This document shows positions 1 through 64,000 of a DNA stretch of 64,000 nucleotides, piece by piece. Numbering within the stretch: position 1 is the first letter of the stretch; every line of letters begins with the position of its first letter. The translations under genes and the position numbers were made by a program. Source of the stretch: an uncultured Chloroflexia bacterium (GTDB lineage Bacteria; Chloroflexota; Limnocylindria; Limnocylindrales; CSP1-4). The notes below the pieces were generated by a model that was not told the DNA's origin, made no database searches, and saw nothing but the letters and a program-made list of their open reading frames with translations. The stretch covers positions 116,972-180,971 of the forward strand of contig CAVPYV010000002.1 in the NCBI GenBank assembly GCA_963710105.1, written 5' to 3'.

Positions 1-1182
1 AAGATCCGGGTGGCGATCGTCGGCGTCGGCAACTGCGCGAGCAGCCTCGTCCAGGGCCGCTACTACTACGAGAACGCCAAGGTCGAGGACAAGGTCCCGG
101 GCCTGATGCACGTCGAGCTCGGCGGCTACCACGTCCGCGACATCGAGTTCGTCGCCGCCTTCGACATCGACAAGAACAAGGTCGGCAAGGACCTGTCCGA
201 GGCGATCTACACGAAGCCGAACAACACCTACGTCTTCCACCAGGTCCCGAAGCTCGACGTCAAGGTCGAGCGCGGGATGGTCCACGACGGGCTCGGCAAA
301 TACCTCAGCCAGATCATCGAGAAGGCTCCGGGCGAGACCGCCGACGTGGTCGGGATCCTCAAGGAGCGCCAGGTCGACGTCGTCGTGTCCTACCTGCCGG
401 TCGGCAGCGAGGAGGCGACGAAGTGGTACGTCGAGCAGGCGCTGCGGGCCGGCGTCGGCTTCGTCAATGCGATCCCGGTGTTCATCGGCCGCGAGCCGTA
501 CTGGCAGCGCCGCTTCGCCGAGGAGGGCCTGCCGGTCATCGGCGACGACATCAAGAGCCAGGTCGGCGCGACGATCAGCCACCGCGTCCTGACCCGCCTC
601 TTCATGGATCGCGGCGTCCGGCTCGACCGGACGTACCAGCTGAACTTCGGCGGCAACACCGACTTCCTGAACATGCTCGAGCGGGAGCGGCTCGAGTCGA
701 AGAAGATCAGCAAGACGAACGCGGTCACCTCGATGCTCGACTACGAGATGGACCCCGACAACGTCCACGTCGGCCCGAGCGACCACGTCCCGTGGCTCGA
801 GGACCGCAAGTGGTGCTACATCCGGATGGAGGGCACGACGTTCGGTGACGTGCCGCTCAACGCGGAGCTGAAGCTCGAGGTCTGGGACAGCCCGAACAGC
901 GCCGGCGTCATCACCGACGCCGTCCGCTGCCTGAAGCTCGGCCTCGATCGCGGCCTCAAGGGCACGCTCGTCGCGCCGTCGAGCTACTTCATGAAGAGCC
1001 CGCCGATCCAGATCCACGACGACATCGCCTACAACCGGGTCGAGGCGTTCATCCGGGGCGAGGACAACGAGACGCTGGTCGGGACCGAGAACCTGACGAA
1101 GGCGCAGCTGAGGAAGCTGGCCTCGACCGCACCCGTCGCCGGCGCGGCCGGCAAGAAGGCGGCGGCCGCCGCCCCGAGGTGA
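1..1182 (+). CDS. ino1: myo-inositol-1-phosphate synthase (5'-truncated by window edge)
   Basis: Reads [19 protein letters not shown] from base 1; [31 protein letters not shown] and VWDSPNSAG motifs of the bacterial Ino1 family. Lys/Ala-rich C-terminal tail. Confidence 0.95.
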
Positions 1183-2309
1183 CCGTGGCCAAGGGCGCCG
1201 GCTCGGGCCTCGACGCACCCCACCGGCGCCGCGCCCAGGGCCCGCGGATCGTCGAGAAGACCGCCGTCACGGCCTACGCCGCGGCGGTCTGGCTGGTGGC
1301 CCACGTCCCGGCCGGCCTCGCCCGCTGGGTCATCGCGACCGGCAGCCAGGCGGGCTACCTGCTGTGGCCGACGAAGCGGCGCTGGTCGAACCAGAACTTC
1401 GGGAAGGTCGCCGGCCTTCCGCCGGACGACCGCCGCGTCCGCCGGCTGGCCCTGTCCGCGTACCGCGAGTACGCCCGCTACCTCGTCGAGGTCATGCGCC
1501 TCGAATCGCTCTCGCCGGACGAGGCGGTGGCGCGCGTGATCCAGCCGGACCTCGACCGGATCGAGGCGGAGTGGCGGTCGTCGCCGGGCGGCCTGATCTT
1601 CGCCCTCGGCCACGTCGGCAACAACGAGGCCGTGGCCGCCGGGGTCGCCGACCGGGGCTGGCCGATCAGCGTCGTGGCGGACGACTCGTCCTTCCCCGAG
1701 ATGTTCGAGCGGTTCCGCCGGCTGCGCGAGTCCTGGGGGATCCACGTCATCCCGTGGCGGAACCTGCGCGAGATCTACGCGGTCCTCAAGCGTGGCGAGA
1801 TGCTCGCGTTGCTCGTGGACTGGGGCTACCGCAGCGACGGCGTGCCGGTCCGCCTGTTCGGCTCGTGGACGACGCTGCCCGCCGGCCCGGCGTCGCTGGC
1901 GGCGAAGACCCGCTCGCGGATCCTGCCGGTCGCGATCCGGCGCGGGTCCGACGGCATGTTCCACGTGTCGTTCTCGCCGACGATCTCGGTCGCGTCCACC
2001 TCCGACGCCGACATCGCCCGGGCGACCCAGGAGCTCGCGGCGACGCTCGAGGCGACGATCGCCGCGGCGCCCGAGCAGTGGTACAGCTTCAAGCCGATCT
2101 GGCCGCCGACCGAGGAGGAGGCCGCCGGGCTCGAGGCGCGGGCGGCCCGGATGCTCGCCGGGGCCGCCGCCGAGCCGCCAGCGGTCGCCGCCGAGCCGGC
2201 GGAGCCCGTCGCCGGCGAGTCGCCCGACCTCCTCGTCCCGACGATCGCCGACGCCCCGGGGGCGGGCGACCCAGCCACGATCCCGGCGCCGGATCGCGCC
2301 CCGTCGTGA
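1179..2309 (+). CDS. lipid acyltransferase, LpxL/HtrB/PatA family (copy 1)
   Basis: GHVGNNE catalytic-His motif, ALLVDW, VRLFG and PEQW motifs; GTGA overlap with the ino1 stop. Confidence 0.85.
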
Positions 2310-3337
2310 CCGGGACGCCGGTCCAGCGGGCCCGCGTGGCGCTCCTCCGCGGTCTCTCGTGGATCGCCTGCCGGCTGCCCGAGGGCGTGGCGGTCGGGCT
2401 GGCCGAGGTCGTCGGCTGGCTCTGGTCGAAGCTCGCTCCGGAGCGCGCGGAGCAGGCTCGGCGGAACTTCAGCCGCGTGGCCGCCGCACTCGACGCGGAG
2501 GGTCGGGGGCCGGCGCGCGTGCGAGCCGCGGCGCACGACCGGCGGGCCCTGGATCGGCTCGTGACCGCGTCGTTCCAGCACGACGCCCGCTACTACCTCG
2601 AGGTCCTCCGCGTCCCGAGCCTGACGCCCGCCATCTTCGACCGACGCGTCGTCATCGAGACGCCGGACACCGTCGAGGACGCGTTCAGCGGCGGGGCCGT
2701 CATCTTCGTCGCGGCCCACTTCGGCCCGATCGAGCTGCCCGCGCTCTACCTCGCCCATCGCTCCGGCCGGACGTTCCACGCTCCGATGGAGGCGGTCGAC
2801 GACCCCGCGCTGCAGGGCTGGTTCGAGCGGACGCGAGGCTCGCTCGGCGTGACGATCGTCGGCCTCCGAGCCGCGCGTCGCGAGCTGCAGGCCGCCCTCC
2901 GGGCCGGCGGCGCCGTCGGGATCGTCGCGGACCGGGACATCAGCGGCGGCGGGATCGCGGTGCCGTTCTTCGGGTCTCCCGCCCCGATGCCCATCGGACC
3001 GGCCCTGCTCGCCCTCGAGACCGGGGCGCGGCTGTTCGCCGTCGGGGTGCGGCGCCTCCCGGACGGGCGGATCGCGGGCCGCCTGCTGGCGGTCCCGGTG
3101 GCGAGCGAGGGGTCTCGCCGGGAGCGGATCGCGGCCACGCTGGCGACGATGGCCGGCGCGTTCGAGGACCTGATCGGCGACGCGCCCGAGCAGTGGTCCG
3201 GCGCGTTTTTCCCGATCTGGCCGGACCTCGCGGGCGACGCCTCGGCGGCGGGCGACACCGCCACCGCGGGAGCCGCCTCGGCGGGCGACACCCCCGCCGC
3301 GGACCGAGCCGCGCCCGCGGACGGAGCCGGGCGATGA
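2306..3337 (+). CDS. lipid acyltransferase, LpxL/HtrB/PatA family (copy 2)
   Basis: 3' part of track ORF 1364..3337; GTG at 2306 overlaps the upstream TGA; AAHFGPIE, IVADRD, VPFFG and PEQW motifs. Confidence 0.82.
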   Translation: MTGTPVQRARVALLRGLSWIACRLPEGVAVGLAEVVGWLWSKLAPERAEQARRNFSRVAAALDAEGRGPARVRAAAHDRRALDRLVTASFQHDARYYLEVLRVPSLTPAIFDRRVVIETPDTVEDAFSGGAVIFVAAHFGPIELPALYLAHRSGRTFHAPMEAVDDPALQGWFERTRGSLGVTIVGLRAARRELQAALRAGGAVGIVADRDISGGGIAVPFFGSPAPMPIGPALLALETGARLFAVGVRRLPDGRIAGRLLAVPVASEGSRRERIAATLATMAGAFEDLIGDAPEQWSGAFFPIWPDLAGDASAAGDTATAGAASAGDTPAADRAAPADGAGR

Positions 3338-4179
3338 CCCAGCGCCTCGGCCGGGCCGACCTCCACGTCCACACCCTCGCGTCGGATGGGATCGACCCGA
3401 TCGCGACGATCCTCGACTTCATCGAGCACTCGACCGACCTGGACGTCGTCGCCATCGCCGACCACGAGCGGATCGACGCCGCCGTCGCCGCCCGGACGAT
3501 GGCACGCGAGCTCGGCCACCGCGCCGAGATCGTCGTCGGCGAGGAGGTCTCGACGCTCGGCGGCCACCTCCTCGCCCTGTTCCTCGAGGAGCGCGTCCGG
3601 CCGCTCCGCAGCCTGCGCACGACGATCGCCGAGGTCCACGAGCAGGGCGGGCTCGCGATCCCGGCCCATCCGCTCGTGCCCTACCCGCTGTGCGCCCAGG
3701 GCTGGGTGATCCGACGCCTGCTCGCCGACCGCGATCCGCGCGTCCGGCCGGACGCGATCGAGGCGTTCAACCCGACGATGTTCGGCCGGCCGATGCACGG
3801 CCGGGTCGTCCGCTTCGCCGAGGAGCTCGGCCTGGCCACGGTCGGCAACAGCGACGCCCACGAGGCGCGGACGATCGGGACCGGCTGGACGTCGTTCCCG
3901 GGCCGCACCGCGGAGGACGTCCGGGCAGCGATCCTCGAGGGCACGACCCATCACCACGGCTCGTTCCACGCTACCGGCGGCCAGGTCTCGACGTTCGGCC
4001 GGCAGCTCCGCAAGTACTCGCGCGACGCGCGGGCCGTGGTCGGCGGCAAGGTCCGCCGCGACGGGACGGGTCGCGACCTCGGCTATCCGGGCGGCCGGCA
4101 CCGGCCGCCGCGGTTCGAGGAGGAGTGGATGGCGCGCCGGACGAGCCACGTCGAGGCGGAGCAGAATCGCCGCGAATGA
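3334..4179 (+). CDS. PHP-family phosphoesterase
   Basis: 3' part of ORF 1792..4179; ATG 3334 overlaps the upstream TGA; DLHVHT-x2-SDG, ADH, GEEV, GHLL, AHP and GNSDAH metal ligands intact. Confidence 0.88.
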   Translation: MTQRLGRADLHVHTLASDGIDPIATILDFIEHSTDLDVVAIADHERIDAAVAARTMARELGHRAEIVVGEEVSTLGGHLLALFLEERVRPLRSLRTTIAEVHEQGGLAIPAHPLVPYPLCAQGWVIRRLLADRDPRVRPDAIEAFNPTMFGRPMHGRVVRFAEELGLATVGNSDAHEARTIGTGWTSFPGRTAEDVRAAILEGTTHHHGSFHATGGQVSTFGRQLRKYSRDARAVVGGKVRRDGTGRDLGYPGGRHRPPRFEEEWMARRTSHVEAEQNRRE

Positions 4180-5420
4180 AGATCGGCCTGGTCACGCCGT
4201 ACGTCTACCCGCTGCCGGGCGGGGTGACCCAGCACGTCCGCTATCTCTACGAGAACCTCCGCCTGCGCGGCCACGACGTCCGGATCATCTCCTCGTCGCA
4301 CGGCCTCCAGCGGGCGTCGGAGGGCGACATCATCCGGATCGGCAAGGGCTTCTCCCTGCCGGTCAACGGCTCGGTCGGGACGATCACGCTGTCGCCGCGC
4401 TTCGTCTCCCAGGTCCGCGGCATGCTCGAGCGCGAGCAGTTCGACCTTCTCCACTACCACGAGCCGTTCGTCCCCTTCCTCTCGCCGATCATCCTCCGCC
4501 TCTCGACCAGCGTGAACATCGCGACGTTCCACGCCTACGGCGGCTTCTCGCCCTCGTACGAGTTCGGGAGCAAGGTGATGAAGGGCGAGGCGGCCCGGCT
4601 CCACGGCCGGATCGCCGTGAGCGGAGCCGCGAAGCACTTCATCGACCGCTACTTCCCGGGCGACTACAAGGTCATCCCGAACGGCGTCGACGTCCACGCC
4701 TTCCAGCGCGCCGTCCCGCTCGCCCGCTGGCAGGACGGCACCCGCAACCTGTTCTTCGTCGGCCGGTTCGAGCCGCGGAAGGGCCTGATCGAGCTCCTCA
4801 AGGCGTACCGGATCCTGCGCAAGACCGGCTGCGACTGCCGCCTGCTGGTCGCCGGCACCGGGCCGCTCGGACGGGAGGCCCGGCGCTACGTCGCGACGCG
4901 CCGGCTGAAGGGCGTCGAGTTCCTCGGCCGGGTCAGCGACGAGGAGAAGGCCCAGCTCTTCCGGACCGCCGACGTCTACGTCTCGCCGGCGACCGGCGGC
5001 GAATCGTTCGGGATCGTGCTCCTCGAGGCGATGGCCGCCGGCACCGCGATCGTCGCCTCCGACATCCACGGCTACAAGGGCGTCCTGCGCCGCGGTCGAG
5101 AGGGGCTGCTCGTGCCGCCCCGCGAGCCGAAGGCGATTGCCGCGGCGATCGGCCGCCTCCTCCGTGACGACGAGCTTCGGGCGGCGATGGGCGAGGCCGG
5201 TCGGGAGCGGGCCGAGGAATTCAGCTGGGAGCGGGTCACGGCCAAGGTCGACGCCTACTACGGCTTCGTCGTCCGGCGCCTCGCCGCGCGTGGCGAGCTG
5301 CCGCTCGGGTTCCACGCGGCCGTTCCGCCGTCGCCGCGGTCCGGTCCGGCGCCGTCCCCCGAGGCGGCCGAGCCGGAGAGCGCAGTCGAGCCGGAGCAGC
5401 TCGCGGTCGACCTCGACTAG
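4176..5420 (+). CDS. pimA: GT4 glycosyltransferase, PimA-like alpha-mannosyltransferase
   Basis: MKIGLVTPY-x4-GGV, HEP, VIPNGVD, FVGRFEPRKG and GESFGIVLLEAMAAG motifs; context next to ino1 and PatA-like genes. The family call is firm; the pimA name rests on context. Confidence 0.75.
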   Translation: MKIGLVTPYVYPLPGGVTQHVRYLYENLRLRGHDVRIISSSHGLQRASEGDIIRIGKGFSLPVNGSVGTITLSPRFVSQVRGMLEREQFDLLHYHEPFVPFLSPIILRLSTSVNIATFHAYGGFSPSYEFGSKVMKGEAARLHGRIAVSGAAKHFIDRYFPGDYKVIPNGVDVHAFQRAVPLARWQDGTRNLFFVGRFEPRKGLIELLKAYRILRKTGCDCRLLVAGTGPLGREARRYVATRRLKGVEFLGRVSDEEKAQLFRTADVYVSPATGGESFGIVLLEAMAAGTAIVASDIHGYKGVLRRGREGLLVPPREPKAIAAAIGRLLRDDELRAAMGEAGRERAEEFSWERVTAKVDAYYGFVVRRLAARGELPLGFHAAVPPSPRSGPAPSPEAAEPESAVEPEQLAVDLD

Positions 5421-5505
5421 AACCGTCGACCGTGGCCCGCCGGGCGGGCGTCCCGATCCGTTGGGTGGGCCTCCCGCTCCGTCGGCCGGCCTGGCCGCCG
5501 GGAGG

Positions 5506-8500
5506 TCAGTCGCCCGCCGCCCCGCCGCCGGCTCCGCGCGGCCAGCCCGGTCCGAGCTCGGCGGCATCGCCGGCATCGGCCAGCCGCTCGGCGATCGCGA
5601 GCCGCCAGACCCAGGCCGAGTAGCCGACGACGAGCGCGAGGAACACGACCGCCGCGCCGAGCAGCAGCGGGACCGGCCCGAACAGCTCGGTCTTGACCGT
5701 GGCCGCGACGTTGTTCACCGGGAACTGGAAGGCGTACAGGTAGGTCGGCAGGACGCCCTGGTAGACGTTGGCGATCGCCGTCGGCAGGGGCAGCGCGCTG
5801 AAGTTCGGGTAGACGATGACGAACCAGCCGACGATCGCGACGATCGCGCCGACGACGAACCGGCGGGCATCGCGGGCCGTCGCGACGAACGCCGCGATCA
5901 GCACCGCCGGCAGCGCCAGGACCATCGCCACCGGCTCGACCGGGATGCGGTCGAGGGTGATCAGCGGGCTGTCGGTGATCGTCACCTGGACGAGCCAGCT
6001 CGCGACGATCGCTCCGAGCGCGGTCAGCCCGAGCCAGCCGAGCGTCACCGTCGACGGGCTGAGCTCGCGGCCGCCCACGACGATCGCCCGATCCCCCACC
6101 ACCCGCTCGTCGCCCAGCCGCCCGAACAGGCGAACGACCACGAGGACCGAGATCCCGACGATCAGCGCCATGGCCGCGGTCTGGTTGGTCAGCAGGAACT
6201 GGGGGATGACCGGCGGGCAGGCCTGCGAGCCGGGGTTGGCCTTCTCGACGTTGACGAAGCCGCACAGGGGTCGGTCGAACACCCAGAAGATCGCCGGGCC
6301 GAGGATGGCGACCGCGGCCGCGAGCCGGGCGAGCAGCCACGTCCGCCACGAGGCGCCGTGCCACAGCTCGCCGAGGAAGTAGGCCAGGGCGAGGATCAGG
6401 AACGGCAGGCTCGTGTAGTAGTGGTACTGGAACGCCGCCCGGTCGATCCGGGCCCAGGAGACCCACTGGAAGGCGTAGCCGATCGTGATCAGGGCGAGCG
6501 GCAGGCTCCGCCGGGCGAACGCCTGCCACGCCGCGAACCCGAGGGCCGGCAGGCCGAGCCACCAGACCACGATGTTGCCGGCGTCGTAGATCGCCGCGGT
6601 CGTGTTGCCGGCGAAGCCCTCCTGGTAGAACCAGACCGGCTTCAGGTCGAAGAGCCAGGCCCACCAAGGCGACGATGCGGCGTGCGGGGCGGTCAGGCCG
6701 TTGTGGTAGTTGTACATCGCCCCGGTGAGGTCGGTGAGGCTCTGGCCGGAGTGCCCCGCCGGCCAGCCGGCGAACAGGACGTGGTTGTCGAGGACGGCCC
6801 ACGGGATGTACGAGACCACGTAGATCGCGACGGGCAACACGAGCAGGCAGCCGACCATCCAGGCGACGGGCAGCCCGAGCTGGGCACCCGGCCGGAGCCA
6901 GGCCGCGGCCGGTGGCGGAGCCGGTGGCGGCAGGAGCGCGGCGGGCTCGTCCGGACCCGGGTCCGGCGCGAACGGCCCGAACCCGAGCCGCGCCGCCACC
7001 GCGAACCCGGCCCATGCGACGAGCCCGACGGCCGCCAGGGCGACCGCCAGCTCGAGCGGCGTGACCGTCGCCGACGACAGCGTGATCTCCCGGGACGCGC
7101 TGTTCGTGGCGATCGCCACGAGCGCCACGATCCCGCCGAGCGCCACCGGGCCGCCGATCGCGAAGCGGATCTCGTCGAGCGACCAGCGCAGCGGATGGAG
7201 GACGTTGGCGACCACGGCGGCAACGGTCAGGGCGACCATGATCGCGATGAACGGGAGGTTGCCGAACCCGGTCCCCTGCGGCACGTTGATCGCCAGGTAG
7301 CCGAGCACCGCGGTCATCACGACGAGGGCGGCGATCGCGAGGAGCCGGCCGAGGGCGCTCCGGACGAGGACGAGGAAGCCCATCCCGACGATCGCGTACA
7401 GGGCGACCCACTTCGAGGCGAGGGCCAGGCCGAGCAGGATCCCGATCAGCGGCATCGCGATCCAGAACGCCCCGCGATGGCGCCAGACGCCCGTCCACAG
7501 CGCCGCGAACAGGGTGTAGGCGGCGACGATCCCGAGCCCGACGTAGGCGTCGTTCATCCCGATTCGCGACTGGACGAAGAGCATCCCGTCGGCGACGCAC
7601 AGGATCGCGACGAACACGCCGACGATCCGCCGCCGGAACAGGATGCGGGCGAGGACGAACAGGAAGCCGGCCATCACGGCCCCGGCCAGGACACCGGGCA
7701 GGCGCCAGGCGAACTCGTGCTGGCCGACATCGACGCTGGCCGCCGCCCCGGCGCCATCGAAGACCAGGATCTGCTGGCGGTCGTCGGTCGGATAGGGCCG
7801 GGCGACGTCGACGGCCCAGGCGGAGGGCTCGATCGGCAGGCGGGCGTCGGCGAACACGGCCCGGGCGTGCGGCTCGATCACGTAGATCGTGGCCGAGCTG
7901 CCGTCGGGCGTCCGGCCGAGGACGTGGACCATCTCGCTCGCGTCGTCCCACGCGACCCGCGTCACCGGGCCAGGCATCGCCATCGACTCGAGGAGGGCGG
8001 GGCCGTCCTTCGCCTGGTCGCCGCCGACGGCGACGATCGCGATCCGGCCGCGCTGGTCGGTGGCCGGGTCCGGGTCGGTGCTGACGTAGAGCTTGTCGCC
8101 GTCGACGGTCGTGAGCGCGAGGCCGTGCGCCGCGCCGCCGACGTCGACGGTCGAGGTGAGATCGCCGCTGGCCGGGTTGATCAGCTCCAGCCCGCTCGCG
8201 TCGGCGACCGCGACCTGCGGCAGCGAGTCGATCGTCAGGCCGGCGAGGCGCCCGTCGTCGATCGCCGCCTGGACCGTCGTCCGGGCCGAGCTGCCGGGGA
8301 TGCCGGCGACGACGAGGCGGTCGGCGGTGCCGGAGAGACGCGCCTCGTACGTCGCGGTCGAGCCGCCGATCAGGGCGGCGATGGCCGAGGCGGCGGCCGT
8401 TGGATCCTCGACCGAGCCGGGCGCGCCGACGAGGGTCGGGGCGGTCCCGCCGGGGCCGATGTCGGCGACCGCCTCGAGCTGGACCGTCCCGCGGATCTCG

Positions 8501-11062
8501 GCCGTCGTCGGATCGAGGGTCCGGACCTGGCTGTCGGAGGTGACGACGAGGATGGCCGAGCCGTCGTCGGGCACGTAGAGGCGGTCGATCGCGCCGTCGA
8601 CCTGGCCGAACCGCTCCGGCTCGGCGATGTCGGCGGTCGAGCCGCCGGCCCGGAGCGAGTCGAGCGTGCTGAGATCGAACGTCCAGATCGTCCCGTCCGA
8701 CGAGCCGATGAACAGTCGGTCCTGGGTCGAGTCGACGGCGACTGCCGCGGCCCCCTCGATCGGCATCGTCGCCACCAGGGCACGCGTCGCGAGGTCGTAG
8801 GAGCGCAGCTCCGAGCCGGTGACGATGTCGACCCGGTCGCCCGCCCGGCCGTCGGGCAGGAACCCGTCGTCGAACCGGCGCTCGATCGTCGCGTCGAGGA
8901 CCGGCACGCCCAGGTTGCTCGTCGCGGTCACCCGGTCGTCGCCCCAGGCGACGAGTCCGCCGGCCATGGCGTACTTGGCGAGATGGGGGTGGGTCCACTC
9001 GTAGATGTCGTGGTCGATGCCGTAGCGCCAGTCCTGGAGGAACTCGGTCGCCGTCCGGGCGTGGTAGACCTCGTCGAAGTGCATCTGGTAGGGCTCGGAG
9101 AGGCGGAACATCCGGATCCCGAGAACGGCGACCACGAGGACGACGAGGAGCCACAGGTCGAGGCGGTCGAGGCGGCCCGGCGGCTCGTCGTGGAGCTCGT
9201 GCGATCGGTCCGCGCGGACCGGTCGCTGCTCAAGGCGGGCGCGGAACCACCCGATCGGGCCGGCTTCGGCGAAGGACGGCGGCTCCGACCACGTCGGGAA
9301 CGTGGCCGCGGCCGGGGCGGCGACGGCCGTTCCGCCGGCGGCCGACGTCGGGCCGGCCGGGTCGGCCGCGAACGCGGCGCCCGCCCCCGCGGTGGCGCCG
9401 GCCCGGCGGGTCCCGGCCGCCAGGCGCGTCGCGTCGGCCGCGGGGTGCGGCCACGGGGCGGCCGGGTCATCGGCCGCCTGGTCGTCGGACGCCTCGCCGG
9501 CGGCCTCGCCGAGCTCCCGCTCGAGGGCGGACCGGGCGGTCGGCCGGAGCTGGGCGAACGCCCAGAGCGCGGCGGCGAGGGCCGCCAGGGCGATGAGGGT
9601 CACCCCCGTCGAGCCGCGGATGCCCGGCCCGATCCCGAGCCAATCGGTGATCCCCGGGTTGTCGCCGTAGAGCGTCGTCAGGACGACGTACATGTTCAGG
9701 AACGTCGTCAGCGACAGCACCGCGTAGGCGATCCGCCAGCGGACGGAGATCGCGGCCAGGATGGCGCCGAGGGCGACGAGCGGGAAGAGGTAGCGCTCGT
9801 GGACCCGGGTGGGGAGGATGAAGAAGGCGATCGCGAGGATCGTCACGCCGGTCAGGATCACGAGCGGCGTCGGCCGCCGGGCGACCAGGACCGAGACGAT
9901 GACGAAGGCGGCGAGGAGCAGCGCGGCCCCGACGAACACCGCCGGGATCGGGCCGACCATCACGGCCTCGGGGCAGGAGGCGCCGCCGGGCGGAGGGGTC
10001 GTGATGACGGTGTCGCACGCCCACTGGCCGTTGGCGGCGACGCCGACCCCGTCGATCGAGGCGAGGGCCCACGGGTTGTAGGCGTTGACGCTGGCGTAAG
10101 GGTACCCGCCGGCGGTCTTGAAGACCTGCTCGATCAGCCCTGAATGGAAGACCTCGCCGTCGTGACCCGGCTCGATGACCGACAGGCCGAACGGAAAGCA
10201 CAGGACGACCGCCGCCAGGAACCCGGCCAGCCCGGTCGTGAGGATCCGGATGGGATGATCGGTCCGCCGCTCCCACCTCCGGAACCGGGCCCGGGCCCGG
10301 GTCAGCCCGGCGGCGGCCCCGGGCCGGCTCGGGGCGGCGTCGTCCGCGGCGGGCTCGGCCGCGGGCGCGGCGGGCTCCGCTGCACGCGCTGCGGGCTCCG
10401 CCGGTCGATCCGCCGGCCACAGCGCCCGCCGGATCGTCACGATCGCCACGATCGGGGCGAGGATCGCCGAGCTGCGGCTTGATCAGCGCCGCGACGACGG
10501 TCAGGATCGCGGCCCGCTCGGGGCGGTCGCGCCACAGCTCGCGGAGGCCGAGCAGGAGGAAGATCACCCCGAACGAGTCGACCTGGCCCCACAGGACCGA
10601 GTCGAACCAGGTGACCGGGTTGACGACGACGAGGGCCGCCCCGATCAGGCCCGCCCGGCGGCCGCCGCCGAGCTCGCGGACCATCGACCAGACCAGCCAG
10701 CCGAGAACGACGTCGGACAGGATCGGCGGGATCTTGATCAGGTCGCCGATGCTGCCCGTCGCGTTGCCGACCAGCCCGACCACGTACAGGACGTAGAGGT
10801 ACCCGGGCGTGTAGTCGTGGAAGAACGGGCGCTCGTAGAACCCGTGGAGGCCTTCGCTGCCGAGGTTGCCGGCCCACGCCTGGAACGACGCCAGGTCGAC
10901 CCTGAACCCCGACCCCGGGTTGAGCTGTGCGATGATGAACCGGAAGACGAGGCCGAGCGCGAGGACGGCGACGATCGCGCCGATGCCATCCCGCGTCCAG
11001 GTGGTCCGTGTCGGCGTGTCCGCGTCCCGGCTCGGTCCGCCCGACACGCGGCCGGACGTCAC
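5506..11062 (-). CDS. ~1,850-aa polytopic GT-C fusion (N-terminal GT-C module + protein O-mannosyltransferase-like module), interrupted by a 1-nt frameshift near 10465-10468
   Basis: ORF 9467..11149 carries the N-terminus (DLASFQAW, DYTPGY, NP-x4-DS-x2-WGQVD, LIKPQ). ORF 5506..10449 continues the same domain (YASVNAYNPW, TRVHERY) and then PMT motifs (FDEVYH, HPHLAK, FAWR, SRIGMND, SKW, H-x3-SPWW-x-W, KPVWFY). Removing one base restores LIKPQL(G/A)ILAPIVAIV. GTG 11062 is preceded by GGGGAG. Confidence 0.8.
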
Positions 11063-11091
11063 GGGTTGGATCTCCCCGAACGAGCGTTGAG

Positions 11092-12654
11092 GTGGACCGC
11101 AGGGTAGCACAGGGCCGACCGCCACTTGCCCGGGGCTTCCCGACGCCATCGCCGTTCACCGCGATCGCGATCGGCTCCGCCCTGGTCGCGGTCGCCCTGG
11201 TCGTCTACACGCTCAGTCATCCCTACCGCTTCTACAACCATTTCGAGTGGCAGGCGATGGCGTTCCTGGAGGGCCAGGCGGCGATCCGCTACCCGGTCCA
11301 TGCAACGGCGACGTCGCCGTTCGCGAACGACTTCTTCCAGGACGTCCTGCCGGTCCCGACCACGGACGGGATCCCGCGCGGCCTGGTTCCGTTCCCGCCC
11401 CTGCCGGCCGTCCTGCTGATGCCGTTCGTCGCCCTGTGGGGCCTCGCCACCGACGGCCAGCTCGTGTTCGCGATCCTCGGCGCGCTCGACGTCGGGATCG
11501 CCTGGTGGATGCTCGGGAAGCTGCCGATCCGGACGTGGGTCCGGATCGCGACGACCGTCTTCCTCGGGTTCGGGACGGTGTTCTGGTATGCCGCCCAGAT
11601 CGGGACGACCTGGTACCAGGCCCACGTCCTCGCGGTCGGCCTCGCCCTCGCCGCGATCGGGGTTGCGCTGGGCGGTGATCGCGATGCGGCCCGGAGCGAG
11701 GACGACCTCGACGACGCGCTCGACGGCCCGGACGAGCTCCGGGACCCCCCGGCGGGGCTCGCGGCCGCGACACCGCCGGGCGCGGTCGGCGGTGTCGCGA
11801 TCCCGACGCCATGGCCGCGGATCCGTCTTGCCGCCCTCGTCCCCGATCGCCGTCAGTTCGTCGCCGGCTTCCTGTTCGGGCTGGCCTGCACGTCGCGGCT
11901 CACCGTGGCGTTCGCCGCGCCGTTCTTCGTCCTCGTCGGCTCGGGCGGCTCGTGGCAACGGCGCGGCTGGTCGGCGGCGCTCGGCGCGGGGATCCCGATC
12001 GGCCTCCTCGTCGTCTACAACCTCGTGTCGACCGGCCACGTCTTCCACCCCGGCTACGAGTACCTGTACAAGCTCGAGGCGGGGTTCTACATCCCGTTGA
12101 ACTACCACCTGGACTGGCAGATCGAGGACCTTCGCTACCTGCCCCAGAACTTCGCGATCATGTTCCTGGAGACCCCGGTCTGGCATCCGACCGTCGTCCC
12201 GTCGGCGCTCGGCCTCGGCGGGCCGCTCTGCACCGACCCGGCCGTCCGCGGGATCTTCGATCTCCGATGCCCGCTCGTCCTGCCGCGCGACACCGGGATG
12301 AGCATCCTGCTCACAAGCCCGGCCTACCTCCTCGCCCTGCCGGCGATCCGCTGGGGCTTCGGGCGGAGTCGTCTCGTGACCGGGGCCGGCCTCGCGGTCC
12401 TGATCGTGGCGTTCGTGAACCTCATGCATTTCAGCCAGGGCTGGGTCCAGTTCGGCTACCGGTTCAGCCTCGACTTCGCGCCGTGGGCGATCCTCCTCGT
12501 CGCGGTCGGGCTGGAGCGCCTCGCGGCGCGGACGGGGCGGCCCGGCGGACGGGCGGTCGCGTGGGCCCTCGTCGTCGTCGCCCTGCTCCTCGTCGTCGCG
12601 TCGGTGCTCGTCAACCTGTGGGGCGTGGTCTGGGGCGACGCGCTCGGATGGTGA
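11092..12654 (+). CDS. uncharacterised GT-C-superfamily-like membrane protein (start uncertain)
   Basis: Multiple TM helices with YNHFEWQAMAFL, PFPPLPAVLL, YNL, TSPAYL and QFGYRFSLDF motifs typical of orphan GT-C proteins; the only plausible in-frame start before TM1 is GTG 11092. Confidence 0.6.
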   Translation: MDRRVAQGRPPLARGFPTPSPFTAIAIGSALVAVALVVYTLSHPYRFYNHFEWQAMAFLEGQAAIRYPVHATATSPFANDFFQDVLPVPTTDGIPRGLVPFPPLPAVLLMPFVALWGLATDGQLVFAILGALDVGIAWWMLGKLPIRTWVRIATTVFLGFGTVFWYAAQIGTTWYQAHVLAVGLALAAIGVALGGDRDAARSEDDLDDALDGPDELRDPPAGLAAATPPGAVGGVAIPTPWPRIRLAALVPDRRQFVAGFLFGLACTSRLTVAFAAPFFVLVGSGGSWQRRGWSAALGAGIPIGLLVVYNLVSTGHVFHPGYEYLYKLEAGFYIPLNYHLDWQIEDLRYLPQNFAIMFLETPVWHPTVVPSALGLGGPLCTDPAVRGIFDLRCPLVLPRDTGMSILLTSPAYLLALPAIRWGFGRSRLVTGAGLAVLIVAFVNLMHFSQGWVQFGYRFSLDFAPWAILLVAVGLERLAARTGRPGGRAVAWALVVVALLLVVASVLVNLWGVVWGDALGW

Positions 12655-14369
12655 CGAGCCGCCGGCCGTCGCGCACGGTCTCCCTGGGCCCGTGGGTCGC
12701 CGCGCTGGGCGTCGGCGTCGTCGCGCTCGGGCTGTGCCTCTGGCGGGTCATGCCCGGCCTCGGGTTCTGGGACACGGCCGAGTTCCAGACGGTGCTGCCC
12801 GTCATGGGGACCGCCCACCCGACCGGCTACCCGACCTACGTCCTGATCGGCTGGCTCGCGTCGGTCGTCCTGGCCCCGCTCGGCGAGGCGGCGTTCCGGG
12901 TCAACGTGCTCTCGGCGATCCTCGTCGGCATCGGGGCGGCCGTGACCGTCGACCTGGCCAGACGCCTCAGCGGATCCCTCTTGATCGCGATCGTGACCGG
13001 CCTCGGCGTCGCGACCGCGCCGATCGTCTGGGCGATCGGGACCCACGCCGACCCGCACGCGCTCCACTTCGCCTTCGTCGCGATCATCCTCTGGCTCCTC
13101 GTCCGCTGGGAGCAGGGCCGTCGCCGCGACCCGTTCCACGACTCGCTCCGGCGCGACGACCCGCTCGACGAGCCAGTCGACGAGCCGGCCCCGGCAGACG
13201 CCTCGGGCTCGGGCTCGGCCGAGGCGAGCGCCGCGGGACGGCGGGCCGACCGGCTCCTCCTCGCCGCCGCCGCGGTCGTCGGCCTGTCGGTCGGGAACCA
13301 CTCGCTGACCCTCCTGCTCGGGCCGCCGATCCTCTTCTTCGTCGTCGCGGTCGAGCCCGGGATCCTCCGGCGGCGGCGCTTCGTCCTCGCCAACATCGCG
13401 GCCTTCGCCATCCCGACGATCCTCGTCCGGTTCGAGATGGTCCTCCGCGGCGGCTGGTTCCGGGCCCCGTTCGTCTACGCCGACCCCGGCACCTGGACCG
13501 GGTTCTGGTACGTCACCCTCGGCGCCCAGTTCCACGGCTGGGTGACCGATCCCTTCGGCGACCTCCCGCAGCGCGTCGCCGACCTCCTGGCGATCTTCGC
13601 CGCCCAGTTCGGCCCACTCGCCGCGGTCGTGGCCGTCGCCGCGGTCGTGACGATCGTCCGCCAGCCGCGCTACGCCCTCCTCAGCGGGATGACGCTGGTG
13701 CTGACCTGCGCCTTCAACTCGGTCTACCCCGACGGCGCGATCGACCGCTACTACATCGGCCCCGTCCTCATCGCCTGGACGTGGCTGGCGATCCTCGGCG
13801 CGACGGTCGTCGACCTGTTCGTTGATCGGGACGGCGGGTGGGACGACCGCATCGCGGGGATGGGCCTGCTCCTGCCCGCCGCGCTCCGACCCGTCGCGGT
13901 CACCGTGGTGGCGGGCCTCCTCCTCGCCCCGACGCTGATCGCCCTGCCCGCCCGGGCCGGCTCGCCGGACATCGACCGGTCCGGCGATCGGGCCGCCCAG
14001 GTCTGGACCGACGATGTCCTCGCGGCGCTCGAGCCCGACGCGGTCGTCGTGTCGTGGTGGAGCTACTCGACCCCGCTCTGGTATGCCACGATCGTCGATG
14101 CACGGCGGACCGACATCTGCATCATCGATGACCGCAACCGCCTCGACTACGACCTCGGAGAGCTCGACCAGGTGATCGATCGCTACGTCGCCACGCGGCC
14201 CGTGTACCTGATCCGGAACGGGTCGAGCGAGCTCGGCGCGCTCGCCGGCCGCTACGTGATCGCCCCGCTCGGGAGCCCGACCGCCGGCAACGTGCTGCGG
14301 GTCACCGCGAGCCCCGACCACGGCGGGCCCGTCGCCCCGCCGCCCGGCTCGAGCGAGCCCTGCCGGTGA
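12648..14369 (+). CDS. DUF2723 (TMEM260-like) glycosyltransferase
   Basis: 3' part of ORF 11811..14369; WDTAEFQ, AHPTGYPTY, AFRVNVLSA and GNHSLT motifs; ATG 12648 overlaps the upstream stop. Confidence 0.8.
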   Translation: MVTSRRPSRTVSLGPWVAALGVGVVALGLCLWRVMPGLGFWDTAEFQTVLPVMGTAHPTGYPTYVLIGWLASVVLAPLGEAAFRVNVLSAILVGIGAAVTVDLARRLSGSLLIAIVTGLGVATAPIVWAIGTHADPHALHFAFVAIILWLLVRWEQGRRRDPFHDSLRRDDPLDEPVDEPAPADASGSGSAEASAAGRRADRLLLAAAAVVGLSVGNHSLTLLLGPPILFFVVAVEPGILRRRRFVLANIAAFAIPTILVRFEMVLRGGWFRAPFVYADPGTWTGFWYVTLGAQFHGWVTDPFGDLPQRVADLLAIFAAQFGPLAAVVAVAAVVTIVRQPRYALLSGMTLVLTCAFNSVYPDGAIDRYYIGPVLIAWTWLAILGATVVDLFVDRDGGWDDRIAGMGLLLPAALRPVAVTVVAGLLLAPTLIALPARAGSPDIDRSGDRAAQVWTDDVLAALEPDAVVVSWWSYSTPLWYATIVDARRTDICIIDDRNRLDYDLGELDQVIDRYVATRPVYLIRNGSSELGALAGRYVIAPLGSPTAGNVLRVTASPDHGGPVAPPPGSSEPCR

Positions 14370-15145
14370 CCGAGCGCCTCGCCGCCCTGTCCTACTTCTT
14401 CCCCGCCCACAACGAGGAGGCCAACCTCGAGGCCCTCGTGGCCGAGGCGCTGGCGACCCTGCCCGGGCTCGCCGAGACCTTCGAGATCGTCATCGTCGAC
14501 GACGGCTCGCGCGACGCCACCGGCCGGATCGCCGACGAGCTCGCGGCCGCCAATCCGGGCGTCGTCCGGGCCGTCCACCACCCGACGAACCGGGGCTACG
14601 GCGCGGCCCTCCTGTCCGGCTTCCGGGCGGCCCGCCACGACCACGTCGCCTTCACCGACGGCGACCGCCAGTTCCGGGTCGCCGACGTCGCCCGGCTGAT
14701 CGACCGGATGGCGGCCGCGGACCGGCCGGACGTCGTCGTCGGCTTCCGGATCAAGCGCGCCGATCCGCTCGTCCGGACGTTCTACGCCCGCGCCTACCGG
14801 CTCGCCAACCGGATCTTCTTCGGCCTCCGGGTTCGCGACGTCGACTGTGCCTGCAAGCTGTTCCGACGGGAGGCCCTCGCCGGCGTGGCGGTCGAGTCGG
14901 GCGGGGCCTTCTTCTCGGCGGAGCTGCTGATCAAGCTGCGCGCGGCCGGCCGCTCGGTGGCCGAGGTCGGCGTGCCGCATCATCCGCGGACCGCCGGGTC
15001 GCCGACCGGCGCCAAGCCGTCGGTCGTGCTGCGCGCCGTCCGTGACTTCTGGCGGCTGCGGATCGCGATGTGGCGGAACCGCCGCGCGGCGCTCGCCCAC
15101 GGCGAGCCCGTCCTGGCCGCCGGCCCGGATCCGGCCCGCTCCTAG
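14366..15145 (+). CDS. GT2 polyprenol-phosphate glycosyltransferase (Ppm1/DPM1-like)
   Basis: FFPAHNEE, IVDDGSRDAT, NRGYGAA, FTDGDRQF and RDVDCACKLFRR motifs. Confidence 0.85.
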   Translation: MTERLAALSYFFPAHNEEANLEALVAEALATLPGLAETFEIVIVDDGSRDATGRIADELAAANPGVVRAVHHPTNRGYGAALLSGFRAARHDHVAFTDGDRQFRVADVARLIDRMAAADRPDVVVGFRIKRADPLVRTFYARAYRLANRIFFGLRVRDVDCACKLFRREALAGVAVESGGAFFSAELLIKLRAAGRSVAEVGVPHHPRTAGSPTGAKPSVVLRAVRDFWRLRIAMWRNRRAALAHGEPVLAAGPDPARS

Positions 15146-15747
15146 CTCCCGCTCGGGCGCGTCCGACCCTCGCCGGTCTCGGGGTCGACGTCAAGCGAGT
15201 TCACGAACTCCCGGAAGACGTCGAGCCGCGGGTCGACGATCTTCTCCCCCGTGGACTCGAGCGGCGAGCCCTCGATCTCGATGTCGCCCGATGCCCGATC
15301 GGCCGCGGCGGCCGCGTCGCCGCCCAGCGCCGCCTGCTCGAGGACGGCCTCGCTGGCGAAGATCCGGCCGCCCGTCCGGACCGCCAGGGCGAGCGCGTCC
15401 GACGGCCGCGAGTCGATCTCGAAGGTCGACCCGTCGCGCTCCAGGTGGAGGCGGGCGTGATACGTCTCCTCGGCCAGGGTCGAGATGACGACCCGATCGA
15501 CCCGCACGCCGAGGCTCTCGAGGGCGGCCGCGAAGAGGTCGTGGGTCAGGGGCCGGTCGGCCGTCAGGCCCTGGAGCTTCATGGCGATCGCGCTCGCCTC
15601 CCACGGCCCGATCCAGATCGGGAGGTAGCGATCGTGGGCCGTCTCCTTGAGGATCACGACGTGGCGGCTCGACAGCATGTGGACCCGGACGCTCTCGACC
15701 ACCATCTCGACGAGCTCGCTGCCGGCCGTCGGCTCCTCGCTGGCCAT
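15142..15747 (-). CDS. bifunctional nuclease family protein (DUF151)
   Basis: LPIWIG-x2-EA-x-AI, RPLTHDL and DSRPSDALALA motifs. Confidence 0.9.
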   Translation of the reverse strand: MASEEPTAGSELVEMVVESVRVHMLSSRHVVILKETAHDRYLPIWIGPWEASAIAMKLQGLTADRPLTHDLFAAALESLGVRVDRVVISTLAEETYHARLHLERDGSTFEIDSRPSDALALAVRTGGRIFASEAVLEQAALGGDAAAAADRASGDIEIEGSPLESTGEKIVDPRLDVFREFVNSLDVDPETGEGRTRPSGS

Positions 15748-15754
15748 GGCCCGA

Positions 15755-16492
15755 TTATCCCACGCCGACCCGGTCGGTCGAGCGGAGCGATCGCTGGCGG
15801 CCGCCCGGACCGGCCTCGCGGACGATCAGCCCGACGGCGACGCCGGCGAGGAACCCGCCGATGTGGGCGAAGAGGGCGACGCCGCCCGCTGCATCGGGGG
15901 CGCCGATCGAGGCGACCCCGCTCACGAGCTGGAGGAGGAACCACAGGCCGAGGACGATCACGGCCGGGACCTGCAGCAGCTGGTAGAAGAAGCCGAGGAA
16001 CACGAGGGACAGGACGCGGGCCCGCGGGTAGAGGACGAGGTACGCGCCGAGGACCGCGGCGATCGCCCCGCTCGCCCCGATGACGGGGACGGTCGAGTCC
16101 GGCCCGACCGCGACCTGCGTCACCGCCGCCACGACGCCGCCGGCGAGGTAGAAGAGGAGGAACCCGAGGCGCCCGAAGCGATCCTCGACGTTGTTGCCGA
16201 AGATCCACAGGTAGAGCAGGTTCCCGATGAGGTGGATCCAGCCGCCGTGCAGGAACATGCTGCTGACGAGGGTCGCGAGGGCCCACGGCAGGTCGGCACC
16301 GCCGCCGCCGACCGCCGCCGTCAGGTGACCGGGCACGAGCCCGTAGTCGGCGAACAGTCGCTCGAGCCCGGCGTCACCCTCGCTGACCTGGACGGTCAGC
16401 TCGTAGGCGAAGATCGCGACGCACGCCGCCACCAGCCCGATCGTCACCACCGGCCGGCGATGGGTCGGGTTGGCGTCGCGGAGCGGGATCAC
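15755..16492 (-). CDS. rhomboid intramembrane serine protease
   Basis: MIPLRD start, SMFLHGGWIHLIGN, GASGAI (catalytic Ser) and AHIGG (catalytic His). Confidence 0.93.
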   Translation of the reverse strand: MIPLRDANPTHRRPVVTIGLVAACVAIFAYELTVQVSEGDAGLERLFADYGLVPGHLTAAVGGGGADLPWALATLVSSMFLHGGWIHLIGNLLYLWIFGNNVEDRFGRLGFLLFYLAGGVVAAVTQVAVGPDSTVPVIGASGAIAAVLGAYLVLYPRARVLSLVFLGFFYQLLQVPAVIVLGLWFLLQLVSGVASIGAPDAAGGVALFAHIGGFLAGVAVGLIVREAGPGGRQRSLRSTDRVGVG

Positions 16493-18801
16493 GGCTTGGG
16501 CGAGGCCTTGCCCGACGCCTTGGCCGACGGGGCCGCCGAGCCCGCCGCCGAGCCCGAGGGTCCGGGCGAGCCGGACGGCCCGGGGCTCCCGGCGGGCCGG
16601 TCCGGCACCGCCTCGAGGATCGCCGAGAGCACCGCGTCCTTCGTGGCCCAGATGAGCGTCGTCGGCGCTCCGGCCTCCGCCCCCAGGACCACGTACATCC
16701 CGCGGACGTCGGCGAAGGCCGCCCCGCCGCCGGCGATCCGGTACTGCTCGACGAACGTCCCCTTCGCCTTGTCGAAGGCCACGACCCGGCCGCTGACCGC
16801 GTCCCAGGCGTAGAGCAGGCCCGTCCGCTTGTCGCTGGCGGAGGCGATCAGGCGGTAGCTCGGCGCTGGCCGGAGGAGAACGTCGCCGTCGGGGGCAAAT
16901 CCGGCCGTGCCCGGCGCCTGGATCGACCAGCCCTCGCTCTTGCCGCCGACGAAGCGGACGATCGAGCCGCCGTCGGCCACGAAGATGTCGCCGTCGATCA
17001 GGAGGTCGGTGACCTTCGAGACGTCGCGCGCGACCGCGAGCTTCTGCAGCGGCGTGGACGGGAAGCCGCTGCCGTCCTTCGCGGCCGAGTAGCTCAGGAT
17101 GTTCTGCTCCGAGGGGTCGACGATGTACAGGTTGTAGAGGCCCTCGCTGACGCTCCGCAGGAACGTCCCGACCGCGACGACGTCGTCGCCCCAGCCGGCG
17201 GAGCCCAGGACCTTGATCACCGTCGTCGTGCCGTTGCCGGCGGTGTCCTTCGGCCGCCAGCGCCAGACGACGTTCTTGTCGTCGACGATCACCAGGTCGC
17301 GCGCCGCGGTCGTCATCAGCCGCGGGACGCCCTCGACCTTGCCGGCGGCCTTCGTCTTCGAGCGGAAGACGGCGGTCGCCTTCTTCGTCCGGAGGTCGAT
17401 CCGGTAGACCGTCGCGGTGGCCTTGTCGAGGACGAACGGGACGCCCTGGGGGCCGACGATCATCGCCCCGATGTCGAGCGGCGTCTTCGTTCCGGCGGTC
17501 GCGAGGATCGTCGCGGCGGCGACCGGCACGACGCGGTAGAGCCGGTCGAGGCCGGCCACGATCTTCGTCCGGAGCGGATCGAGGGTCCGCGTCGGGACGT
17601 TCGCCGCGCGGGCCGCGTCGAGGCCGTCGTAGGCCGCCGACAGCAGCTCGAAGGCCTTCTGGGGGTCGCCCTCGACGAGGTCCACGCCGGGCCCGAAGAC
17701 CTGATCGAGGTTGGCGTTGATCGTCCGGATGGCGGCCTCGCCGGCGGCCACCGAGCTCAGGGCCTTCGTCCCGCCGCCCCCGCCGCCGAGGGCGAAGATC
17801 GCGGTCCCGAGGGTGACCATCACGAGGACGAAGGCGAGGATCGCCATCGCCGCCCGCCGCTGGGTCTCGCGCTTGGCGGCGGCCGGCGTCACCCGGCGAT
17901 AGGAGGTCCGGCGATGGGGCAGGATGTCCTGGGCCTGCTGGACCAATCGGGTGAACAGGCCGCCGGCGGCGCTCCGGGCCCGCGTCGCGGACGCCTGGAC
18001 GGCCGCCACGCCGCCGGTCACGTTGTCCGCGAGCGGGATCGGCGAGCGGTCGGGCGCGCCGGCGAGGGGCTCGGCGGGACGGACGGGGACGAGCGTCCGG
18101 GAGCGGTGGGTCGAGGCCACCTCGGTCGCCTCGAACGCGATCATCGCGTCGCTGCCGTTGCCGTCGGCCGCGAGGAAGCGGTGGTGGAGGTGCTCCATCG
18201 CCGGCTGCGGGTGGAGGGTGACCATCGCATCCTTGAGCTCGTCGGGACCGAGCCGGGTCATCACGTTCGGCGAGACGAGGACGAGCGAGTCGCCGACCGA
18301 GATCTCGCCGCGCCAGACGTCCGGCTCGAGGTCGCCGGTCGGCAGGCCGCGCTCGCGGTGGGGGTCGGGCAGGGTCGAGAGCCGGGCCTGGCGGATCAGG
18401 TACGCCTCGGCCGGCCCGATCGTGGCGACGTACAGCTCGTTGCCGCGGACGACGGCGATCGCGATCCCGATCGGCCCGTTGGCGGCGGTCCCGTGCAGCC
18501 CGAGCCGCTCGCGCTGGTGGTTGAGCCGCTTGTTGGCCGACGCGATCGCCTTCTCGATGCAGACGCGGATCCCGGCCGACTCGTCGTAGTAGTACTCCCC
18601 GCGGATCGTCTCGGCGGCGAGCTGGGTCGCCTCCTGGGCGCGGGCCGACGCGATCGTCGAGGTCACGATCAGGTAGAGATGGCCCTTCGAGCGGGCGATC
18701 GCGCCGATCGAGGGCTCGACGACGACGACCGTGTCGGGCGAGCTTGGTGATCGGTCCGGCTCGGCGATCACGCCGAGCTTCATCTGCAATCGGACGGCCA
18801 A
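16489..18801 (-). CDS. bitopic membrane protein: degenerate PP2C-like N-domain, one TM helix, beta-propeller-like extracellular domain
   Basis: PP2C-like segments (LYLIV, VATIGPAEAYLIR, GDSLVLVS); TM AAMAILAFVLVMVTLGTAIFAL; repeated beta-strand blades (FVLD-x5-VYRI, LYIVDP-x3-NILSY, IFVADGGSIVRF, LYAWD-x3-GRVVAFD). Confidence 0.6.
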   Translation of the reverse strand: MAVRLQMKLGVIAEPDRSPSSPDTVVVVEPSIGAIARSKGHLYLIVTSTIASARAQEATQLAAETIRGEYYYDESAGIRVCIEKAIASANKRLNHQRERLGLHGTAANGPIGIAIAVVRGNELYVATIGPAEAYLIRQARLSTLPDPHRERGLPTGDLEPDVWRGEISVGDSLVLVSPNVMTRLGPDELKDAMVTLHPQPAMEHLHHRFLAADGNGSDAMIAFEATEVASTHRSRTLVPVRPAEPLAGAPDRSPIPLADNVTGGVAAVQASATRARSAAGGLFTRLVQQAQDILPHRRTSYRRVTPAAAKRETQRRAAMAILAFVLVMVTLGTAIFALGGGGGGTKALSSVAAGEAAIRTINANLDQVFGPGVDLVEGDPQKAFELLSAAYDGLDAARAANVPTRTLDPLRTKIVAGLDRLYRVVPVAAATILATAGTKTPLDIGAMIVGPQGVPFVLDKATATVYRIDLRTKKATAVFRSKTKAAGKVEGVPRLMTTAARDLVIVDDKNVVWRWRPKDTAGNGTTTVIKVLGSAGWGDDVVAVGTFLRSVSEGLYNLYIVDPSEQNILSYSAAKDGSGFPSTPLQKLAVARDVSKVTDLLIDGDIFVADGGSIVRFVGGKSEGWSIQAPGTAGFAPDGDVLLRPAPSYRLIASASDKRTGLLYAWDAVSGRVVAFDKAKGTFVEQYRIAGGGAAFADVRGMYVVLGAEAGAPTTLIWATKDAVLSAILEAVPDRPAGSPGPSGSPGPSGSAAGSAAPSAKASGKASPKP

Positions 18802-18976
18802 GTCAGGGTCTCTCGTGGCTGTGGGCGCCGAAATCGACGGTGGACGGCGCGGAACGCCGAGGCGGGCCCGGTTTCGTTCGGGACGCGCGCCCCGAGATTG
18901 GCTGGCAGGTCCGGGCAGTATACGCGGCAGGGTCGGCGCGGGACGAAGCGGTTCTCCCGGTCAAGCCGGCGCCCGG

Positions 18977-19369
18977 TCAGCCGGCGCCCGGTCGTGACGG
19001 CGGTCGATCCGGGCCGTGCCGCTCGCGGCCGGGGGCATCGTCCTCGCCACCGGGCCGGCGCGCGACGACCACCCGCAGCTCGCGCGCCCCGAACCCGGCC
19101 GGAGTCGCCGCGAACGCCGCCAGCAGCTCCGAGGCGCGGAGGCGGAGCTCCTGGCCGACGATCGGCGCGTCGGCCTCGACGACGACCGCGAAGCCGTCGA
19201 TGCGAATGACCCGGCACGCGCCGGATGCCGCCGGCACCCGCTCTGCGACCAGCCGCTCGAACGTCGCCATCGCCCGCGACAGGCGGAGCTCGTCCTCGAG
19301 CCCCAGCCCGCGGGCGGCGTCCGGGAGGAGATCGCCGAGGCGGACCATCGGCCGCCGGCGGCCGCTCAC
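18977..19369 (-). CDS. dciA: DciA (DUF721) helicase-loading protein
   Basis: RLGDLLP, VVVEADAPIVGQELRLRASELL pattern; lies directly after recF with a GTGA overlap. Confidence 0.7.
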   Translation of the reverse strand: MSGRRRPMVRLGDLLPDAARGLGLEDELRLSRAMATFERLVAERVPAASGACRVIRIDGFAVVVEADAPIVGQELRLRASELLAAFAATPAGFGARELRVVVARRPGGEDDAPGRERHGPDRPPSRPGAG

Positions 19370-20571
19370 GCCTCGTCCGTCGGTGGACCGACCGGAACCC
19401 CGGGGTCGCTCGCCGGAGGGCGCGCCGGGCCGTTCCCGGGCGCCTCGATCGATCGGAGCGTTGCTCCGCCGCCGGCGTCGGCGACCACCTCCCAGGCCGT
19501 GGCGGCCAGGACGAGCTCCGGGTCGAGGTCGTCGAGCGTCGTCGTCGTCACGAACGCCTGGGGCAGGTCGGCGATCCGCCGGACGAGATGCGAGCGGCGG
19601 TCCGGGTCGAGCTCGGAGAACACGTCGTCGAGGAGGAGGAGTGGCGGCCGCCCGTCCTGCTCGGTGAGGAGGTCGAGCTCGGCGAGCTTGAAGGCGAGAA
19701 TCGCGGTCCGCTGCTGGCCGCGCGAGGCGAAGCCCGAGAGGTCGCGTCCGTCGAGGGTGAAGACGAGGTCGTCGCGGTGCGGGCCGACGAGCGTCGAGCC
19801 GTTCCAGACCTCCTTGTCGGCGGTCTCGGCGAGGCGCCGGGCGAGGGCGTCCCGCGGCGTCTCCCCGGGAAGTGCCGGGGCGTTCGTCGCGTACTCGACC
19901 CCGAGCCGGGCGTCCCGCGCCTCGTCCGGGGCGATCTCCGCGTGGGCTCGCGCCAGCGGCCCGGCGAGGTCGTCCAGGAGACGCAGCCGCTCCGCGACGA
20001 TCGCCCCGCCCGCGTCGAGGAACGAGCCGTCCCAGAAGCGCAGCTCGTCGCGACCGGCCTGCTCCTCGCGGATCGCCCGAAGCAGGCTGTTGCGCTGCTG
20101 GAGCGTCCGCCCGTAGGTCGCCAGGTCGCGGCCGTAGCCGGCCGAGCGCTGGGTCGCCAGCTGGTCGATCGCGGCCCGCCGGAGGCCCGGTGAGCCGATC
20201 ACCAGGAGCATCTCCTCGGGGGCGAAGACGACGGTCCGGAGCAGCCCCGTCAGGCCGGCCGCCCGGCGCGGGACTCCGTTGACGCGGATCCGCTTCCGGG
20301 CGCCGCTTCCGCCGGCCGGCCGGACGAGGGCGACCTCGATCGTCTCCGGCCCGGCGACGCCCTCGATCCGGGCGAGCTCCGCGCCCCAGCGGACGAGCTC
20401 GCCGTCGGACGAGGTCCGGTGGGAGCGGCCCCAGGCGAGGAGGACGATCGCCTCGAGGAGGGTCGTCTTGCCGGCGGCGTTCGGCCCGACGACGAGCTGC
20501 GGCCCGGCGCCGAACGCGGCCTCGAGCGACGCGTACGAGCGGAGGCCCTGGATCGAGATCGCCGTCAGCAC
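19366..20571 (-). CDS. recF: DNA replication/repair protein RecF
   Basis: GPNAAGKTTLLEAI, VVFAPE, GPHRDDL, ASRGQQRT and LLLLDDVFSELD. Confidence 0.97.
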   Translation of the reverse strand: MLTAISIQGLRSYASLEAAFGAGPQLVVGPNAAGKTTLLEAIVLLAWGRSHRTSSDGELVRWGAELARIEGVAGPETIEVALVRPAGGSGARKRIRVNGVPRRAAGLTGLLRTVVFAPEEMLLVIGSPGLRRAAIDQLATQRSAGYGRDLATYGRTLQQRNSLLRAIREEQAGRDELRFWDGSFLDAGGAIVAERLRLLDDLAGPLARAHAEIAPDEARDARLGVEYATNAPALPGETPRDALARRLAETADKEVWNGSTLVGPHRDDLVFTLDGRDLSGFASRGQQRTAILAFKLAELDLLTEQDGRPPLLLLDDVFSELDPDRRSHLVRRIADLPQAFVTTTTLDDLDPELVLAATAWEVVADAGGGATLRSIEAPGNGPARPPASDPGVPVGPPTDEA

Positions 20572-20626
20572 GGATCGTGATCGCGGCCGCCGCGCCCGGC
20601 CCGCCGCCGGCGCCGGCCGCGAGCCG

Positions 20627-21742
20627 TCAGGAGGTCGTCCGGAGGGGCATGACGACGTGGACGTAGCGGTCGTCGCCGATCGGCTTGAAGACCCCCGGCG
20701 AGAGGGGACCGTTCAGCTCGAGGGCGAACTGCTCCGCGTCGACGTTCGTCAGGACGTCGGCCAGGAAGCGGGCGTTGAAGGCGATCGTCGTCCCGTCGCC
20801 CTCGATCGCGCTCTCGACGCGGCCGACGTGGTCGCCGACCTCGGCGTTGGCGCTGACGGTGATCGCGCTCTCGCCGTCGAGCCCGACCCCGAGCTTGACG
20901 ATGTTCGCCGACTCGTGGGCGATCAGGGCCGCCGGCCGCACCGCCCGGAGGAGCTCCTCCCGATCCATCACGGCCCGCGTCGCGTGGCTGGCCGGCAGGA
21001 CGGACTGGTAGTTCGGGTACTGGCCGTCGATCAGGCGCGTCACCAGGTCGATCCCGTCGATGTGGAACAGGAGCTGGTTGCGCGAATGGGCGAGCACGAT
21101 CGAGACGGGATCGTCGGTGTCGGACAGGACCCGGCCGAGCTCGTGGAGGGCCCGCGCCGGGATGACGACGCTCGTCTCCTCGACGGGGTCGAGGACCGTG
21201 ATCGTCTTGACGGCGATCCGGTAGTTGTCGGCCGCGGCGAGGGTCAGCTGGTCACCCTCGAACTTCGCCAGGACGCCCGTCAGGATCGGCCGGGCCTCGT
21301 CGCTCGCGGCGGCGAACGCGGTCTGGTCGAGGGCCTGCCGGAGGACCTTCTGGGCGACCCGCGTGATCGGCCGCTCGCCGGCGGTCTGGACCGTCGGGAA
21401 GTCCTCGGCCGGGATGCCCTTGATGTTCGACTCGAACCGGCCGGCCCGGATGTGGAGGGTCTCGCCCTCGCCCAGCTCCAGGGCGATCGGCTCGCTTCCG
21501 GGCAGGGAGTTGACGAGGTCGGTCAGCAGGCGGGCGGGCACGGACGTGGCGCCGTCGACCTCGATCTTGCCGGGGACCCAGTAGGTGATCCCGATCTCGA
21601 GGTTCGTCGCGGTCAGCTTCAGGCCGCCGTCCTCGGTCTTGAGCAGGACGTTCGTCAGGACCGGGAGCGAGCGGTTCGAAACGGCCCGGCTCACGACCGA
21701 CAGGCCGCGGGCGAGGTTCTCCTGCATGACCGATAGCTTCAC
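20627..21742 (-). CDS. dnaN: DNA polymerase III beta clamp
   Basis: LTATNLEI, RPILTGV, AADNYR, RLIDGQYPNY and IAFNARFL motifs. Confidence 0.97.
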   Translation of the reverse strand: MKLSVMQENLARGLSVVSRAVSNRSLPVLTNVLLKTEDGGLKLTATNLEIGITYWVPGKIEVDGATSVPARLLTDLVNSLPGSEPIALELGEGETLHIRAGRFESNIKGIPAEDFPTVQTAGERPITRVAQKVLRQALDQTAFAAASDEARPILTGVLAKFEGDQLTLAAADNYRIAVKTITVLDPVEETSVVIPARALHELGRVLSDTDDPVSIVLAHSRNQLLFHIDGIDLVTRLIDGQYPNYQSVLPASHATRAVMDREELLRAVRPAALIAHESANIVKLGVGLDGESAITVSANAEVGDHVGRVESAIEGDGTTIAFNARFLADVLTNVDAEQFALELNGPLSPGVFKPIGDDRYVHVVMPLRTTS

Positions 21743-22193
21743 GTCGGGTTCACTCCAGAGATGACGGGCCGGGCCGGCTGGCTGGTCAGGAATCGGGACC
21801 GCGTGCCGAGGTTGACAGGTCGTGGGTATCTGTCCCGTATCTTAGTCCCGTCATCACCGTCATCATGGTGTGGACGCGGTGGACGGCCCCGCTCGGCGGT
21901 GCGGCGGCCGTCGGTGGACGAGCCGGACCCGATCGTGGAAGCGAGCGGTCGGATCGGGGTCGCCGCGGTGGACGCCCGGTGGACAGGTGCGATGGCCCAG
22001 ACCGGGCGCCGCGGACCACGGTCCCGCCATCCACGCCGGGCCCCGGCGCAGCGCAGCCGGTGCGACCGGATGTCCACATTCGGGATCGGTTCTCCACTGT
22101 TTCGAGCCCGGTTGTCCACATCTGCGGAGCGCGAACGGGTCGCGAGGGGTGGAGCTGCAGCAGGGATCCGGCCGCTCCGCGGCGACCCGCCGG
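21743..22193. promoter_or_regulatory. probable oriC (dnaA-dnaN intergenic) with degenerate DnaA boxes
   Basis: TTGTCCACA 22112-22120, TTCTCCACT 22090-22098, ATGTCCACA 22070-22078, GCGTCCACA on minus strand 21869-21877, plus further GTGGA(C) cores near 21878, 21913, 21935, 21967, 21978, 22028 and 22148; relatively AT-rich patch 21811-21868. Confidence 0.75.
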
Positions 22194-23552
22194 CTATTCG
22201 GCGTAGATCAGCTCGCGGACCGCCGCGATCTCCCGGCGCAGCTCGTCGTTGACGGCCGATTCCCGGGTGATCTTGTCGCAGGCGTGGAGGACGGTGGAGT
22301 GGTCGCGGCCGCCGAGCTCGGCGCCGATCCGGAGGAGCGAGACGTCCGTCTCCTCGCGCATGAGGAACATCGCGACCTGGCGCGGGGTCACGATCGCCTT
22401 GTCGCGCTTCTGGCCCCGGAGCTGGTCCATCTGGACGCCGTAGTACTCCGACACGGCGAGGGCGATCCGCTCCGGCGTGACCTGCCGCTTCTTCGGGTTG
22501 TAGAGGACGTTCGAGAGGACCGCCTGGGCGAGCTCGATCGAGATCGGCATCGCACCCATGGAGGCGTACGCCACGATCCGGTTGAGCGCGCCCTCGAGCT
22601 CGCGGATGTTGCTGACGACCTTGCGCGCGACGAACTCGATCACGTCGGAGGTGATCGGGACGGCGCCCTCCTCGGCCTTGGCCCGGAGGATCGCGATCCG
22701 CGTCTCGAGGTCCGGCGCGGTGAGGTCGGCGATCAGGCCCCACTCGAAGCGCGACCGCAGCCGCTCCTCGAGGGTCAGGATCGCCTTCGGCGGCCGATCC
22801 GAGGACAGGACGATCTGCTTGCCGTCCTCGTGGATCGCGTTGAAGGTGTGGAAGAACTCCTCCTGGGTCCGCTCCTTGTCGGCGATGAACTGGATGTCGT
22901 CGATGAGGAGGAGGTCGATCCGCCGGAAGCGCGCCCGGAACTCGTCGATCTTGCCCTGCTGGATCGACGTGATGAACTCGTTGGTGAACTTCTCGCTCGT
23001 CGCGTAGACGATCCGCTTCCGCGGGAATTTCGCGGCCACCTGGCTGCCGATCGCGTGCATGAGGTGGGTCTTGCCGAGGCCGACCCCGCCGTACAGGAAG
23101 AGCGGGTTGTAGGCGTGGCCGGGCCGCTCGGCAACCGACAGGCTCGCGGCGTGGGCGAGGCGGTTGGCGGAGCCGACGATGAAGTTGGCGAACGTGTAGC
23201 GCGGATTGAGGTTGGCGCTGCCGCCCTCGCCGCCGACCCGACCCGGCTCGAGCCGGACCTGGGGCGAGGCAGCCGGCCCGACCGCGGCGGCCTCGACCGG
23301 CGCTTCGACCGCGGCGATCGCGAACTCGACCTGGACGCTGTAGCCGACGATCCGGGCGAGCGTCTGGCTGATCAGCGAGCGGTAGCGGTTCTCCAGCCAG
23401 TCCTTGGCGAACCCGTTCGGGACGGCGATCCGGAAGCGCTGCTCGTCGACGTCGATCAGCTGCGTATCGCGCAGCCACGTCTCGAAGTTCGCGGGCGACA
23501 ACGACACTTGCAGCTCGCCGAGCGCGGCGCGCCAGACCTGCTTGGCATCCAT
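22194..23552 (-). CDS. dnaA: chromosomal replication initiator DnaA
   Basis: ATG 23552 (MDAKQVW); YTFANFIVG, NPLFLYGGVGLGKTHL, LLLIDDIQF, RLRSRFEWGL and GGRDHSTVLHA. Confidence 0.98.
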   Translation of the reverse strand: MDAKQVWRAALGELQVSLSPANFETWLRDTQLIDVDEQRFRIAVPNGFAKDWLENRYRSLISQTLARIVGYSVQVEFAIAAVEAPVEAAAVGPAASPQVRLEPGRVGGEGGSANLNPRYTFANFIVGSANRLAHAASLSVAERPGHAYNPLFLYGGVGLGKTHLMHAIGSQVAAKFPRKRIVYATSEKFTNEFITSIQQGKIDEFRARFRRIDLLLIDDIQFIADKERTQEEFFHTFNAIHEDGKQIVLSSDRPPKAILTLEERLRSRFEWGLIADLTAPDLETRIAILRAKAEEGAVPITSDVIEFVARKVVSNIRELEGALNRIVAYASMGAMPISIELAQAVLSNVLYNPKKRQVTPERIALAVSEYYGVQMDQLRGQKRDKAIVTPRQVAMFLMREETDVSLLRIGAELGGRDHSTVLHACDKITRESAVNDELRREIAAVRELIYAE

Positions 23553-23743
23553 TCGATCGATGGTGTCCCGATCCGTTGGTGGTTGACGAAATTCGGCCGT
23601 ACGGGATGCCGAAGCGCGGTCGCCGAGGTCGGAGCAGAGGGGCTCCGGAGGGGTCGTCGGCGCGGCGGACGACGCTCCAGGGTCCATCCCGCACGGGGAG
23701 AATGGGGCCGACCCGCGAGCGTCCCGGCGCCGAGGGCCCGGTG

Positions 23744-23773
23744 AGAATAGCACCGGCCGGACGGGGGTCGCAA
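23744..23773 (-). promoter_or_regulatory. sigma70-type promoter of dnaA
   Basis: TTGCGA (23773-23768), 18 nt, TG-C-TATTCT (-10 at 23749-23744). Confidence 0.6.
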
Positions 23774-23860
23774 GGCGATTCCGGCATACCCCCGGGGAGT
23801 ATCGCATCGAGGCTCCGCGGGAAGCCGGCTCGGGGGCCGGCGGACGCCGCCGTCGGCCGT

Positions 23861-23890
23861 TTGACACTCCCGAAGAGCCCGTCATATCAT
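23861..23890 (+). promoter_or_regulatory. sigma70-type promoter of the rpmH operon
   Basis: TTGACA (23861-23866), 18 nt, TATCAT (23885-23890). Confidence 0.7.
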
Positions 23891-24002
23891 CCGCCGGACG
23901 ACGAACGCGCCGACGCGCTCCTGTGGCGCTGGCGCGTTCGTGTGCCTTTCAGGGGTCGGATGTCGACCCGGGGCCCAGCGGAGAGGATCGCGCACAGTCC
24001 CG

Positions 24003-24137
24003 ATGAAGCAGACCTATCAGCCCAAGAAGCGGCATCGCGCGAAGGAGCACGGCTTCCGCGCGCGGATGAGGACGCCCGGCGGGCGTCGCATCGTCGCCGC
24101 GCGGCGGGCCCGCGGTCGAAAGCGACTGACGGCCTGA
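24003..24137 (+). CDS. rpmH: 50S ribosomal protein L34
   Basis: [44 protein letters not shown]. Confidence 0.97.
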
Positions 24138-24169
24138 CGAGCGAGCGCGGCCCGCATCCGCCGCGGCTC

Positions 24170-24505
24170 GTGATGCTCTCCCGTCCGCAGGAATTCGCGG
24201 CGCTGCAGGCCGGGACCGTCCGGTCCCACCCTCTCTTCACCGCCAGGTTCCTGCGAACGGACCTCGAGACGACCCGGTTCGGCCTGGCGACAGGTCGCAA
24301 GCTGGGCGGTGCCGTGGTCCGCAACCGCGTCCGCCGCCGGCTCAGGGAGGGGCTCAGGGCGATGGCGCCCTCGTTCCAGCCCGGCTGGGACGTCCTGATC
24401 ATCGCCCGTCCGGCGATCGTCGAGACCGACTACCGGAGCCTGGTCGAGACGTTGCGGCGGATCCTCCAGCGAGGAGGCGTGGTGGGAGGTCAGGGCAGCT
24501 CGTGA
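24170..24505 (+). CDS. rnpA: ribonuclease P protein component
   Basis: 3' part of ORF 23576..24505; [25 protein letters not shown] motif and DVLIIAR; canonical position after rpmH. Confidence 0.93.
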
Positions 24506-24708
24506 AGCGGATCGGGATCGGCCTCATCCGGCTCTACCGGATCGTCTTCGGCTGGCTTCCCGCGAGCTGTCGCTACGAGCCGACCTGCTCGCACTACACC
24601 GAGCAGGCGATCGCCAGATACGGGCTCCTCCGGGGCAGCTGGATGGGCATTCGCCGGATCGGCCGGTGCCATCCCGGTCATCCCGGCGGCTACGACCCGG
24701 TCCGCTAG
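24502..24708 (+). CDS. yidD: membrane protein insertion efficiency factor YidD
   Basis: [10 protein letters not shown] and RRIGRCHP-x3-GGYDPV. Confidence 0.95.
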
Positions 24709-24727
24709 GCAACCAGACGAGGGCCAC

Positions 24728-25909
24728 GTGACACTCCCGCGCCTCCGCTCGAGCCTCGTCCGGCTCCTCCCCCTCCTGGCGATCGTTGCCGTCGCCCTGC
24801 TCGTCGCGGCATGCGCCGGCGGCCCGACGGGCTCGCCCGGATCGAGCGGCGGGCCGGCGATCACCCCGACGCCGCAGGCGGCCATCCCGCTCGAGCCCGT
24901 CCATCCGACGGAGCCGTTCAGCCTCCTCGCCTGGCTGTTCACGCCGATCTTCCAGGCGTTCTTCATCCTCCTCGTCGTCCTCGAGAAGCTGACCGGCAAC
25001 ATCGCGATCGCCATCATCCTGATGACGATCATCATCCGGATCATCCTGATCCCGGTCTTCCGGCGGCAGACCGTCTCAACGCGGCGGACCCAGATGCTGG
25101 CGCCGGAGGTCAAGGAGATCCAGCGCCGCTTCAAGGGCGACCGGTTGAAGCAGCAGGAGGCCCAGCGCCAGCTCTATGCCGAGCGCGGCATCAACCCGGC
25201 CTCGGGCTGCCTGCCGGCGATCCTCCAGATCTTCCTGCTGATCCCGATGTACTCGGTCTTCAGCCAGGGTCTCCAGAACTTCAACCCCCAGGCGATGCTC
25301 GACGTCTTCGGGTTCCGGATCATCGACATGCAGTGCGCCGCCCAGCCGATCGTCAACGCCGCCGGCCACGTCCTCAACCCGTGCCTCAACCCGGTCGCGT
25401 TCGGCGTCAACTGGGGCGTTCCCGAGGTGATCATCGGGACGACCGGCTCGATGCTCTCGGGCCTCAGCCTGCTGGCGGTGATCTCGTCGCTATTCCAGCT
25501 CGTCCAGTCGCGGATGACGCTGCCGCCGCACGATCCCGCGATGGCCGACGACCCGCAGTACAAGATCCAGCGCCAGATGGCCTACATCTTCCCGTTCATC
25601 TCGCTGATCTACGGCAGCTTCCTGCCGGCCGGCCTGTTCCTCTACTGGATCGCCTCGACGATCTTCTCGATCGTCCAGCAGTACCTGATCATCGGCTGGG
25701 GCGGGATGTTCCCGCTGTTCGGCTGGACCCCCGGGTTCGCGACGGGCCACGCCCCCCGCTTCCCGGTCAGCCTGCCCCCGCCCGTCGACCCGAAGACCCG
25801 GCCGCCGACCTCGCCCCTCGGCGGGACGACCGGCCGGACCGCCCAGGCCGACAAGACCATTCGCCACAAGGAACGCGGCCGCCAGGGCCGCCGAGGGAGA
25901 CGCCGCTGA
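24728..25909 (+). CDS. yidC: membrane protein insertase YidC (lipoprotein-type signal, basic C-tail)
   Basis: IAIILMTIIIRIIL, LAPEVKEIQ, GINPASGCLPAILQ and PAGLFLYWIASTIFSIVQQY; N-terminal LLVAAC lipobox. Confidence 0.93.
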   Translation: MTLPRLRSSLVRLLPLLAIVAVALLVAACAGGPTGSPGSSGGPAITPTPQAAIPLEPVHPTEPFSLLAWLFTPIFQAFFILLVVLEKLTGNIAIAIILMTIIIRIILIPVFRRQTVSTRRTQMLAPEVKEIQRRFKGDRLKQQEAQRQLYAERGINPASGCLPAILQIFLLIPMYSVFSQGLQNFNPQAMLDVFGFRIIDMQCAAQPIVNAAGHVLNPCLNPVAFGVNWGVPEVIIGTTGSMLSGLSLLAVISSLFQLVQSRMTLPPHDPAMADDPQYKIQRQMAYIFPFISLIYGSFLPAGLFLYWIASTIFSIVQQYLIIGWGGMFPLFGWTPGFATGHAPRFPVSLPPPVDPKTRPPTSPLGGTTGRTAQADKTIRHKERGRQGRRGRRR

Positions 25910-27039
25910 TGAGTGCGTACCGAGAGTTCACCGGCAAGAGCGTCGAGGAAGCGCTCAAGCTGGCCCGCGAGGAGTTCGGCGTCGAGCTGAACGACCTCGA
26001 CTTCGAGATCCTGACCGCCGGCAGCCGCGGCGTCCTCGGGATGGGCGCCGAGCCCGCCCGGATCGTCGCCGCCCCGCGCTCCGCCCTCGGCGGCGCCGCC
26101 CCCAAGCGCGAGGCCGCCGCGACAACGCCGCTGCCCGCCCAGCCGCCGCGCGAGGACCGCGGCTTCGGCGACCGCGACCGCGGCCCGCGCCGCGATGATC
26201 GCGGCGGGTTCCGCGGTGACCGCGACCGCGGCCCGCGCCGTGACGACCGGTCGGGTGGCGACCGCTCGCCGCGCCGCGACGACCGCCCCGATGCCGGTCG
26301 CGCGCCGCGCCGCGACGAGGCCGCTGTCGCCCCGGAGGCGGCCGCCGCCCCGGTCGAGGAGCGTGCGCCGCGTCCCGAGCGCGCCCCGGGCGGCGACCGC
26401 GATCGCGGCCCGCGCCGCGAGGACCGCGGCCCGCGGGCCGATCGACCAGAGCGCGGCCCGCGCGAAGGCGGCCCCGGCACGTCCGCGCTCAATGCCACGG
26501 AGACCGCGGAGGTCCAGGCGGCCCGCGGCTCGCTGGCCGCCGAGCGCGCCGACCTCGAGGCCGCCGAGGCCTCGCCCGAGGCCCTCGCCGCCGGCAAGGA
26601 GATCCTCGAGGAGCTGATGCGCCACATCGGCTTCGCCGTCAACGTCGAGGTCGAGACCGGCGACACGAGCCGGCTCAACGTCGTCGCCGATCCGGACGGC
26701 CGCGAGGCGCTCGGATCGCTCATCGGCCGCAAGGGCGAGCGCCTGTCCGCCCTGCAGCACCTCGTCAACCTGATGCTGTCGCGGCGGATGGGCGAGTGGA
26801 CCCGGGTCCTCGTCGACGTCGAGGACTACCGCGGCCGCCGCGAGCGGCAGCTGCGCGACCTCGCGACCCGGGCGGCCGCCCGGGTCGAGGAGACCGGCAA
26901 GATGATCCAGCTCGAGCCGATGCCCGCCCTGGAGCGGCGCTGGATCCACCTCGCGCTGCGGGATCATCCGCAGGTCGCCACCCAGTCGATCGGCGAGGAG
27001 CCGAACCGCCGGATCGTCGTCCTGTTGCGAGGCGGTTGA
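25909..27039 (+). CDS. jag: Jag/KhpB (EloR) RNA-binding protein
   Basis: 3' part of ORF 24811..27039; Jag-N (FTGKSVEEA, GSRGVLGMG), KH (LIGRKGERLSALQHL) and R3H (LEPMPALERRWIHLAL, GEEPNRRIV). Confidence 0.93.
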   Translation: MSAYREFTGKSVEEALKLAREEFGVELNDLDFEILTAGSRGVLGMGAEPARIVAAPRSALGGAAPKREAAATTPLPAQPPREDRGFGDRDRGPRRDDRGGFRGDRDRGPRRDDRSGGDRSPRRDDRPDAGRAPRRDEAAVAPEAAAAPVEERAPRPERAPGGDRDRGPRREDRGPRADRPERGPREGGPGTSALNATETAEVQAARGSLAAERADLEAAEASPEALAAGKEILEELMRHIGFAVNVEVETGDTSRLNVVADPDGREALGSLIGRKGERLSALQHLVNLMLSRRMGEWTRVLVDVEDYRGRRERQLRDLATRAAARVEETGKMIQLEPMPALERRWIHLALRDHPQVATQSIGEEPNRRIVVLLRGG

Positions 27040-27192
27040 TCGGCCGCGACCGGGTTCCTGCGTCACGCCCGGTCGCCCCCGCCCGTCACGATCCCGCCCA
27101 GGCCGGTTCGGCTTGCCCCCGCTGCTAGGATGACCCGCGACCCATGACCGCGTTCCGATCGCCGGCTCCGGCCGAGCGTGCATGAGCCTCCG

Positions 27193-29091
27193 ATGACCGA
27201 CATGCCCAACTCCGCAGCCCAGAGTCCCGCCGCCTCCTCCACGCCCGGGTTCGACACGCCCGCCGGCGAGCTTCAGCTCGCCGTGCCCGTTCGGCACCGC
27301 CGGTCGCTCGCCTTCCGCTTCGGCGTCTCGTTCGTTCTGGGCGTGGTGCTCACCCTCGCGGCCGGCGTCGGCGGCCTGTACGCATGGGCCCAGCAGTACG
27401 ACGGCCGGGTCCTGCCGGGCGTCCGGGTCGGCAGCACGGAGCTCGGCGGGCTCACTCGCGAACAGGCCGAGGCGAAGATCGCGAACGACTACGCGTGGCT
27501 CGGCACCGGGCAGCTGACGCTGACCGGCCCGGACGGTCACGTGACGACCCTCAGCTACGCCGACCTCGGCCGCGGGCCGGACACCGCAGCGTTCCTCGAC
27601 GCGGCACTCGCGGCCGGTCGCCAGGGCGAGCCTCTCGCGAACCTGATCGGCGCTTCCCGGACGGCGATCCGCGGCATCACCCTCGACTCCGCCGTCACCT
27701 ACGACCGCGACAAGTTGGCGGCCGCCGTCGAGACGCTCGCCACGACGATCGACGAGACCGCCGCGGACGCCTCCATCGCGGCCGGCCAGGATGGGCTGTT
27801 CCGGGTCTCCTCGGCGAAGGACGGTCGGGCCGTGGACAAGGCGGCTCTCCTGATCGCCCTCGACCAGCAGCTCGCTGCGGTCGACACGCCGGCATCGATC
27901 TCGATGGCCGTGCCGGTCGCGTCGCTGGCACCCGCGGTGGCGACCGTCTCGGCCGAAGCGGCGGCGATGGCCGCGAACCGGATGGCTGGCGACGTGGTCG
28001 TCGCCCGGGGCGAGGACAGCTGGACGATCGCCGGCAGGAGCCTCGCGCCGCTGATCTCGTTCTCGACCGCAGCCGACGGGAACATCACGCCGGTCTTCGA
28101 CGAGTCGGACCTCGACCCGATCCTCACCACGCTGGCCGAGAAGGTCAACCAGACGGCGCGGAGCGCAGGCCTCGCGTTGGTCAAGGGCCACGTCGTCGCA
28201 ACCGGCGCCAGCCGCGAGGGCCGAACCCTCGACGTGGCCGCCATGAAGGCCGCGATCCTCGGCGAGATCAGGTCCCGTCAGGCGGGCGCGGCAGCCTCCC
28301 GTCTTGCGGCCGTCGTCACTGCGGTCGATCCGAAGCTGACCACGGCGGACGCCAAGGCGTTCGCTCCGGACATGAAGATGATCAGTTCGTACAGCGTCTA
28401 CTACTTCGTCCTCGTCAACAACCATTGGGGCGGGAACATCGAGGCGCCGGCCACGAAGATCAACGGCACGGTCGTGCCGGCCGGCGGAGTCTTCGACTTC
28501 TGGAAAGTGGTCGGCGACCTGCGCAAGCTCCCCGGCACAGGACCCGGCAACGCGATCGAGGGCGGCAAGATCACCGTCACCGGCGCGTTCGGCGGCGGCA
28601 TCTGCACCACCTCAACGACCCTGTTCAACGCGGCGTTCCGGGCAGGCATGGTGCCGCTGGCCCGACAGAACCACAACGAGTTCATCAACCGGTATCCGCC
28701 GGGCCTTGATGCCACCGTGTGGATCGTCGGCTCGACCAAGCAGACGATGAGCTTCAAGAATGACACGCAGTACCCCATCCTGATCACGCGGACGATCACC
28801 AACGCCGGCAGCCGGCGCTGGATCACGTTCAAGATCTGGAGCGTGCCGAACGGACGGGTCGCCAAGGTCACCAACACGGTCATCAAGAATGGCCCGCGCG
28901 CGATCGACACGGTCGTGAAGGATCCGACCAAGCCCGTCGGCTACCGGTTCCGCAACAACGCCCCGGCGGACGGGGCCAAGGTGTGGGTCACCGTATCGAT
29001 CTACGATCACGGCAAGCTGCACTGGACCAAGCGGTACTACTCGAACTACCCAGCGGTCAACGGCGTCCTCGTGCAGGGAACGAAGACCTGA
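27193..29091 (+). CDS. VanW-family protein with peptidoglycan-binding (YoaR-like) repeats
   Basis: N-terminal TM, GRVLPGVRVG-x3-LGGLT, and C-terminal GGGICTTSTTLFNAA, RQNH, YPPGLDATV and FKNDT motifs; start ATG 27193 or GTG 27178. Confidence 0.85.
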   Translation: MTDMPNSAAQSPAASSTPGFDTPAGELQLAVPVRHRRSLAFRFGVSFVLGVVLTLAAGVGGLYAWAQQYDGRVLPGVRVGSTELGGLTREQAEAKIANDYAWLGTGQLTLTGPDGHVTTLSYADLGRGPDTAAFLDAALAAGRQGEPLANLIGASRTAIRGITLDSAVTYDRDKLAAAVETLATTIDETAADASIAAGQDGLFRVSSAKDGRAVDKAALLIALDQQLAAVDTPASISMAVPVASLAPAVATVSAEAAAMAANRMAGDVVVARGEDSWTIAGRSLAPLISFSTAADGNITPVFDESDLDPILTTLAEKVNQTARSAGLALVKGHVVATGASREGRTLDVAAMKAAILGEIRSRQAGAAASRLAAVVTAVDPKLTTADAKAFAPDMKMISSYSVYYFVLVNNHWGGNIEAPATKINGTVVPAGGVFDFWKVVGDLRKLPGTGPGNAIEGGKITVTGAFGGGICTTSTTLFNAAFRAGMVPLARQNHNEFINRYPPGLDATVWIVGSTKQTMSFKNDTQYPILITRTITNAGSRRWITFKIWSVPNGRVAKVTNTVIKNGPRAIDTVVKDPTKPVGYRFRNNAPADGAKVWVTVSIYDHGKLHWTKRYYSNYPAVNGVLVQGTKT

Positions 29092-29167
29092 CGTCCGTCA
29101 ATTCCGTCTGGCGCACCGAGGCGACCCACGCCGGGGAACGCCCGACGATGATCGGGCAAACCGCTTC

Positions 29168-29611
29168 CTAGACCAGTCGGGTCTCCTCACCGCCGCTGAT
29201 CTCCGCGTCGGCGACCGCGACCGCGCAGGTCGGGCAGAACCAGCGAGCCTCGATCGGGGTGCCGCACCGTTCGTGACGGAGCGGCTCGCCACCGGTCCGG
29301 CGGCTGCCCCAGTCGGCCAGGAGCCGGAGCGCCGATGCCAGGTCTCGGCCGTCGCCGGTCAGCGCGTACTCCATCCGCGGCGGTCGCGTGCTGTACGGCG
29401 ACGATACGAGGATCCGCTCCCGCTCCAGGCGTCGCAGCCGGTCGGTCAGGATGTTCGGCGCGATCCCCGGCAGGGCCTCGCGGAGCTCGCCGAAGCGGCG
29501 GGGCCCATCGAGAAGCGCGTCCACGACGAGGAGGGACCAGCGATCGCCGACCCGGTCGAGGGCGGCCTCGAGCGCGGTCGGGGGCGGGCTCCCGGGGGCG
29601 GCCTCGGTCAT
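29168..29611 (-). CDS. HxlR-family winged-helix regulator with C-terminal H/C zinc-ribbon-like motif
   Basis: VGDRWSLLVV, GPRRFGEL, LTDRLRRL, EYALT-x2-GRDL, then HERCG...CPTC; ATG 29611 lies 7 nt after TAGGAT. Confidence 0.88.
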   Translation of the reverse strand: MTEAAPGSPPPTALEAALDRVGDRWSLLVVDALLDGPRRFGELREALPGIAPNILTDRLRRLERERILVSSPYSTRPPRMEYALTGDGRDLASALRLLADWGSRRTGGEPLRHERCGTPIEARWFCPTCAVAVADAEISGGEETRLV

Positions 29612-29648
29612 GGCCGCCATCCTACCCCGGGGCTTGCGTCCCGGGCAC

Positions 29649-29685
29649 GTCAGTTGTATGTTGCGATTTGCAACTGACAACTGAC
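29649..29685. promoter_or_regulatory. inverted-repeat operator candidate between the HxlR gene and the protease operon
   Basis: GTCAGTTG-N14-CAACTGAC with nested GTTGC-N5-GCAAC and an extra AACTGAC direct repeat; AT-rich relative to the surroundings. Confidence 0.55.
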
Positions 29686-29739
29686 CGGCACGGGCGATCC
29701 TCCGTCCCGCCGGCGACCGAACCGGAGAAGCGACCCACG

Positions 29740-30636
29740 ATGACCATCCTCGACGAGCTTTCCAGCGCGATCCGCACCGTCCACGATTCGGCCGGGCCGG
29801 CCGTCGTCGGCATCGGCCAGCGCAACCGCGGCAGCGGCGTCGTCGTCGCCGACGGCCGCGTCCTGACGAATGCCCACAACCTCCGCGGCGACGAGGTGAC
29901 CGTCATCTTCCGTGACGGTCGGACGGAGCGCGGCACGGTCCGCGGCGTCGACCCCGACGGCGACCTCGCGGTCATCGAGGTCGACACGAGCGGGGCGACG
30001 GCGATCGGCTGGTCCGATGCCGAGCCGGCGATCGGCGACGTCGTGTTCGGGCTGGCCTCGACCGGCGCGGGCGCCGCCCGCGTCACGAGCGGCACGATCT
30101 CGGCGATCGAGCAGACGTTCCGCGGCCCGGGCGGCAGCCGGATCGGCGGCAGCCTGGAGCACACGGCGCCACTCGCGTCCGGGTCGTCGGGCGGGCCGCT
30201 GGTCGACGGCGCCGGACGGCTCCTCGCGATCAACACGAACCGGATCGGCGAGGGCTTCTACCTCGCCCGCCCCGCCGACGCCGCGCTCCGCGGGCGCGTC
30301 GAGGCGCTGTCGCGCGGCGAGTCCGTCAGCCGGCCGCGCCTCGGGATCGCGGTCGCCCCGTCCGTCGTCGCCCGGCGGCTGCGCCGCTCGGTCGGCCTGA
30401 CCGAGCGCGACGGCCTCCTGGTTCGCGGTGTGGAGGACGGCAGTCCGGCCGACCGGGCCGGGATCCGCGAGGGCGACCTGCTCGTCGAGGCGGCCGGCCG
30501 GCCGCTGACCGACTCGGACAGCCTGCCGGCGATCCTCGCCGAGGCCGGCCTGCCGATCGAGCTCCGGATCGTCCGCGGCGACGAGGAGCGGACGGTCAGC
30601 GTCGGCGGCACGACCGACGCGTCCGGCGAGGCGTGA
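29740..30636 (+). CDS. HtrA/S1C serine protease with PDZ domain, no signal peptide (copy 1)
   Basis: 3' part of ORF 29335..30636; TNAHNL, DLAVI and GSSGGPL triad; PDZ (GLLV-x2-VEDGSPADRAGIREGD); GGAG SD before ATG 29740. Confidence 0.87.
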   Translation: MTILDELSSAIRTVHDSAGPAVVGIGQRNRGSGVVVADGRVLTNAHNLRGDEVTVIFRDGRTERGTVRGVDPDGDLAVIEVDTSGATAIGWSDAEPAIGDVVFGLASTGAGAARVTSGTISAIEQTFRGPGGSRIGGSLEHTAPLASGSSGGPLVDGAGRLLAINTNRIGEGFYLARPADAALRGRVEALSRGESVSRPRLGIAVAPSVVARRLRRSVGLTERDGLLVRGVEDGSPADRAGIREGDLLVEAAGRPLTDSDSLPAILAEAGLPIELRIVRGDEERTVSVGGTTDASGEA

Positions 30637-31637
30637 GCGTGGTCGCCCTGCGCGAGCTCGAGCCCGACGACGCCACGGTCGACGACGCCCTCACCGAGGC
30701 GATCGAGGACGAGGCCCTCGACGCGTACTCCGCAGCGGTCAGCACCGCGGCCGAGCGGCTGATCCCGTCGGTCGCCGGACTGCGCGTCGAACGCCGTTCC
30801 GGTGGCTGGCCGGGCGGTGGGAGCGGCTCGGCCGTCGCGTTCACGCCCGACGGGTTCCTCGTGACGAACGCCCACGTCATCGCCGGCGCGGAGCGGGGAA
30901 CCGCGACGTTCGTCGACGGCGACGAGGAGACGTTCGAGGTCGTCGGGCGCGATCCCCTGTCGGACCTCGCCGTCGTTCGTGCCTCCGGCACGCATGCGCC
31001 GGCTCCGTTCGGTGACGCCGCGCGGCTCCGGGTCGGCCAGCTCGTCGTCGCGGTCGGCAACCCGATGGGCTTCGCCGGGACCGTCACGGCCGGGGTGGTG
31101 AGCGCCCTCGGGCGCTCGCTCGCGGCCCGCGACGGCCAGGCGAGCCGGCTCGTCGAGAACGTGATCCAGACCGACGCCGCCCTGAACCCGGGCAACTCCG
31201 GCGGCGCCCTCGCCGACATCCGGGGGCGGGTGGTCGGGATCAACACGGCGGTGGCCGGAGTCGGGCTGGGGCTGGCCGTGCCGATTGACGCCGCCACCCG
31301 CATCATCCTCGCTGCGCTCATGCGCGATGGGCGGGTGCGGCGGGCCTGGCTCGGCATCGTCGGCGGCACGCGGCGCCTCCCGGCGCCGCTCGGAGAGCGG
31401 CTCGGCCGGACCGTCGGCCTCGAGGTCGTCCAGCTTCTCGAGGGCAGTCCGGCAGCCGCCGCAGGCGTCCGCGCCGGCGACCTGATCGTCTCGCTCGATG
31501 GCCGCCCGATCGCCGGGGTCGGAGATCTCCAGCGGGCCCTCGTCGGCGACCTCGTCGGGCGGGCCGTCGAGGTCACGCTCGAGCGCGACGGCGCCCTGGC
31601 CGAGGTCGCGCTGACGCCGGCCGAGCTCGGGTCCTGA
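30633..31637 (+). CDS. HtrA/S1C serine protease with PDZ domain, no signal peptide (copy 2)
   Basis: TNAHVI, SDLAVV, IQTDAALNPGNSGGAL; PDZ (GSPAAAAGVRAGDLI); acidic N-terminus. Confidence 0.9.
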   Translation: MSVVALRELEPDDATVDDALTEAIEDEALDAYSAAVSTAAERLIPSVAGLRVERRSGGWPGGGSGSAVAFTPDGFLVTNAHVIAGAERGTATFVDGDEETFEVVGRDPLSDLAVVRASGTHAPAPFGDAARLRVGQLVVAVGNPMGFAGTVTAGVVSALGRSLAARDGQASRLVENVIQTDAALNPGNSGGALADIRGRVVGINTAVAGVGLGLAVPIDAATRIILAALMRDGRVRRAWLGIVGGTRRLPAPLGERLGRTVGLEVVQLLEGSPAAAAGVRAGDLIVSLDGRPIAGVGDLQRALVGDLVGRAVEVTLERDGALAEVALTPAELGS

Positions 31638-31726
31638 CGCCTTCCCTGCAGGATTCCCGGATTCGTGAGATCGTTGCTTGCGCAACGGATATGCACTCAC
31701 ACAGAGACGACGGAGACAACACGCAC

Positions 31727-32158
31727 ATGGCCGACTGGGACCCCGAGACCTTCACCCGCAACCTCATCGACGACATGCGGGCCCATGGCGGCGTGCCGAC
31801 CGCCGGCCCGTTCGCCGGCCGCAAGCTGCTGATCCTGAACACGAAGGGCGCGAAGAGCGGCGAGCCCCGGACCGCGGTGCTGGCCTACCGGCAGGACGGC
31901 GACCGCTGGTCGATCTCCGCGTCGAAGGGCGGCGCGCCGGTCCACCCGGCCTGGCTCCACAACCTCGAGGCCCATCCCGACGAGGTCACGATCGAGGTCG
32001 GCAACCAGATCGTCCCGGTCCGGCCGCTCATCGAGATCGAGGGCCCGGAGCGGGATCGGCTGTGGGAAGCCCACGTCGACGAGATGCCCGGCTTCGGCGA
32101 GTACCCGAAGAAGACCGAGCGGGTCATCCCGATGATTCTCCTCGAGCGGGTCGACTGA
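31727..32158 (+). CDS. deazaflavin (F420)-dependent nitroreductase/Ddn family protein
   Basis: LLILNTKGAKSG-x2-R, SASKGGAP-x-HPAW-x2-NL-x-AHP, Y-x2-KT-x-RVIPMILL. Confidence 0.87.
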   Translation: MADWDPETFTRNLIDDMRAHGGVPTAGPFAGRKLLILNTKGAKSGEPRTAVLAYRQDGDRWSISASKGGAPVHPAWLHNLEAHPDEVTIEVGNQIVPVRPLIEIEGPERDRLWEAHVDEMPGFGEYPKKTERVIPMILLERVD

Positions 32159-32279
32159 CGACCGTCCGCCGGCGGGAGCCGGTTGCCCGAACCGATCGAC
32201 GGCCCTCGTCCCCGCGGACGAGGGCCGTTTCGTCACCGCGGACGATGCCCGGCCGTCGCCGGCCGGGTACTGTCGCGTC

Positions 32280-33494
32280 GTGCGCCGCCTCACGACCGCC
32301 ATGCCGGTCCCCACGCTCTCGCCGGCCGCGGTCGATCGGCTGATCGTCCTCGCCCTGATTGCCGGCGGGCTCCTGTGGGCATGGCCGGGCTACTTCCCGG
32401 CCGTCGAGCGGTTCCCGCGGGTCGACTGGCTGAACTACCTCGGTCCGTTCGCGTTCGCGATCCTGGTGCCCCTGCCGCTCCTGGTTCGGCGGACGTGGCC
32501 GATCCTCGCGTTCGGCGGGGCGATCGCCTCCCTGGCCGCCTCGGGCCTCGTGAGCCGGGAGGTCGGGACACCGGCGATTGCCATCTTCCTCGGCGCCTAT
32601 TCGGTCGGCCGGTACACGCCGCGGCGCGGCCTTTCGGTCGGGGCGATGCTGATCGCGGGCGGGCTCGGCCTGGCATCCAGCCTCGGGTCCGAAGGCCTGA
32701 GCACCTGGCTCCTGTTCATGTTCTCGTTCCTGTTCGGGATGTGGCTGACCGGCGACACGGCGCGAACGCGGGAGCTGCGGGCCGAGCATCTCGAAGAGCG
32801 AGCGGCTCGCCACGAGGCAGAGGCGCGGACCGCCGCGGCCCGGGCGGCCGACGCGGAGCGGTCGCGGATCGCCCGCGAGCTGCACGACGTGATCGCCCAC
32901 AACGTCAGCGTGATCGTCGTCCAGGCAGCGGCCGCCGGCCGGATCATCGACGACGACCCCGGCCAGGCGAAGGCATCTCTGGCCACGATCGAGGCGACCG
33001 GTCGGGAGGCGCTGTCCGAGATGCGGCGGCTCCTCGGGGTGCTCCGGGCGGGCGAGCCGAGCCCGTCGGGCCCGCAGCCCTCCCTCGAGCGGCTGCCGGC
33101 CCTCGTCGCGGAGATGCGGGCTTCGGGCCTGCCGGTCGAGCTCGCCGTCGAGGGGGATCCCCGGGATCTCCCGCCCGGCGTCGACCTGTCGGCCTACCGG
33201 GTGATCCAGGAGGCGCTCACCAACGCCCTTCGCCATGCCGGCCGGACGTCGACCCGCGTCGTCGTGCGGTACGGACGGGACGCGATCGACGTCGAGGTCG
33301 TCGACGAGGGGCGGGCGGACGGACGGATGGCGGGACCGGCGCGCGACGTCGCCGGCGGCGGCATCGCCGCCACCGGGCATGGCCTCGCCGGCATGCGCGA
33401 GCGGGTGGCCCTCGTCCGCGGCGAGCTGGAGGCGGGCCCTCGACCGGAGGGCGGCTTCCGGGTCCGGGCGCGGCTGCCGGTCGACGCCGCGTGA
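32280..33494 (+). CDS. sensor histidine kinase (HisKA_3, NarX/DesK-like)
   Basis: TM N-terminus; ERSRIARELHDVIAH, YRVIQEALTNALRHA and GHGLAGMRERV. Confidence 0.93.
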   Translation: MRRLTTAMPVPTLSPAAVDRLIVLALIAGGLLWAWPGYFPAVERFPRVDWLNYLGPFAFAILVPLPLLVRRTWPILAFGGAIASLAASGLVSREVGTPAIAIFLGAYSVGRYTPRRGLSVGAMLIAGGLGLASSLGSEGLSTWLLFMFSFLFGMWLTGDTARTRELRAEHLEERAARHEAEARTAAARAADAERSRIARELHDVIAHNVSVIVVQAAAAGRIIDDDPGQAKASLATIEATGREALSEMRRLLGVLRAGEPSPSGPQPSLERLPALVAEMRASGLPVELAVEGDPRDLPPGVDLSAYRVIQEALTNALRHAGRTSTRVVVRYGRDAIDVEVVDEGRADGRMAGPARDVAGGGIAATGHGLAGMRERVALVRGELEAGPRPEGGFRVRARLPVDAA

Positions 33495-34159
33495 CGATCC
33501 GGATCCTCGTCGTCGACGATCAGGCGCTGCTCCGGACGGGGTTCCGGATGATCCTCGGCGGAGAGCCCGACCTGGTCGTCGTGGGCGAGGCCGAGGATGG
33601 GCAGCGCGCGATCGAGCTGGCGGGACGGCTCGCCCCCGACGTCGTCCTGATGGACATCCGGATGCCGACGCTCGACGGGCTCGAGGCGACGCGGCGGCTG
33701 ACGGCCGGGCGCACCGATGAAGCACGGCCGCGGGTCATCATCCTGACGACATTCGACCTCGACGAGTACGTCTACGAGGCCCTCCGCGCCGGGGCGAGCG
33801 GCTTCCTGCTCAAGGACAGTCCGCCCGATCAGCTGATCGCCGCCATCCGGATCGTGGCAGCCGGTGACGCCCTGATCGCGCCGTCGGTGACGCGCCGCCT
33901 GATCGCCGAGTTCGCCGCCCGCCCATCGCCGCCGGCGGCCGCGCCGAGCGGCCTCGCCGACCTGACCCCGCGCGAGCTCGACGTCCTGCGCCTGGTGGCT
34001 CGCGGCCGCTCGAACGCCGAGATCGCGGATGAGCTCGTGGTGAGCGCGACGACGGTGAAGAGCCACGTCGCGCGGATCCTCATGAAGCTGGACATCCGCG
34101 ATCGGGTCCAGGCGGTCGTCCTCGCCTACGAGTCCGGACTGGTCCAGCCGGGCGGCTGA
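33491..34159 (+). CDS. NarL/LuxR-family response regulator
   Basis: 3' part of ORF 32183..34159; VVDDQ, DVVLMDIRMP, LTTFD, GFLLKD and LTPRELDVL...TVKSHV. Confidence 0.93.
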   Translation: MTIRILVVDDQALLRTGFRMILGGEPDLVVVGEAEDGQRAIELAGRLAPDVVLMDIRMPTLDGLEATRRLTAGRTDEARPRVIILTTFDLDEYVYEALRAGASGFLLKDSPPDQLIAAIRIVAAGDALIAPSVTRRLIAEFAARPSPPAAAPSGLADLTPRELDVLRLVARGRSNAEIADELVVSATTVKSHVARILMKLDIRDRVQAVVLAYESGLVQPGG

Positions 34160-34365
34160 CGCGTCCGCCGGGGCGGGAACGCGGACCTGGTTGGCGCGCG
34201 GACGCGGCGCGAATCCGACCGTCCGGCCTCCTTCCCGCGGACGAGGCGGGCCGGCTCGTCGTCCCGGGGGCGGAGGTCGGAGCGCCGGTCGCGGCCGAAT
34301 CGACGAGGCGGGATTCGTTCGCTCGGCAGACGACGACAGCCCGGCCGCGCGCCGACGATCGCGGG

Positions 34366-34403
34366 GTCATCGACATCGGGTCGATGACGGTCCAACCGGA
34401 CCG
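34366..34403. promoter_or_regulatory. two adjacent perfect inverted repeats upstream of the SodC-like gene
   Basis: GTCATCGAC-N5-GTCGATGAC (34366-34388) and CGGTCC-N4-GGACCG (34388-34403). Confidence 0.4.
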
Positions 34404-34423
34404 TGTCCCCAGAGGAGATCGCC

Positions 34424-34912
34424 ATGATCGTTTCCCCGGTCCCGCCGCGGCGCCGGATCTTCCGCGGAATCGGGCTCGCCATCGCCGGCCTGACCCTCGC
34501 CGCGACGATCGCCGGACCGGCCCTCGCCGACGGCGCGTCGGTCACGGCCGGATCGCTCCGCGCCTTCGCCACCAGCAGCGACCCCGCGATCGGCGGGCGG
34601 GCCACGATGGTCCGGACCGCCGACGGGAAGACCATCGTCACGGTCCACGTCACGGGTCTCGCGCCGTCGACGACGTACGGATCGCACGTCCACCTCCAGG
34701 CCTGCGCGAACGGGTTCGCCGGCGGCCACTACCGGTTCGACCCGGCGGGGCCGGCCGCGCCTCCGAACGAGATCCACCTCGACTTCACGACGAACGCGGC
34801 CGGCGTCGGCCTCGGTCGGGCGGTCGTCGACGCGGTCGCCGGCCCGACCGCCGTCGCGGTCGTCGTCCATGCGCCGGGCGGCGCCAAGATCGCCTGCGCC
34901 GACCTCTCGTGA
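34424..34912 (+). CDS. secreted Cu/Zn-SOD-fold protein
   Basis: GAGGAG SD before ATG 34424; RR-x-F Tat-like signal with ALA cleavage site; YGSHVH, GGHY, VVVH and KIACADL. Confidence 0.72.
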   Translation: MIVSPVPPRRRIFRGIGLAIAGLTLAATIAGPALADGASVTAGSLRAFATSSDPAIGGRATMVRTADGKTIVTVHVTGLAPSTTYGSHVHLQACANGFAGGHYRFDPAGPAAPPNEIHLDFTTNAAGVGLGRAVVDAVAGPTAVAVVVHAPGGAKIACADLS

Positions 34913-36414
34913 GGGGAATCGGCCGGGGGCGCGGCGACGCGCCCCCGATCCGGCTGATCGCCGGTCTCGCCTCGATCGTCCTCGCCGTCGCAGCCTGCGG
35001 CGCGGCGGCTCCGAGCCCCGGTCCCGGCGGGGCGACCCGGTCGCCGGCCGGCCGGCCTGCGCCGTCAACGGTCGCGGGTGCCGCGGTCCCCGTCGTCCTC
35101 GACAGCGACCTTGACGCCGACGACCTCCGCGCCCTGGCCTACGTCGCGGCTCGGCCGGACGTCGATCTGCTCGCCGTCACGGTCGCCGGGACCGGCCTCG
35201 TCCACTGCCCGGCGGGTGTGCAGGTCGCCCGGGCCGTGCTCGCCCATGTCGGCCGTCCGGCGGTCCCGGTGGCCTGCGGGCGATCGACGCCACTGGCGGG
35301 CTCAGCGGCCTTCCCCGCCGAGTGGCGCGCCCGCGCGGATGCCGCGAATGGGCTCGACCTGAACGCGGCTCCGGCCGCGTCGGCAGGTCCGACGAACGAG
35401 CCGGCGACGGCCGTCGAGCTGCTGGCACAGGCGATCGGCGCGGCGCCATCGCCGGTTCGCCTGATCGTCCTGGGACCTGCCACGAACGTCGCGGAGGCAT
35501 TGGCGGCCCACCCGGATCTGGCCGATCGGATCGGCTCGGTCACGATGATGGGCGGCGCGCTGGCCGTCCCGGGCAACGTGGCCAGGGCCGGTGGCGCGGA
35601 CGCCTACCGCCCGGCGGAGTGGAACGTCTACGCCGATCCCACGGCCTGGCAGGCCGTGCTCGCAGCCGGCCTCCGGCCGACCGTCGTCGCGCTCGACGCG
35701 ACGAACGACGTCCCGGTCACGCAGGAGACCTTCCTGTCGATCGCCGCCAACCGCGACGCAGCCGCCGCTCGGCTCGTGTTCGATCTGTTCGACGCCGACC
35801 CGAGCCTCCTGACCACCGAGCAGTCGTTCTGGGACTCGCTGGCCGCGGTCGCCGCGTTCGACCCGGCCGTCGTCACGACGCGGCCGGCCACTGTCCGGGT
35901 CGTCCTGGCCGACGGCGACGAGCTCGGCCGGCTCGTCGAGGATCCGGCCGGCGCGGCGGTCACGGTCGCGACGCGCGCCGATCGCGGCGCCTTCGAGGCC
36001 CGGTTCGTGGCGACCCTCAACGGCGGCGCCGCCGTGCGGCCGGTTCCGGATCCCGCCGTGGACCTCGCGGTGACGTTCGACGGCGCGACGTGCGGGGTGG
36101 CCGGCCTGCCCGCCACGATCCCCACGGGGTTCATCGGCCTGGGCCTCGACAACCGGACCGGCTCATGGGCAGGCGCGGGGCTGCTCCTGCTCGCCGACGG
36201 CGTCAGCGTCCAGGATGTGGTCGACGCGGCGACGAGCGACCCCGACCGGATCCCGGCGATGGGCCGGATCGTCGTCGGGACCGGGGCGGACGGCCACGCC
36301 TCTGCCCGCGCGGTCGGATTGGCGACCCGCCCCGGCCGGGGGTTGGTCGCGTGCATCGCCTACGAGGGCGGCCCGCGCCTCGTGCCCGCCGCCGAGGTCG
36401 CGATCGGTCGGTGA
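34909..36414 (+). CDS. lipoprotein nucleoside hydrolase with extra C-terminal domain
   Basis: 3' part of ORF 34384..36414; LAVAAC lipobox, DSDLDADD Ca-binding motif, LGPATNVA, MMGGA, AEWNVYADP and FWDSLAA. Confidence 0.8.
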   Translation: MRGIGRGRGDAPPIRLIAGLASIVLAVAACGAAAPSPGPGGATRSPAGRPAPSTVAGAAVPVVLDSDLDADDLRALAYVAARPDVDLLAVTVAGTGLVHCPAGVQVARAVLAHVGRPAVPVACGRSTPLAGSAAFPAEWRARADAANGLDLNAAPAASAGPTNEPATAVELLAQAIGAAPSPVRLIVLGPATNVAEALAAHPDLADRIGSVTMMGGALAVPGNVARAGGADAYRPAEWNVYADPTAWQAVLAAGLRPTVVALDATNDVPVTQETFLSIAANRDAAAARLVFDLFDADPSLLTTEQSFWDSLAAVAAFDPAVVTTRPATVRVVLADGDELGRLVEDPAGAAVTVATRADRGAFEARFVATLNGGAAVRPVPDPAVDLAVTFDGATCGVAGLPATIPTGFIGLGLDNRTGSWAGAGLLLLADGVSVQDVVDAATSDPDRIPAMGRIVVGTGADGHASARAVGLATRPGRGLVACIAYEGGPRLVPAAEVAIGR

Positions 36415-36522
36415 GAGGCGCGGCACCTGCCGCCGGCTCCGAACGGGTCCTGTCCGGGCGATGCAACGTCCGACGGGCCCGTCCGGATTCCCGTGCGAGG
36501 CCGTCGGGCCGACGATCGGGGC

Positions 36523-36777
36523 ATGGCCATGGAGCTGCGCCGCCCCGAGCACGTCACGACCCGGTTCGTCGGGGTCGACCAGGGGACGAGTGATTCGGCC
36601 GGGGACGGCGACGCCCGCCCCAGGCCCCTCTCGGCGAGCGTTGGCACGGCCCTCCGCGGACTGCTCCTCGGGGCCGCGATCGGCGTCGTCGTGGTCGCCG
36701 GACCGGCCGGCCTCGCGTCGGAGGTGGCGCTCGGGGTGATTGCGGTCGCCGCCGCGTTCCTCAGCTGGGATCCCTGA
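36523..36777 (+). CDS. small two-TM hypothetical protein
   Basis: ATG 36523 lies 6 nt after a GACGAT -10-like hexamer; hydrophobic C-terminal half; stop overlaps the next ATG. Confidence 0.5.
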   Translation: MAMELRRPEHVTTRFVGVDQGTSDSAGDGDARPRPLSASVGTALRGLLLGAAIGVVVVAGPAGLASEVALGVIAVAAAFLSWDP

Positions 36778-37022
36778 TGACCTCGGGCGAGGACGGGCCG
36801 ATCGAGCTCCAGCTGCCCGACGGCGGCCAGATCCTCATGACCTTCGAGGACGACGCGGCGCGCAACGGCGAGGACGGCGTCGAGCTGGTCGGGGCGCTCG
36901 TCCGGGCGGACGGATCGGAGCGCGACATCGAGCGGGCGATCCGAGCCGAGGCCGGCGGGCTCGGCCTGACCTGCGAGAGCTCCAGCGAGCACCCGACGGT
37001 GATCGTCATCCGCCGCGGGTAA
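36777..37022 (+). CDS. small acidic hypothetical protein (81 aa)
   Basis: TGATG coupling to the previous ORF; GC3-rich codons; globular-looking sequence. Confidence 0.5.
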   Translation: MTSGEDGPIELQLPDGGQILMTFEDDAARNGEDGVELVGALVRADGSERDIERAIRAEAGGLGLTCESSSEHPTVIVIRRG

Positions 37023-37076
37023 CGGCGCGGGCTTCCCCACGCGCGCGCCCGCCGCGACGGGCGCGTCGAGGCGGAG

Positions 37077-37453
37077 TGGTGGAGATGGGGGAGAGTCGAA
37101 CTCCCCGTCCAGAACCCTTCGCCGGAGACCACTACGAGCGTGTCCGATGGTTTGTCGTCGACCGCCCGGACGAACATCGGCACCCTGCCGGACGGTCCAG
37201 TCACGTGCCCCTAGATCGGGCTTGATTCCGGACTACGCGACGCTCGTCCGGACCGCATCCCCGCTGAATGACGCTTCCACCGTCCGCGAGGAGGAGACGG
37301 CTTCCACGCTCACACTAGCTGCTTACGCAGCGAGGGCGAGAGTCGACTGGCGGTTGCCAGGTACTTCGTTTTGCTGCCTGATTAACGAGGCCTGAGCAGC
37401 ATCCTCGGCTCGCGTTCCCCGGTAGCCAGGCCCTGTCGAATCCACACATCCCC
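37077..37453 (-). ncRNA. ssrA: tmRNA; predicted tag (A)GNRQSTLALAA* at 37358-37323
   Basis: 5' GGGGATG pairs with 3' CATCTCC-ACCA including the G3-U wobble; GGATTCGAC D-loop-like and GTTCGACTC T-loop motifs; tag ORF ends in LALAA-TAA. Confidence 0.96.
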
Positions 37454-37482
37454 ACAGGACCGAACGACCGTTCGGATTGCGG

Positions 37483-37511
37483 ATTGTAGCCCGTCGGGCG
37501 CGATCGGCCAA
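37483..37511 (-). promoter_or_regulatory. sigma70-type promoter of ssrA
   Basis: TTGGCC (37511-37506), 17 nt, TACAAT (37488-37483). Confidence 0.7.
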
Positions 37512-37704
37512 GCGCGGGGACCGGGACGATCCTCCCATCGCGGCGGGTCTCGATCGGCTGCTATCGTTGTGAGCGGCCGAACCTCTCATCGAGGGCGGGG
37601 GACCCACGTCCCCACGGGGCAAATCGCGGATCGACCGCGACGGCGAACCCACGCCGCGCCCGACAGCTCACCTCGCAGGCCCGCGGGCTGCTTCGAGGTA
37701 CGCG

Positions 37705-39048
37705 GTGCTCCGGCCGTCACTCTTCAACTCGGCGTCACGCCGCGCGATCGGGCGGAATCTCGCCCTCGACCTGGTCGCCGCGATCGGGATCGGCGTGACG
37801 ATGGCCCTGGTCGGCGCGATCCTGCCGACCGTGGCCCGCCGCAACGGCCTCGACCCGATCGGGCTGTCCGCGCTCGCCGCGGCGCCGTTCGTGGCGAACC
37901 TCCTCGGGGCGTTCGCCGGACGGCTGGGGCCGCGGAACCGCGTCCAGCTCGGCCTCGTCCGCGGCCTCGGGTCGGCGTCGCTGCTCGTCCTCTTCCTGGC
38001 GCCATCGGCCGGCGTCGTCATCCTCGTCGCGATCGCCTTCTGGCTCAGCCTGTCCTTCGGCAACCCGCTCCACTTCCGGTTCTGGGGCGCGATGTACCCC
38101 GCCCGCCTGCGCGGCCGGGTCGTGGGGATCCTCGGGATGGGCCGATCCGGAGCCGGGGCGCTCGCCGCCATCGGCGGCGGCATCCTGGCCGACGTCATCG
38201 GCGGCGAGCAGGCGGTCGCCGTCGCCGGCGCGATCGGCGTCGTGGCCGCGTCCGGCTACCTCGGGTTCCGGGCGGCCGCCGGCGATGCCCCGGCGACCTT
38301 CTCCGCCCGTGAGTCGATCAAGGCCCTTCGCGAGCGTCCTCGCCTGGTCAGCCTCACGATCGCCCAGCTCTTCTACGGCGGCGGGGTGATCGCGGCCACG
38401 CCCCTGTTCGCCCTCGTCCACGTCGACCGGCTCAACCTGAGCCTCGCCGACGTCGGCCTGATCGGTGTCCTGACGGCCGTCGCGACGACGTTGACGTTCC
38501 CCCTCTGGGGCGTCGTCGCGGATCGCCGCGGCGCGGTCATGCCGCTCGCCGCCGGGAGCCTGTTGGGCACGATCGGCCTCGTGGCCTACGCGGTGGCTCC
38601 GAGCGTGGCCTTCCTGTGGGTCGGCGCGCTGGCGCTGGGCGTGGCCAGTGGTGGCATCGACCTCGGGATCGCGTCGGTCGTCAGCGAGGACACGCCGATG
38701 ACGACCCGTGCCGCGGCGATGGCCGGCTGGAACGCGGTCACCGGGGCCCGCGGCATCGTGGCGGCGTTCGCGATGAGCGTGCTGCTCGGAGCGAAGGTCG
38801 TCGACGTGACCGCGGCGCTCCTGCTCTCGGCGGGGATCGCGGGCGTCGGGGTCTGGCTGTTCATCGTCGCCGGGCGGATCCGGCCCGTCGATGGCCTCGT
38901 CACGGAGCCGGCCGCCGCGGCCGCCGCCGGGTCCTGGTCGTCGGGGGTGCCGGCTCCCGCCGCGCCGGCACCCGCCTCGCCCGCGGCCGCTCCGGCCGGA
39001 GCGCGCCTCTCGAGCCAGGGGCGGATCGCGGAGACGCCTCGCCTGTGA
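37705..39048 (+). CDS. MFS transporter
   Basis: About 12 TM helices; MYPARLRGRVVG and WGVVADRRGA loop motifs. Confidence 0.88.
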   Translation: MLRPSLFNSASRRAIGRNLALDLVAAIGIGVTMALVGAILPTVARRNGLDPIGLSALAAAPFVANLLGAFAGRLGPRNRVQLGLVRGLGSASLLVLFLAPSAGVVILVAIAFWLSLSFGNPLHFRFWGAMYPARLRGRVVGILGMGRSGAGALAAIGGGILADVIGGEQAVAVAGAIGVVAASGYLGFRAAAGDAPATFSARESIKALRERPRLVSLTIAQLFYGGGVIAATPLFALVHVDRLNLSLADVGLIGVLTAVATTLTFPLWGVVADRRGAVMPLAAGSLLGTIGLVAYAVAPSVAFLWVGALALGVASGGIDLGIASVVSEDTPMTTRAAAMAGWNAVTGARGIVAAFAMSVLLGAKVVDVTAALLLSAGIAGVGVWLFIVAGRIRPVDGLVTEPAAAAAAGSWSSGVPAPAAPAPASPAAAPAGARLSSQGRIAETPRL

Positions 39049-39103
39049 TCGAGCGGACCCCGTCGGCGACCTTGGACCGGCGCGGGCTCGCTACGATGCG
39101 ATC

Positions 39104-39718
39104 GTGCGATTGACGGCGTGGGAGGAGGAGCGGCTCCTGGTCTTCACGGCCGCGGAGCTCGCCCGGCGGCACCGCGCGGCCGGCCTGCTCCTGAACGCGC
39201 CGGAGGCGATCGCGATCATCTGCGACGCGATGCTCGAGGCTGCCCGGGCGGACGGCTCCCTCGCCGAGGTCGAGGCAGCAGGGCGCGTCGCGGTCGCGGC
39301 GGACGAGGTGATCGACGGCGTCCGCGAGCTCGTCGACGAGGTCCGCCTCGAGGTCCTCGTCGGGGACGGAACCCGGCTGGTCGTCCTGGGCGACCCGCTC
39401 GGGGGCGGTCGGCCGATGGCGGCGCAGGCGCCGGGGGCGATCGTCGCCGGCCCCGGCCGGCCGGTCTCGCACGACGGGCGGGAGCGGCGGCGCCTGGTCG
39501 TGCGCAGCGAGTCGCGCCGGACCATCCGGGTGTCCTCGCACCACCCGTTCGACCGGGTGAACGCCCGACTCGTCTTCGATCGCGCCGCGGCGGCCGGCTT
39601 CCGGCTCGACCTGCCGGCCGGGATGTCGGAGGCCTGGGCTCCCGGTGAGGAGCGGACGGTCGAGCTGGTCCGCTATGGCGGCTCGGGCGGTGAGCCCGGG
39701 TCGCGAGAGGGGCGGTGA
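39104..39718 (+). CDS. fused urease gamma/beta-like subunit
   Basis: 3' part of ORF 38891..39718; RLTAWEEERLL, GLLLNAPEAIA, DGTRLV, I-x-VSSHHPF-x2-VN-x-RL-x-FDR-x3-AGFRLDLPAG. Confidence 0.85.
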   Translation: MRLTAWEEERLLVFTAAELARRHRAAGLLLNAPEAIAIICDAMLEAARADGSLAEVEAAGRVAVAADEVIDGVRELVDEVRLEVLVGDGTRLVVLGDPLGGGRPMAAQAPGAIVAGPGRPVSHDGRERRRLVVRSESRRTIRVSSHHPFDRVNARLVFDRAAAAGFRLDLPAGMSEAWAPGEERTVELVRYGGSGGEPGSREGR

Positions 39719-39722
39719 GCCG

Positions 39723-41396
39723 GTGACCCGCGCGCTCGATCCCGCGGAGCGCCTCGCCCGCTACGGCCCGACCGTCGGCGATCGGGTCCGCCTCGCCGAC
39801 ACCGACCTCTGGGTCCGCGTCGAGGAGGACCGTCAGGCGCCGGGTGACGAGCCGATCTGGGGCTACGCGAAGACGCTCCGATCGCGGATGGCCCAGGCCG
39901 GCCGGGCGAGCGACTCCGAGCTCGACGTGCTGGTCGCGGGTGCGCTCGTGATCGACCCGACGATCGGGGTCGTCAAGGCCGACATCGGGATCAAGGACGG
40001 CCGGATCGTCGGGATCGGGCGGGCGGGCAACCCGGCGATCAGCGACGGGATCGAGCTGGAGATCGGGCCGCACACGGCCTCGATCATGGCCTACGGGCTG
40101 ATCGCGACGCCGGGCGCGGTCGACAGCCACGTCCACCTGATCAGCCCGGAGCTCCTGCCGGCCGCTTTGTCGGGCGGGGTGACGACGCTGATCACCGCCG
40201 GGTTCGAGGAGCCGCCCCGGGCGATGAGCCAGACGCTCGCCGCGACGGCCGGCTGGCCGTTGAACATCGGCCTTCAGGCCTGCGCCCGGTCGGAGGCGGC
40301 GGCCGACCTGGAGGCGCTGCTCGCCGCCGGAGCGATCGGGTTCAAGATCCACGAGGACTACGGAGCAGATCCCGGACTGATCGACGCGACCCTTCGGTTC
40401 GCCGATGCGGCCGACGTCGCCGTCTCGCTCCACACGGACGGCCTCCACGAGTCGGCCGAGCTCGAGGACACGGTCGCCGCGATCGACGGGCGGACCGTCC
40501 ACGCCTACCACGTCGAGGGGACGGGCGGCGGCCACGTCCCCGACCTGCTCGGGCTGGCCCGCGAGCCGAACATCATCTGCTCGTCGACCACGCCGACGAT
40601 CCCGTTCGGGGTGAGCACGGCCGCCGAGCATGTCGCGATGATCGTGCTCAACCACGGCGGCTCGATGGGGGTGGCGGCCGACGTCGCGCTGGCGGCCGGC
40701 CGGATCCATCCGGCGACGATGGCGGCCGAGGGTCCGCTCCACGACCTGGGCGCGATCCAGATCATCAACTCCAATTCGCAGGGCATGGGTCGGATCATGG
40801 AGACCGTTCGGCGGACCCTCCAGCTTGGTAGCGTGCTGACACGCTGGCGTGGTAGCACGCTGCAACGGGAGGACGAGGCGGACAACGCGCGCGTCCTCCG
40901 CTACCTCGCCAAGGTCACGATCGAGCCGGCGATCACCCACGGCGTCGCCGACCATGTCGGCTCGCTCCGGGTCGGCCGGCTGGCCGACATCGTGCTCTGG
41001 AAGCCGGCCTGGTTCGGCGCCAAGCCGGAGCTCGTCCTGAAATCCGGCGTCGCCGCCTGGGCGCCGCTCGGCGATGGCAACGCCACGGTCGAGCGGGCCG
41101 AGCCGACGCGCTACCGACCCGACTGGGGCGCCGCCCCGCGCCTCGCCGCTCAGCTCGGGGTGACCTTCGCCCCGCCGTCGGCCGTGGACGACCTCCGGCG
41201 GCGCTCGCCGCGCGGCCGGGAGGTGGTCGCGATCGGCCGGACCCGCGGCCTCACCCGGGCGGACCTCTGGCTCAACCGGGCCACGGCGCCGATCGAGATC
41301 GACCCGACCGACGGCCGCGTGACGCTGAACGGCGAGCCTCTGGCGATCGACTCCGTCGTCGAGGTCCCGCTCAGCCGGCGCTACTTCCTGCGCTGA
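39723..41396 (+). CDS. divergent urease alpha-like amidohydrolase
   Basis: [53 protein letters not shown] and VPLSRRYFL; the canonical SDS is SNS and the flap CHH is NHG. Confidence 0.85.
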   Translation: MTRALDPAERLARYGPTVGDRVRLADTDLWVRVEEDRQAPGDEPIWGYAKTLRSRMAQAGRASDSELDVLVAGALVIDPTIGVVKADIGIKDGRIVGIGRAGNPAISDGIELEIGPHTASIMAYGLIATPGAVDSHVHLISPELLPAALSGGVTTLITAGFEEPPRAMSQTLAATAGWPLNIGLQACARSEAAADLEALLAAGAIGFKIHEDYGADPGLIDATLRFADAADVAVSLHTDGLHESAELEDTVAAIDGRTVHAYHVEGTGGGHVPDLLGLAREPNIICSSTTPTIPFGVSTAAEHVAMIVLNHGGSMGVAADVALAAGRIHPATMAAEGPLHDLGAIQIINSNSQGMGRIMETVRRTLQLGSVLTRWRGSTLQREDEADNARVLRYLAKVTIEPAITHGVADHVGSLRVGRLADIVLWKPAWFGAKPELVLKSGVAAWAPLGDGNATVERAEPTRYRPDWGAAPRLAAQLGVTFAPPSAVDDLRRRSPRGREVVAIGRTRGLTRADLWLNRATAPIEIDPTDGRVTLNGEPLAIDSVVEVPLSRRYFLR

Positions 41397-41440
41397 TCGG
41401 AGCCACTCGATCGTGGCATCCGTCCCGTGCCGACCCCGCC

Positions 41441-42547
41441 TCAGGCCCAGATGTCGCCGATCGTGAAGCCGTCGGGAAAGGGGTCGGTCGGGTCCACGAC
41501 GTAGTCGGCGATCCCGGTGATCCAGGCCTGGCCGGTGATCTGGGGCACGACCGCGGCGCGGTCGCCGATCCGCGTCTCCTCGAGGAGCCGACCCGTGAAC
41601 ACCGTCCCGAGGATCCCCTCGTGGCGGAAGTCGTCGCCGATCGCGAGTCGGCCCCGCGCATGCAGCGTTGCCATCCGGGCCGAGGTGCCCGTCCCGCACG
41701 GCGAGCGGTCGATCGCCCCGGTCCACGTCGCGGGCCGCTCCCAGTCGAGCGCGCCGGACGACACCGTCACGACGTTCCGCATCGAGTTCACCGGATCGTG
41801 CGCCGGCCCGGACAGCTGGCCGATCGTGATCCCCGCGAACCCCGGCTGCTCCGGATGGACGACCGGCAGCTGCTCGTTCGCGGCGGCCTTGATCATCTCG
41901 GTGATCCGGGCGATGTCGGCGCCCTCGTCCGGCGTCAGGCGCAGCCCGAACGCCTCGGCCGAGGCGATCACGTAGAACATCCCGCCGTACGCGACGTCGA
42001 CCGTGACCGCGCCCAGCTGGGGGACCTCCACGACCGCGTCGAGATGGGTCGCGAACGCCGGCACGTTGCGGAAGGTGACGGCGGTCACCTTCCCGTCCGA
42101 GCAGGCGGCGCGCACCCGGATGAGCCCGGCGGGCGCCTCGAGGGTCAGCTCGGTCACGGGCTCGGCCATCGGCAGGATCCCGGTCTCGAGGAGCGCCGTG
42201 ACGACGCACATCGTGTTCGTCCCGCTCATCCCGGGGTACTCGACCTGCTCCATGATCACGTAGCCGGCCGCCGCCTCGGGATGAGCCGACGGCAGGATCA
42301 GGTTGCAGTTCGCCGCCGGGAAGCCGCGCGGCTCGCGGAGCATCCGCAGGCGGAGGTCGTCGCGATTCGCCTGGAGCCAGGTCATCGCCTCGAACATCGT
42401 CCCGCCGGGAACGCCCTCGACGCCGCCGACGATCACCCGGCCGGGCTCGCCGCAGGCGTGCAGGTCGACCGCCCGGATCGTGGGGCCGAGGCGAAGGGGC
42501 GGCCGTTCCGACGCGGGGTTCACGGTTCGAGCGTAGCGTCGAGCCAC
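41441..42547 (-). CDS. proline racemase superfamily protein (Ser/Cys dyad; start uncertain)
   Basis: HACGEPGRV, LREPRG, GMSGTN, VDVAYGGMFY and IDRSPCGTGTSA. Confidence 0.9.
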   Translation of the reverse strand: MARRYARTVNPASERPPLRLGPTIRAVDLHACGEPGRVIVGGVEGVPGGTMFEAMTWLQANRDDLRLRMLREPRGFPAANCNLILPSAHPEAAAGYVIMEQVEYPGMSGTNTMCVVTALLETGILPMAEPVTELTLEAPAGLIRVRAACSDGKVTAVTFRNVPAFATHLDAVVEVPQLGAVTVDVAYGGMFYVIASAEAFGLRLTPDEGADIARITEMIKAAANEQLPVVHPEQPGFAGITIGQLSGPAHDPVNSMRNVVTVSSGALDWERPATWTGAIDRSPCGTGTSARMATLHARGRLAIGDDFRHEGILGTVFTGRLLEETRIGDRAAVVPQITGQAWITGIADYVVDPTDPFPDGFTIGDIWA

Positions 42548-43008
42548 CAGCGCCGCTCGGCCGCCCGCTCCCCGAACAGGTCCTCCTCGAACGCCTCGCG
42601 GGGGACGAACCCGCGGCGCTCATAGAAGACCTCGCCCTTGCGGTTGCCGGTCAGGACGTCGGCGACGACCGGCCGGTCCGGATACCGAGCCCGAAGCGTC
42701 GAGAGGAGCAGCGTGCCGGCCCCCTCGCCGCGCCGCCCCGGATCGGCGTAGATCGCGACGAGGCTGAGCCGGTCGGCCTCGGGCAGCGCATCGGCGAAGG
42801 CGAGGATCCCGCCGTCGTCCTCGGCGACCAGGACGACGTGGCCGGCGATCCGTCGCTCCAGCCGCTCGACTGTGTAGGCCGCGTTCACGAACGCCTCGAT
42901 CGTGGCCGCCGCGAGGAGCCCCGCGTAGGTGTCGCGCCAGGCCGCCCGGGCGACGACCCCGATCGCGGCCGCGTCGGTGGCAGTGGCGTCGCGGACCCGG
43001 AGGGCCAT
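42520..43008 (-). CDS. GNAT acetyltransferase
   Basis: VRDATATDA-x2-I, IYADPGRRGEGAGTLLL and FYERRGF. Confidence 0.85.
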   Translation of the reverse strand: MALRVRDATATDAAAIGVVARAAWRDTYAGLLAAATIEAFVNAAYTVERLERRIAGHVVLVAEDDGGILAFADALPEADRLSLVAIYADPGRRGEGAGTLLLSTLRARYPDRPVVADVLTGNRKGEVFYERRGFVPREAFEEDLFGERAAERRWWLDATLEP

Positions 43009-43018
43009 CGTCGCCGGG

Positions 43019-43486
43019 TCAGCGGCCGCGCTGGGCGTCGGCCATCTCGCGGGCGACGTCCCGCTTCGCGTCGCGGTCGGCGATGTCCCGCCGGCGGTCG
43101 AAGAGGTTCTTGCCGCGGGCCAGACCGAGCTCGAGCTTGGCCCGTCCCTTTCCGGTCAGGTACAGCCGGAGCGGCACGATCGTCTGGCCCTTCGCCTTCG
43201 TCCGGCCGAGGAGCTCGTCGATCTCGCCGCGGTGGAGGAGGAGCTTGCGGATCCGCTTCGGCTCGTGGTTGTAGCGGTTCGCCTGCTCGAACGGGGCGAT
43301 GTGGGCGCCGATCAGCCAGGCCTCGTCGCGCTCGATCCGGGCGTACGCGTCGGACAGGTTGACCTTGCCGGCCCGGATCGACTTGATCTCCGTGCCGGTC
43401 AGGACGATCCCCGCCTCGAAGGTCTCGTCGATCGTGAAGTCGTGACGGGCTCGCCGATTGAGGGCGATCGTCTTCTCGTCAGCCAC
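43019..43486 (-). CDS. smpB: SsrA-binding protein
   Basis: IALNRRARHDF, EAGIVLTGTEIKSIR, RKLLLHRGEI and GKNLFDRR. Confidence 0.97.
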   Translation of the reverse strand: MADEKTIALNRRARHDFTIDETFEAGIVLTGTEIKSIRAGKVNLSDAYARIERDEAWLIGAHIAPFEQANRYNHEPKRIRKLLLHRGEIDELLGRTKAKGQTIVPLRLYLTGKGRAKLELGLARGKNLFDRRRDIADRDAKRDVAREMADAQRGR

Positions 43487-43556
43487 CGTGGTTCCTTGTC
43501 CGGTTGCGCCGTCGCGGACGCAGATCTTCGTTCATTTCCTGTGCCCCCACACGCAC

Positions 43557-43583
43557 GAAGGCCGGCCCTTGCGGACCGGCCTC
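43557..43583 (-). terminator. hairpin with GCAA tetraloop, probable terminator
   Basis: GAGGCCGGTCC-GCAA-GGGCCGGCCTTC on the minus strand, followed by only a weak G/U tract. Confidence 0.55.
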
Positions 43584-43614
43584 CGAAAGCGTTCCCACCC
43601 ACAGGGGTGACCGA

Positions 43615-43665
43615 CTAGACGGCCATCTCCTGCGAGGTGGTGCAGCTACGCGTACTGTCGATCAC
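43615..43665 (-). CDS. candidate 16-aa peptide MIDSTRSCTTSQEMAV
   Basis: AGGAGGTGA SD ends 6 nt before GTG; own promoter upstream and hairpins downstream; too short for the ORF track. Confidence 0.5.
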   Translation of the reverse strand: MIDSTRSCTTSQEMAV

Positions 43666-43693
43666 TGCACATCACCTCCTTTCGTTCCGGGAA

Positions 43694-43722
43694 ACCGTAC
43701 AGGAACGTCCCGCAGCCTGCAA
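43694..43722 (-). promoter_or_regulatory. sigma70-type promoter for the small-ORF unit
   Basis: TTGCAG (43722-43717), 17 nt, TACGGT (43699-43694). Confidence 0.55.
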
Positions 43723-43809
43723 GCACGCATTGCGCGTCCGCCCCGCGTTCGCGGTGCGCTCGGACCCCGCGCCGGCGGGCACCGCGCCGGGCCTCCGGCG
43801 ACCGACCGC

Positions 43810-45279
43810 TCAGGCGGCCTTCGGCAGTGCCGTCGGGACCGCGGCCGCGTCCTTCGTCAGCAGCTCGACGGCCTTGTCGAGCGCCGGGTCGTTGTCCGGG
43901 CCGGCGTCGGCCGGCGTCGTGACCGGCACGTCCGGGATGATCCCGACGTGATGGATCCAGTGCTTGTCGGGGGTGAGCCACTTGGCGATCGTCAGCTTCA
44001 GGGCCGAGCCGTTCTGGAGCTGGATCCACTGCTGGACCGTGCCCTTGCCGAACGACGTCTCGCCGACGATCGTCGCCCGCTTCCGATCCTGGAGCGCGCC
44101 GGCCACGATCTCGCTGGCGGATGCCGAGCCCTTGTCGACGAGGACGACGAGCTTGATCGACTCGTCGGTCGCGATCCCCTGGCCGGTCGCGTCGGTCGGC
44201 GTCTGCGTCCCGTCGGCGTCCTGCTCCCAGAAGATCGGACCGTCCTTGATGAACTCGCTCGCGATCGCCCGGGCGGCCGTGACGTAGCCGCCCGGATCGC
44301 CGCGGAGATCGAGGATGATCCGCTTCTTGCCGGCCTTGAGGTCGGCCTGCAGGGCATCATGGAACTTCGTCTGCGAGTTGTCGGAGAAGCCGGTGACCGC
44401 GATGTAGCCGACCGTCCCGCCGGCGAGGTCCTTGCTGATGACCTCCTTGGAGACGATGACGTCGCGGACGACGGTGATGTCGATCGGGGCCGCCTTCGCC
44501 CGGACGATCGACAGGACCACCTCGGTCCCCTTCTTGCCGCGGATCTTGTTCCGTGCGCCGTCGACGGTCAGCCCGTCGAGCGAGGTCCCGTCGACGGCGA
44601 GGATCGTGTCGCCGGCCTTGATCCCGGCCTTCTCCGAGGGCGAGCCCTCGATCGGGGTGATCACCACGAGGCGGCAATCCGGCCCGAGGGTCGTGCAGTC
44701 GGACGTCTCGCCCTTCGCGTTCTGGGTGCCGATCTCGGCGCCGATCCCCTCGAACGAACCGGACAGGTCCTGCAGCCCCTGGCTGTACTGCTCGGGCGTC
44801 AGGTAGGCGGAGTAGGGGTCGCCGAGCAAATCGACCATCCCCTTGATCGCCCCGTCGATCAGGCTCTTCTGGTCCTCGCCGCCGAGCGCGAACCGCTTGA
44901 GGATCGTGTCGTAGCTGTCCCAGAACGGCTGGAACGCCTGCTCCGAGGCGACCGGCGTGCCAGGCTGCTCGACGCTCCGTTGGCCGACGAGGAAGCCCGA
45001 CACGAAGAGCGCGCCGCCGGCCAGGACGGAGACGACGATCGTCGCGAGGGCGAGGATCGGGCCGCGGGCGGTCGAGGCCGGCCGCGGGGCGGCCGGCGGG
45101 GCGACAGGCTCGGTCGGCACGGGCGGGATCGCCGGGGACGCCTCGGCCACGGCAGGAGCCTCGGCGGCCGCGGCCGGGTCGCCGCCGCGCTCCGCAGCGA
45201 AGGGCGCCTGCGCGTCTTCGCCGAATTCGGGCGGAATGGAGCCGGCGGAAGCGAGCTCGCGGTGGTCGGGAGGGAGCAT
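43810..45279 (-). CDS. S41 C-terminal processing protease (CtpA/Prc-like)
   Basis: TM anchor, LGDPYSAYL, FEGIGAEI, PDZ domain, ILDLRGDPGG, SASASEIVAGALQD and SFGKGTVQ. Confidence 0.93.
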   Translation of the reverse strand: MLPPDHRELASAGSIPPEFGEDAQAPFAAERGGDPAAAAEAPAVAEASPAIPPVPTEPVAPPAAPRPASTARGPILALATIVVSVLAGGALFVSGFLVGQRSVEQPGTPVASEQAFQPFWDSYDTILKRFALGGEDQKSLIDGAIKGMVDLLGDPYSAYLTPEQYSQGLQDLSGSFEGIGAEIGTQNAKGETSDCTTLGPDCRLVVITPIEGSPSEKAGIKAGDTILAVDGTSLDGLTVDGARNKIRGKKGTEVVLSIVRAKAAPIDITVVRDVIVSKEVISKDLAGGTVGYIAVTGFSDNSQTKFHDALQADLKAGKKRIILDLRGDPGGYVTAARAIASEFIKDGPIFWEQDADGTQTPTDATGQGIATDESIKLVVLVDKGSASASEIVAGALQDRKRATIVGETSFGKGTVQQWIQLQNGSALKLTIAKWLTPDKHWIHHVGIIPDVPVTTPADAGPDNDPALDKAVELLTKDAAAVPTALPKAA

Positions 45280-45445
45280 CGAGGACGTGGTTCTCCGCTG
45301 TGCGTGGCGGGCGGGGGGACAGCCTACACCCGCGTCTGCCGGAATCTACGTGGACGGTCGGCCCGGCGGATGGACCGTGTACGGAACTTCATCGAATGAT
45401 CGCCCGATGCACGCCGGCCGCCTCGGCCCGATGGTCCTGCGACCG

Positions 45446-46336
45446 TCAGCGGATCAGGTAGGTCCGGACCGACAGCCACGACCCGAGGACCCCGAGCCCG
45501 AGCCCGGCCGCGGTCACGATCACGACCAGGTCGCGGGCGAGCGTGTCGAAGCTGAGCGGCAGGACGCGGAAGAAGTCGACCATGAAGCTGCCGATCGGGT
45601 CGGCCAGGACGTACAGCCCGCCGAGGGTGATCGCCGCCCCGAGCAGCCCGACCATCGCCCCCTCGAACACGAACGGCCAGCGGATGAACGCGTCGGACGC
45701 GCCGACGAGCCGCATGATCTCGATCTCCTCGTGGCGGGCGACCACCGCGAGGCGGATCGTGTTGACGATGATGAACAGGACGATCACGCCGATCACGACC
45801 AGGATCGCGCTGCCGGCCGTCCGCATGATGTCAGTCACGGTCTTGACGTTCTGGGCGGTCTCCTTCGTGTCGAGCACGTTCCGGACGGCCGGGTTCCGCG
45901 TCGGCTGGAGGGCGGCCGCGACCGGGCCGGCGAAGCTCGGGTCGGTGAGCTTGACCTCGTAGCTCGGCGGGAACGGGTTCGTGTCGAGGTACTTCGAGAG
46001 GTCCTCGCGGCCCTGGTCCTTCATGCTCTGCTGGAACCGGGCCAGGGCCTGCTCGCGGGTGACGAGGGTCACGCCGGCGACGCCCGGCATCGCCCGGATC
46101 GTCTGGCCGAGGGTCGCCGCCGCCTCGGGCGTGGTGTCGACGTTCATGTTCACCTGGACCTCGACCTTCAATTCGGTGAAGTCGAGGGCCGAGAGCAGGC
46201 CAGTCTGGAGGATCCAGAAGCCCGCCAGGAGGAGGAGCATCAGGACCATCGTCGCGGTCGCGGCGAGGGACATCAGGGCGTTCCGCCAGAAGCCCTGCCA
46301 GGCGCGGCGGAGGCTGAACACGACGAAGCCGATCAT
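45446..46336 (-). CDS. ftsX: cell division permease FtsX
   Basis: FWRNALMS, NPFPPSYEV, IVNTIRL and EIEIMRLVGASDAFIRWPFVFEG. Confidence 0.93.
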   Translation of the reverse strand: MIGFVVFSLRRAWQGFWRNALMSLAATATMVLMLLLLAGFWILQTGLLSALDFTELKVEVQVNMNVDTTPEAAATLGQTIRAMPGVAGVTLVTREQALARFQQSMKDQGREDLSKYLDTNPFPPSYEVKLTDPSFAGPVAAALQPTRNPAVRNVLDTKETAQNVKTVTDIMRTAGSAILVVIGVIVLFIIVNTIRLAVVARHEEIEIMRLVGASDAFIRWPFVFEGAMVGLLGAAITLGGLYVLADPIGSFMVDFFRVLPLSFDTLARDLVVIVTAAGLGLGVLGSWLSVRTYLIR

Positions 46337-46339
46337 GGC

Positions 46340-47131
46340 TCAGTCCGAGCGGTGATAGGCACCGCCCACCTCGTCGCGGATGATCCGGCCCTCCTCGAGG
46401 GCGACGACCCGCTTGCGGAGCGCGGTCACGACATCCGCGTCGTGGGTCGCCATCAGCACCGTCACCCCGAGCTCGTTGATCCGGAGGAGGAGCTGGATGA
46501 TCTCCCAGCTGATCAGCGGGTCGAGGTTGCCGGTCGGCTCGTCGGCGATGATCAGCTTCGGGTCGTGGACGAGGGCCCGGGCGATCGCGGTCCGCTGCTG
46601 CTCCCCGCCCGACAGCTGGCTCGGCAGCTGGGCGCGCTGCGCGGTCAGCCCGACGAGGGCGAGCACCCGGTCCACCGCCGGGCGGATCCGGCGGCGCGGC
46701 GAGCCGGTGACCTCGAGGGCGAAGGCGACGTTCTCCCAGACGCTCTTCTGGGGGAGGAGCTTGAAGTCCTGGAAGACGATCCCGATCTTTCGCCGGATCT
46801 TCGGGACCGCGCGGCGCGGCAGCCGGGCGAGATCGTGGCCGTCGAGGACGACCTGGCCCTGGGTGGCGATCTCGTCGCGGATCAGGAGCTTGATGATCGT
46901 CGACTTGCCGGCGCCGCTCGGGCCGACGAGGAACACGAAGTCGCCCTCGGGGATCACGAGGTCGACGTCGCGCAGCGCCGTCTTGCCGTTGGGATAGGTC
47001 TTCGTGACGTCGTGCAGGACGAGGACCGCCCGGTCCGCGGCGGCGTCGTCGCGGCCGCGGCGCAGGAGCCGCTCGCGGATCGAGCGCGCTGCGGCGGGCG
47101 GGGGCGAGGCGATGGTCAAGATCGGCTCCAC
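46340..47131 (-). CDS. ftsE: cell division ATP-binding protein FtsE (start approximate)
   Basis: 3' part of ORF 46340..48127; [31 protein letters not shown] and [10 protein letters not shown]. Confidence 0.93.
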
Positions 47132-47273
47132 GGTCTGGCGGTCGGCTGACCGGCGGCCGGCGCGGTCAGCGGGACTCCATCCGGGGGCACGAGAGGCGGA
47201 GCCACGTCGATCCGAGGCTACCATCGCTCGCGACCGGGCGCCAACCGCCCGGAGCTCAGCGGAGCCGGGAAGC

Positions 47274-48332
47274 TCAGAGGAGGCCCGGCGAGACCGGGAG
47301 GTAGCGGCCGAAGTCCGCGAACGGCTGGTCCCAGCAGAGGAGCACGGGAAAGCCGTCGAAGCGGAAGCCCGCCCGGAGGAGCGGGACGACGGCCTCGCCG
47401 GCGCTGCCCGGGACCCAGATGCCGAACGCGCCGCGCGGCCGGACGGCGCCGAGCAGGTGGCCGAGGACCGGGCCGAGGAGGGCGCCGTCGCGAACGGCCA
47501 CCGGCCCGACCCGGCCGGCCTCCGAGGTGTAGCCGTAGCCGACCGCCTCGCCGCTCCGGTCGCGGAACAGGAAGCCGAGCCGGCCCTCCCGATCGTGGAA
47601 CGGATGATCGGGCGACCGATCGAACCCGGCAGCGTCGCGGTCGAGCGAGGTGAGCTCGGCCGCCAGGGCCGACCGGCCGAGGCCGTCGGCGGCGTCGGGG
47701 ACCTCGTCGAAGCCGATCGCCTCGATGCCGTCCGGCAGGCGCTCGAACGCGCCATGACGTTCGGGCAGCCCGACGAGGCGGAGGAGGGGAACCCGCGGCA
47801 CGAGCCCGAGCGACCCGTACAGCCCGTTCGAGATCGGCTGGGCGCTGTCGGTGGCGGTCGCCCGCCACACGGCGTCGGGTGCCGCGGGATCCGCGGCCGC
47901 GCCCGGCAGCGCCATCGCGAGGAGCGTCCGGCCGAGGCCGCGGCCCTGGGCCGGCGGGCGGACGAAGAGCATCGACAGGAAGGCGAGGCGCTCGCGGCGG
48001 ACGACGACGACGAAGGCGTCGATCGTCCCGGGACCGCCGCCGCGAGGGCCCCGGCCTCCGTCGATCCCCGTCGCGGCCCGTTCGGCGACGAGGAACGTCG
48101 TCGGGTCGGTCGCGAGGAGGTGGGCATAGAGGCGCAGGATCGCCGCGAAGTCGTCGGGGATCTCGGGCTGGGCGAGCTTGCCGAGGTAGTCGTTCAGCGC
48201 ATCGCGCCAGATGGCGGCGCAGGTCGCGAGGTCGTCGGCCATCGCCGGTCGGACGACGTGCCCGGAGCCGGGGGAATTGCTCGCGGCGAGCGGCTGGGTC
48301 ACGACCCGGTCAGGAGCGGAGCCGGCGGTCAT
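47274..48332 (-). CDS. tandem-GNAT acetyltransferase
   Basis: 3' part of ORF 47274..49274; ATG 48332 overlaps the prfB stop; LFVRPPAQGRGLGRTLL, GLYGSLG and GRVGPVAV. Confidence 0.8.
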   Translation of the reverse strand: MTAGSAPDRVVTQPLAASNSPGSGHVVRPAMADDLATCAAIWRDALNDYLGKLAQPEIPDDFAAILRLYAHLLATDPTTFLVAERAATGIDGGRGPRGGGPGTIDAFVVVVRRERLAFLSMLFVRPPAQGRGLGRTLLAMALPGAAADPAAPDAVWRATATDSAQPISNGLYGSLGLVPRVPLLRLVGLPERHGAFERLPDGIEAIGFDEVPDAADGLGRSALAAELTSLDRDAAGFDRSPDHPFHDREGRLGFLFRDRSGEAVGYGYTSEAGRVGPVAVRDGALLGPVLGHLLGAVRPRGAFGIWVPGSAGEAVVPLLRAGFRFDGFPVLLCWDQPFADFGRYLPVSPGLL

Positions 48333-49466
48333 GCCTCGTCCGCGTCGTCGTCGGCGGCGCCGGCCGCGCGCCCGCCGCCGGTCGCCAGGCGCTCGAGCTC
48401 GGCCTGCATGAAGGCGTCGAGATCGCCGTCGAGGACGGCCTGGGTGTTGCCCGTCTCGTGGCCGGTCCGGAGGTCCTTGACCATCTGGTAGGGGTGGAGG
48501 ACGTAGCTCCGGATCTGGTTGCCCCAGCCGGCCTCGACGTGCTCGCCCTTCAGCTTGCGGACCTCGGCCTCCTGCTCCTCCAGGGCCCGCTCGAGGAGAC
48601 GCGCCTTCAGGACCCGGATCGCCATCTCCTTGTTCTGGGTCTGGCTCCGCTCGTTCTGGCTCTGGGCGACGATCCCGGTCTTGAGGTCGGTCAGGCGGAC
48701 GGCCGAATCGGTCTTGTTGACATGCTGGCCGCCGGCCCCCTGGGAGCGGAACGTGTCGACCCGGATCTCGTCCCAGTTCAGCTCGATCTCGATGTCGTCG
48801 TCGGCCTCGGGCAGGACCTCGACGAGGGCGAACGTCGTCTGGCGCCGCTTCTGCGAGTCGAACGGGCTGATCCGGACGAGGCGATGGACGCCGCGCTCGG
48901 CGCGCATCCAGCCGTAGGCGGCCCGGCCGTCGATCTCGACCGTCGCGCTCTTGATCCCGGCCTGCTCGCCTTCCTGCTGGTCGACGATCTCGGTCTTGTA
49001 GCGGTGGCGCTCGGCCCAGCGGAGGTACATCCGGAGGAGCATCTCGGCCCAGTCGGTCGCCTCCGTCCCGCCCGCCCCGGCGCTGATCGAGAGGATCGCC
49101 CCGCCCTGGTCGTACTCGCCCGAGAAGAGGAGGGCCGTCCGCTCCCGCCCGAAGTCCGATTCGAGGGCGCCGACCTCGCGGTCGAGCTCCGCGGTCAGCT
49201 CGGCGTCGCCGGATTCCTCGACGAGCTCGAGGGTCGTGAGGAGGTCGTCGGCGCGGCGCTCGAAGCCGCGCCACAGCTCGATGTCGGAGCGCAGGCCGTT
49301 GGCCTCGCGGAGGACCTTCTGGGCGGACCGCTGGTCGTCCCAGAAGCCCGGCTCGCTGGTCAGCGCCTCGAGCTGGGCGACGCGGCGTTCCTTCGTCGCG
49401 AGGTCAAAGATGCCCCGAGGTCGACCGAATCCGCTCGGCCAGGTCGCGAACGGTGGAGGCGTCCAC
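48329..49466 (-). CDS. prfB: peptide chain release factor 2 with programmed +1 frameshift (join 49466..49407, 49405..48329; 378 aa)
   Basis: GTG...GGG CAT CTT TGA C CTC slippery site at 49409-49403; after the shift: FWDDQ, GVHRLVRISPF (SPF) and GAGGQHVNKT. Confidence 0.96.
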
Positions 49467-49691
49467 TCAGTTGCGAGCCTGGAGGTCCTGGAGCAGGATC
49501 GGACGGAGCTCGATGAGGCGCAGGGCCGACTTGCTCCGGGCGACGACGGGGTTCACGCAGGGGCAGTAGCTGTTGTGGGGGCAGACGCCGCAATTGCCGT
49601 CGCAGTCGAGGGCGGCCGCGTAACTGCAGTTCCGGCAGTCGCGCTCACAGGCAATCAGATCGACGAACGACGCTTCCTCGGCCTGCTTCAA
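49467..49691 (-). CDS. 8-Cys microprotein (74 aa), probable metal or Fe-S binder
   Basis: 3' part of ORF 49467..49892; TTG start after GAGAGGGA; C-x3-C-x2-C-x7-C-x3-C-x2-C-x5-C-x-C. Confidence 0.65.
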   Translation of the reverse strand: MKQAEEASFVDLIACERDCRNCSYAAALDCDGNCGVCPHNSYCPCVNPVVARSKSALRLIELRPILLQDLQARN

Positions 49692-49789
49692 CTCGTCCCT
49701 CTCTCTGAACTGGGCAGGGCTTGGGGGGCGCGGAGCGCGTGCGACTCGAGGATCCTGGCCGATCGCCGGAGTCGCGGGGATTTGGCCGG

Positions 49790-49818
49790 AGTATAGGCCC
49801 TCGATCCCCTGCGGCCAA
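49790..49818 (-). promoter_or_regulatory. sigma70-type promoter for the Cys-protein/prfB operon
   Basis: TTGGCC (49818-49813), 17 nt, TATACT (49795-49790). Confidence 0.7.
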
Positions 49819-49923
49819 GAGGGAGAACCGGAAGTTTCGCGGATCGAGTCGATTGTCCCAGCCTCGCCGCGGCGATCGGACGTCGTCGCCACAAACCGCG
49901 GCCGGGACGCCCTCCGGGCGGCG

Positions 49924-50520
49924 TCAGAGCGTCTGGCCGGTGAGGAAGTAGAGCGTCAGGCCGCCGAGCTCATGGACCGTCGCCCAGAGGCGATCGGCCG
50001 GGGTGGAATCGCTCGGGCTCGTGGCCGTCGGCGAGCCGTAGGCGGCGATCCCCTCGTCGCGGGCGATCCGGAGGACCCGCAGCATGTGTGTCCGATCGGA
50101 GACGAACACCGCGCTCGTCAGGCCGTGGTCGCGGAGGACCGTCGCGGCCGAGCGGAGCGACTCGAGGGTGGTCCGGCCGCGATCCTCGGACAGGATGGCG
50201 GCGGCCGGCACGCCGCGCTGGATGGCGAAGGCACGGGCTGTCGCGGCCTCGGTCGTCACGTCGCCGTCCGCCTTGCCGCCGGTCACGAAGAGGTACGGGG
50301 CGACGCCGGCGTGATAGAGGTCGATCGCGTGGTCGAGCCGGGCCTTGAGGATCGCCGACGGCCGGCCGTTGTACTGGGCGGCGCCGAGGACGACGATCGC
50401 GTCGGCTGTGCGCCTGTCGTCGCGGTTGCCGATGTCCCAGATCCGGTAGCTCGTCCAGCCGGCCACGAGCAGTGCCCCGACGATCGCGGCGAGGACGAGG
50501 CGGCCGAGGTTGCGGAGCAT
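49924..50520 (-). CDS. YdcF/DUF218 (SanA/ElyC-like) envelope protein
   Basis: ADAIVVLGAA, LKARLDHA, VTGG, EDRGRTT-x-ES, VSD-x2-HM-x-R and HELGG. Confidence 0.9.
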   Translation of the reverse strand: MLRNLGRLVLAAIVGALLVAGWTSYRIWDIGNRDDRRTADAIVVLGAAQYNGRPSAILKARLDHAIDLYHAGVAPYLFVTGGKADGDVTTEAATARAFAIQRGVPAAAILSEDRGRTTLESLRSAATVLRDHGLTSAVFVSDRTHMLRVLRIARDEGIAAYGSPTATSPSDSTPADRLWATVHELGGLTLYFLTGQTL

Positions 50521-50659
50521 GCCCGGCGTCAGCGGCGTGGCGCGGCGCGGCGCCCGACGACGGCGGCGGGCCGCCCGACGACGGCGGCCGGGACGGCGAC
50601 ATCGGCCGGGACGGCGACGGCGACCGCGCCGGGCGGGTCAGGCTGAGCGGGCCACCAAT

Positions 50660-53674
<3,015 letters not shown>

Positions 53675-53821
53675 GGCCGGTGAAGTATAGGGTCCGTGCC
53701 GCTGAACCCCGGCGGGGGTGGTGGCCGGGCTGCCGGGGGGCGCCGCGGGGCTGCGGGGCGCCGCGGCGGCTGCAGGGCGCCGCCGAGACCGCGGGGGCGC
53801 GGCGGGGGGCCCGCCGGGCCC

Positions 53822-54060
53822 GGATCTCGGCATTCGGGCGAGCGTCGCTCGATACGCGCCCGAAGGCAGCGAATCTTCGGTATTCGGGCGAGGCTCGCCT
53901 GGTGCGCGCCGGCCGGGCCTGGATCTGCCCCGGATCCTCGGCATTCGGGCGAGCGTCGCCCGGTAGACGGCAGGTTCGAGGCGGCCCGAGCGTGCGCTTC
54001 GCGGCTTCCGCCGCCGGTGCGCCGCGTAACGGGCGAGCGTCGCCCGGATGCCGGAGATCT
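53822..54060. repeat. cluster of four REP-like palindromic elements
   Basis: Units at about 53822, 53871 and 53932 (+) and 54060-54022 (-) share G-x-ATC...CGG(C/T)AT(T/C)CGGGCGA-N3-TCGC(C/T)(C/T)G. Confidence 0.7.
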
Positions 54061-54101
54061 GGATGGGGGGGCGGCCGCGAGCCGGAACCCGGCTCCGCGG
54101 C

Positions 54102-54195
54102 GACCCGGCGCCGGAGCGGCGACCCGGAGCCGACCCGGAGCGGCGACCCGGCGCCGGAGCGCGACCCGGAGCAGACCCGGAGCCGACCCGGAGCC
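54102..54195 (+). repeat. GACCCGG(A/C)GC minisatellite, 7 copies
   Basis: Copies at 54102, 54121, 54132, 54145, 54163, 54174 and 54185. Confidence 0.8.
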
Positions 54196-54930
54196 TCAGC
54201 CCTTCGCCAGGTTCACCAGGAACTCGAGCGTGCCGTGGTCCTCGACCGACACGAAGCCGCCGATGTTGGGCGGGTTGATCGCGAAGTCCGAGAACACCAC
54301 GTCGAGCGCGCCCTGGACCTGGATCAGGCTGCCATTGACCTGGGCGTTCGCCGCGATGTCGACCGTCTTCGTCACCCCGTGGAGGGTCAGGTCGCCGTGG
54401 AGGGTGACGGCCACGGCCGTGCCGGTCGCCGCCTCCGCCGGGACCGCGACCGGCGAGGTGAGGGTGAACGTCGAGGTCGGAAAGCTGTCGGTCTGGATCC
54501 CGTCGTTGCGCAACCGGTTGTCGCGCATCTGGCGGTCGCTCGCGAGGGTGGTCATGTCGACGTTGAACGCCGCCGCCGTCATGCTCAGCCCGCCGCCGCT
54601 CGACACGATCGTCACCGAGCCCGTGATCTCGTTCGTCCGGCCGACGGCGTCGCTGTCGGCGGACAGGCTGGCGAGGCGCTCGCGCACCCGGTAGCCGACG
54701 ACCGAGTCGGCCGCGATCGACCACGTCCCCGGGAGACTGGCCGCATCGAGACCGGCGCCCGATGCAGGCGGCAGGGAGGCGACCGGCCCGGACGCGGCGG
54801 CGCCCGCGCTCGGCAGGCTCAGCGGGGCGACCTCGTCGCCGCGCAGGAAGACCGCCCAGGCGACGGCGCCGCCCCCGACGGCAAGCAGGGCGATCACGAC
54901 GAGGGCGAGGAGGGCAGGTCTGGCGCTCAT
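54196..54930 (-). CDS. YceI-family lipid/polyisoprenoid-binding protein
   Basis: N-terminal TM, GTWSI-x3-SVVGYRVRE, VDMTTL-x-SD-x3-RDNRL and LHGDLTLHGVTKTV. Confidence 0.88.
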   Translation of the reverse strand: MSARPALLALVVIALLAVGGGAVAWAVFLRGDEVAPLSLPSAGAAASGPVASLPPASGAGLDAASLPGTWSIAADSVVGYRVRERLASLSADSDAVGRTNEITGSVTIVSSGGGLSMTAAAFNVDMTTLASDRQMRDNRLRNDGIQTDSFPTSTFTLTSPVAVPAEAATGTAVAVTLHGDLTLHGVTKTVDIAANAQVNGSLIQVQGALDVVFSDFAINPPNIGGFVSVEDHGTLEFLVNLAKG

Positions 54931-55018
54931 CGGGCCAGCGTTCCGGCGTCGGCTGAGCGGAGTCTGAGAGTCCCGGCCGGGACCCGCGCGGGTGCCCGAT
55001 CTGCGGACCGCGCCGGGC

Positions 55019-55270
55019 TCAGCTCCAGAAGTTCGTCCCGTACCCGACCACGAGGAGGATGAAGGTCAGCGCGCCGAGGCCGAGCCAGAAGAGCACCGCG
55101 ATCCCGGTCGAGGTCGGGTTCATCTCGGGGTTCTTCAGCTCGGGCAGCTTGCCGTCGCGGCGGTTCATCCCCCAGCGCGGGCTGGTCAGGCTGCGCCGCC
55201 AGTTCGTCTCGTTGACCGCGCGCGGCTCGACGCCGCCCTTGCCGTCCGGCCGATGGAGCTGGAGGCTCAT
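55019..55270 (-). CDS. small membrane protein (83 aa, C-terminal TM)
   Basis: 3' part of ORF 55019..56290; ATG 55270 overlaps the prs stop; GC3-rich codons; TM GIAVLFWLGLGALTFILLVVGY. Confidence 0.6.
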   Translation of the reverse strand: MSLQLHRPDGKGGVEPRAVNETNWRRSLTSPRWGMNRRDGKLPELKNPEMNPTSTGIAVLFWLGLGALTFILLVVGYGTNFWS

Positions 55271-56373
55271 CGGTCGCCCTGGCCCGTCGCGCCGAGGAGC
55301 ACTGGGTCGTCCTCCGTGTCGCCGCCGGGCTCGTCGCCCGCGTCGGCCTCGTGGCCCGGCTCGTGGCGGGTGTCCATGCGCCGTTGCTGGCCGTCCTCCC
55401 AGAGGAGCATCTCCTGGGTGAACGAGACCTCGCTGCTGAACAGCGCCCCGACGGATTCGCCACGGTGGATCCGCTTGATCGCCTCGCCGATCAGGGGCGC
55501 CACCGACAGCGTCGTGACCTTCGGCAGGCGTTTGATGGCCGGCAGGGGGACCGAGTCGGTCAGGACGACCTCGCGGAGGTTCGAGTCGCGGATCCGATCG
55601 ACCGCTGGGTCGCTCAGGACGCCGTGCGTGGCGCAGGCGTAGATCTCCGTCACGCCCTCGCGCTCGAGGGCCCGGACGATCTCGGTCAGCGTGCCGCCGG
55701 TGTCGATCTCGTCGTCGACGATGATCGCCCGCTTGCCACGGACGTCGCCGATGACGTTCATCAGCTCGGCCCGGTCGAGGTTCCCGATCCGCCGCTTCTC
55801 GATGATCGCGAGCGGTGCGTCGAGCAGCTCGGCGAACGTCCGGGCGCGCTTGGCGAAGCCGAGGTCGGTGACGACGACGACGTCGGTCAGGTGCTTGTGG
55901 ATGAAGTAGTTCGACAGCAGGTGGACCGCCGTCAGCTCGTCGACCGGGATGTTGAAGAAGCCCTGGATCTGGCCCTGGTGGAGGTCCATCGTCAGGACCC
56001 GGTCGGCGCCGGCGACCGTGATCATGTCGGCGATCAGGCGCGCCGTGATCGGGACGCGCGGCTGGTCCTTCTTGTCGGACCGGCCGTAGGCGTAGAACGG
56101 GATCACGGCGGTGATCCGGCCTGCGCTCGCCCGCTTGAAGGCGTCGATCATGATCAGGAGCTCCATGATCGACTGGTTGACCGGGTGCGAGGTCGGCTGG
56201 ACGAGGAAGACGTCCTTCTCCCGGACGTTGTCGAGGATCTTCACGAAGATGTTCTCGTTCGCGAACTGGAAGACCTCGGCCTTGCCGCACTCCGTGCCGA
56301 GCCAGCGGGCGATCTTCCGGGCCAGTTCCGGGTTCGAGTTGCCGTGATAGATCTCGAACTGGTCCGCGTACAC
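55267..56373 (-). CDS. prs: ribose-phosphate pyrophosphokinase
   Basis: GTG 56373 after GGAGG; FANEN, AFKRASA, DLH-x2-QIQGFF, IEKRR and IVDDEIDTGGTL. Confidence 0.95.
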   Translation of the reverse strand: MYADQFEIYHGNSNPELARKIARWLGTECGKAEVFQFANENIFVKILDNVREKDVFLVQPTSHPVNQSIMELLIMIDAFKRASAGRITAVIPFYAYGRSDKKDQPRVPITARLIADMITVAGADRVLTMDLHQGQIQGFFNIPVDELTAVHLLSNYFIHKHLTDVVVVTDLGFAKRARTFAELLDAPLAIIEKRRIGNLDRAELMNVIGDVRGKRAIIVDDEIDTGGTLTEIVRALEREGVTEIYACATHGVLSDPAVDRIRDSNLREVVLTDSVPLPAIKRLPKVTTLSVAPLIGEAIKRIHRGESVGALFSSEVSFTQEMLLWEDGQQRRMDTRHEPGHEADAGDEPGGDTEDDPVLLGATGQGDR

Positions 56374-56407
56374 CGCGTCCTCCCGCACGAGCGGTCTCAC
56401 GACGCGG

Positions 56408-58972
<2,565 letters not shown>

Positions 58973-59032
58973 GGGTCAGGCTCTCCTAACGAACGTTCGG
59001 TCGTGCGGCGGATGCGGACGGATGCGCGGCGG

Positions 59033-60013
59033 TCATGCGAGTGGCGGCTCGGGCAGCGGGCGGCCGAGCAGGCCCGCCCCGAAACGGGCCGCGGTCTCGG
59101 CCGCGCGGGACGTCGAGGGCGCTCCGGGCCGGCGCCGGATCCCATCCAGACGGGCCCGGATCCGGGCCGCGACGCCGGGGTCGAGCTTCGAGAGGGAATC
59201 GCGAATGACCCAGGCGCGATAGCCGTCGTCCGTCGCGACGGCCTGATCCGCCTCCGCCTCCAGGAAGACCGTCGCGGCCGCGGCGTCGACGAGGGTCATC
59301 GCCCGGACGGCCCACGACAGCGCCTTCTGGACGTACGGCTCGTCATCCCCGATCAGGTCGCGGACGAGACCGAGCCCGTGCACGGCGACCTCCGGCCGGC
59401 GACCGAGCTCGCGGTCCACGAACGGAATCGTCGCGATCGTGCTGCCGACGAGGCGCCGCTCCCAGGGCGACGGGCTGAAGACGAGCTGCTCGAGCTCGGC
59501 CCAGCGGTACGCCTCGTTGAGGATGCCGCGGCCGGTCGGATGGGCGAGGCTGTCGATGGTGATCCAGTCGCCGGCGTCGCGGGCGGCCCGCCGGATCAGC
59601 TGCCAGGTCCGCTCCGGGTCGTCGCCGACGAGCCGCTCCAGCAGGCCGAAGGCGAACCAGCGCGCCTCGAGCCGCGGGTCGCCGAGGAGTCGGTCCGCGA
59701 CGAACAGCCAGCCCGACGTGCGTTCGCCGCGCGTCGCGCTCCGGAAGCCGCGGCCGATCGCCTCGAGGAGGGGCCAGCGGACGCCGTGGATCGAGCCGAT
59801 GCCGGGAGCCACCCGGCGCGTCGCCTCGAGGTCGGCCGGATCGGCCAGGCCGGCGAGACCCGCGTCGAGGACGCCGGCGAAGCGGGTCGGATCCGCCGTC
59901 TCCTCGGCGAGACGCCGGCCGAGAGCCTCGGCGGCGGCCCGCCGCTCCGCGATCCCCTCGGTTCGACGCGTGACCGCGCCCGCGGCCACCGGGCTCAGCG
60001 TGGCGGCCGTCAC
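59033..60013 (-). CDS. DNA alkylation repair (AlkD-like HEAT-repeat) protein
   Basis: 3' part of ORF 59033..60478; GTG 60013 overlaps the upstream TGA; [14 protein letters not shown] and [13 protein letters not shown]. Confidence 0.7.
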
Positions 60014-60549
60014 GGCGCGGCCCCATCGGACCCGGCCGCGATGGGCCTGGCCGTGACCGGCGTCAGCCGGAAGCGGTAGCGCGCCTGGAGCTCGGCCTTG
60101 CGGGCGGCGTCGGCGGCGACGTACGTGGCCGTGGCGGTCGCGAGGACGGAGCCGCTCGCCGGATCGACGATCCGCGCCTCGGTCTCGACGAGGCGCCGCC
60201 GGATCGAGGTGATCCAGCCTTCCCCACGGATCGGGACCCCGAGCGGGACCGGCCGCTTGAACTCCACGCTCATCCGCGCCGTGAGCCCCCAGTTGTCGGT
60301 GGCGGCGAGCGACCAGGCCATGACCTCGTCGAGGATCGTGCAGACGATCCCGCCGTGGGCGATCCCGTCCCAGCCCTGGAAGCGGTCGGCCAGCGCGAGG
60401 TCGGTCCAGCAGCGGTCGCCGTCGACGTGGAGGTCGAGGTGGATCCCGTGCTCGTTCAGCGCGCCACAGGCAAAGCAATGATGCGGCGCGACCTCGATCG
60501 TGAGGGCGCTGCCGGCGGCGCTCACGACCCGCGACGGCGCCTTGTCCAC
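60010..60549 (-). CDS. PaaI/hot-dog thioesterase (start approximate)
   Basis: 3' part of ORF 60010..62115; CFACG-x2-N-x-HG, FQGW[17 protein letters not shown], [13 protein letters not shown]. Confidence 0.85.
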
Positions 60550-60593
60550 CGGATCGGTGGAACCGGCGGCGTCGGCCTCGCGAACCTCAGACG

Positions 60594-63414
<2,821 letters not shown>

Positions 63415-63418
<4 letters not shown>

Positions 63419-64000
63419 CGCGAGCCTCCGACGGCGAACGCCTGGTGAGTCGGATCGGACATCCGCCGGGTCGCGGCGGGTTCCAACGTCCCCATCTCGG
63501 GCGAGCGTGCCAGGGCGTCGCGCCCGTCGCGATGCCGGACTTCGTCGGCGAGCGCGGCGTACGCCGTCGCCCCCCGTAAATCCGAGCGGTAGAGCGCGAT
63601 CGGAAGACCGAAGCTGGGGGCCTCCGAGAGCCGGACGCTGCGCGGGACGACCGTATCGAAGACGGCAGTCCCGAGGTGGTTGCGGACCTCGGCGGCGACA
63701 TCGGCCGACAGGTTCGTTCGCGCGTCGTACATCGTCAGGACCACGCCCTTGATCGCGAGCGCCGGGTTGAGGTTGTCGCGGACCAGGTTGAGCGTGGCGA
63801 TCAGCTGGGTCAGGCCCTCGAGGGCGTAGTACTCGCATTGGGTCGGGATCAGGACCGAATCTGCCGCGGTCAGGGCGTTGACCGTGAGCAGTCCGAGCGA
63901 CGGGGGGCAGTCGATCAGGACGTAGTCGTAGGCGGTCCGCGCCGTCGCGAGAACGCGGGCAAGACGGCGCTCGCGTTGTTCCGCGGTCGCGAGCTCCACC
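63415..64000 (-). CDS. parA: chromosome partitioning ATPase ParA/Soj (5'-truncated by window edge)
   Basis: YDYVLIDCPPSLGLLTVNAL, QCEYYALEGL, LTMYDART and PRSVRLSEAPSFG. Confidence 0.96.

Follow-up and report, generated by a model that had tools for sequence, protein, structure and literature searches.

A PHP_C-family metallo-phosphoesterase in the inositol-lipid operon of Chloroflexota is a candidate phosphatidylinositol-phosphate phosphatase

Prokaryotic phosphatidylinositol (PI) is made by way of phosphatidylinositol phosphate (PIP), and the only assigned phosphatase for this step that we found is that of Bacteroides. This protein, BT_1525 (PIPPh) of Bacteroides thetaiotaomicron, belongs to the PgpA family, and its role is supported by a knockout (PMC9246714). 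The PIP phosphatase has been called unidentified in mycobacteria (PMC6506517), and a review from 2022 that covers lipid synthesis in archaea and bacteria describes the step likewise (PMC9385802). EphE, a protein of the epoxide-hydrolase family, has been proposed as the mycobacterial enzyme, without biochemical proof (bioRxiv 10.64898/2026.07.15.738315). A sequence-only reading of the DNA described here held that the dedicated PIP phosphatase is not firmly assigned, which is accurate for mycobacteria but not for Bacteroides. In a literature search that reached few subscription journals, we found no assignment for Chloroflexota and no paper tying PHP proteins to PIP dephosphorylation. A supposed connection of Desulfovibrio Agt to a PHP domain was rejected, as the paper does not contain it.

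Here, we examined a stretch of 64,000 nucleotides from an uncultured Chloroflexia bacterium of the Ca. Limnocylindrales (Chloroflexota), hereafter the window, in which a gene for a PHP protein lies within an inositol-lipid operon. The mycobacterial pgsA1-patA-pimA operon shares with it a core of PIP synthase (PIPS), PatA and PimA, whereas the Chloroflexota operon adds ino1, a second PatA-like gene, an ArsR-like gene and the PHP gene. The PHP protein is the best candidate for the enzyme that converts PIP to PI in these Chloroflexota, because it keeps its place beside the enzymes that act just before and just after the dephosphorylation. We consider it probable that this candidate is a three-metal, peripheral-membrane PIP phosphatase.

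The operon has the order ArsR - PIPS - ino1 - AT1 - AT2 - PHP - pimA, where AT1 and AT2 are acyltransferases, and its start, with the promoter, the ArsR-like gene and PIPS, lies upstream of the window (Table 1). The four junctions from ino1 to pimA are each a 4-nt overlap, GTGA or ATGA. The translational coupling of PHP between the acyltransferases and the PimA-like gene, noticed in the sequence-only reading, is thus borne out, and the neighbours are as described there. No terminator-like site was found on the coding strand of the operon. NF005919, a model of PIM acyltransferases, is the best match for both AT1 and AT2, yet both score below its cut-off. This tandem PatA-like pair (1179-3337 of the window) recurs across Chloroflexota, and the two enzymes might perform two different acylations, on mannose and on inositol. 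The product of the GT4 gene matches M. smegmatis PimA with an E-value of 4e-64, while the next GT4 reaches 2.5e-23 and PimB' 1e-16. Its GG loop, R197, K202 and E276 are invariant in 43 homologues, and by these sequence comparisons the gene is a true PimA orthologue. Facing the operon is a gene of 1647 amino acids with PMT and PMT_4TMC matches (5506-10449, minus strand), whose position is kept across Limnocylindrales loci. Beyond it, 11008-12654 (plus strand) encodes a hydrophobic, apparently multi-pass membrane protein of 548 amino acids that has no Pfam match. Only small shares of the stretch were present in sequencing runs. In three RNA libraries, contigs that come from relatives span the PHP gene, a presence that is no proof of transcription.

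Table 1 Features of the operon, in window positions unless another sequence is named.
Feature	Coordinates	Strand	Basis
sigma-70-like promoter	L001 10753-10782, upstream of window		1 found vs 0.1 expected from shuffles
ArsR-like gene	before PIPS, upstream of window		label from sequence pattern
PIP synthase (PIPS)	G000:C2:116187-116903, upstream of window		CDP-alcohol phosphotransferase; best solved relatives are PIP synthases
ino1, myo-inositol-phosphate synthase	1..1182, start just upstream of window	+	Pfam PF01658, TIGR03450
PatA-like acyltransferase 1 (AT1)	1179..2309	+	PF03279; best NCBIfam model NF005919, E 1.2e-47
PatA-like acyltransferase 2 (AT2)	2306..3337	+	PF03279; NF005919 E 1.2e-38; ~30% identical to acyltransferase 1
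Candidate PIP phosphatase, PHP_C-family metallo-phosphoesterase, 281 aa	3334..4179	+	ORF, Pfam, fold model, ligand alignment
Nine metal-ligand codons of PHP	3364..3861	+	ligand alignment
Ligand codon starts	H11 3364, H13 3370, D18 3385, H44 3463, E71 3544	+	
Ligand codon starts, continued	H78 3565, H112 3667, D174 3853, H176 3859	+	
Basic C-terminal helix of PHP (residues 214-236), putative membrane-binding element	3973..4041	+	helix in model, homologue charges
PimA orthologue, GT4 phosphatidylinositol mannosyltransferase	4176..5420	+	E 4.4e-64 to M. smegmatis PimA

The PHP frame, with its ATG at 3334 and its TGA at 4179, encodes 281 amino acids. Its G+C content is 0.954 at the third codon position versus 0.51 at the second, which is the base pattern of a real gene. 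The sole Pfam match of the protein is PHP_C (PF13263; E 1.4e-14, 53.8 bits against a cut-off of 21.3). It has no IMPase domain (PF00459), and the Pfam search gave no match to PF04608, the domain of the BT_1525 type. All nine metal ligands, H11, H13, D18, H44, E71, H78, H112, D174 and H176, are present in the motifs HxH...D, DH, E...H, HP and SDAH, and an alignment shows them kept in 35/35 PI-linked homologues. The AlphaFold2 model, which has a PHP fold, was built from an alignment of 125 rows and reached a pLDDT of 94.4, while a single-sequence fold gave 38. The best Foldseek matches of the model are all PHP proteins, and at 15-25% identity these solved relatives are too distant for structure to name the substrate. 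The gene is thereby confirmed as a member of the PHP superfamily, in its PHP_C branch, with the intact metal site that had been read from the sequence. A predicted complex of PHP with PimA scored 0.00, which counts neither for nor against the assignment. A second PHP_C paralogue (G000:C2:about 219000-219809), 33% identical and with Glu replacing H78, has an mreB-like gene on one side and a membrane-protein gene on the other.

The need for a phosphatase in this pathway can be read from PIPS. Two arginines, R153 and R191, mark PIP synthases, which use inositol phosphate (PMC4634129), and 118 of 120 aligned loci retain the equivalents of both. This assembly alone has Gln (CAA) at the R191 position (L001:11855-11857). 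A contig differing by that letter alone over 262 bases has Arg (CGA), and the RNA-library contigs also read CGA; the Gln probably reflects either a fault in the assembly or variation between strains. Because PIPS keeps both inositol-phosphate arginines, the pathway makes PIP, and a phosphatase is required before PimA can act. A search of the source genome, which is 82% complete, gave no PgpA (PF04608), the family to which the Bacteroides enzyme belongs. In that same assembly PIPS is the only CDP-alcohol phosphotransferase found, so nothing points to PGP synthesis, and the CDP-DAG-derived lipids of the source organism may be mainly inositol lipids. The PF00459 family has two members in the genome, both outside the operon, where a SuhB-like gene is found.

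Homologues of PHP were found in 195 of 251 Chloroflexota genomes. PIPS has a match in 242 of the 251, which makes co-occurrence at the level of genomes uninformative, and gene order was used instead. Most of the closest relatives of PHP (80-88% identical) belong to genomes that carry the label Ca. Limnocylindrales or Chloroflexota, and its neighbours are conserved in 50/50 close loci, within the extent of each contig. Among 60 loci, which were hand-picked by rank and family and are therefore not a random sample, PHP lies inside the PIPS cluster in 32, from 19 Chloroflexota families and including the 23 best-scoring loci. The closest homologues are thus nearly always found in a PIPS cluster, and not mostly apart from PI genes.

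The linkage also outlasts changes in the rest of the operon. PHP is still with PIPS where ino1 lies outside the cluster (L082, L088, L091, L100 and L107) and where both acyltransferases are missing (L090 and L102). In Ktedonobacteraceae the operon can be reduced to a minimal ArsR-PHP-PIPS unit (L098, L118, L185, L188 and L189) or to PHP-PIPS (L187). Two genomes with an intact ArsR-PHP-PIPS unit, G139 and G187, have ino1 elsewhere, and no PimA-like gene was found genome-wide in either. In G077 and G147 one PHP accompanies PIPS and another accompanies pimA and the acyltransferases; in L194 PHP is with pimA and PIPS is on another contig. The neighbours that recur through these rearrangements are the enzymes that immediately flank the PIP-to-PI step in the pathway. 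The earlier suggestion that the position of PHP in the operon fits PIP dephosphorylation is therefore supported, as a candidate assignment, by the persistence of the gene with PIPS or PimA in independently rearranged operons. One of the loci (L100) is from the cultured Thermogemmatispora carboxidivorans, which carries the operon; in a cultured Ktedonobacteraceae species of the related genus Dictyobacter, PI is a major lipid (PMC12453558). Many single-copy fusions of PHP with an acyltransferase or PimA (50-80% identity) were dropped from the counts, since assembly errors at the 4-nt overlaps may have produced them by read-through. Near ino1 in L090, L092, L095, L099, L102, L110 and L177 there is a gene from another PHP-like family (cluster c11).

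A second phylum provides fusions of another kind. Operons of the form PIPS-ino1-[PimA-like::PHP] were found in L213 (named Thermoleophilia), L216 and L217, and 7 GT4::PHP fusions were found among 121 genomes of this phylum, the count being restricted to a recurrent group of 28-36% identity confirmed on contigs. The fused GT4 is degenerate: its GG loop is lost, as is the Arg of its RFEPRK motif. The fused PHP represents a second subfamily, in which Glu replaces H78. Two of the fusion operons have a PAP2_3 gene upstream of PIPS (L216:3201-3953 and L217:3109-3900), which is either a competing phosphatase candidate or a phosphoinositol transferase.

Several features of PHP bear on how it could reach a lipid. 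Across the 35 PI-linked homologues, the tail has a median net charge of +4 and the core one of -7. In the protein of the window, a hydrophobic loop follows H112 beside the active site. In the model, the basic C-terminal helix and this loop suggest membrane binding. The basic tail, acidic core and hydrophobic loop are compatible with a peripheral membrane enzyme; the amphipathy signal is weak, the hydrophobic moment of the tail having a mean z of only 0.8 over shuffles, and this weak amphipathy is common to PI-unlinked homologues too.

The proposed pathway can be described as follows. By homology, Ino1 would make inositol phosphate, which PIPS would join to CDP-DAG to form PIP. PHP would then dock on the inner membrane surface by means of the basic helix and the hydrophobic loop described above. 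In its three-metal site a metal-activated water would attack the phosphate, by analogy with other PHP enzymes. PHP would thus remove the ring phosphate of its presumed substrate PIP, and the resulting PI would be supplied to PimA. Again by homology, PimA would mannosylate PI and the two PatA-like enzymes would acylate the product.

The association of PHP with PIPS is not exclusive. Forty PIPS loci from genomes with PHP absent or elsewhere were compared by BLAST and ORF listing; among the matches listed, PHP is beside PIPS only in L174, where the two are convergent, and the clusters have no room for a replacement phosphatase gene. The PHP_C model found nothing in 13 of 31 genomes with PHP absent or away from PIPS, and PgpA was not found in five genomes with PHP-less operons. 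PHP is therefore not required in the operon, and other enzymes must do the step in PHP-less operons. Moreover, within one genus of Ktedonobacteraceae, PIPS has decayed in three genomes while the PHP next to it is intact (L182-L184, about 7950-8950), and the lesions differ between the genomes. Intact second copies (L211 and L212) explain the decayed PIPS of G030 and G219; in G131, where PHP is intact and the adjacent PIPS decayed, no intact PIPS was found. On a tree of PHPs, PI-linked and unlinked members are interleaved, so that relocation and paralogy do not separate cleanly.

Some sister PHPs have other lipid neighbours. In L122 and L130 they are flanked by an SqdX-like GT4 and an SqdB-like gene, in L105 and L113 they adjoin similar GT4 genes, and one is fused to such a GT4 (P0332). 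The cluster in L122 (4737-8915) and that in L130 are composed of an LPG-synthase-TM gene, the SqdX-like GT4, PHP and the SqdB-like gene. SqdX uses DAG as its acceptor, and this cluster is possibly a sulfolipid operon with PHP as a candidate DAG-supplying phosphatase. The sister PHPs point to a wider lipid-phosphatase role in which PIP need not be the only substrate. Together with the retention of PHP in G131, they are arguments for a general membrane-lipid phosphomonoesterase acting on several lipid phosphates (PA to DAG, or PGP), with PIP as at most one substrate. For the PHP of this operon we regard that reading as unlikely: nothing in the operon is expected to use DAG, the single CDP-alcohol phosphotransferase found leaves no sign of PGP synthesis, and the minimal unit pairs PHP with PIPS.

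We judge it quite unlikely that PHP is instead an accessory nucleotide or phosphodiester hydrolase, acting on CMP or GDP by-products, pAp or glycerophosphoinositol, or in phospholipase-C-like PI turnover. Its characterised relatives, RNase AM, the 3',5'-bisphosphate phosphatase and a cyclic-phosphate hydrolase, do have nucleotides or RNA ends as substrates, many operons can do without PHP, and the mycobacterial pgsA-patA-pimA operon carries a NUDIX-domain gene. However, the matches to these relatives are weak, and the models for nucleotide and RNA-end PHP enzymes all score far below their cut-offs. PHP scores 41.9 bits, over residues 8-75 only, with the RNase AM/YciV model NF047791 (cut-off 375), and 28.5 bits with NF041577, the model of 3',5'-nucleoside bisphosphate phosphatase (cut-off 400); both identities were ruled out. 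Furthermore, PHP stays with PIPS alone and, in another phylum, is fused to a PimA-like domain.

The inositol-monophosphate role that the sequence-only reading had offered as its second option, in which PHP would make free myo-inositol, is very improbable: although ino1 is in the same operon, HisK-type PHP enzymes dephosphorylate small soluble substrates, and PIPS has Gln at the R191 position in this assembly, that Gln is one base read as Arg in a near-identical contig, the PIPS arginines are otherwise kept, the activity would drain the inositol phosphate that PIPS uses, PHP follows PIPS when ino1 moves away, and a separate SuhB-like gene is present.

A PIP phosphatase thus remains the preferred reading of PHP, and it may be one case of a broader family function. 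The PHP_C family has archaeal members too. We tentatively raise the possibility that PHP_C proteins are unrecognised peripheral-membrane lipid phosphomonoesterases, with a PIP branch in many Chloroflexota and Thermoleophilia, sisters that supply DAG to sulfolipid or glycolipid transferases, and archaeal members that might serve the archaetidylinositol-phosphate step.

If the PIP assignment is true, PHP would be the first PHP enzyme with a lipid substrate, as far as we found, and would complete a PIM-type pathway spanning much of Chloroflexota. The gap in mycobacteria is probably not closed by it: a search of the Corynebacterium glutamicum control genome gave no PHP_C, so PHP is probably not the mycobacterial enzyme and is likely lineage-limited. 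The candidate is cheaply testable, as a small non-integral protein with cultured hosts (Thermogemmatispora) and a published host in B. thetaiotaomicron lacking BT_1525.

Among proteins of known structure, RNase AM (PDB 7ug9, 9etk) and the 3',5'-nucleoside bisphosphate phosphatase (PDB 2yb1) share the PHP barrel and the nine-ligand site, at 17-25% identity to PHP and with matches mainly in the N-terminal 75 residues. The best Foldseek matches are TM0559 (2anu) and BVU_3505 (3e38), with E about 1e-11, TM 0.55-0.60 and 17-22% identity; both are uncharacterised and titled 'predicted' phosphoesterases, and thus name no substrate. The lipid-operon context sets PHP apart from TrpH/YciV-type enzymes. 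In comparison with BT_1525, a PgpA-family protein supported by a knockout, the Chloroflexota PHP is supported by context; the two proteins are unrelated and would do the same job. If so, PIP dephosphorylation would have a second, unrelated fold, and PHP is a well-supported candidate for carrying out this known reaction by a new one.

Follow-up and report, generated by a model that had tools for sequence, protein, structure and literature searches.

A class-wide conserved fusion of two GT-C modules with a predicted beta-propeller in uncultured Limnocylindria, a candidate single-chain protein O-glycosyltransferase

In mycobacteria, O-mannose chains on proteins are started by the GT39 enzyme Pmt and elongated by the GT87 enzyme PimE (PMC12757957), which has both termini in the cytoplasm, uses polyprenyl-phosphate-mannose as donor and has residues D58, Y62, Q163, K195 and H321/322 that are essential or important (PMC12041525). 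The mycobacterial O-mannosylation complex, which has pull-down support, is reported in a July 2026 preprint to comprise Pmt (Rv1002c/ML0192c; GT39) and a GT87-like GT-C protein (Rv0051/ML2687c) (bioRxiv 10.64898/2026.07.15.738315). Its further subunits are a periplasmic eight-bladed beta-propeller (Rv3212/ML0810c) and a small DivIVA-family protein (Rv1209/ML1065), and a translational fusion of GT39 and GT87 is found in Paenibacillus (UniProt V9WAU2) (both 10.64898/2026.07.15.738315).

The window analysed here is a 64,000-nucleotide stretch from a genome of the class Limnocylindria in the phylum Chloroflexota. Limnocylindria are abundant uncultured bacteria of soil and freshwater. Open reading frames and translations place on the minus strand, at 11062..5506, a gene of 1,851 codons, interrupted once by a single surplus base at about 10465. 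The first-pass annotation proposed that two different GT-C modules are carried by one polypeptide, and the relatives bear this out, since a single uninterrupted ORF of 1,717-2,220 aa, and not two separate genes, is present in 64 of the 80 related species genomes or loci, and the fusion gene in each of the 21 genomes sampled from the class, the relatives compared all being MAGs. One seemingly short homologue proved to owe its shortness to a long-read frameshift artefact. The fusion gene was present in none of the 180 other Chloroflexota genomes examined; PMT-like frames in other Chloroflexota are mostly 550-750 aa, with a few up to ~860 aa, and lack the propeller described below, in agreement with the length of about 500-550 aa that had been quoted as typical of bacterial PMTs. 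This membrane enzyme of about 1,850 residues is real and is conserved throughout the class, and its single-ORF architecture, conservation, folds and conserved motifs are shown by the analysis.

Three-frame translation resolved the gene into frame A, from a GTG at 11062 to ...IKPQLG (codon 10468-10466), and frame B, which opens with ILAPIV... at 10464 and ends in the stop at 5508-5506; with base 10465 left out, the read-through protein has 1,851 aa, and in it every motif listed in the first-pass annotation was recovered. The frame-shifting base (10465..10465, minus strand) lies inside CTCGGCGATC and can be assigned equally well to any position within 10465-10468. In the alignment, this base falls precisely opposite a 1-nt gap in 12 of the 12 nearest relatives, whose proteins read continuously across the site as KPQL[AG]IL[AI]P. 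A chance ORF is ruled out by a GC3 of 0.96 on both sides of the break and by the more than 1,300 homologues that were found. The break in the present copy is probably an assembly error or indel rather than a true pseudogene: profile matches are at full strength on either side, the gene has no other defect, it is the only GT39-type gene of the genome in a six-frame profile search, and the family occurs in every genome sampled of the class. Further, the assembly has a completeness of only 82%, low for 3 contigs, and contains 14 frameshift-like junctions per Mb, versus 2-7 per Mb in the loci of relatives. A true pseudogene, in which the 1-nt insertion is real, the N-terminal module is lost and an in-frame GTG available at 10449 could at best give a PMT-side product of 1,647 aa, seems doubtful, and this product would start within a transmembrane helix of the N-terminal module. 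In its favour, however, the extra base stands in the deposited sequence, and rpoB and rpoC are both intact in the same assembly, which means that errors are not everywhere, that indels are not frequent and that the break could be real.

The N-terminal module (GT87/PimE/ALG6-like) comprises residues 1-199 in frame A (10466..11062, minus strand, from the GTG start at 11062) and residues 200-505 in frame B (9547..10464, minus strand), the latter containing a large outer loop and PTRVHERY (418-424); the N-termini of relatives begin MTSGRVSGGPSRD. It carries D56-x3-F60-x2-W63, HDYTPGY (82-88), WGQVD (158-162), KPQ (195-197) and HERY (421-424), and has an additional outer loop, ~100 aa long, in which Cys residues are conserved. 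An AF2 model of the N-terminal ~500 aa (pLDDT 88.9, pTM 0.88) and its Foldseek matches to GT-C enzymes uphold the earlier GT-C assignment. These matches include Gpi14 (GT50; 9wno, 8.7e-6), ALG6 (GT57; 6snh, TMq 0.60) and PimE (9dm5, E 3.3e-4), with Gpi14, PIG-U and ALG6 ranking above PimE, and the modelled fold appears closest to those of GPI mannosyltransferase I, ALG6 and PimE. Searching the module against PDB chain sequences gave no significant match. Membership of GT87 is marginal by sequence profile: Pfam GT87 (PF09594; cut-off 25 bits) scored near threshold on pieces of the window (27.4 and 29.7 bits), reached 24.8 bits in one homologue, had no match in the whole read-through N-module of 540 aa, and matched 51 of 64 relatives at E<0.1, 29 of the 64 being matched also by the ALG6_ALG8 profile. 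Across 64 species about 65 residues of the module are invariant, including D56, F60, W63, Q160, D162, K195 and H421, and the invariant Asp opens the first outer helix; judged by their order and similar spacing, these residues appear to match the catalytic positions of PimE. On that footing D56, K195 and H421 would correspond to the catalytic Asp at the tip of JM1 and to the phosphate-binding Lys and His of PimE-type enzymes. Stand-alone paralogues, only 33% identical and without a PMT partner at their own locus, retain these motifs.

Joining this module to the PMT module is an Ala/Pro-rich linker, predicted to be cytoplasmic, at residues 506-595 (9277..9546, minus strand; 31 Ala and 11 Pro in 90 residues), which varies from 55 to 108 aa in relatives and has 22% identity between them and the window; the first-pass annotation had rightly reported such a linker, and its position of 9190-9500 was roughly correct. 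A conserved Arg-rich segment (residues 596-632; 9166..9276, minus strand; 55% identity) then precedes TM1 of the PMT module. TM1 and the start of loop 1 (8947..9165, minus strand; 81% identity), the best-conserved stretch of the whole protein, contain the catalytic Asp-Glu of FDEVYH (662-667), which is invariant in 65 sequences (D34 and E35 of their alignment). The GT39-type membrane core (6262..7716, minus strand) carries SRIGMND (1165-1171), SKW (1216-1218), SPWW (1464-1467, within SSPWW), KPVWFY (1474-1479) and FQYHYY, and the extra helices that had been noticed earlier are present in the AF2 model between the stretches matched by Pfam PMT and PMT_4TMC. Pfam PMT (PF02366; cut-off 22.7) scored 31.3 bits, and 37.9 bits when the genome was searched in six frames, although this model is not fully specific and also has matches in E. 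coli and B. subtilis; PMT_4TMC (PF16192) scored 46.5 bits (cut-off 32.4) and is present in all homologues among the matches listed. Orthology to actinobacterial Pmt was rejected: the Pmt equivalog model NCBIfam NF058602 gave 29-43 bits against a cut-off of 800, so that the module is a distant GT39-type relative rather than an equivalog. Residues 1601-1851 (5509..6261, minus strand) form a C-terminal extension, modelled by AF2 as about five more helices and a short disordered tail, and in a sister family the profile matches mostly end before it.

Between the DE motif and TM2, in extracytoplasmic loop 1, AF2 and Foldseek identify an insert of ~410 aa (7717..8946, minus strand) as a beta-propeller. 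The insert starts ~40 residues past the DE motif and ends ~10 residues short of TM2, and the model has 7 or 8 blades, ~30 strands and a small helical sub-insert, with pLDDT mostly 85-95. Among the best 50 Foldseek matches listed, nearly all are WD40-type propellers, with Gbeta chains at TMt ~0.65-0.70 and the best at 0.75; propeller matches in Pfam and PDB were weak. These models place a predicted extracytoplasmic propeller beside the GT39 active site. The first-pass annotation did not include the propeller identity of this insert, the third complex component.

The divergent neighbours (11008..15145, plus strand), conserved in 59-64 of 81 loci, are a 548-aa membrane protein without an assigned family (11008-12654), a TMEM260-like GT-C (~12651-14369) and a GT2 polyprenyl-phosphate-sugar synthase-like gene (14132-15145). 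The donor sugar is not fixed by the last of these, because it scores about equally against several polyprenyl-phosphate-sugar synthases. On the other side lie the convergent neighbours (10..5420, plus strand), conserved in 54-71 of 81 loci, namely ino1, two PatA-like acyltransferases, a PHP hydrolase and a GT4; the best NCBIfam match of the acyltransferases is PIM acyltransferase (162 and 133 bits), and the cluster looks like a phosphatidylinositol-mannoside-type operon.

On balance, we favour the explanation that the protein is a cytoplasmic-membrane holoenzyme which, in a single chain, O-glycosylates and most likely O-mannosylates other proteins; its sugar, its acceptors, catalysis at each of the two sites and the part played by the propeller are what we infer. 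The N-terminal module, probably with ~12 transmembrane helices and both ends cytoplasmic, would be tethered to the GT39/PMT-type module by the variable cytoplasmic linker, and both modules would draw polyprenyl-phosphate-hexose from the product of the neighbouring GT2 enzyme. The PMT module would attach the first sugar to Ser/Thr of exported proteins, which the built-in propeller, directly after the PMT active-site loop on the outer face, probably selects or gates. The N-terminal module would then most likely add the next sugar or, alternatively, mannosylate a PI-glycolipid from the adjacent operon. By analogy, prime-and-extend O-mannosylation by one polypeptide is plausible because mycobacterial Pmt initiates and PimE elongates, and because the N-terminal module appears to keep PimE-like catalytic positions. 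We put forward only tentatively the more specific form of this explanation, a single-chain 'holo-PMT' with two live sites in which the propeller-gated GT39 module primes and the GT87-like module extends the O-glycan and/or mannosylates a PI-glycolipid.

Two other readings bear mainly on the N-terminal module. It may be a non-catalytic partner that holds the acceptor polypeptide or stabilises the PMT module, leaving only one active site, as in the parallels of yeast Pmt2 in the Pmt1-Pmt2 model and mycobacterial Rv0051/ML2687c. ML2687c is GT87-like yet reportedly has no catalytic residues, so that the N-terminal module could likewise be a scaffold, and dimerisation has been proposed as a general Pmt property (10.64898/2026.07.15.738315); the marginal GT87 scores point the same way. 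We nevertheless consider such a partner unlikely, as the invariant residues, including the Asp, KPQ and HERY at PimE-like positions, and the retention of the motifs in the stand-alone paralogues are more in keeping with an enzyme than with a scaffold. In the other reading, the whole protein, or at any rate the N-terminal module, might act on lipid, extending a PI-mannoside-like glycolipid toward a lipomannan-like polymer in the manner of mycobacterial PimE and MptA/B. The conserved linkage with the PI/PIM-like operon points equally well to a glycolipid acceptor, Gpi14 and PimE, among the closest folds, both mannosylate PI-based glycolipids, and PimE serves both PIM synthesis and O-mannose elongation. 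However, gene adjacency says little where the transcription units converge, the literature searched reports no PIM or lipomannan for the class, the PMT module has the hallmarks of a protein O-mannosyltransferase (DE motif, PMT_4TMC) and the propeller resembles the proposed protein-gating subunit of mycobacteria, which together make a lipid substrate quite improbable.

Should the protein O-glycosyltransferase reading hold, a single polypeptide would unite three of the four types of component recently put forward for the O-mannosylation complex of mycobacteria, and a fusion in a distant phylum would lend that complex independent support. Were both sites live, the fusion would be Rosetta-stone evidence that GT39, GT87-like and propeller parts form an old envelope-glycosylation unit, and would suggest that the inactive mycobacterial Rv0051-type partner descends from an active extender. 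A single polypeptide of fixed stoichiometry is a target for cryo-EM and for assays of what the propeller and second GT-C contribute, and since the N-terminal module seemingly keeps its catalytic residues, it could reveal whether O-mannose priming and extension are physically coupled in bacteria. Limnocylindria would be marked by an actinobacteria-like gene cluster for envelope glycosylation and PI-glycolipid.

Compared with described systems, the yeast enzymes Pmt1-Pmt2 and Pmt4 (GT39; 6P25, 9e61) likewise have the DE motif in loop 1, PMT and PMT_4TMC regions, paired GT-C units and an active site capped by a soluble domain; the yeast cap, however, is a MIR beta-trefoil in loop 5 and the partner a second GT39 on a separate chain, whereas in Limnocylindria the predicted cap is a propeller in loop 1 and the partner a GT87-like module on the same chain. 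PimE (GT87, PDB 9dm5) and the N-terminal module share the GT-C fold (Foldseek E 3.3e-4) and, as far as order and spacing tell, appear to have in common an Asp starting the first juxtamembrane helix with an aromatic residue 4 positions on, a Lys at about residue 195 and, in a later outer loop, a His, but only the latter has the extra ~100-aa outer loop with conserved Cys and is fused to a PMT. The Paenibacillus protein V9WAU2, known by description, likewise joins GT39 and GT87-family modules in one chain, in a different phylum. The claim that the arrangement was undescribed holds only in part, since the component set and a GT39-GT87 fusion had already been reported (10.64898/2026.07.15.738315). 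With the mycobacterial Pmt complex are shared a GT39 enzyme with the DE motif, a GT87-like GT-C and an extracytoplasmic propeller by the active site, the likeness to Rv3212 and Rv0051 being drawn at the level of the kind of part. The Limnocylindria PMT core differs in its extra helices and C-terminal extension, and the GT87-like part, by its sequence, appears to keep the PimE-like catalytic positions that ML2687c reportedly lacks. The parts that are separate subunits in mycobacteria are here united in one polypeptide, with the propeller placed within PMT loop 1, and the covalent linker may replace the bridging DivIVA-family subunit ML1065.

The giant minus-strand gene at 11062..5506 is a single gene, with one extra base in the window's copy. 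Within this G+C-rich window (about 73%), the ORF listing contains a minus-strand ORF of 1,647 codons (10449..5506) preceded by a second minus-strand frame, open from 11149. In a three-frame translation of 10300-10620 the upstream frame ends in ...VVAALIKPQLG and the downstream frame goes on as ILAPIVAIVTIRRALW; the two are joined by skipping base 10465, inside CTCGGCGATC, giving a product of 1,851 residues after read-through. Full-length homologues begin with MTSGRVSGGPSRD..., equivalent to the GTG at 11062 in the window, and run uninterrupted across the junction as KPQL[A/G]IL[A/I]P. At the DNA level, a single-base gap was found at exactly the site of the break in 12/12 nearest relatives. A reading as two separate genes was rejected, the split in the window being a 1-nt indel.

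This frame break is probably an assembly artefact, since all relatives lack the one added base, the gene is otherwise free of defects (with a GC3 of 0.96 to either side of the break), the genome, although in three contigs, is estimated to be only 82% complete, and its frameshift-like junctions number 49 across all contigs in a GC3-based survey, i.e. 14 per Mb, a moderate excess only over the 2-7 per Mb of the relatives' loci. A genuine break in this copy of the gene is rather unlikely, and is favoured by the intact state of rpoB and rpoC, which were checked as error probes in the same genome. The survey underlying the assembly-error reading suggests that residual indel errors persist in this assembly and that other gene calls may be affected.

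The first-pass annotation, made from the sequence alone, had proposed a giant fusion of two GT-C glycosyltransferases that may initiate and extend a glycan. The fusion itself was borne out: all of the motifs that had been listed are present, the coordinates of each part were verified by back-translation, and full-length homologues are abundant as single genes. Among 5.8 billion proteins searched, more than 1,300 are relatives. The best 120 are mostly 1,770-1,920 aa in length at 51-79% identity, with a few shorter partials; those of them that are taxonomically labelled all derive from MAGs, the majority labelled Candidatus Limnocylindrales or Chloroflexota. A relative is present in at least 493 genomes in a scan of GTDB species genomes, and 64 of the best 80 loci hold a single uninterrupted ORF (1,717-1,855 aa, plus one of 2,220 aa). 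The apparent shortness of a 1,347-aa homologue (P0111) is a long-read frameshift artefact, with the N-terminal module lying directly upstream in five frame pieces on the long-read contig.

Distribution was assessed in an evenly drawn sample of 200 Chloroflexota genomes. The N-terminal module is present in 21/21 genomes of the same class, in frames mostly of approximately 1,440-2,320 aa that continue into the PMT side with its insert, the shorter frames being genes that are split or truncated at the edge of a contig. In the 180 genomes of other classes, the relatives were weak and stand-alone only: N-module-like frames mostly of 390-770 aa and PMT-like frames mostly of 550-750 aa (a few up to about 860), the latter matching the membrane core only and never the propeller insert. 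One exception was G140, a genome of another family, in which an 805-aa frame close to a contig end matches the N-module strongly (E 5e-100). Within the class, some genomes encode the giant protein twice or also have an N-module paralogue that stands alone. Some genomes of the sister family f3 encode two giant fused copies of approximately 1,565-1,600 aa (e.g. G058, C7:275562-279779 and C4:876063-880580), and the variants in the genus g5 (G151, G169, G178) are longer, at 2,052-2,323 aa, with insertions that break up the N-module profile match into several pieces.

The N-terminal module, approximately 500 aa in length, was matched by Pfam GT87 (cut-off 25) at 27.4 bits on the window's piece and at 29.7 bits when the genome was searched in six frames; across 64 relatives, GT87 matched 51 and ALG6_ALG8 matched 29, all weakly. 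NCBI names fragments of the family as 'glycosyltransferase 87 family protein' or DUF2029, and PF26314 is listed for some fragments. Neither a profile nor a single-sequence query, at E up to 10, matched any PDB chain by sequence. As modelled by AF2 from the closest intact relative (64 aligned sequences; pLDDT 88.9, pTM 0.88), the module has a GT-C fold by Foldseek, in agreement with the first-pass annotation, the best match being GPI mannosyltransferase I (9wno, E 8.7e-6), with PIG-U, ALG6 (6snh, TMq 0.60), PimE (9dm5, E 3.3e-4) and ALG3 also among the best. Approximately 65 residues are invariant across 64 species, among them D56-x3-F60-x2-W63, where the first outer helix begins, D83-Y-T-P-G, W158-G-Q-V-D162, K195-P-Q and H-E-R-Y. 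The PimE structure paper (PMC12041525) shows an essential or important role for D58 (at the JM1 tip, four residues before Y62), Q163, K195 and H321/H322, and the invariant residues of the module mirror these in order and spacing, on which the proposed equivalences are based. Stand-alone relatives of the module were mostly fragments of the same family, along with two genuine paralogues (L097, G169:C7:108326-109558, and L098, G160:C2:275188-276438) of 529-559 aa, which keep all catalytic-type motifs at only about 33% identity and have no PMT module beside them. We read the N-module family as putatively active enzymes. Elsewhere in the same genome, outside the window at C2:242874-245410, three adjacent Pfam GT87 matches (34, 69 and 30 bits) form a separate GT87-type cluster.

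The remainder of the protein exceeded the cut-offs for both Pfam PMT (31.3 bits; cut-off 22.7) and PMT_4TMC (46.5 bits; cut-off 32.4), and the giant gene is the only GT39-type gene of its genome. With the equivalog model of actinobacterial Pmt, whose cut-off is 800, the PMT side scores 29-43 bits, and so it is no equivalog of that enzyme. Conservation along the protein peaks, at 81% identity, in the stretch that holds the invariant Asp-Glu motif FDEVYH. A whole-protein profile search of the PDB gave weak PMT and WD40 matches only. Residues 630-1826 of the window's copy were modelled with AF2 (pLDDT 83, pTM 0.84). In this model TM1 leads into two short helices on the outside, then into an approximately 400-residue all-beta domain, which comprises about 30 strands plus a small helical sub-insert, and finally into a long bundle of helices. 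Of the best 50 Foldseek matches listed for this model, almost all are WD40-type propellers (Gbeta chains at TMt of about 0.65-0.70; best match 0.75), which swamp the search such that PMT structures could not be ranked. As modelled, the propeller must lie on the outer face beside the active site, because it starts approximately 40 residues past the Asp-Glu motif and ends approximately 10 residues short of TM2. Between its two Pfam matches, PMT and PMT_4TMC, the protein has several helices, and approximately five further ones form a C-terminal extension that is mostly unmatched in f3 proteins. The Ala/Pro linker between the two halves is variable (55-108 aa, 22% identity), and Arg-rich segments occur at the N-tail, at the linker start and in a conserved segment before a TM helix. 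PimE has 12 TM helices with both termini cytoplasmic (PMC12041525); assuming a PimE-like even number of helices, the linker would be cytoplasmic, and both catalytic loops would consequently face outside.

Convergent with the giant gene, on the plus strand at 10-5420, are ino1, two PatA-like acyltransferases, a PHP hydrolase and a GT4, which together look like a PI-mannoside-type operon conserved across Limnocylindria; the best NCBIfam match of both acyltransferases is PIM acyltransferase PatA, below cut-off. In locus L001, a CDP-alcohol phosphatidyltransferase adjoins ino1. Divergent from the giant gene, also on the plus strand, are a 548-aa multi-helix membrane protein (11008-12654), kept in 64/81 loci, and then a TMEM260-like (PF11028) GT-C and a GT2 resembling polyprenyl-phosphate-sugar synthases (12651-15145); each convergent or divergent neighbour is present in 54-71 of the 81 loci. 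The 548-aa protein belongs to no Pfam or NCBIfam family, its one hint being GT87 at 19 bits in the six-frame search, and was rejected as an N-module paralogue for want of profile similarity (hhalign). Given the TMEM260-like GT-C and the GT2, which is likely the donor synthase of the locus, three GT-C modules supported by fold or family (N-module, PMT module and TMEM260-like) are present at one locus with that synthase and the unassigned 548-aa membrane protein.

The giant protein most likely works as a protein O-mannosylation holoenzyme in a single chain, incorporating a propeller and a second GT-C that is probably active; its sugar, its acceptors and activity at both sites are predicted. The proposal of one polypeptide that initiates and extends a glycan is partly supported. 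In actinobacteria, O-mannosylation of proteins is started by Pmt (GT39), and the chains are elongated by PimE, a GT87 enzyme that also makes AcPIM5 (PMC12757957; bioRxiv 2026.09.29.755281). The first-pass annotation did not recognise such an enzyme as described, and neither the Limnocylindria fusion nor PI lipids in this class turned up in a literature search. A July 2026 preprint (10.64898/2026.07.15.738315) has just described the kind. Mycobacterial Pmt is reported there, with pull-down included, in complex with three partners: the GT87-like GT-C Rv0051/ML2687c, said to be without catalytic residues; Rv3212/ML0810c, a periplasmic eight-bladed beta-propeller above the active site; and a small DivIVA-family protein. 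The same preprint mentions translational fusions of GT39 and GT87 enzymes in Paenibacillus. Likened by description, the window's protein thus unites the three large component types of the mycobacterial complex in one chain, and, with that complex and the Paenibacillus fusion already reported, it is a variant of a just-described kind rather than wholly new.

Follow-up and report, generated by a model that had tools for sequence, protein, structure and literature searches.

The locus examined here raises the question of whether a urease-like catalytic subunit with asparagine at the position of a nickel ligand, a remodelled flap and no maturation genes beside it represents an enzyme with a different metal site, or a urease homologue in which a single base has been changed or misread. 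From the 64,000-nucleotide stretch of DNA that was analysed (the window), a first-pass annotation had proposed a non-urea amidohydrolase or a different metal site, fed by the adjacent MFS transporter. The account that on balance we favour treats the asparagine separately from the other features: the pair of genes belongs to a family of urease homologues that lack helper genes, and Asn351 is likely to be a consensus error or else a recent crippling mutation.

The gene pair and its family

The pair consists of ure(AB), encoding a fused urease gamma/beta subunit of 204 aa (39104..39718; all coordinates given here refer to the forward strand), and a ureC-like gene encoding an alpha (catalytic) subunit of 557 aa (39723..41396). 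Both have GTG starts, and in the translation of the window that of the ureC-like gene lies 4 nt past the ureAB stop. Pfam assigns residues 2-98 of the fused protein to Urease_gamma (PF00547) and residues 110-194 to Urease_beta (PF00699). The protein shares 62-75% identity with the copies of its relatives and scores 191 bits against the NCBIfam 'bifunctional gamma/beta' model NF009671, under the 243-bit cut-off. The alpha subunit, in which Pfam recognizes the Urease_alpha N-domain (PF00449) and the amidohydrolase barrel (PF01979), aligns end to end with solved ureases (H. pylori 1E9Y chain B, residues 8-550, E = 5e-138). The sole NCBIfam alpha model that it passes is the subfamily model NF009686 (631 bits, cut-off 354); scores against the equivalog TIGR01792 (549 bits) and against NF009685 (555 bits) fall under the respective cut-offs of 680 and 907. 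Identity is 42-43% to canonical-type database representatives and 47-49% to the non-canonical urease clades found in the representative search, which carry other replacement loops such as GGGMGLVFDVGTNP and AQDFGPVWNLGANP. To our knowledge none of these other clades has been characterized biochemically, and a literature search found no biochemical characterization of ure(AB)C-only paralogues. Its sequence marks the locus as one copy of a conserved urease homologue made up of two genes, ure(AB) and ureC, of the kind typical for Ca. Limnocylindrales (Chloroflexota), in this case from a soil genome.

Metal ligands, pocket loop and flap

When the alpha subunit was aligned against H. pylori and jack-bean urease, five of the six metal ligands proved to be kept, namely the two histidines of HVH (40128-40136), the carbamylatable lysine of FKIHED (40341-40358) and the later histidines of LHTD and YHVEG, in agreement with what had been read from the translation. 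The sixth, the aspartate that ligates Ni2 (D360 in K. aerogenes, D363 in S. pasteurii), is replaced by Asn351, encoded by an AAT codon (40773..40775) within the segment NSNSQGMGR (40767-40793), and the change of SDS to SNS was thus correctly placed by the first-pass annotation. The catalytic residues His219, Asp221, flap His320 and Arg336 (K. aerogenes numbering) are all retained at the aligned columns.

The surroundings of these residues differ from those of urease. The sequence TAGFEEPPRAM (40194..40226) stands in place of GGGTGPADGTNATTCTPG, with a 10-residue gap where canonical ureases have GGGTGPADGTNATTxTPG and deletion of the Ala170-equivalent residue, while the flap motif is NHG (40650..40658) rather than the canonical CHH, which exchanges Cys for Asn and the second His for Gly and retains the catalytic His. 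The alignment bears out the earlier reading of both, as AGFEEPP for GGGTGP...TCTPG and as NHG for CHH. Ala366 (S. pasteurii numbering) is also replaced, by glycine, in the window protein as in its family. In urease the Ala170 carbonyl is one of the hydrogen-bond acceptors for urea, and roles in the pocket have likewise been described for Ala366 and the flap (PMC7433671); the Ala170-loop carbonyl, Ala366 and the Cys-His-His flap, as urea-pocket features, are thus all altered here. The NHG flap is present in 111 of 121 orthologues and the AGFEEPPW motif is conserved across the family; both remodelled segments, being conserved, are therefore under constraint. The deletion in the Ala170 loop suggests that the family may not be a plain urease.

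An asparagine private to one copy

The first-pass annotation had left room for a recent mutation or a read error at Asn351, and this caveat proved decisive. Aspartate is found in 352 of 355 close family proteins, which accordingly have all six ligand positions (His, His, Lys, His, His, Asp), and asparagine in only three. All 120 nearest orthologues of the window protein (78-91% identical) read NSDSQGM, among them its closest relative, P0003, at 91% identity; the tree places the window protein far inside an Asp clade, as the sister of P0003. The asparagine is, then, not conserved in orthologues. The other two Asn copies, at loci L022 and L028, are each singletons among some 110-120 Asp relatives. 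All three share one and the same change, GAT to AAT, in the context C-AAT-TCG-CAG-GGC-ATG-GG, and among relatives with DNA to compare, the closest have GAT in the matching context. AAT was rightly noted to be rare, with a 5.1% share of the Asn codons counted over 1197 long ORFs in the window's genome. Sequence comparison thus indicates that Asn351 is a private, one-transition deviation and not a trait that the enzyme has evolved. With the orthologues overwhelmingly Asp, the asparagine therefore cannot support a designed different metal site, and the proposal of a non-urea amidohydrolase or different metal site loses this part of its support, while the loop, the flap and the missing maturation genes, which are found clade-wide, continue to speak for it.

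It is conceivable that recurrent replacement of Asp by Asn is adaptive and has created a new metal site or chemistry in a distinct enzyme or binding protein, given that the three occurrences are independent, fall precisely at a ligand position and affect a pocket already remodelled family-wide. We consider this highly improbable: each copy is a singleton at the tip of the tree with relatives at 89-92% identity that have Asp, neither co-varying changes nor fixation in a clade were seen, and the change is confined to one type of assembly.

Consensus error or recent mutation

Asparagine occurs in three of 37 long-contig members of the family and in none of the 318 short-contig members (Fisher p = 0.001). 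L022 and L028 belong to MFD-LR MAGs, which are Nanopore-only and Medaka-polished (PMC12313526), and we infer, solely from its three contigs, that the window's own assembly is Nanopore-derived. A methylation-induced class of Nanopore error has been reported in which G/A ambiguity precedes A (PMC11610573). The present case resembles such purine-ambiguity errors in the G to A call directly before A, in the Nanopore-only MAGs of L022 and L028, and in the recurrence of the same change in one k-mer in three assemblies; it differs in that the window's genome has no motif-wide signal and many long-read assemblies are unaffected. On this circumstantial evidence Asn351 is probably an error in the consensus sequence of a long-read assembly (Nanopore-type), and otherwise a very recent mutation that inactivates this copy.

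The form that such an error could take is narrowed by other long-contig assemblies, at least 12 of which have GAT at this site with the context unchanged, including one whose 26-mer is identical except for the G; any error would therefore be partial or strain-specific. A fully penetrant motif error is ruled out by these relatives and by the abundance of GATTCG in the window's genome. There was no sign of genome-wide conversion of GAT to AAT in that genome, where k-mer ratios are unexceptional and in-frame AAT-TCG numbers 18 against 122 for GAT-TCG, and a direction-asymmetry test in the R-A-T context found no excess of A in the window's genome against G in short-read relatives. Counts of the 10-mer CAATTCGCAG against CGATTCGCAG were 24:74 in few-contig and 6:71 in many-contig assemblies (p = 0.004); this excess was set aside as evidence of error, being non-specific, as the control CAATTGCCAG is also commoner in few-contig assemblies (11 vs 4). 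The direction-asymmetry test did bring to light a second private CGATTCG to CAATTCG site in the window's genome, located in ftsX.

Were the asparagine real, it would reflect a recent G to A transition at a CpG site with loss of the Ni2-ligand and proton-shuttle aspartate, and the copy would have lost most or all of its activity, making it a pseudogene at an early stage or a pseudoenzyme. Asp363 both ligates Ni2 and participates in proton transfer (PMC7433671), the codon stands in the assembly, the GAT of many long-contig assemblies shows that the context does not force an error, and the window's genome has no genome-wide GAT to AAT signal. The window protein (P0002) moreover departs on its own from three columns that are otherwise invariant, a count equalled but not exceeded among the 121 sequences. 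Against this, the same change appears independently at the tips of three species, in long-contig assemblies only; selection on the window branch is not relaxed, dN/dS of window pairs being 0.15-0.25, like that of other pairs (P0003 lies outside this comparison); and the reading frame and all other catalytic residues are intact. We therefore regard a genuine mutation as rather unlikely, and a consensus error as the better explanation of Asn351.

Maturation genes and genomic neighbourhood

The first-pass annotation found no ureD, ureE, ureF or ureG in the window, which holds, and the search for ureD, ureF and ureG was equally empty across the 3.47-Mb, 3-contig assembly (estimated 82% complete). 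An HMM search with TIGR00101 gave no match to a ureG or hypB-like gene in the window's genome, tblastn of the genome with same-genus UreF, UreG and UreD proteins gave best E-values of only 0.05-0.45, and neither a NiCoT nor a CbiM nickel importer is present there. Within the genus the paralogue is carried by 16 of 19 genomes, in most of which it is the only urease homologue, and 15 of these 16 are without ureG; the gene was found in just two genomes of the genus (G003 and G005), beside a canonical ureABC-FGD cluster. From these comparisons the absence of the helpers UreD, UreF, UreG and HypB, the remodelled loop and the NHG flap appear as real, conserved traits across Ca. Limnocylindrales, and by gene content the Limnocylindrales ure(AB)C group would be an accessory-independent clade of uncharacterized urease paralogues.

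Upstream of the pair, a c-di-AMP riboswitch aptamer (37565..37695; Rfam RF00379, 56.8 bits, gathering score 38) directly precedes a gene for an MFS transporter of 447 aa (37705..39048; Pfam MFS_1), which lies 55 nt upstream of ureAB with no terminator-like site found between the two. The riboswitch also precedes the MFS gene in six related loci, and the transporter gene is upstream of the urease pair in the loci of five relatives and absent in L015 and L016. The suggestion that the enzyme is fed by the adjacent transporter is nevertheless weak, because the MFS gene is directly controlled by the riboswitch, the riboswitch-MFS module is missing from two of nine relatives that retain the urease pair, and in L028 an opposite-strand gene intervenes between MFS and ureAB. 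Downstream, on the other strand, lies a housekeeping block comprising a Pro-racemase-like gene, smpB, an S41 peptidase gene (ctp), ftsX, ftsE and prfB, while ku and a ligase gene lie downstream in L022; no conserved functional partner was found in the gene context of relatives.

What the enzyme may do

We propose that the family enzyme would be a two-metal amidohydrolase bridged by a Lys-carbamate, that it would load its metals without GTP-dependent chaperones, as do the urease of Bacillus subtilis and UreA2B2, the Fe-urease of Helicobacter mustelae, and that it would hydrolyse urea or a small ureido or amide compound closely resembling it. For the family, it is a reasonable and open hypothesis that the substrate is not urea or that metal is loaded by another route. 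We suggest only tentatively that the Limnocylindrales ure(AB)C clade, with more than 350 sequences that share the AGFEEPPW loop, the NHG flap and the lack of UreD, UreF and UreG, may constitute a distinct self-maturing two-metal amidohydrolase, with a metal other than chaperone-delivered Ni or a non-urea ureido or amide substrate.

In a further departure from urease, the clade would be an amidohydrolase whose ureido or amide substrate is larger and enters the cell through the riboswitch-controlled MFS transporter encoded next to it. The residue that contacts a urea nitrogen through its carbonyl is deleted, with an acidic EEPPW loop conserved in its place, the flap has lost its Cys and its second His, Ala366 is replaced by Gly, and scores fall under every 'equivalog' urease HMM cut-off. 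Other observations that fit are the presence in G003 of the paralogue alongside its canonical cluster, the lack of a nickel importer in the window's genome and the closeness of the MFS gene to ureAB. The family keeps every metal ligand of urease and all four of its catalytic side chains, however, the paralogue is the sole urease homologue in most genomes, and the MFS gene and riboswitch are missing at L015 and L016 and set apart from ureAB by an antisense gene in L028. There is no other conserved functional neighbour, the downstream block being of housekeeping genes. We regard a larger substrate as doubtful, and urea or a small relative of it as the proposal to carry forward.

The ligand change itself should receive no biological interpretation before the reads are checked. 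The same transition recurs in three long-read MAGs, each time as a singleton, and so may be a consensus artefact that is reproducible; artefacts of this kind can yield false 'pseudoenzymes' in Nanopore-only catalogues. The family, on the other hand, is strongly conserved and everywhere annotated merely as 'urease subunit alpha', yet a urea-binding loop is missing from it, as are all known maturation factors. Should it be active, it bears on how ureases acquire metal without UreDFG and on how much of the 'urease potential' inferred for soils from metagenomes represents genuine urea hydrolysis; the lineage that carries it is among the most abundant of the soil Chloroflexota.

Comparison with known ureases

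The canonical Ni-urease UreABC (K. aerogenes 2KAU/1FWJ, S. pasteurii 4UBP, H. pylori 1E9Y) has the same set of gamma, beta and alpha subunits, with a full-length fold match, and shares with the family the six ligand positions and catalytic His219, Asp221, His320 and Arg336. The window locus differs from it in the fusion of gamma and beta, in the loss of the Ala170 loop through a 10-residue deletion, in its flap (NHG) and in having Gly for Ala366, in the absence of UreD, UreF and UreG from the genome and, in this copy, in the Asn at the Asp ligand.

Precedents for accessory-independent ureases, those of B. subtilis and H. mustelae, have been summarized (PMC6737895). Bacillus subtilis UreABC and the H. 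mustelae Fe-urease UreA2B2 (3QGA) resemble the present system in having structural genes without dedicated maturation genes, and 3QGA is among the sequence matches of the alpha subunit (E = 8e-134). Neither of those enzymes is known to depart from the canonical pocket loop or from the CHH flap.

Orphan ure(AB)C clusters of actinobacteria (S. coelicolor SCO5525/SCO5526, S. avermitilis) consist of fused gamma/beta and alpha genes only, with no accessory genes, and the genome often has a canonical cluster at another site as well (PMC2492869). In gene order the window matches these SCO5525/5526-type clusters: a fused gamma/beta gene followed by alpha, with no accessory genes adjacent.

The urease-like gene pair and its active site

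The window has a G+C content of 72% and belongs to a 250-kb contig of a 3.47-Mb, three-contig assembly (G000), and its nearest protein relatives are labelled Chloroflexota/Ca. Limnocylindrales. On the forward strand ureAB (39104-39718), a 204-aa fusion of urease gamma and beta domains, is followed 4 bases past its stop by a urease-alpha homologue of 557 aa (39723-41396), both with GTG starts. Over its full length the latter aligns with solved ureases (E = 5e-138), showing that the pair encodes a predicted urease-fold gamma/beta/alpha enzyme. Alignment bore out the first-pass annotation of the active site: the metal-site motifs HVH and FKIHED are kept, as is the His in each of LHTD and YHVEG, the flap reads NHG for CHH, AGFEEPP stands in for GGGTGPADGTNATT(C/I)TPG with a 10-residue gap, and the Ni2-ligand Asp (D360 in K. 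aerogenes) is replaced by Asn351 (codon AAT, 40773-40775). The flap catalytic His and the Arg336 equivalent are both present, a Gly occupies the Ala366 position, and the deleted stretch includes Ala167/Ala170 (K. aerogenes/S. pasteurii numbering). In urea-bound S. pasteurii urease the backbone carbonyls of Ala170, Ala366 and Gly280 hydrogen bond to urea, while Asp363 is a Ni(2) ligand and proposed proton shuttle (PMC7433671). The AGFEEPP(W) loop and NHG flap show almost no variation across the clade, which argues that the remodelled pocket is under selection. At the family level, alignment thus shows a predicted active site in which the dinuclear centre and catalytic residues are complete and the substrate pocket is altered. 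Within the replacement loop, a lineage-specific Trp to Arg change (alpha residues 165-166, about 40215-40220; 6 of 121 sequences) gives EEPPRAM in the window protein and its closest orthologue, P0003, as against EEPPWAM in most of the clade.

Distribution and origin of the asparagine

Conservation of the Asn among orthologues, a check proposed at first pass, was not borne out. All 120 of the best orthologues (78-91% identical), drawn from a collection of 5.8 billion proteins, carry Asp in the motif NSDSQGM; NSNSQGM occurs in the window protein only, which in a tree lies deep within the Asp clade as sister to P0003 (91% identical, Asp). A search for N-S-N-S-Q-G-M-G-R across prokaryotes, with a single genome for each species, yielded two further urease-like Asn genes, L022 and L028 (66% and 74% identical), each the sole Asn amid about 110-120 nearest Asp relatives, members of its own 90% cluster included, so that the family-wide tally is 352 Asp to 3 Asn. 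As far as these sequences reach, the Asn is private to single copies and is ruled out as a family trait. Orthologues encode the Asp by GAC or GAT (GAT in the window's nearest relatives with DNA), and the three Asn copies share an identical codon and context, C-AAT-TCG-CAG-GGC-ATG-GG. Since each Asn is alone among Asp relatives and this context is the same, we infer three independent tip events by the same G to A transition.

The earlier caveat that the Asn might reflect a recent mutation or a read error has therefore gained ground, both readings being favoured over an evolved new site, which we consider highly improbable. Counted towards a consensus error are the origin of L022 and L028 as MFD-LR MAGs, Nanopore-only assemblies given one Medaka polishing round (PMC12313526); the occurrence of Asn in 3/37 long-contig family members versus 0/318 short-contig ones (Fisher p = 0.001); a G called A directly 5' of an A, the great majority of Nanopore methylation-induced errors being A/G or C/T ambiguities whose minimal motif is R-A/T-Y (PMC11610573); a dN/dS of 0.15-0.25 for the window gene, comparable to other pairs, with constraint not relaxed; and another CAATTCG site elsewhere in the window. 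This lies in ftsX (46169-46175, minus strand) and alters the middle base of codon 56 (position 46170), which is TTG (Leu) in G000 and TCG, TCC (both Ser) or CAG (Gln) in relatives. Relatives carry CGATTCG here, encoding Ser, and the change to CAATTCG matches that at the urease site; a further consensus error is possible. The three contigs of the window assembly suggest that it too derives from long reads. Against an artefact, GAT stands in the same context in at least 12 long-contig assemblies, one 26-mer being identical except for the G, and no GAT to AAT signal was found across G000 by k-mers, codon pairs or a direction-asymmetry test. An apparent enrichment of CAATTCGCAG among assemblies with few contigs (p = 0.004) was set aside as non-specific, a control 10-mer being similarly enriched. 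Weighing these points, we regard a consensus error as probable, while a real Asn, arising by very recent inactivating mutation, is a less likely alternative. Because the window copy has either a base-calling error or a freshly lost Asp ligand, the headline feature is ordinary or artefactual. The completeness estimate of G000 is 82% despite its three contigs, and several other few-contig congeners score 64-84%; marker genes broken by consensus errors, not missing DNA, may account for these low values.

Genomic context

A c-di-AMP riboswitch (37565-37695, plus strand; RF00379, 56.8 bits) lies between the upstream tmRNA gene (37077-37453, minus strand) and, directly 3' of it, an uncharacterised MFS transporter gene (37705-39048, plus strand). 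The riboswitch is present wherever the MFS gene is, and the module, kept in six related loci, moves independently of the urease pair. Downstream of the urease pair, the opposite strand carries genes for a proline-racemase-family protein and a non-conserved GNAT acetyltransferase, then smpB, an S41 peptidase gene, ftsX, ftsE and prfB. The GNAT gene (42520-43008, minus strand) had no match in nine related loci searched, and the 28 nt at its 3' end are shared with the start of the racemase-family ORF. The suggestion that the enzyme is fed by the adjacent MFS is favoured by a gap of only 55 nt to ureAB in which no terminator-like site was found, and disfavoured by loci L015 and L016, which lack the module and have ureAB abutting the tmRNA gene, and by L028, where an opposite-strand AHSA1-family gene separates MFS from ureAB; as no conserved functional partner for the urease pair emerged from gene context, we consider it doubtful.

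Maturation, function and comparison with known ureases

The absence of helper genes noted for the window extends to the whole of G000, where genome-wide searches for ureD, ureF and ureG found none, whether by the TIGR00101 (UreG/HypB-type) profile or by tblastn with UreF, UreG and UreD from a congener's canonical cluster; nor were NiCoT or CbiM-type nickel importers found there. Of 19 genomes in the genus, 16 have the paralogue; ureG occurs only in G003 and G005, each time adjoining a canonical ureABC-FGD cluster (41-50% identity with the window protein), and both urease types are present in G003. On gene content, the family is shown to have no known maturation machinery. In G005 (six contigs, 64% estimated completeness) the canonical ureC is split into two overlapping frames (L020, about 6370-8090), the rest of the ureA-ureB-ureC-ureF-ureG-ureD cluster being intact, a pattern that resembles indel errors of long-read assembly. 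A genome search also found one in-frame TAG in the urease-alpha orthologue of G006 (L004, 1501-3183).

The first-pass proposal of a non-urea amidohydrolase or a different metal site is compatible with the altered pocket and missing machinery of the family; its reliance on the Asn as an evolved site is very unlikely to be right. The family enzyme would be a two-metal amidohydrolase that matures by itself and acts on urea or a closely similar compound. As a variant of a known enzyme family, the clade behind the window Asn is uncharacterised and of moderate interest. A search of representatives revealed several other non-canonical urease clades that keep all ligands and differ in replacement loops and flaps. 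Streptomyces gene clusters made up of ure(AB)C alone have been on record since 2008 (PMC2492869), and our literature search found no biochemical study of such clusters or clades. Precedents for helper-independent urease exist in B. subtilis and in the Fe-urease UreA2B2 of H. mustelae (PMC6737895), which the present family would resemble in maturing likewise without helpers.

Follow-up and report, generated by a model that had tools for sequence, protein, structure and literature searches.

A strongly conserved small gene with an over-long Shine-Dalgarno sequence ahead of smpB in Candidatus Limnocylindria, a candidate Chloroflexota variant of the rre-type small mRNAs

Small mRNAs with over-long Shine-Dalgarno (SD) sequences have, in the literature that we found, been described only in Alphaproteobacteria and without a known function. 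Hahn et al. (2016, RNA Biol 14:1353; PMC5711450) reported rreB in Bradyrhizobiaceae and rreR in Rhodobacterales, together with analogues in several alphaproteobacterial orders. The rreB gene is transcribed from its own promoter into a 165-nt small mRNA that ends at its own terminator and carries a 17-nt SD, a GTG start and a 14-codon small open reading frame (sORF), and the rre sORFs, which span 14-18 codons, are conserved within a clade and not between clades (PMC5711450). Only five nucleotides at the 5' side of the rreB SD region are single-stranded, with the rest held in a conserved hairpin; the RNA is strongly bound by the 30S subunit, weakly translated, and decays in a manner that depends on the start codon (PMC5711450). 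The RreB and RreR peptides are unstructured and gave no phenotype when overproduced, and the same authors speculated that stalling on rreB leads to cleavage and rescue by tmRNA-SmpB (PMC5711450). Our literature search returned no follow-up work on rreB. A related description is that of the Caulobacter sRNA CC2171 (Rfam RF01867), which is Northern-validated in Caulobacter and Methylorubrum and is of unknown function (bioRxiv 10.1101/2022.01.24.477521). Short leader ORFs with alternative RNA structures upstream of ribosome-rescue or recycling genes are found in erm-type leaders and in rli80-hflXr of Listeria, where rli80 combines a terminator/antiterminator/anti-antiterminator set with an RLR stalling motif (PMC6310831). 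Neither smpB leaders nor Chloroflexota sRNAs of such a design were found in the literature search.

The window, i.e. the whole 64,000-nt stretch of DNA that was analyzed, holds a unit of comparable layout in the 323-nt gap between an S41 peptidase gene and smpB, with all parts on the minus strand (Table 1). A preliminary description made from the sequence of the window had proposed a stand-alone unit at this position, composed of a promoter, a strong SD, a 16-codon ORF and a terminator; all the motifs named there were recovered at the positions given, but it missed that genes of this kind (rreB/rreR and CC2171) had already been described.

Table 1. Parts of the unit and its neighboring genes, in coordinates of the window
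Feature	Position	Strand	Remarks
Whole unit	about 43551-43723	-	Stand-alone, directly ahead of smpB
-35-like hexamer TTGCAG, conserved core CTTGC	43717-43722	-	Direct reading and comparison with relatives
-10-like hexamer TACGGT (TAnnnT)	43694-43699	-	Direct reading and comparison
Extended Shine-Dalgarno GAAAGGAGGUGAU	43671-43683	-	Pairs with the 16S 3' tail over 13 nt, no mismatch
Start codon GTG	43665-43663	-	5-nt spacer after the 13-mer
16-codon ORF (GTG ... TAG) encoding MIDSTRSCTTSQEMAV	43615-43665	-	Stop codon TAG at 43617-43615
P1 5' arm GAGGUG-AU-GUGCAGU	43664-43678	-	Spans the SD core and reaches the start codon; partner 43634-43646
Anti-SD segment GCUGCACCACCUC within the ORF (codons 7-11)	43634-43646	-	P1 3' arm or alternative partner of D
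P2 hairpin, stop codon in apical loop	43601-43633	-	Compensatory changes in the outer stem between genera
D segment GGGUGG, complementary to anti-SD CCACC	43595-43600	-	Lengthens P2 in the predicted 'open' conformer
Terminator-like hairpin, U-poor tail	43551-43592	-	13-bp core 43585-43556 with GCAA loop, plus 4-bp extension
smpB	43019-43486	-	Pfam SmpB, E = 1e-58; separated from the hairpin by 64 nt
S41 (Ctp-type) peptidase gene, upstream of the unit	43810-45279	-	Pfam Peptidase_S41 and PDZ

The unit is found well beyond this genome. In a DNA search of relatives, 33 of the 36 genomes from the same genus matched exactly the block 43551-43727, at 82-96% identity, both of its flanks being unalignable. 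A core of about 95 nt is nearly invariant across 30 species, whose neighboring S41 proteins are just 67-91% identical. A covariance model built from the genus and run against 301 genomes of the class Candidatus Limnocylindria (Chloroflexota) located exactly one copy in each of 208; of the 154 high-quality genomes of the class, 137 contain the unit. The expectation of conserved copies in relatives, raised in the preliminary description, is borne out by these counts. A longer form occurs in at least nine other Chloroflexota families: a 21-nt 5' motif, GAAAGGAGGTGRTGTG[CGT]AGTG, is found once per genome in nine further families, and its reversed control gave no match in any listed genome. The long-form RNA is predicted to span about 200-250 nt and has a frame of 20-31 codons, consensus-like TTGACN-17-TAnnAT promoters and U-rich terminators, and wherever its ORF region was retrieved whole, the frame is unbroken. 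Judged by this comparison, the unit is a real, strongly conserved small gene.

Its most distinctive part is the SD. The 3' end of the genome's own 16S rRNA reads ...GGAUCACCUCCUUUCU, and GAAAGGAGGUGAU pairs perfectly over 13 nt with the ...AUCACCUCCUUUC of this tail. The SD that had first been singled out as the strongest of the region, AGGAGGTGA at 43680-43672, is part of the longer segment GAAAGGAGGTGAT at 43683-43671. A 13-nt match to the 16S tail is found at only two non-rDNA sites in the 3.47-Mb assembly, namely the unit and one other. This motif does not vary within the class, and the greater part of it is also unchanged throughout the phylum. Measured by its complementarity to 16S rRNA, the SD of the unit is exceptional. 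Two mini-ORFs at the SD (GUG-CAG-UGA, and MCSDRQYA from an ATG) were considered as alternative frames and set aside, as neither is conserved outside the family.

The promoter and the hairpin at the two ends of the unit are supported by comparison with relatives; a generic consensus scan calls neither. The hexamers TTGCAG and TACGGT are present with a 17-nt spacer as originally read, with a -10 that fits only TAnnnT and a hexamer pair that lies below the threshold of the scan; the GCAA-loop hairpin is likewise present, and it goes uncalled because its tail lacks U. Among 30 same-genus copies CTTGC is invariant although the spacer varies, and the pattern TTGNNN-N16-18-TANNNT precedes 156 of 160 copies in the class. 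Seven stem pairs of the terminator-like hairpin show compensatory changes within the genus, and across 52 representatives its median length is 13 bp and its median energy -26.7 kcal/mol. The tail is U-poor here, whereas relatives in other families have U-rich tails after the hairpin. Spacing alone would place the transcription start near 43687, and the predicted RNA, with putative 5' and 3' ends, would be ~135 nt long if transcribed from this promoter. The stand-alone character that the preliminary description assigned to the unit agrees with these parts, and it is further upheld by copies that lie inverted in the genome and keep their sequence, promoter and terminator-like hairpin.

The short ORF behaves as a genuine reading frame. 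It is open in all 164 unique copies, with 13-17 codons in 161 of them and 24 codons in three long-form copies; the start codon is GTG in 160 and ATG in four, and the stop codon is TAG (105), TAA (46) or TGA (13), with no other triplet at either position. The distance from the start codon to the anti-SD takes only the values 18, 21, 24 or 27 nt, as indels in the loop come in multiples of three, and stops interrupt the other two frames in 141 and 124 of the 161 copies (closed in 77-88%). The stop triplet occupies the same hairpin-loop column in all rows of the P2 alignment. Among the copies of the genus, hardly any change is seen at any of the three codon positions, synonymous sites included. 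This combination of frame behavior and invariance suggests that the frame is translated or at least read, and that the nucleotide sequence is under additional constraint. Codon-level and structural conservation, which the preliminary description had set side by side as a check, are both seen: frame, start and stop are kept, along with near-invariance of the RNA at every codon position.

The encoded peptide follows a different course, as it differs almost completely between clades (MIDSTRSCTTSQEMAV, MSSSCHATTEAVR, MSNGSCTAASHEVSA, MGSASCLGSGSASMRGSNGVTAV, MSERPSCAGSTNALHTESMGECHR). The residues that clades have in common (C-T-T-S and ...E-V/M) trace back to codons in the anti-SD and in SD-like helix segments. 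The peptide itself is thus not the conserved object. The label of a regulated micropeptide or dual-function sRNA, given to the unit in the preliminary description, was right in direction with respect to a translated-type frame and a hairpin that hides the SD, but its peptide component is not conserved between clades. The further suggestion that the non-polar C-terminus makes the peptide a substrate of the neighboring tail-specific protease did not survive the comparison: the ending ...MAV of this copy is replaced by ...EAVR, ...EAVK, ...EAER, ...AGL and ...AAA elsewhere in the class, and a C-terminal signal for the S41 protease was rejected on this ground. A leader attenuator that senses Thr, Ser or Cys was also rejected, given that the Ser/Thr/Cys codons are the helix segments, that Cys is absent in some copies, and that there is no antiterminator.

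Folding places the SD in a hairpin, P1, in which CTGCACCACCTC (43645-43634) is complementary to GAGGTG-AT-GTGCAG (43678-43665), as had been noted when the unit was proposed to occlude its own SD. P1 starts at the sixth nucleotide of the 13-mer, 43678, and the first five (GAAAG) are single-stranded in the closed fold. The 13 pairs of P1 are invariant or changed on one side only (RNAalifold, 30 and 24 sequences), compensatory variants appear in distant copies (e.g. GUGCAU/AUGCGC in locus L061), and once the downstream D segment is omitted, every one of the 52 representatives has P1 in its minimum-energy fold. The outer stem of the second hairpin, P2, covaries between genera (CGCAGG/CCUGUG, CGUCGG/CCGACG, CUCGGG/CCCGAG, UCCCGG/CCGGGA, CGGAGG/CCUUCG). 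This support comes from per-sequence folding and stem inspection, as the family-level MAFFT columns misalign; MAFFT-based covariation of P2 at family level is unusable because the length of P2 varies. The small hairpin CACCC-CTGT-GGGTG that had been read at about 43608-43595 is present, but it competes with this longer and better-supported one.

The anti-SD has a second potential partner. With the SD held single-stranded, it pairs with D in 51 of the 52 representatives and lengthens P2. The predicted energy difference between the open and closed forms has a median of 2.65 kcal/mol over the 52 representatives, and the unconstrained minimum-energy fold is closed in 28 and open in 24. The pairing CCACC:GGUGG occurs in 119 of 160 copies, with a compensatory CCGCC:GCGG in two. 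Covariation support for a switch is thin, amounting to these two sequences, because both the SD hairpin and the anti-SD:GGUGG pairing are nearly invariant. According to the folding model, the anti-SD would have two alternative conserved partners at near-equal energy. SD-sequestering switches such as the FourU and ROSE thermometers and translational riboswitches share the principle of an SD and start codon hidden in a hairpin and freed by a competing conformer. Unlike in those switches, the frame under control here is a 16-codon mini-ORF inside the switch rather than a downstream gene; and P1 (about -25 kcal/mol) is far too stable for an RNA thermometer, the sole thermometer match in Rfam being FourU at a chance-level 14 bits.

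In most of these respects the unit resembles the rre genes. By its putative promoter and its terminator-like hairpin, the unit would give a stand-alone RNA as the rre genes do (~135-165 nt across the two). Both have an SD far longer than the canonical 6 nt that matches the free 16S 3' tail, and a short sORF beginning with GTG or, rarely, ATG, which in the unit has 13-17 codons in Limnocylindria and 20-31 in other Chloroflexota. As in rreB, a hairpin takes up the SD region apart from a 5-nt seed left free at its 5' side, GAAAG in the unit. The complementarity of the unit spans 13 nt and is followed by a 5-nt spacer, whereas that of rre spans 16-17 nt and reaches the first base of the start codon. 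Further differences are the host lineage, with rre reported only in Alphaproteobacteria and with no sequence similarity beyond the SD; the third element GGUGG, which gives the unit a two-state SD/anti-SD/anti-anti-SD arrangement; the fixed position of the stop codon in a hairpin loop; and the synteny with smpB, which is conserved across the class whereas the context of rre is not conserved. Binding by the 30S subunit and weak translation have been demonstrated for rreB and are putative for the unit.

The likeness to CC2171 lies at the two ends of its model. The consensus starts with cAAcaAucGAAAGGAGGUGAU-CCAGUG, of which cGAAAGGAGGUGAU..CAGUG is aligned to the 5' end of the unit, and it ends in a GC-rich terminator that is aligned to the hairpin of the unit, but ~45 positions in the middle of the model are without a counterpart. 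The unit scores 21.1 bits against RF01867, for which the gathering score is 75 bits, and is not a member by the Rfam criterion; in a genome-wide search with this model the unit is not listed, and the best match, of 26 bits, lies elsewhere. Rfam yielded no family for the window at the gathering threshold, for the region at permissive E-values, or for nine long-form loci, and the sub-threshold matches consisted of the CC2171 alignment and of chance-level PtaRNA1, FourU and LAGLIDADG-2. Given the 13 nt as against 16-17 nt of complementarity, and a CC2171 score of 21 as against 75 bits, homology to rre is unproven and the likeness may be convergent. By analogy, the unit is best classed as a Chloroflexota variant of the rre kind and not as a member of that family.

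We consider it probable (roughly 60%) that the unit is an rre-type small mRNA for ribosome docking, which presents a 5' 13-nt complement of 16S rRNA, a 16-codon frame starting with GTG, and a strong hairpin. In the closed conformer, the in-frame anti-SD CUGCACCACCUC would pair with the SD and start region to form P1 and would leave only the 5' GAAAG free as a seed. A 30S subunit docking on this seed would melt P1, and the freed anti-SD could then pair with the downstream GGGUGG, making P2 longer and locking the SD open. The ribosome would translate through the lengthened P2 and terminate at the stop codon in its apical loop. Occupancy of the RNA by the ribosome, through its lifetime or through downstream events, would probably matter rather than the peptide. 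In Limnocylindria, the same promoter would probably also supply smpB through the U-poor hairpin, with the element doubling as the 5' leader of smpB. We infer the docking of the 30S subunit, the order of folding, the read-through into smpB and any regulatory output from the arrangement of these parts.

The constancy of the smpB neighborhood raises the question of whether the unit is instead a ribosome-dependent transcription attenuator dedicated to that gene, of the rli80-hflXr or erm-leader type, in which stalling on the 16-codon leader would block the terminator, so that smpB is expressed more strongly under translational distress. Throughout the class, S41, unit and smpB nearly always follow one another in this order on a single strand: smpB lies directly downstream on the same strand, and the S41 gene is the upstream neighbor, in all 20 distant class copies and 101 of the 120 pattern loci. 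From hairpin to smpB the spacer measures 63 nt at the median and 14 nt at the shortest, with 24 spacers of 40 nt or less among 160 loci, and the pattern TTGNNN-N16-18-TANNNT, the one simple pattern used for this test, is absent from it in all 160; smpB may in addition receive transcripts from an upstream ftsEX-S41 operon. As smpB lacks a recognizable promoter and sometimes begins only 14-40 nt past the hairpin, its co-transcription with the unit is likely, and read-through of the hairpin would be the most likely route. An attenuator would also account for a leader ORF combined with alternative structures and for a logic shared with hflXr, another ribosome-rescue gene (PMC6310831); in both systems a short RNA made constitutively is seen or expected. 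The alternative structures of the unit, however, govern access to the SD and do not involve the terminator. When a stretch the size of a ribosome over the anti-SD is barred from pairing, 38 of the 52 representatives retain the full terminator stem and most of the rest nearly all of it; this simulated block revealed no antiterminator and no conserved competitor for the 5' arm of the hairpin. A conserved stalling motif such as that of rli80 is also absent. The stop codon lies ~30 nt upstream of the stem, beyond the reach of a terminating ribosome. The unit also survives inversion and relocation: in three species (loci L003 and L015/L022) it is inverted relative to smpB and keeps its promoter, its frame and full sequence conservation, and homologous units in other classes of the phylum precede birA-greA-lysS, or greA directly, rather than smpB, and have strong U-tract terminators. 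We therefore read the unit as an autonomous gene, which in Limnocylindria has probably taken on the further role of promoter and leader for smpB. The attenuation of read-through into smpB that the preliminary description envisaged, by a terminator switched off and on, is not supported by the same observations, and a dedicated attenuator is in our judgment improbable, if still the nearest competitor of the docking mRNA.

Two further readings differ from a ribosome-docking mRNA in what they take to be the product. An ordinary gene for a functional micropeptide of 13-17 residues, with RNA structure that merely tunes translation, would explain the kept frame, start and stop and the good conservation of the peptide inside each clade, which has also been reported for RreB and RreR (PMC5711450). 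It fits poorly with the near-complete change of the peptide between clades (MIDSTRSCTTSQEMAV, MSSSCHATTEAVR, MSNGSCTAASHEVSA, MGSASCLGSGSASMRGSNGVTAV), with shared residues that come only from the anti-SD and SD-like helix segments, and with synonymous positions as invariant within the genus as all others, and the RreB and RreR peptides, unstructured and without an overproduction phenotype, offer no encouragement (PMC5711450); we regard it as unlikely. At the opposite extreme, the transcript could be a purely non-coding, base-pairing sRNA whose ORF is incidental. Its nucleotide-level invariance, structured RNA and own promoter and terminator would suit such a role, and shuffling of the ORF body, GC-rich as it is, leaves the frame open in 66% of cases. 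Chance openness would not restrict all loop indels to multiples of three, nor hold the start to GTG or ATG and the stop to TAG, TAA or TGA in 164 unique copies and across the phylum, nor fix the start codon at an optimal spacing from a maximal SD, and this reading is very unlikely indeed.

If the unit is an rre-type docking mRNA, a more speculative extension, to which we give little weight, is that such mini-mRNAs act as built-in ribosome traps that report on ribosome-rescue capacity and that were fused ahead of smpB in Limnocylindria. Were this so, the over-long SD would stall ribosomes on the mini-ORF and lead to cleavage and rescue by tmRNA-SmpB, while an unrescued ribosome would hold the leader open and stabilize the transcript or extend it into smpB, providing homeostatic feedback on the supply of SmpB. 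As part of this extension, the units of Chloroflexota, those of Alphaproteobacteria (rre/CC2171) and those of other lineages may belong to one ancient and widespread class of ribosome-tethered RNA. Independently of it, the Chloroflexota counterpart of rre occurs once per genome and shows rRNA-like sequence constraint throughout a class, with a longer relative in many other families; the design is therefore either far more ancient than had been supposed or has been reinvented far more often. To what was described for rre, the unit adds features that lend themselves to testing, namely the two-state SD arrangement, the stop codon in a hairpin loop and the class-wide fusion to a smpB gene without a recognizable promoter. 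Annotation pipelines for proteins and for RNA both overlook the gene, and in Limnocylindria it probably carries the smpB promoter.

An invertible, phase-variable promoter element was considered for the inverted copies and rejected, as many loci that are not inverted also have exact repeats of 9-11 nt by chance. No flanking pair of inverted repeats is present at L003 or at the locus of the window. Loci L015 and L022 have a flanking inverted repeat of 10-12 nt in common, which is best read as the trace of one old inversion.

In three species of the same genus, the unit, from promoter through hairpin, is flipped in place between the S41 peptidase gene and smpB. A perfect inverted repeat of 10-12 nt, TGAGCGCGAC(GG), flanks the unit and is common to two of these species (loci L015 and L022). 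Because one arm of this repeat lies in the 3' coding end of the S41 gene and the other in the 5' coding end of smpB, its position suggests a single old inversion between short repeats. The unit at L003 seems to have been flipped independently. In L015 and L022, the apparent first codons of smpB (L015:~1445 and L022:~1752) seem to be ATT-CCC-GAG, preceded by a good SD (GGAAGGAG / CCAGGAG). The gene may have a non-canonical ATT start, or a start annotatable at another place.

Coordinates of inverted units, long-form relatives, pairing segments and other RNAs
Feature	Location	Strand	Score (bits)	Scope
Inverted unit	L003:1440-1800
Inverted unit	L015:1430-1770
Inverted unit	L022:1430-1770
Long-form relatives	L221-L238, L191-L204, L110, L132, L153			other Chloroflexota families
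Possible end-to-end pairing segments	window 43684-43687 and 43552-43556
tmRNA	window 37077-37453	-	121
c-di-AMP riboswitch	window 37565-37695	+	57

The long-form relatives are about 200-250 nt in size with an ORF of 20-31 codons, and most are followed downstream by birA-greA-lysS, with mreB divergent. They contain a long-range helix with covariation (GCUGCGCAGGCAG / CUGCCUGCGCGGC), present at L203 as GCACAGG / CCUGUGC. Some repeat GGAGGUGAUG as a second copy within the ORF and also carry a 3' CUCCUUUG able to pair with the 5' CAAAGGAG. For the unit RNA itself, GAACGA at the 5' end has the same sequence as the foot of the terminator 5' arm (CGAACG), and therefore could base-pair with GUUCGU, the conserved 3' tail. 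This pairing between the RNA ends, 4 bp long, is also proposed by RNAalifold from the family alignment, without compensatory support.

Apart from the unit, just one site in this genome matches the complement of the 16S tail over 13 nt. It lies outside the window on the minus strand (G000:C2:234998), where AGAAAGGAGGTGA is followed by ACAC and then ATG; this seems to be the beginning of an ordinary gene. The CC2171 model (Rfam RF01867) has a sub-threshold, 26-bit match away from the unit in the same genome (G000:C1:822782-822856), and the genome of Thermus thermophilus, searched as a control, gives a signal with this model as well. Extended-SD mini-mRNAs may be present in further phyla too. Within the window, tmRNA is encoded about 5.6 kb from smpB, on its downstream side, and is directly adjoined by the divergently transcribed c-di-AMP riboswitch.

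Follow-up and report, generated by a model that had tools for sequence, protein, structure and literature searches.

The prfB gene is a textbook case of autoregulatory frameshifting, and its product RF2, the sole factor that decodes UGA, is among the best-studied translation factors. Experiments in bacteria have demonstrated termination-reinitiation where a stop codon abuts or overlaps the following start codon, for example in TGATG and ATGA pairs (Huber et al., 2019; PMC6728339). The locus described here carries an intact E. coli-type prfB frameshift cassette (GGGG, 3 nt, CTT TGA C) and, as in TGATG and ATGA coupled pairs, the stop codon of an upstream gene with a strong SD abuts or overlaps the start of a downstream gene, prfB, that has none. 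It differs from the usual coupled pairs in that the downstream gene has a recoding control of its own and in that the upstream cistron encodes a lineage-specific microprotein with eight Cys residues, kept through at least 17 rearrangements; moreover, the coupling is here a putative one. It also differs from the E. coli-type arrangement, since the frameshift sits 57 nt past the junction and the microprotein is not involved in it.

ArfA from E. coli, BrfA from B. subtilis and ArfT from Francisella, small alternative ribosome rescue factors that depend on a release factor, likewise measure about 55-75 residues and have a basic C-terminal part. In contrast to the microprotein, they have no Cys cluster, are not located beside prfB and are controlled through non-stop mRNA, and they share no sequence similarity with it. 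Their tie to RF2 is functional, whereas that of the microprotein is genetic only.

Limnocylindria is a class of uncultured bacteria that abound in soil and fresh water. The class as a whole encodes a strongly conserved eight-Cys protein ahead of prfB, and RF2 synthesis appears to start from that protein. A search of the literature on Cys-rich ORFs upstream of prfB or on release factors of Limnocylindria found nothing relevant, and no metal-cluster accessory subunit of a class-I release factor is known in bacteria.

Organization of the locus and linkage of the microprotein gene to prfB

The following features were located in the window, that is, the whole stretch of 64,000 nucleotides that was analysed:

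49924..50520, minus strand: DUF218 (SanA/ElyC-like) gene, the upstream neighbour (Pfam DUF218, 2.4e-28)
49790..49818, minus strand: promoter, with the -35 element TTGGCC at 49818-49813, a spacer of 17 nt and the -10 element TATACT at 49795-49790
49692..49789, minus strand: 5' leader of about 98 nt, with a lineage-variable hairpin and the SD GAGGGA (49701-49696) inside
49467..49691, minus strand: eight-Cys microprotein gene of 74 codons, with a TTG start at 49691-49689 and a TGA stop at 49469-49467
49539..49553, minus strand: stretch within the microprotein gene that comprises codons 47-50, without variation even at synonymous sites, and the following GCC, which does vary
49464..49469, minus strand: TGA GTG junction, where the microprotein stop abuts the prfB start codon
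49404..49466, minus strand: prfB frame-0 leader, GTG and 19 codons, VDASTVRDLAERIRSTSGHL, without an SD of its own and with a terminal in-frame TGA
49403..49416, minus strand: programmed +1 frameshift cassette of prfB, GGGG (49416-49413), CAT and CTT TGA C (49409-49403)
48329..49405, minus strand: main frame of prfB, with 358 codons past the shift, encoding RF2 (Pfam PCRF, 8.8e-55; RF-1, 3.2e-39)
47274..48332, minus strand: GNAT-family acetyltransferase-like gene (Pfam Acetyltransf_1, 1.3e-05, above the curated cut-off)
46340..47131, minus strand: ftsE, ABC ATPase (Pfam ABC_tran, 2.9e-35)

The ATG of the GNAT-like gene overlaps the prfB stop codon (ATGA), and the downstream order prfB-GNAT-ftsE agrees, on these Pfam matches, with that given in the original prediction. 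The DUF218 neighbour lies outside the conserved unit, as secA, lgt or nfi is found upstream in other lineages.

The TTGGCC-17-TATACT promoter, also part of the original prediction, is present on the minus strand and was the only promoter-like site found in positions 49300-50000, where shuffled sequences led us to expect 0.0. It is kept as TTGGCs-N17-TATACT in 78/81 orthologous loci, about 120 nt before the start of the ORF, and its flanks diverge. The SD of the microprotein gene is conserved in all 81 loci, and its predicted duplex with the anti-SD, taken from the 16S tail GGATCACCTCCTTTCT located in the genome, has a mean energy of -9.0 kcal/mol compared to -3.2 kcal/mol for random genomic 14-mers. 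Its conserved promoter, its leader of about 98 nt and its strong SD mark the microprotein gene as the leading cistron of a separate transcription unit. Hairpins were predicted in the leaders of most loci, with stems of differing sequence, yet these single-sequence folds had a mean z-score of -0.34, which is not significant; RNAalifold on a MAFFT alignment of the leader gave no consensus structure, and no Rfam family matched positions 49300-50000.

The microprotein was found, in a single copy each, in 42 of the 46 Limnocylindria genomes sampled, and there was no convincing match in about 355 other Chloroflexota. Homologues upstream of prfB, for which a search had been proposed, were indeed recovered: the gene lies directly 5' of prfB in 80/80 fetched loci, this adjacency is kept in three divergent groups whose upstream genes differ (lgt, secA and nfi), and true family members were never seen away from prfB. 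One genus (g12, with genomes of 1.1-1.4 Mb), nested inside the microprotein-bearing clade, has lost the gene and has kept a frameshifted prfB, so the protein is not indispensable for RF2. This genus provides a natural deletion control.

Junction with prfB and translation of the two genes

The distance between the microprotein stop and the prfB start is 0 to 2 nt, or there is a 1-nt overlap, in all 81 orthologous loci, and the junction takes the forms TAG GTG, TGAtg, TAGtg, TGA GTG, TAG ATG and several with TAA. The divergent groups vary more widely, with a 6-nt spacer at one extreme and, in groups L082 and L085, overlaps of 11 to about 29 nt with the two genes in other frames. Stop and start thus overlap or lie a few nucleotides apart on the same strand, as in coupled pairs, and prfB also fits such pairs in having no ribosome-binding site to itself: the predicted anti-SD duplex before prfB has a mean of -3.8 kcal/mol, near the -3.2 kcal/mol of random sites and far from the -9.0 kcal/mol of the microprotein SD. 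Since prfB has no SD and the microprotein gene always abuts or overlaps its start, prfB translation is likely coupled to that of the microprotein. In genus g12, which has no microprotein, an SD-like GAGGG (-7.7) stands before prfB in 3 of 4 genomes.

Under this arrangement, ribosomes would load at the microprotein SD, translate the ORF, terminate and then immediately start again on the frame-0 leader of prfB. By such re-initiation from the microprotein stop, RF2 synthesis is proposed to start from translation of the microprotein. If the link between the two genes is one of expression logic only, it would be a clean natural case of an essential gene that has given up its own ribosome-binding site. 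A short hairpin predicted over the prfB start was considered and set aside: about 79% of cells are paired compared to 24-48% in slid controls, with almost no covariation.

Frame 0 of prfB opens at GTG 49466 and ends after 20 codons at CTT TGA C (49409-49403). The cassette has the composition of a +1 frameshift site, GGGG CAT CTT TGA C, with the PCRF and RF-1 domains encoded in the +1 frame. CTTTGAC was present in every related locus examined, and the distance from the prfB start to the shift site was 57 nt in 79/79 loci. This classic RF2-sensing frameshift, 57 nt downstream, would be the sole RF2-specific control of the unit.

The Cys-rich product and its possible relation to RF2

The eight Cys are packed within 31 residues in the pattern C15-x3-C19-x2-C22 ... 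C30-x3-C34-x2-C37-x5-C43-x-C45, and form a compact core between an acidic N-terminal part and a basic tail. This tail, which is probably helical, is basic in every group though its sequence diverges. The C-x3-C-x2-C spacing of radical-SAM proteins occurs twice, and the second triad is extended by C-P-x4-C. The resulting C-x3-C-x2-C-P-x4-C presumably fits the C-x2-C-x5-C part of the [4Fe-4S] sites in EndoIII/MutY and WhiB; nevertheless, the likeness to EndoIII/MutY (C-x6-C-x2-C-x5-C) and WhiB (C-x2-C-x5-C) is in spacing only, and the microprotein is far shorter than radical-SAM and EndoIII domains. Its eight Cys are enough for two Cys4 sites, as in 2x[4Fe-4S] ferredoxins, with Zn equally possible. 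On this pattern, and on the invariance of the eight Cys and of E16, Y24, D31, G32 and P44, the microprotein probably binds metal, and the product would be a small metal-binding protein with two Cys4 sites holding [4Fe-4S] or Zn.

Profile searches assigned neither the window protein nor three divergent relatives to a Pfam family at E values up to 10, at which the profiles for Fer4, Radical_SAM, WhiB, EndoIII FCL and zf-CDGSH gave no match either. NCBIfam (E up to 1 for the microprotein) and PHROG scans of it and its divergent relatives were equally negative, and PDB searches with a single sequence and with a profile returned chance-level matches only. AlphaFold2 models of the full protein (42-row alignment) and of the Cys core (47 rows) reached a pLDDT of about 49 and so provide no fold that would support a metal site. 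At the level of sequence, the proposal of a new Cys-rich, probably metal-binding microprotein co-expressed with prfB-GNAT-ftsE is supported by a real and conserved gene with a promoter to itself, by the lack of any known family and by the downstream gene order.

The best explanation of the locus, which we favour with moderate confidence, combines termination-reinitiation onto prfB with a metal-binding product that, made from the same mRNA as RF2, would act jointly with RF2 or the terminating ribosome, or in parallel to them. In it, the coupling, the metal binding and any functional tie to RF2 are inferred. Should the microprotein indeed work together with RF2, it would represent a novel type of accessory factor for termination and a possible tie of that process to metal or redox state. 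A stronger proposal appears unlikely at present. It holds that RF2 in Limnocylindria, and in a few related deep lineages, is accompanied by a dedicated Fe-S or Zn partner made by co-translation, which would associate with RF2 or with the ribosome during termination and tune stop-codon recognition or RF2-dependent rescue to oxygen, redox state or the supply of metal.

Alternatively, the product could be an ordinary small ferredoxin-like or zinc protein whose job, for instance as an electron carrier, a redox buffer or a store of metal, is unrelated to termination and which only has a strong constitutive promoter and a ribosome loading site in common with prfB. Two Cys triads with two further Cys do resemble the logic of di-cluster ferredoxins, and the gene was lost in one genus while prfB stayed. 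In addition, the Cys module has a weak relative (E 8e-6) that occurs elsewhere as a fusion with a ParB_N-like protein, which indicates that nothing intrinsic ties the module to RF2. However, the linkage to prfB survives at least 17 junction changes as well as swaps of the upstream neighbour, a persistence not predicted by chance operon membership, the gene is single-copy and never away from prfB among true members, and there is no Fer4-type Pfam match. We regard this alternative as doubtful, albeit the most probable of those considered.

A somewhat less probable alternative is that the microprotein is an RF2-dependent ribosome cofactor, e.g., an ArfA/BrfA-like rescue factor or a helper of termination or recycling. 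In that picture, the basic tail would bind the ribosome and the Cys core would contact RF2. The strict, ancient linkage to prfB across lineages with a differing other neighbour would suit such a factor, as would the small size, the basic C-terminal tail found in every group and the lack of an ArfB-type third RF-1-domain protein in the genome of the window and in genus g12. Against it, tmRNA (detected by the Rfam model, while aragorn gave none) and smpB are present, so that there is no rescue gap demanding such a factor, and genus g12 lost the microprotein without gaining ArfB. ArfA and BrfA are not known to carry a Cys cluster or to be linked to prfB. Pfam holds an ArfA family, and neither Pfam (E up to 10) nor NCBIfam (E up to 1) gave a profile match that would place the microprotein among ArfA/BrfA-type sequences. 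Finally, in a small sample, no convincing column of RF2 residues or insertions was found to track the presence of the microprotein, i.e., there was no co-varying RF2 feature. We continue to favour the combined explanation given above over both alternatives.

Stop codon identity and selection on the microprotein gene

In the window the microprotein ends with AAC TGA, followed at once and in frame by GTG (49466-49464), as the original prediction had reported for this junction. As UGA is read by RF2 alone, it had been proposed from this junction that the microprotein UGA forms a second RF2-sensing layer, in which, with RF2 scarce, termination at this UGA would be slow or would be read through, and prfB initiation would be altered or a microprotein-RF2 fusion made. 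The comparison of orthologues, by which the prediction itself was to be judged, speaks against this. The stop codon is TAG in 54, TGA in 25 and TAA in 2 of the 81 loci, and the TGA-GTG form occurs solely in the subclade of the window (9 rows). In about one third of the loci the stop and the prfB start share one base, which places that start out of frame with the microprotein, and more distant relatives overlap by the 11 to about 29 nt mentioned above, so neither the UGA nor the in-frame relation needed for a fusion is conserved. Mapped on the RF2 tree, the stop codon switched identity at least 9 times and the frame relation shifted at least 10 times, in a remodelling of the junction that amounts to at least 17 changes in all. 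Furthermore, a UGA at this position would presumably tie prfB initiation to RF2 the wrong way for homeostasis. The conserved feature is the tight junction, not the UGA. As a conserved mechanism, the UGA sensor is already refuted by these sequence comparisons and has become very improbable; since its stop is not a conserved UGA, the microprotein is not the proposed RF2 sensor and does not duplicate the frameshift mechanism. This negative result matters: the comparison of orthologues disposes of an attractive idea, that of a UGA sensor placed on top of the frameshift.

TAG accounts for 67% of stops at the junction between the microprotein and prfB, compared to 18-25% genome-wide. Selection at prfB for a stop read by RF1 was considered and dropped, because abutting 0-nt junctions genome-wide are likewise rich in TAG (7/11).

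The 74-aa eight-Cys ORF of the original prediction proved to be a real gene by several measures. GC3 is 0.80-0.97 in the microprotein frame from about 49709 to 49470 and the signal is absent upstream; a GTG, TTG or ATG start codon is present in 81/81 loci, each with the SD described above; and synonymous codon differences per pair (21.6) clearly exceed non-synonymous ones (4.9). Homologous protein clusters number 435 to 733, with hundreds of orthologues that are 88-99% identical. The residues C15, E16, C19, C22, Y24, L28, C30, D31, G32, C34, C37, C43, P44 and C45 are invariant, and all eight Cys remain so even across groups whose overall identity is just 38-50%. From this pattern we conclude that the ORF is a genuine, undescribed gene under strong selection. 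That it would be a mere leader cistron for regulation, or else a shadow frame in G+C-rich DNA, with a functionless peptide, as the reliance of prfB on upstream loading and the frequency of long spurious frames in high-G+C genomes might suggest, is hardly credible, as it is contradicted by amino acids conserved at 88-99% while synonymous sites vary freely and by Cys that stay invariant among such divergent groups.

Two further candidate roles were rejected. A RiPP precursor would call for modifying enzymes, and none are encoded nearby; a leader peptide for Cys attenuation is at odds with the conserved protein sequence and with Cys that are not consecutive.

Within the window's family, mean identity was 94.7% for the microprotein and 76% for RF2, whereas between families f1 and f3 it was about 50% for the microprotein and 59-63% for RF2. 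Judged by these identities, class-wide conservation of the microprotein is not above that of RF2.

Codons 47-50 (AAC CCC GTC GTC, 49553-49542) are identical in 81/81 loci, synonymous sites included. Their best complement is the region 5' of the shift site in 68/79 loci (-18.7 kcal/mol); a pairing between the two was rejected, because other parts of this G+C-rich RNA reach comparable energies and neither segment varies. The GCC that follows codon 50 (49541-49539) varies among the loci, as do the other Pro, Val and Asn codons of the ORF.

Locus organization and coding status of the eight-cysteine ORF

The 64-kb window carries, directly 5' of prfB (encoding RF2) and on the minus strand, a short ORF for an eight-cysteine microprotein, with the following features:

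49818-49813, minus strand: -35 element TTGGCC, with a 17-nt spacer to the -10 element
49795-49790, minus strand: -10 element TATACT
49701-49696, minus strand: Shine-Dalgarno (SD) sequence GAGGGA, after a 5' leader of about 98 nt
49691 (TTG start) to 49469-49467 (TGA stop), minus strand: microprotein ORF of 74 codons, product MKQAEEASFVDLIACERDCRNCSYAAALDCDGNCGVCPHNSYCPCVNPVVARSKSALRLIELRPILLQDLQARN
49466-49464, minus strand: GTG start of prfB, right after the microprotein TGA, opening the frame-0 leader VDASTVRDLAERIRSTSGHL
49409-49403, minus strand: prfB shift site CTT TGA C, preceded by an SD-like GGGG and closing the frame-0 leader

RF2 is encoded in the +1 frame after the shift site (PCRF, 8.8e-55; RF-1, 3.2e-39). 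Downstream of prfB lie a GNAT-like gene, whose ATG overlaps the prfB stop, and ftsE, while a DUF218 gene and secA are located upstream of the microprotein ORF. Each item of the original prediction's description of promoter, ORF, junction, shift site and downstream genes was found as stated.

The microprotein frame, from about 49709 to 49470, showed a G+C content of 0.80-0.97 at third and 0.40-0.57 at second codon positions, a signal that disappeared farther upstream and thus favours the 74-codon start over a 141-codon GTG start. We compared the window with loci fetched from 80 species-level genomes, all of them metagenome-assembled; their labels read Limnocylindria, Limnocylindrales or Chloroflexota, apart from a few that are clearly wrong. 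At the position equivalent to 49691 the codon was GTG in 62 loci, TTG in 18 and ATG in one, and in 81 of 81 it was preceded by GAGGGA or GGAGGGAG, the sequence farther upstream being divergent. Orthologue pairs differed at 23.6 third versus 2.4 second positions, and by 21.6 synonymous versus 4.9 non-synonymous codons. Within the window's family, mean identity was 94.7% for the microprotein and 76% for RF2 of the same loci; this contrast vanished class-wide, where f3-type microproteins (f3 being another family of the class) were about 50% identical to that of the window and RF2 59-63%. A profile search gave 733 clusters, a search of 5.8 billion proteins 435 clusters of 88-99% identity, none of them named, and a complete HMMER pass over 1.84 billion representatives just 61 proteins, almost all of which could be recognised as belonging to the family or as pieces of its members. 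On this sequence evidence, the ORF is a genuine gene. The public gene calls P0124, P0126, P0170, P0172 and P0255 are chimeras produced by the gene caller, which start in the microprotein and continue into the leader or RF2 frames of prfB; in P0170, a sense codon replaces the stop, joining microprotein and prfB frame-0 leader in a single reading frame.

Codons 47-50 (AAC CCC GTC GTC; 49553-49542, minus strand) were unchanged in 81 of 81 orthologues, synonymous sites included, whereas Pro, Val and Asn codons elsewhere in the ORF do vary, which suggests a constraint at the RNA or DNA level. Within the mRNA, the segment most complementary to them is GGTCGACCTCGGGG (49426-49413), immediately 5' of the prfB shift site; it was the top partner in 68 of 79 loci, at -18.7 kcal/mol. 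As comparable energies were reached elsewhere, this pairing does not account for the invariance.

Distribution and linkage to prfB

Among 401 evenly sampled Chloroflexota genomes, exactly one copy of the gene was present in 42 of the 46 genomes of the window's class (Limnocylindria), and the approximately 355 genomes outside it yielded only one weak and two spurious matches. The four class genomes lacking the gene (G269, G309, G133 and G357; loci L104 and L106-L108) all belong to one genus of the same order, g12, with genomes of 1.1-1.4 Mb. There, 56 nt lie between secA and the downstream prfB, which is frameshifted and has the leader GTG AGC GTC GAC... Since g12 was nested inside the microprotein-bearing clade in the RF2 tree (SH-aLRT 100), absence of the gene in this genus represents a secondary loss. 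The g12 locus looks as if the gene had been cleanly excised, leaving prfB with an SD-like sequence.

A search of representative proteins recovered three divergent groups, in all of which the microprotein gene lies directly 5' of prfB despite a different gene farther upstream:

MKEW type (MKEWIVCEDNCLKCSYGATLDCDGDCPRCPRNTYCPC...): lgt farther upstream; junction of TGA, 6-nt spacer and in-frame GTG
f3 type (...YEDLIVCERDCMRCSYA...): secA farther upstream; prfB TTG 11 nt inside the microprotein gene
Single contig of 52% G+C: nfi farther upstream; prfB ATG about 29 nt inside the microprotein gene

The eight cysteines together with E16, Y24, L28, D31, G32 and P44 were invariant in all groups.

Across the 81 loci the microprotein stop was TAG in 54, TGA in 25 and TAA in two. 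Usable RF2 sequence was available for 75 rows, in which the junction was TAG GTG in 30, TGAtg (1-nt overlap) in 14, TAGtg (1-nt overlap) in 12, TGA GTG, the window's form, in nine, and TAG ATG in seven, with three single odd junctions. On the RF2 tree, stop identity changed at least nine times, junction class at least 17 and frame relation at least 10, and the TGA GTG form was confined to the window's own subclade. Proximity at the junction is thus kept in the sequences compared, and neither UGA nor frame is conserved. The proposal that the UGA stop forms a second RF2-sensing layer, with read-through giving a fusion protein, is consequently not supported: the original prediction named UAA or UAG stops or out-of-frame starts in orthologues as grounds for refuting it, and both were seen among the orthologues compared.

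TAG made up 67% of stops at the microprotein-prfB junction against 18-25% genome-wide. Selection for an RF1-read TAG stop at this junction was set aside, because in the window's genome (G000), where TGA accounts for 73-79% of all stops, TAG was also the commonest stop wherever a stop directly abuts a start (7 of 11 callable junctions); the excess therefore looks general for 0-nt junctions in this genome, and nothing specific to prfB is claimed. In the same genome, 95% of 1-nt overlaps were TGATG and all 4-nt overlaps were xTGA.

Transcription and predicted translational coupling

The promoter TTGGCs-N17-TATACT was kept in 78 of 81 loci, some 120 nt ahead of the microprotein start, and in the window it was the only promoter-like site within 49300-50000, where shuffled sequences expect none. 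This conservation indicates that the microprotein gene and prfB form their own transcription unit, whatever gene lies upstream. In the leader (49740-49785, minus strand), most orthologues have the potential for a two-tier hairpin 15-45 nt downstream of the -10 box, with stems that vary by lineage (for example GGTCC/GGACC, GGGAC/GTCCC, ACCTGCCG/CGGCAGGT); z-scores of these hairpins were not significant and RNAalifold gave no consensus on a MAFFT alignment.

Pairing of the microprotein SD with the 16S tail of the window's genome averaged -9.0 kcal/mol, stronger than the 5th percentile (-7.5) obtained with random 14-mers, whereas the 14 nt upstream of the prfB start codon gave -3.8, close to the mean for random sequence (-3.2). 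Given a prfB without an SD and with its start at or overlapping the upstream stop, initiation by ribosomes coming straight from the microprotein ORF is the simplest explanation. Most likely, ribosomes would load at the microprotein SD, translate the ORF, terminate and re-initiate at the prfB start. Termination-reinitiation at this type of junction has been demonstrated in E. coli and Haloferax (PMC6728339). Genus g12 offers a natural control for such predicted coupling: in three of its four genomes, which are mutually close relatives, GGGTGAGGG (-7.7 kcal/mol) now stands in front of prfB, and the remaining genome lacks an SD. Most loci can form a short hairpin including the prfB start codon (paired cells: about 79%, versus 24-48% in slid controls), which is only a hint, as covariation is almost nil and the hairpin derives from the same sequences. 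In every locus, the RF2-sensing +1 frameshift was intact 57 nt downstream of the junction.

Nature and possible role of the microprotein

At permissive thresholds, no relatives were found in Pfam, NCBIfam, PHROG or PDB. AlphaFold2 returned a pLDDT of 49 for the full protein and the core alike, with a low-confidence C-terminal helix (residues 48-72) as the sole prediction; the C-terminal tail diverges in sequence but is basic in every group (net charge about +3 to +4). The cysteines are arranged as C-x3-C-x2-C, seven residues, and C-x3-C-x2-C-P-x4-C-P-C. The spacing C-x2-C-x5-C is that of [4Fe-4S] sites in EndoIII/MutY and WhiB-like proteins, and two triads with two distal cysteines are reminiscent of di-cluster ferredoxins; both likenesses are in spacing only, profiles placed the microprotein in none of these families, and two Zn(Cys)4 sites would match equally well. 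As far as sequence allows, the predicted new Cys-rich microprotein co-expressed with prfB is supported, being a conserved gene with its own promoter and of no known family. Literature searches found no published description; the gene family is undescribed and its expression logic of a known kind.

Functional evidence is of one kind, a strict and ancient linkage to prfB maintained through junction rearrangements and changes of other neighbours, suggesting a function tied to RF2 or to the terminating ribosome. An RF2-dependent role like that of ArfA or BrfA is conceivable, but no result supported it specifically, and g12 lost the microprotein without gaining ArfB. No ArfB-type third RF-1-domain gene was found in the window's genome (82% complete). 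A tmRNA gene, missed by aragorn, lies at 37077-37453 (minus strand; Rfam RF00023, 121.5 bits), in the same region as secA-prfB-ftsE. In a small set of RF2 sequences, covering genomes that carry the microprotein gene and genomes that lack it, no residue or insertion tracked the presence of the gene. We therefore read the gene as a probable leader cistron that would load ribosomes for prfB, and its product as a putative small protein that binds metal and is co-produced with RF2; that it is a true partner of RF2 is a minority possibility.

A weak relative of the cysteine module (E = 8e-6) formed the N-terminus of a ParB_N-like protein in another Chloroflexota genome (locus L098, G015:C62:1-2993, a 3-kb contig; about 1057-1263, minus strand). 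Its eight cysteines follow C-x6-C-x2-C ... C-x3-C-x2-C-P-x4-C-x-C, so that the module may also occur as a domain of nucleic-acid-binding proteins.
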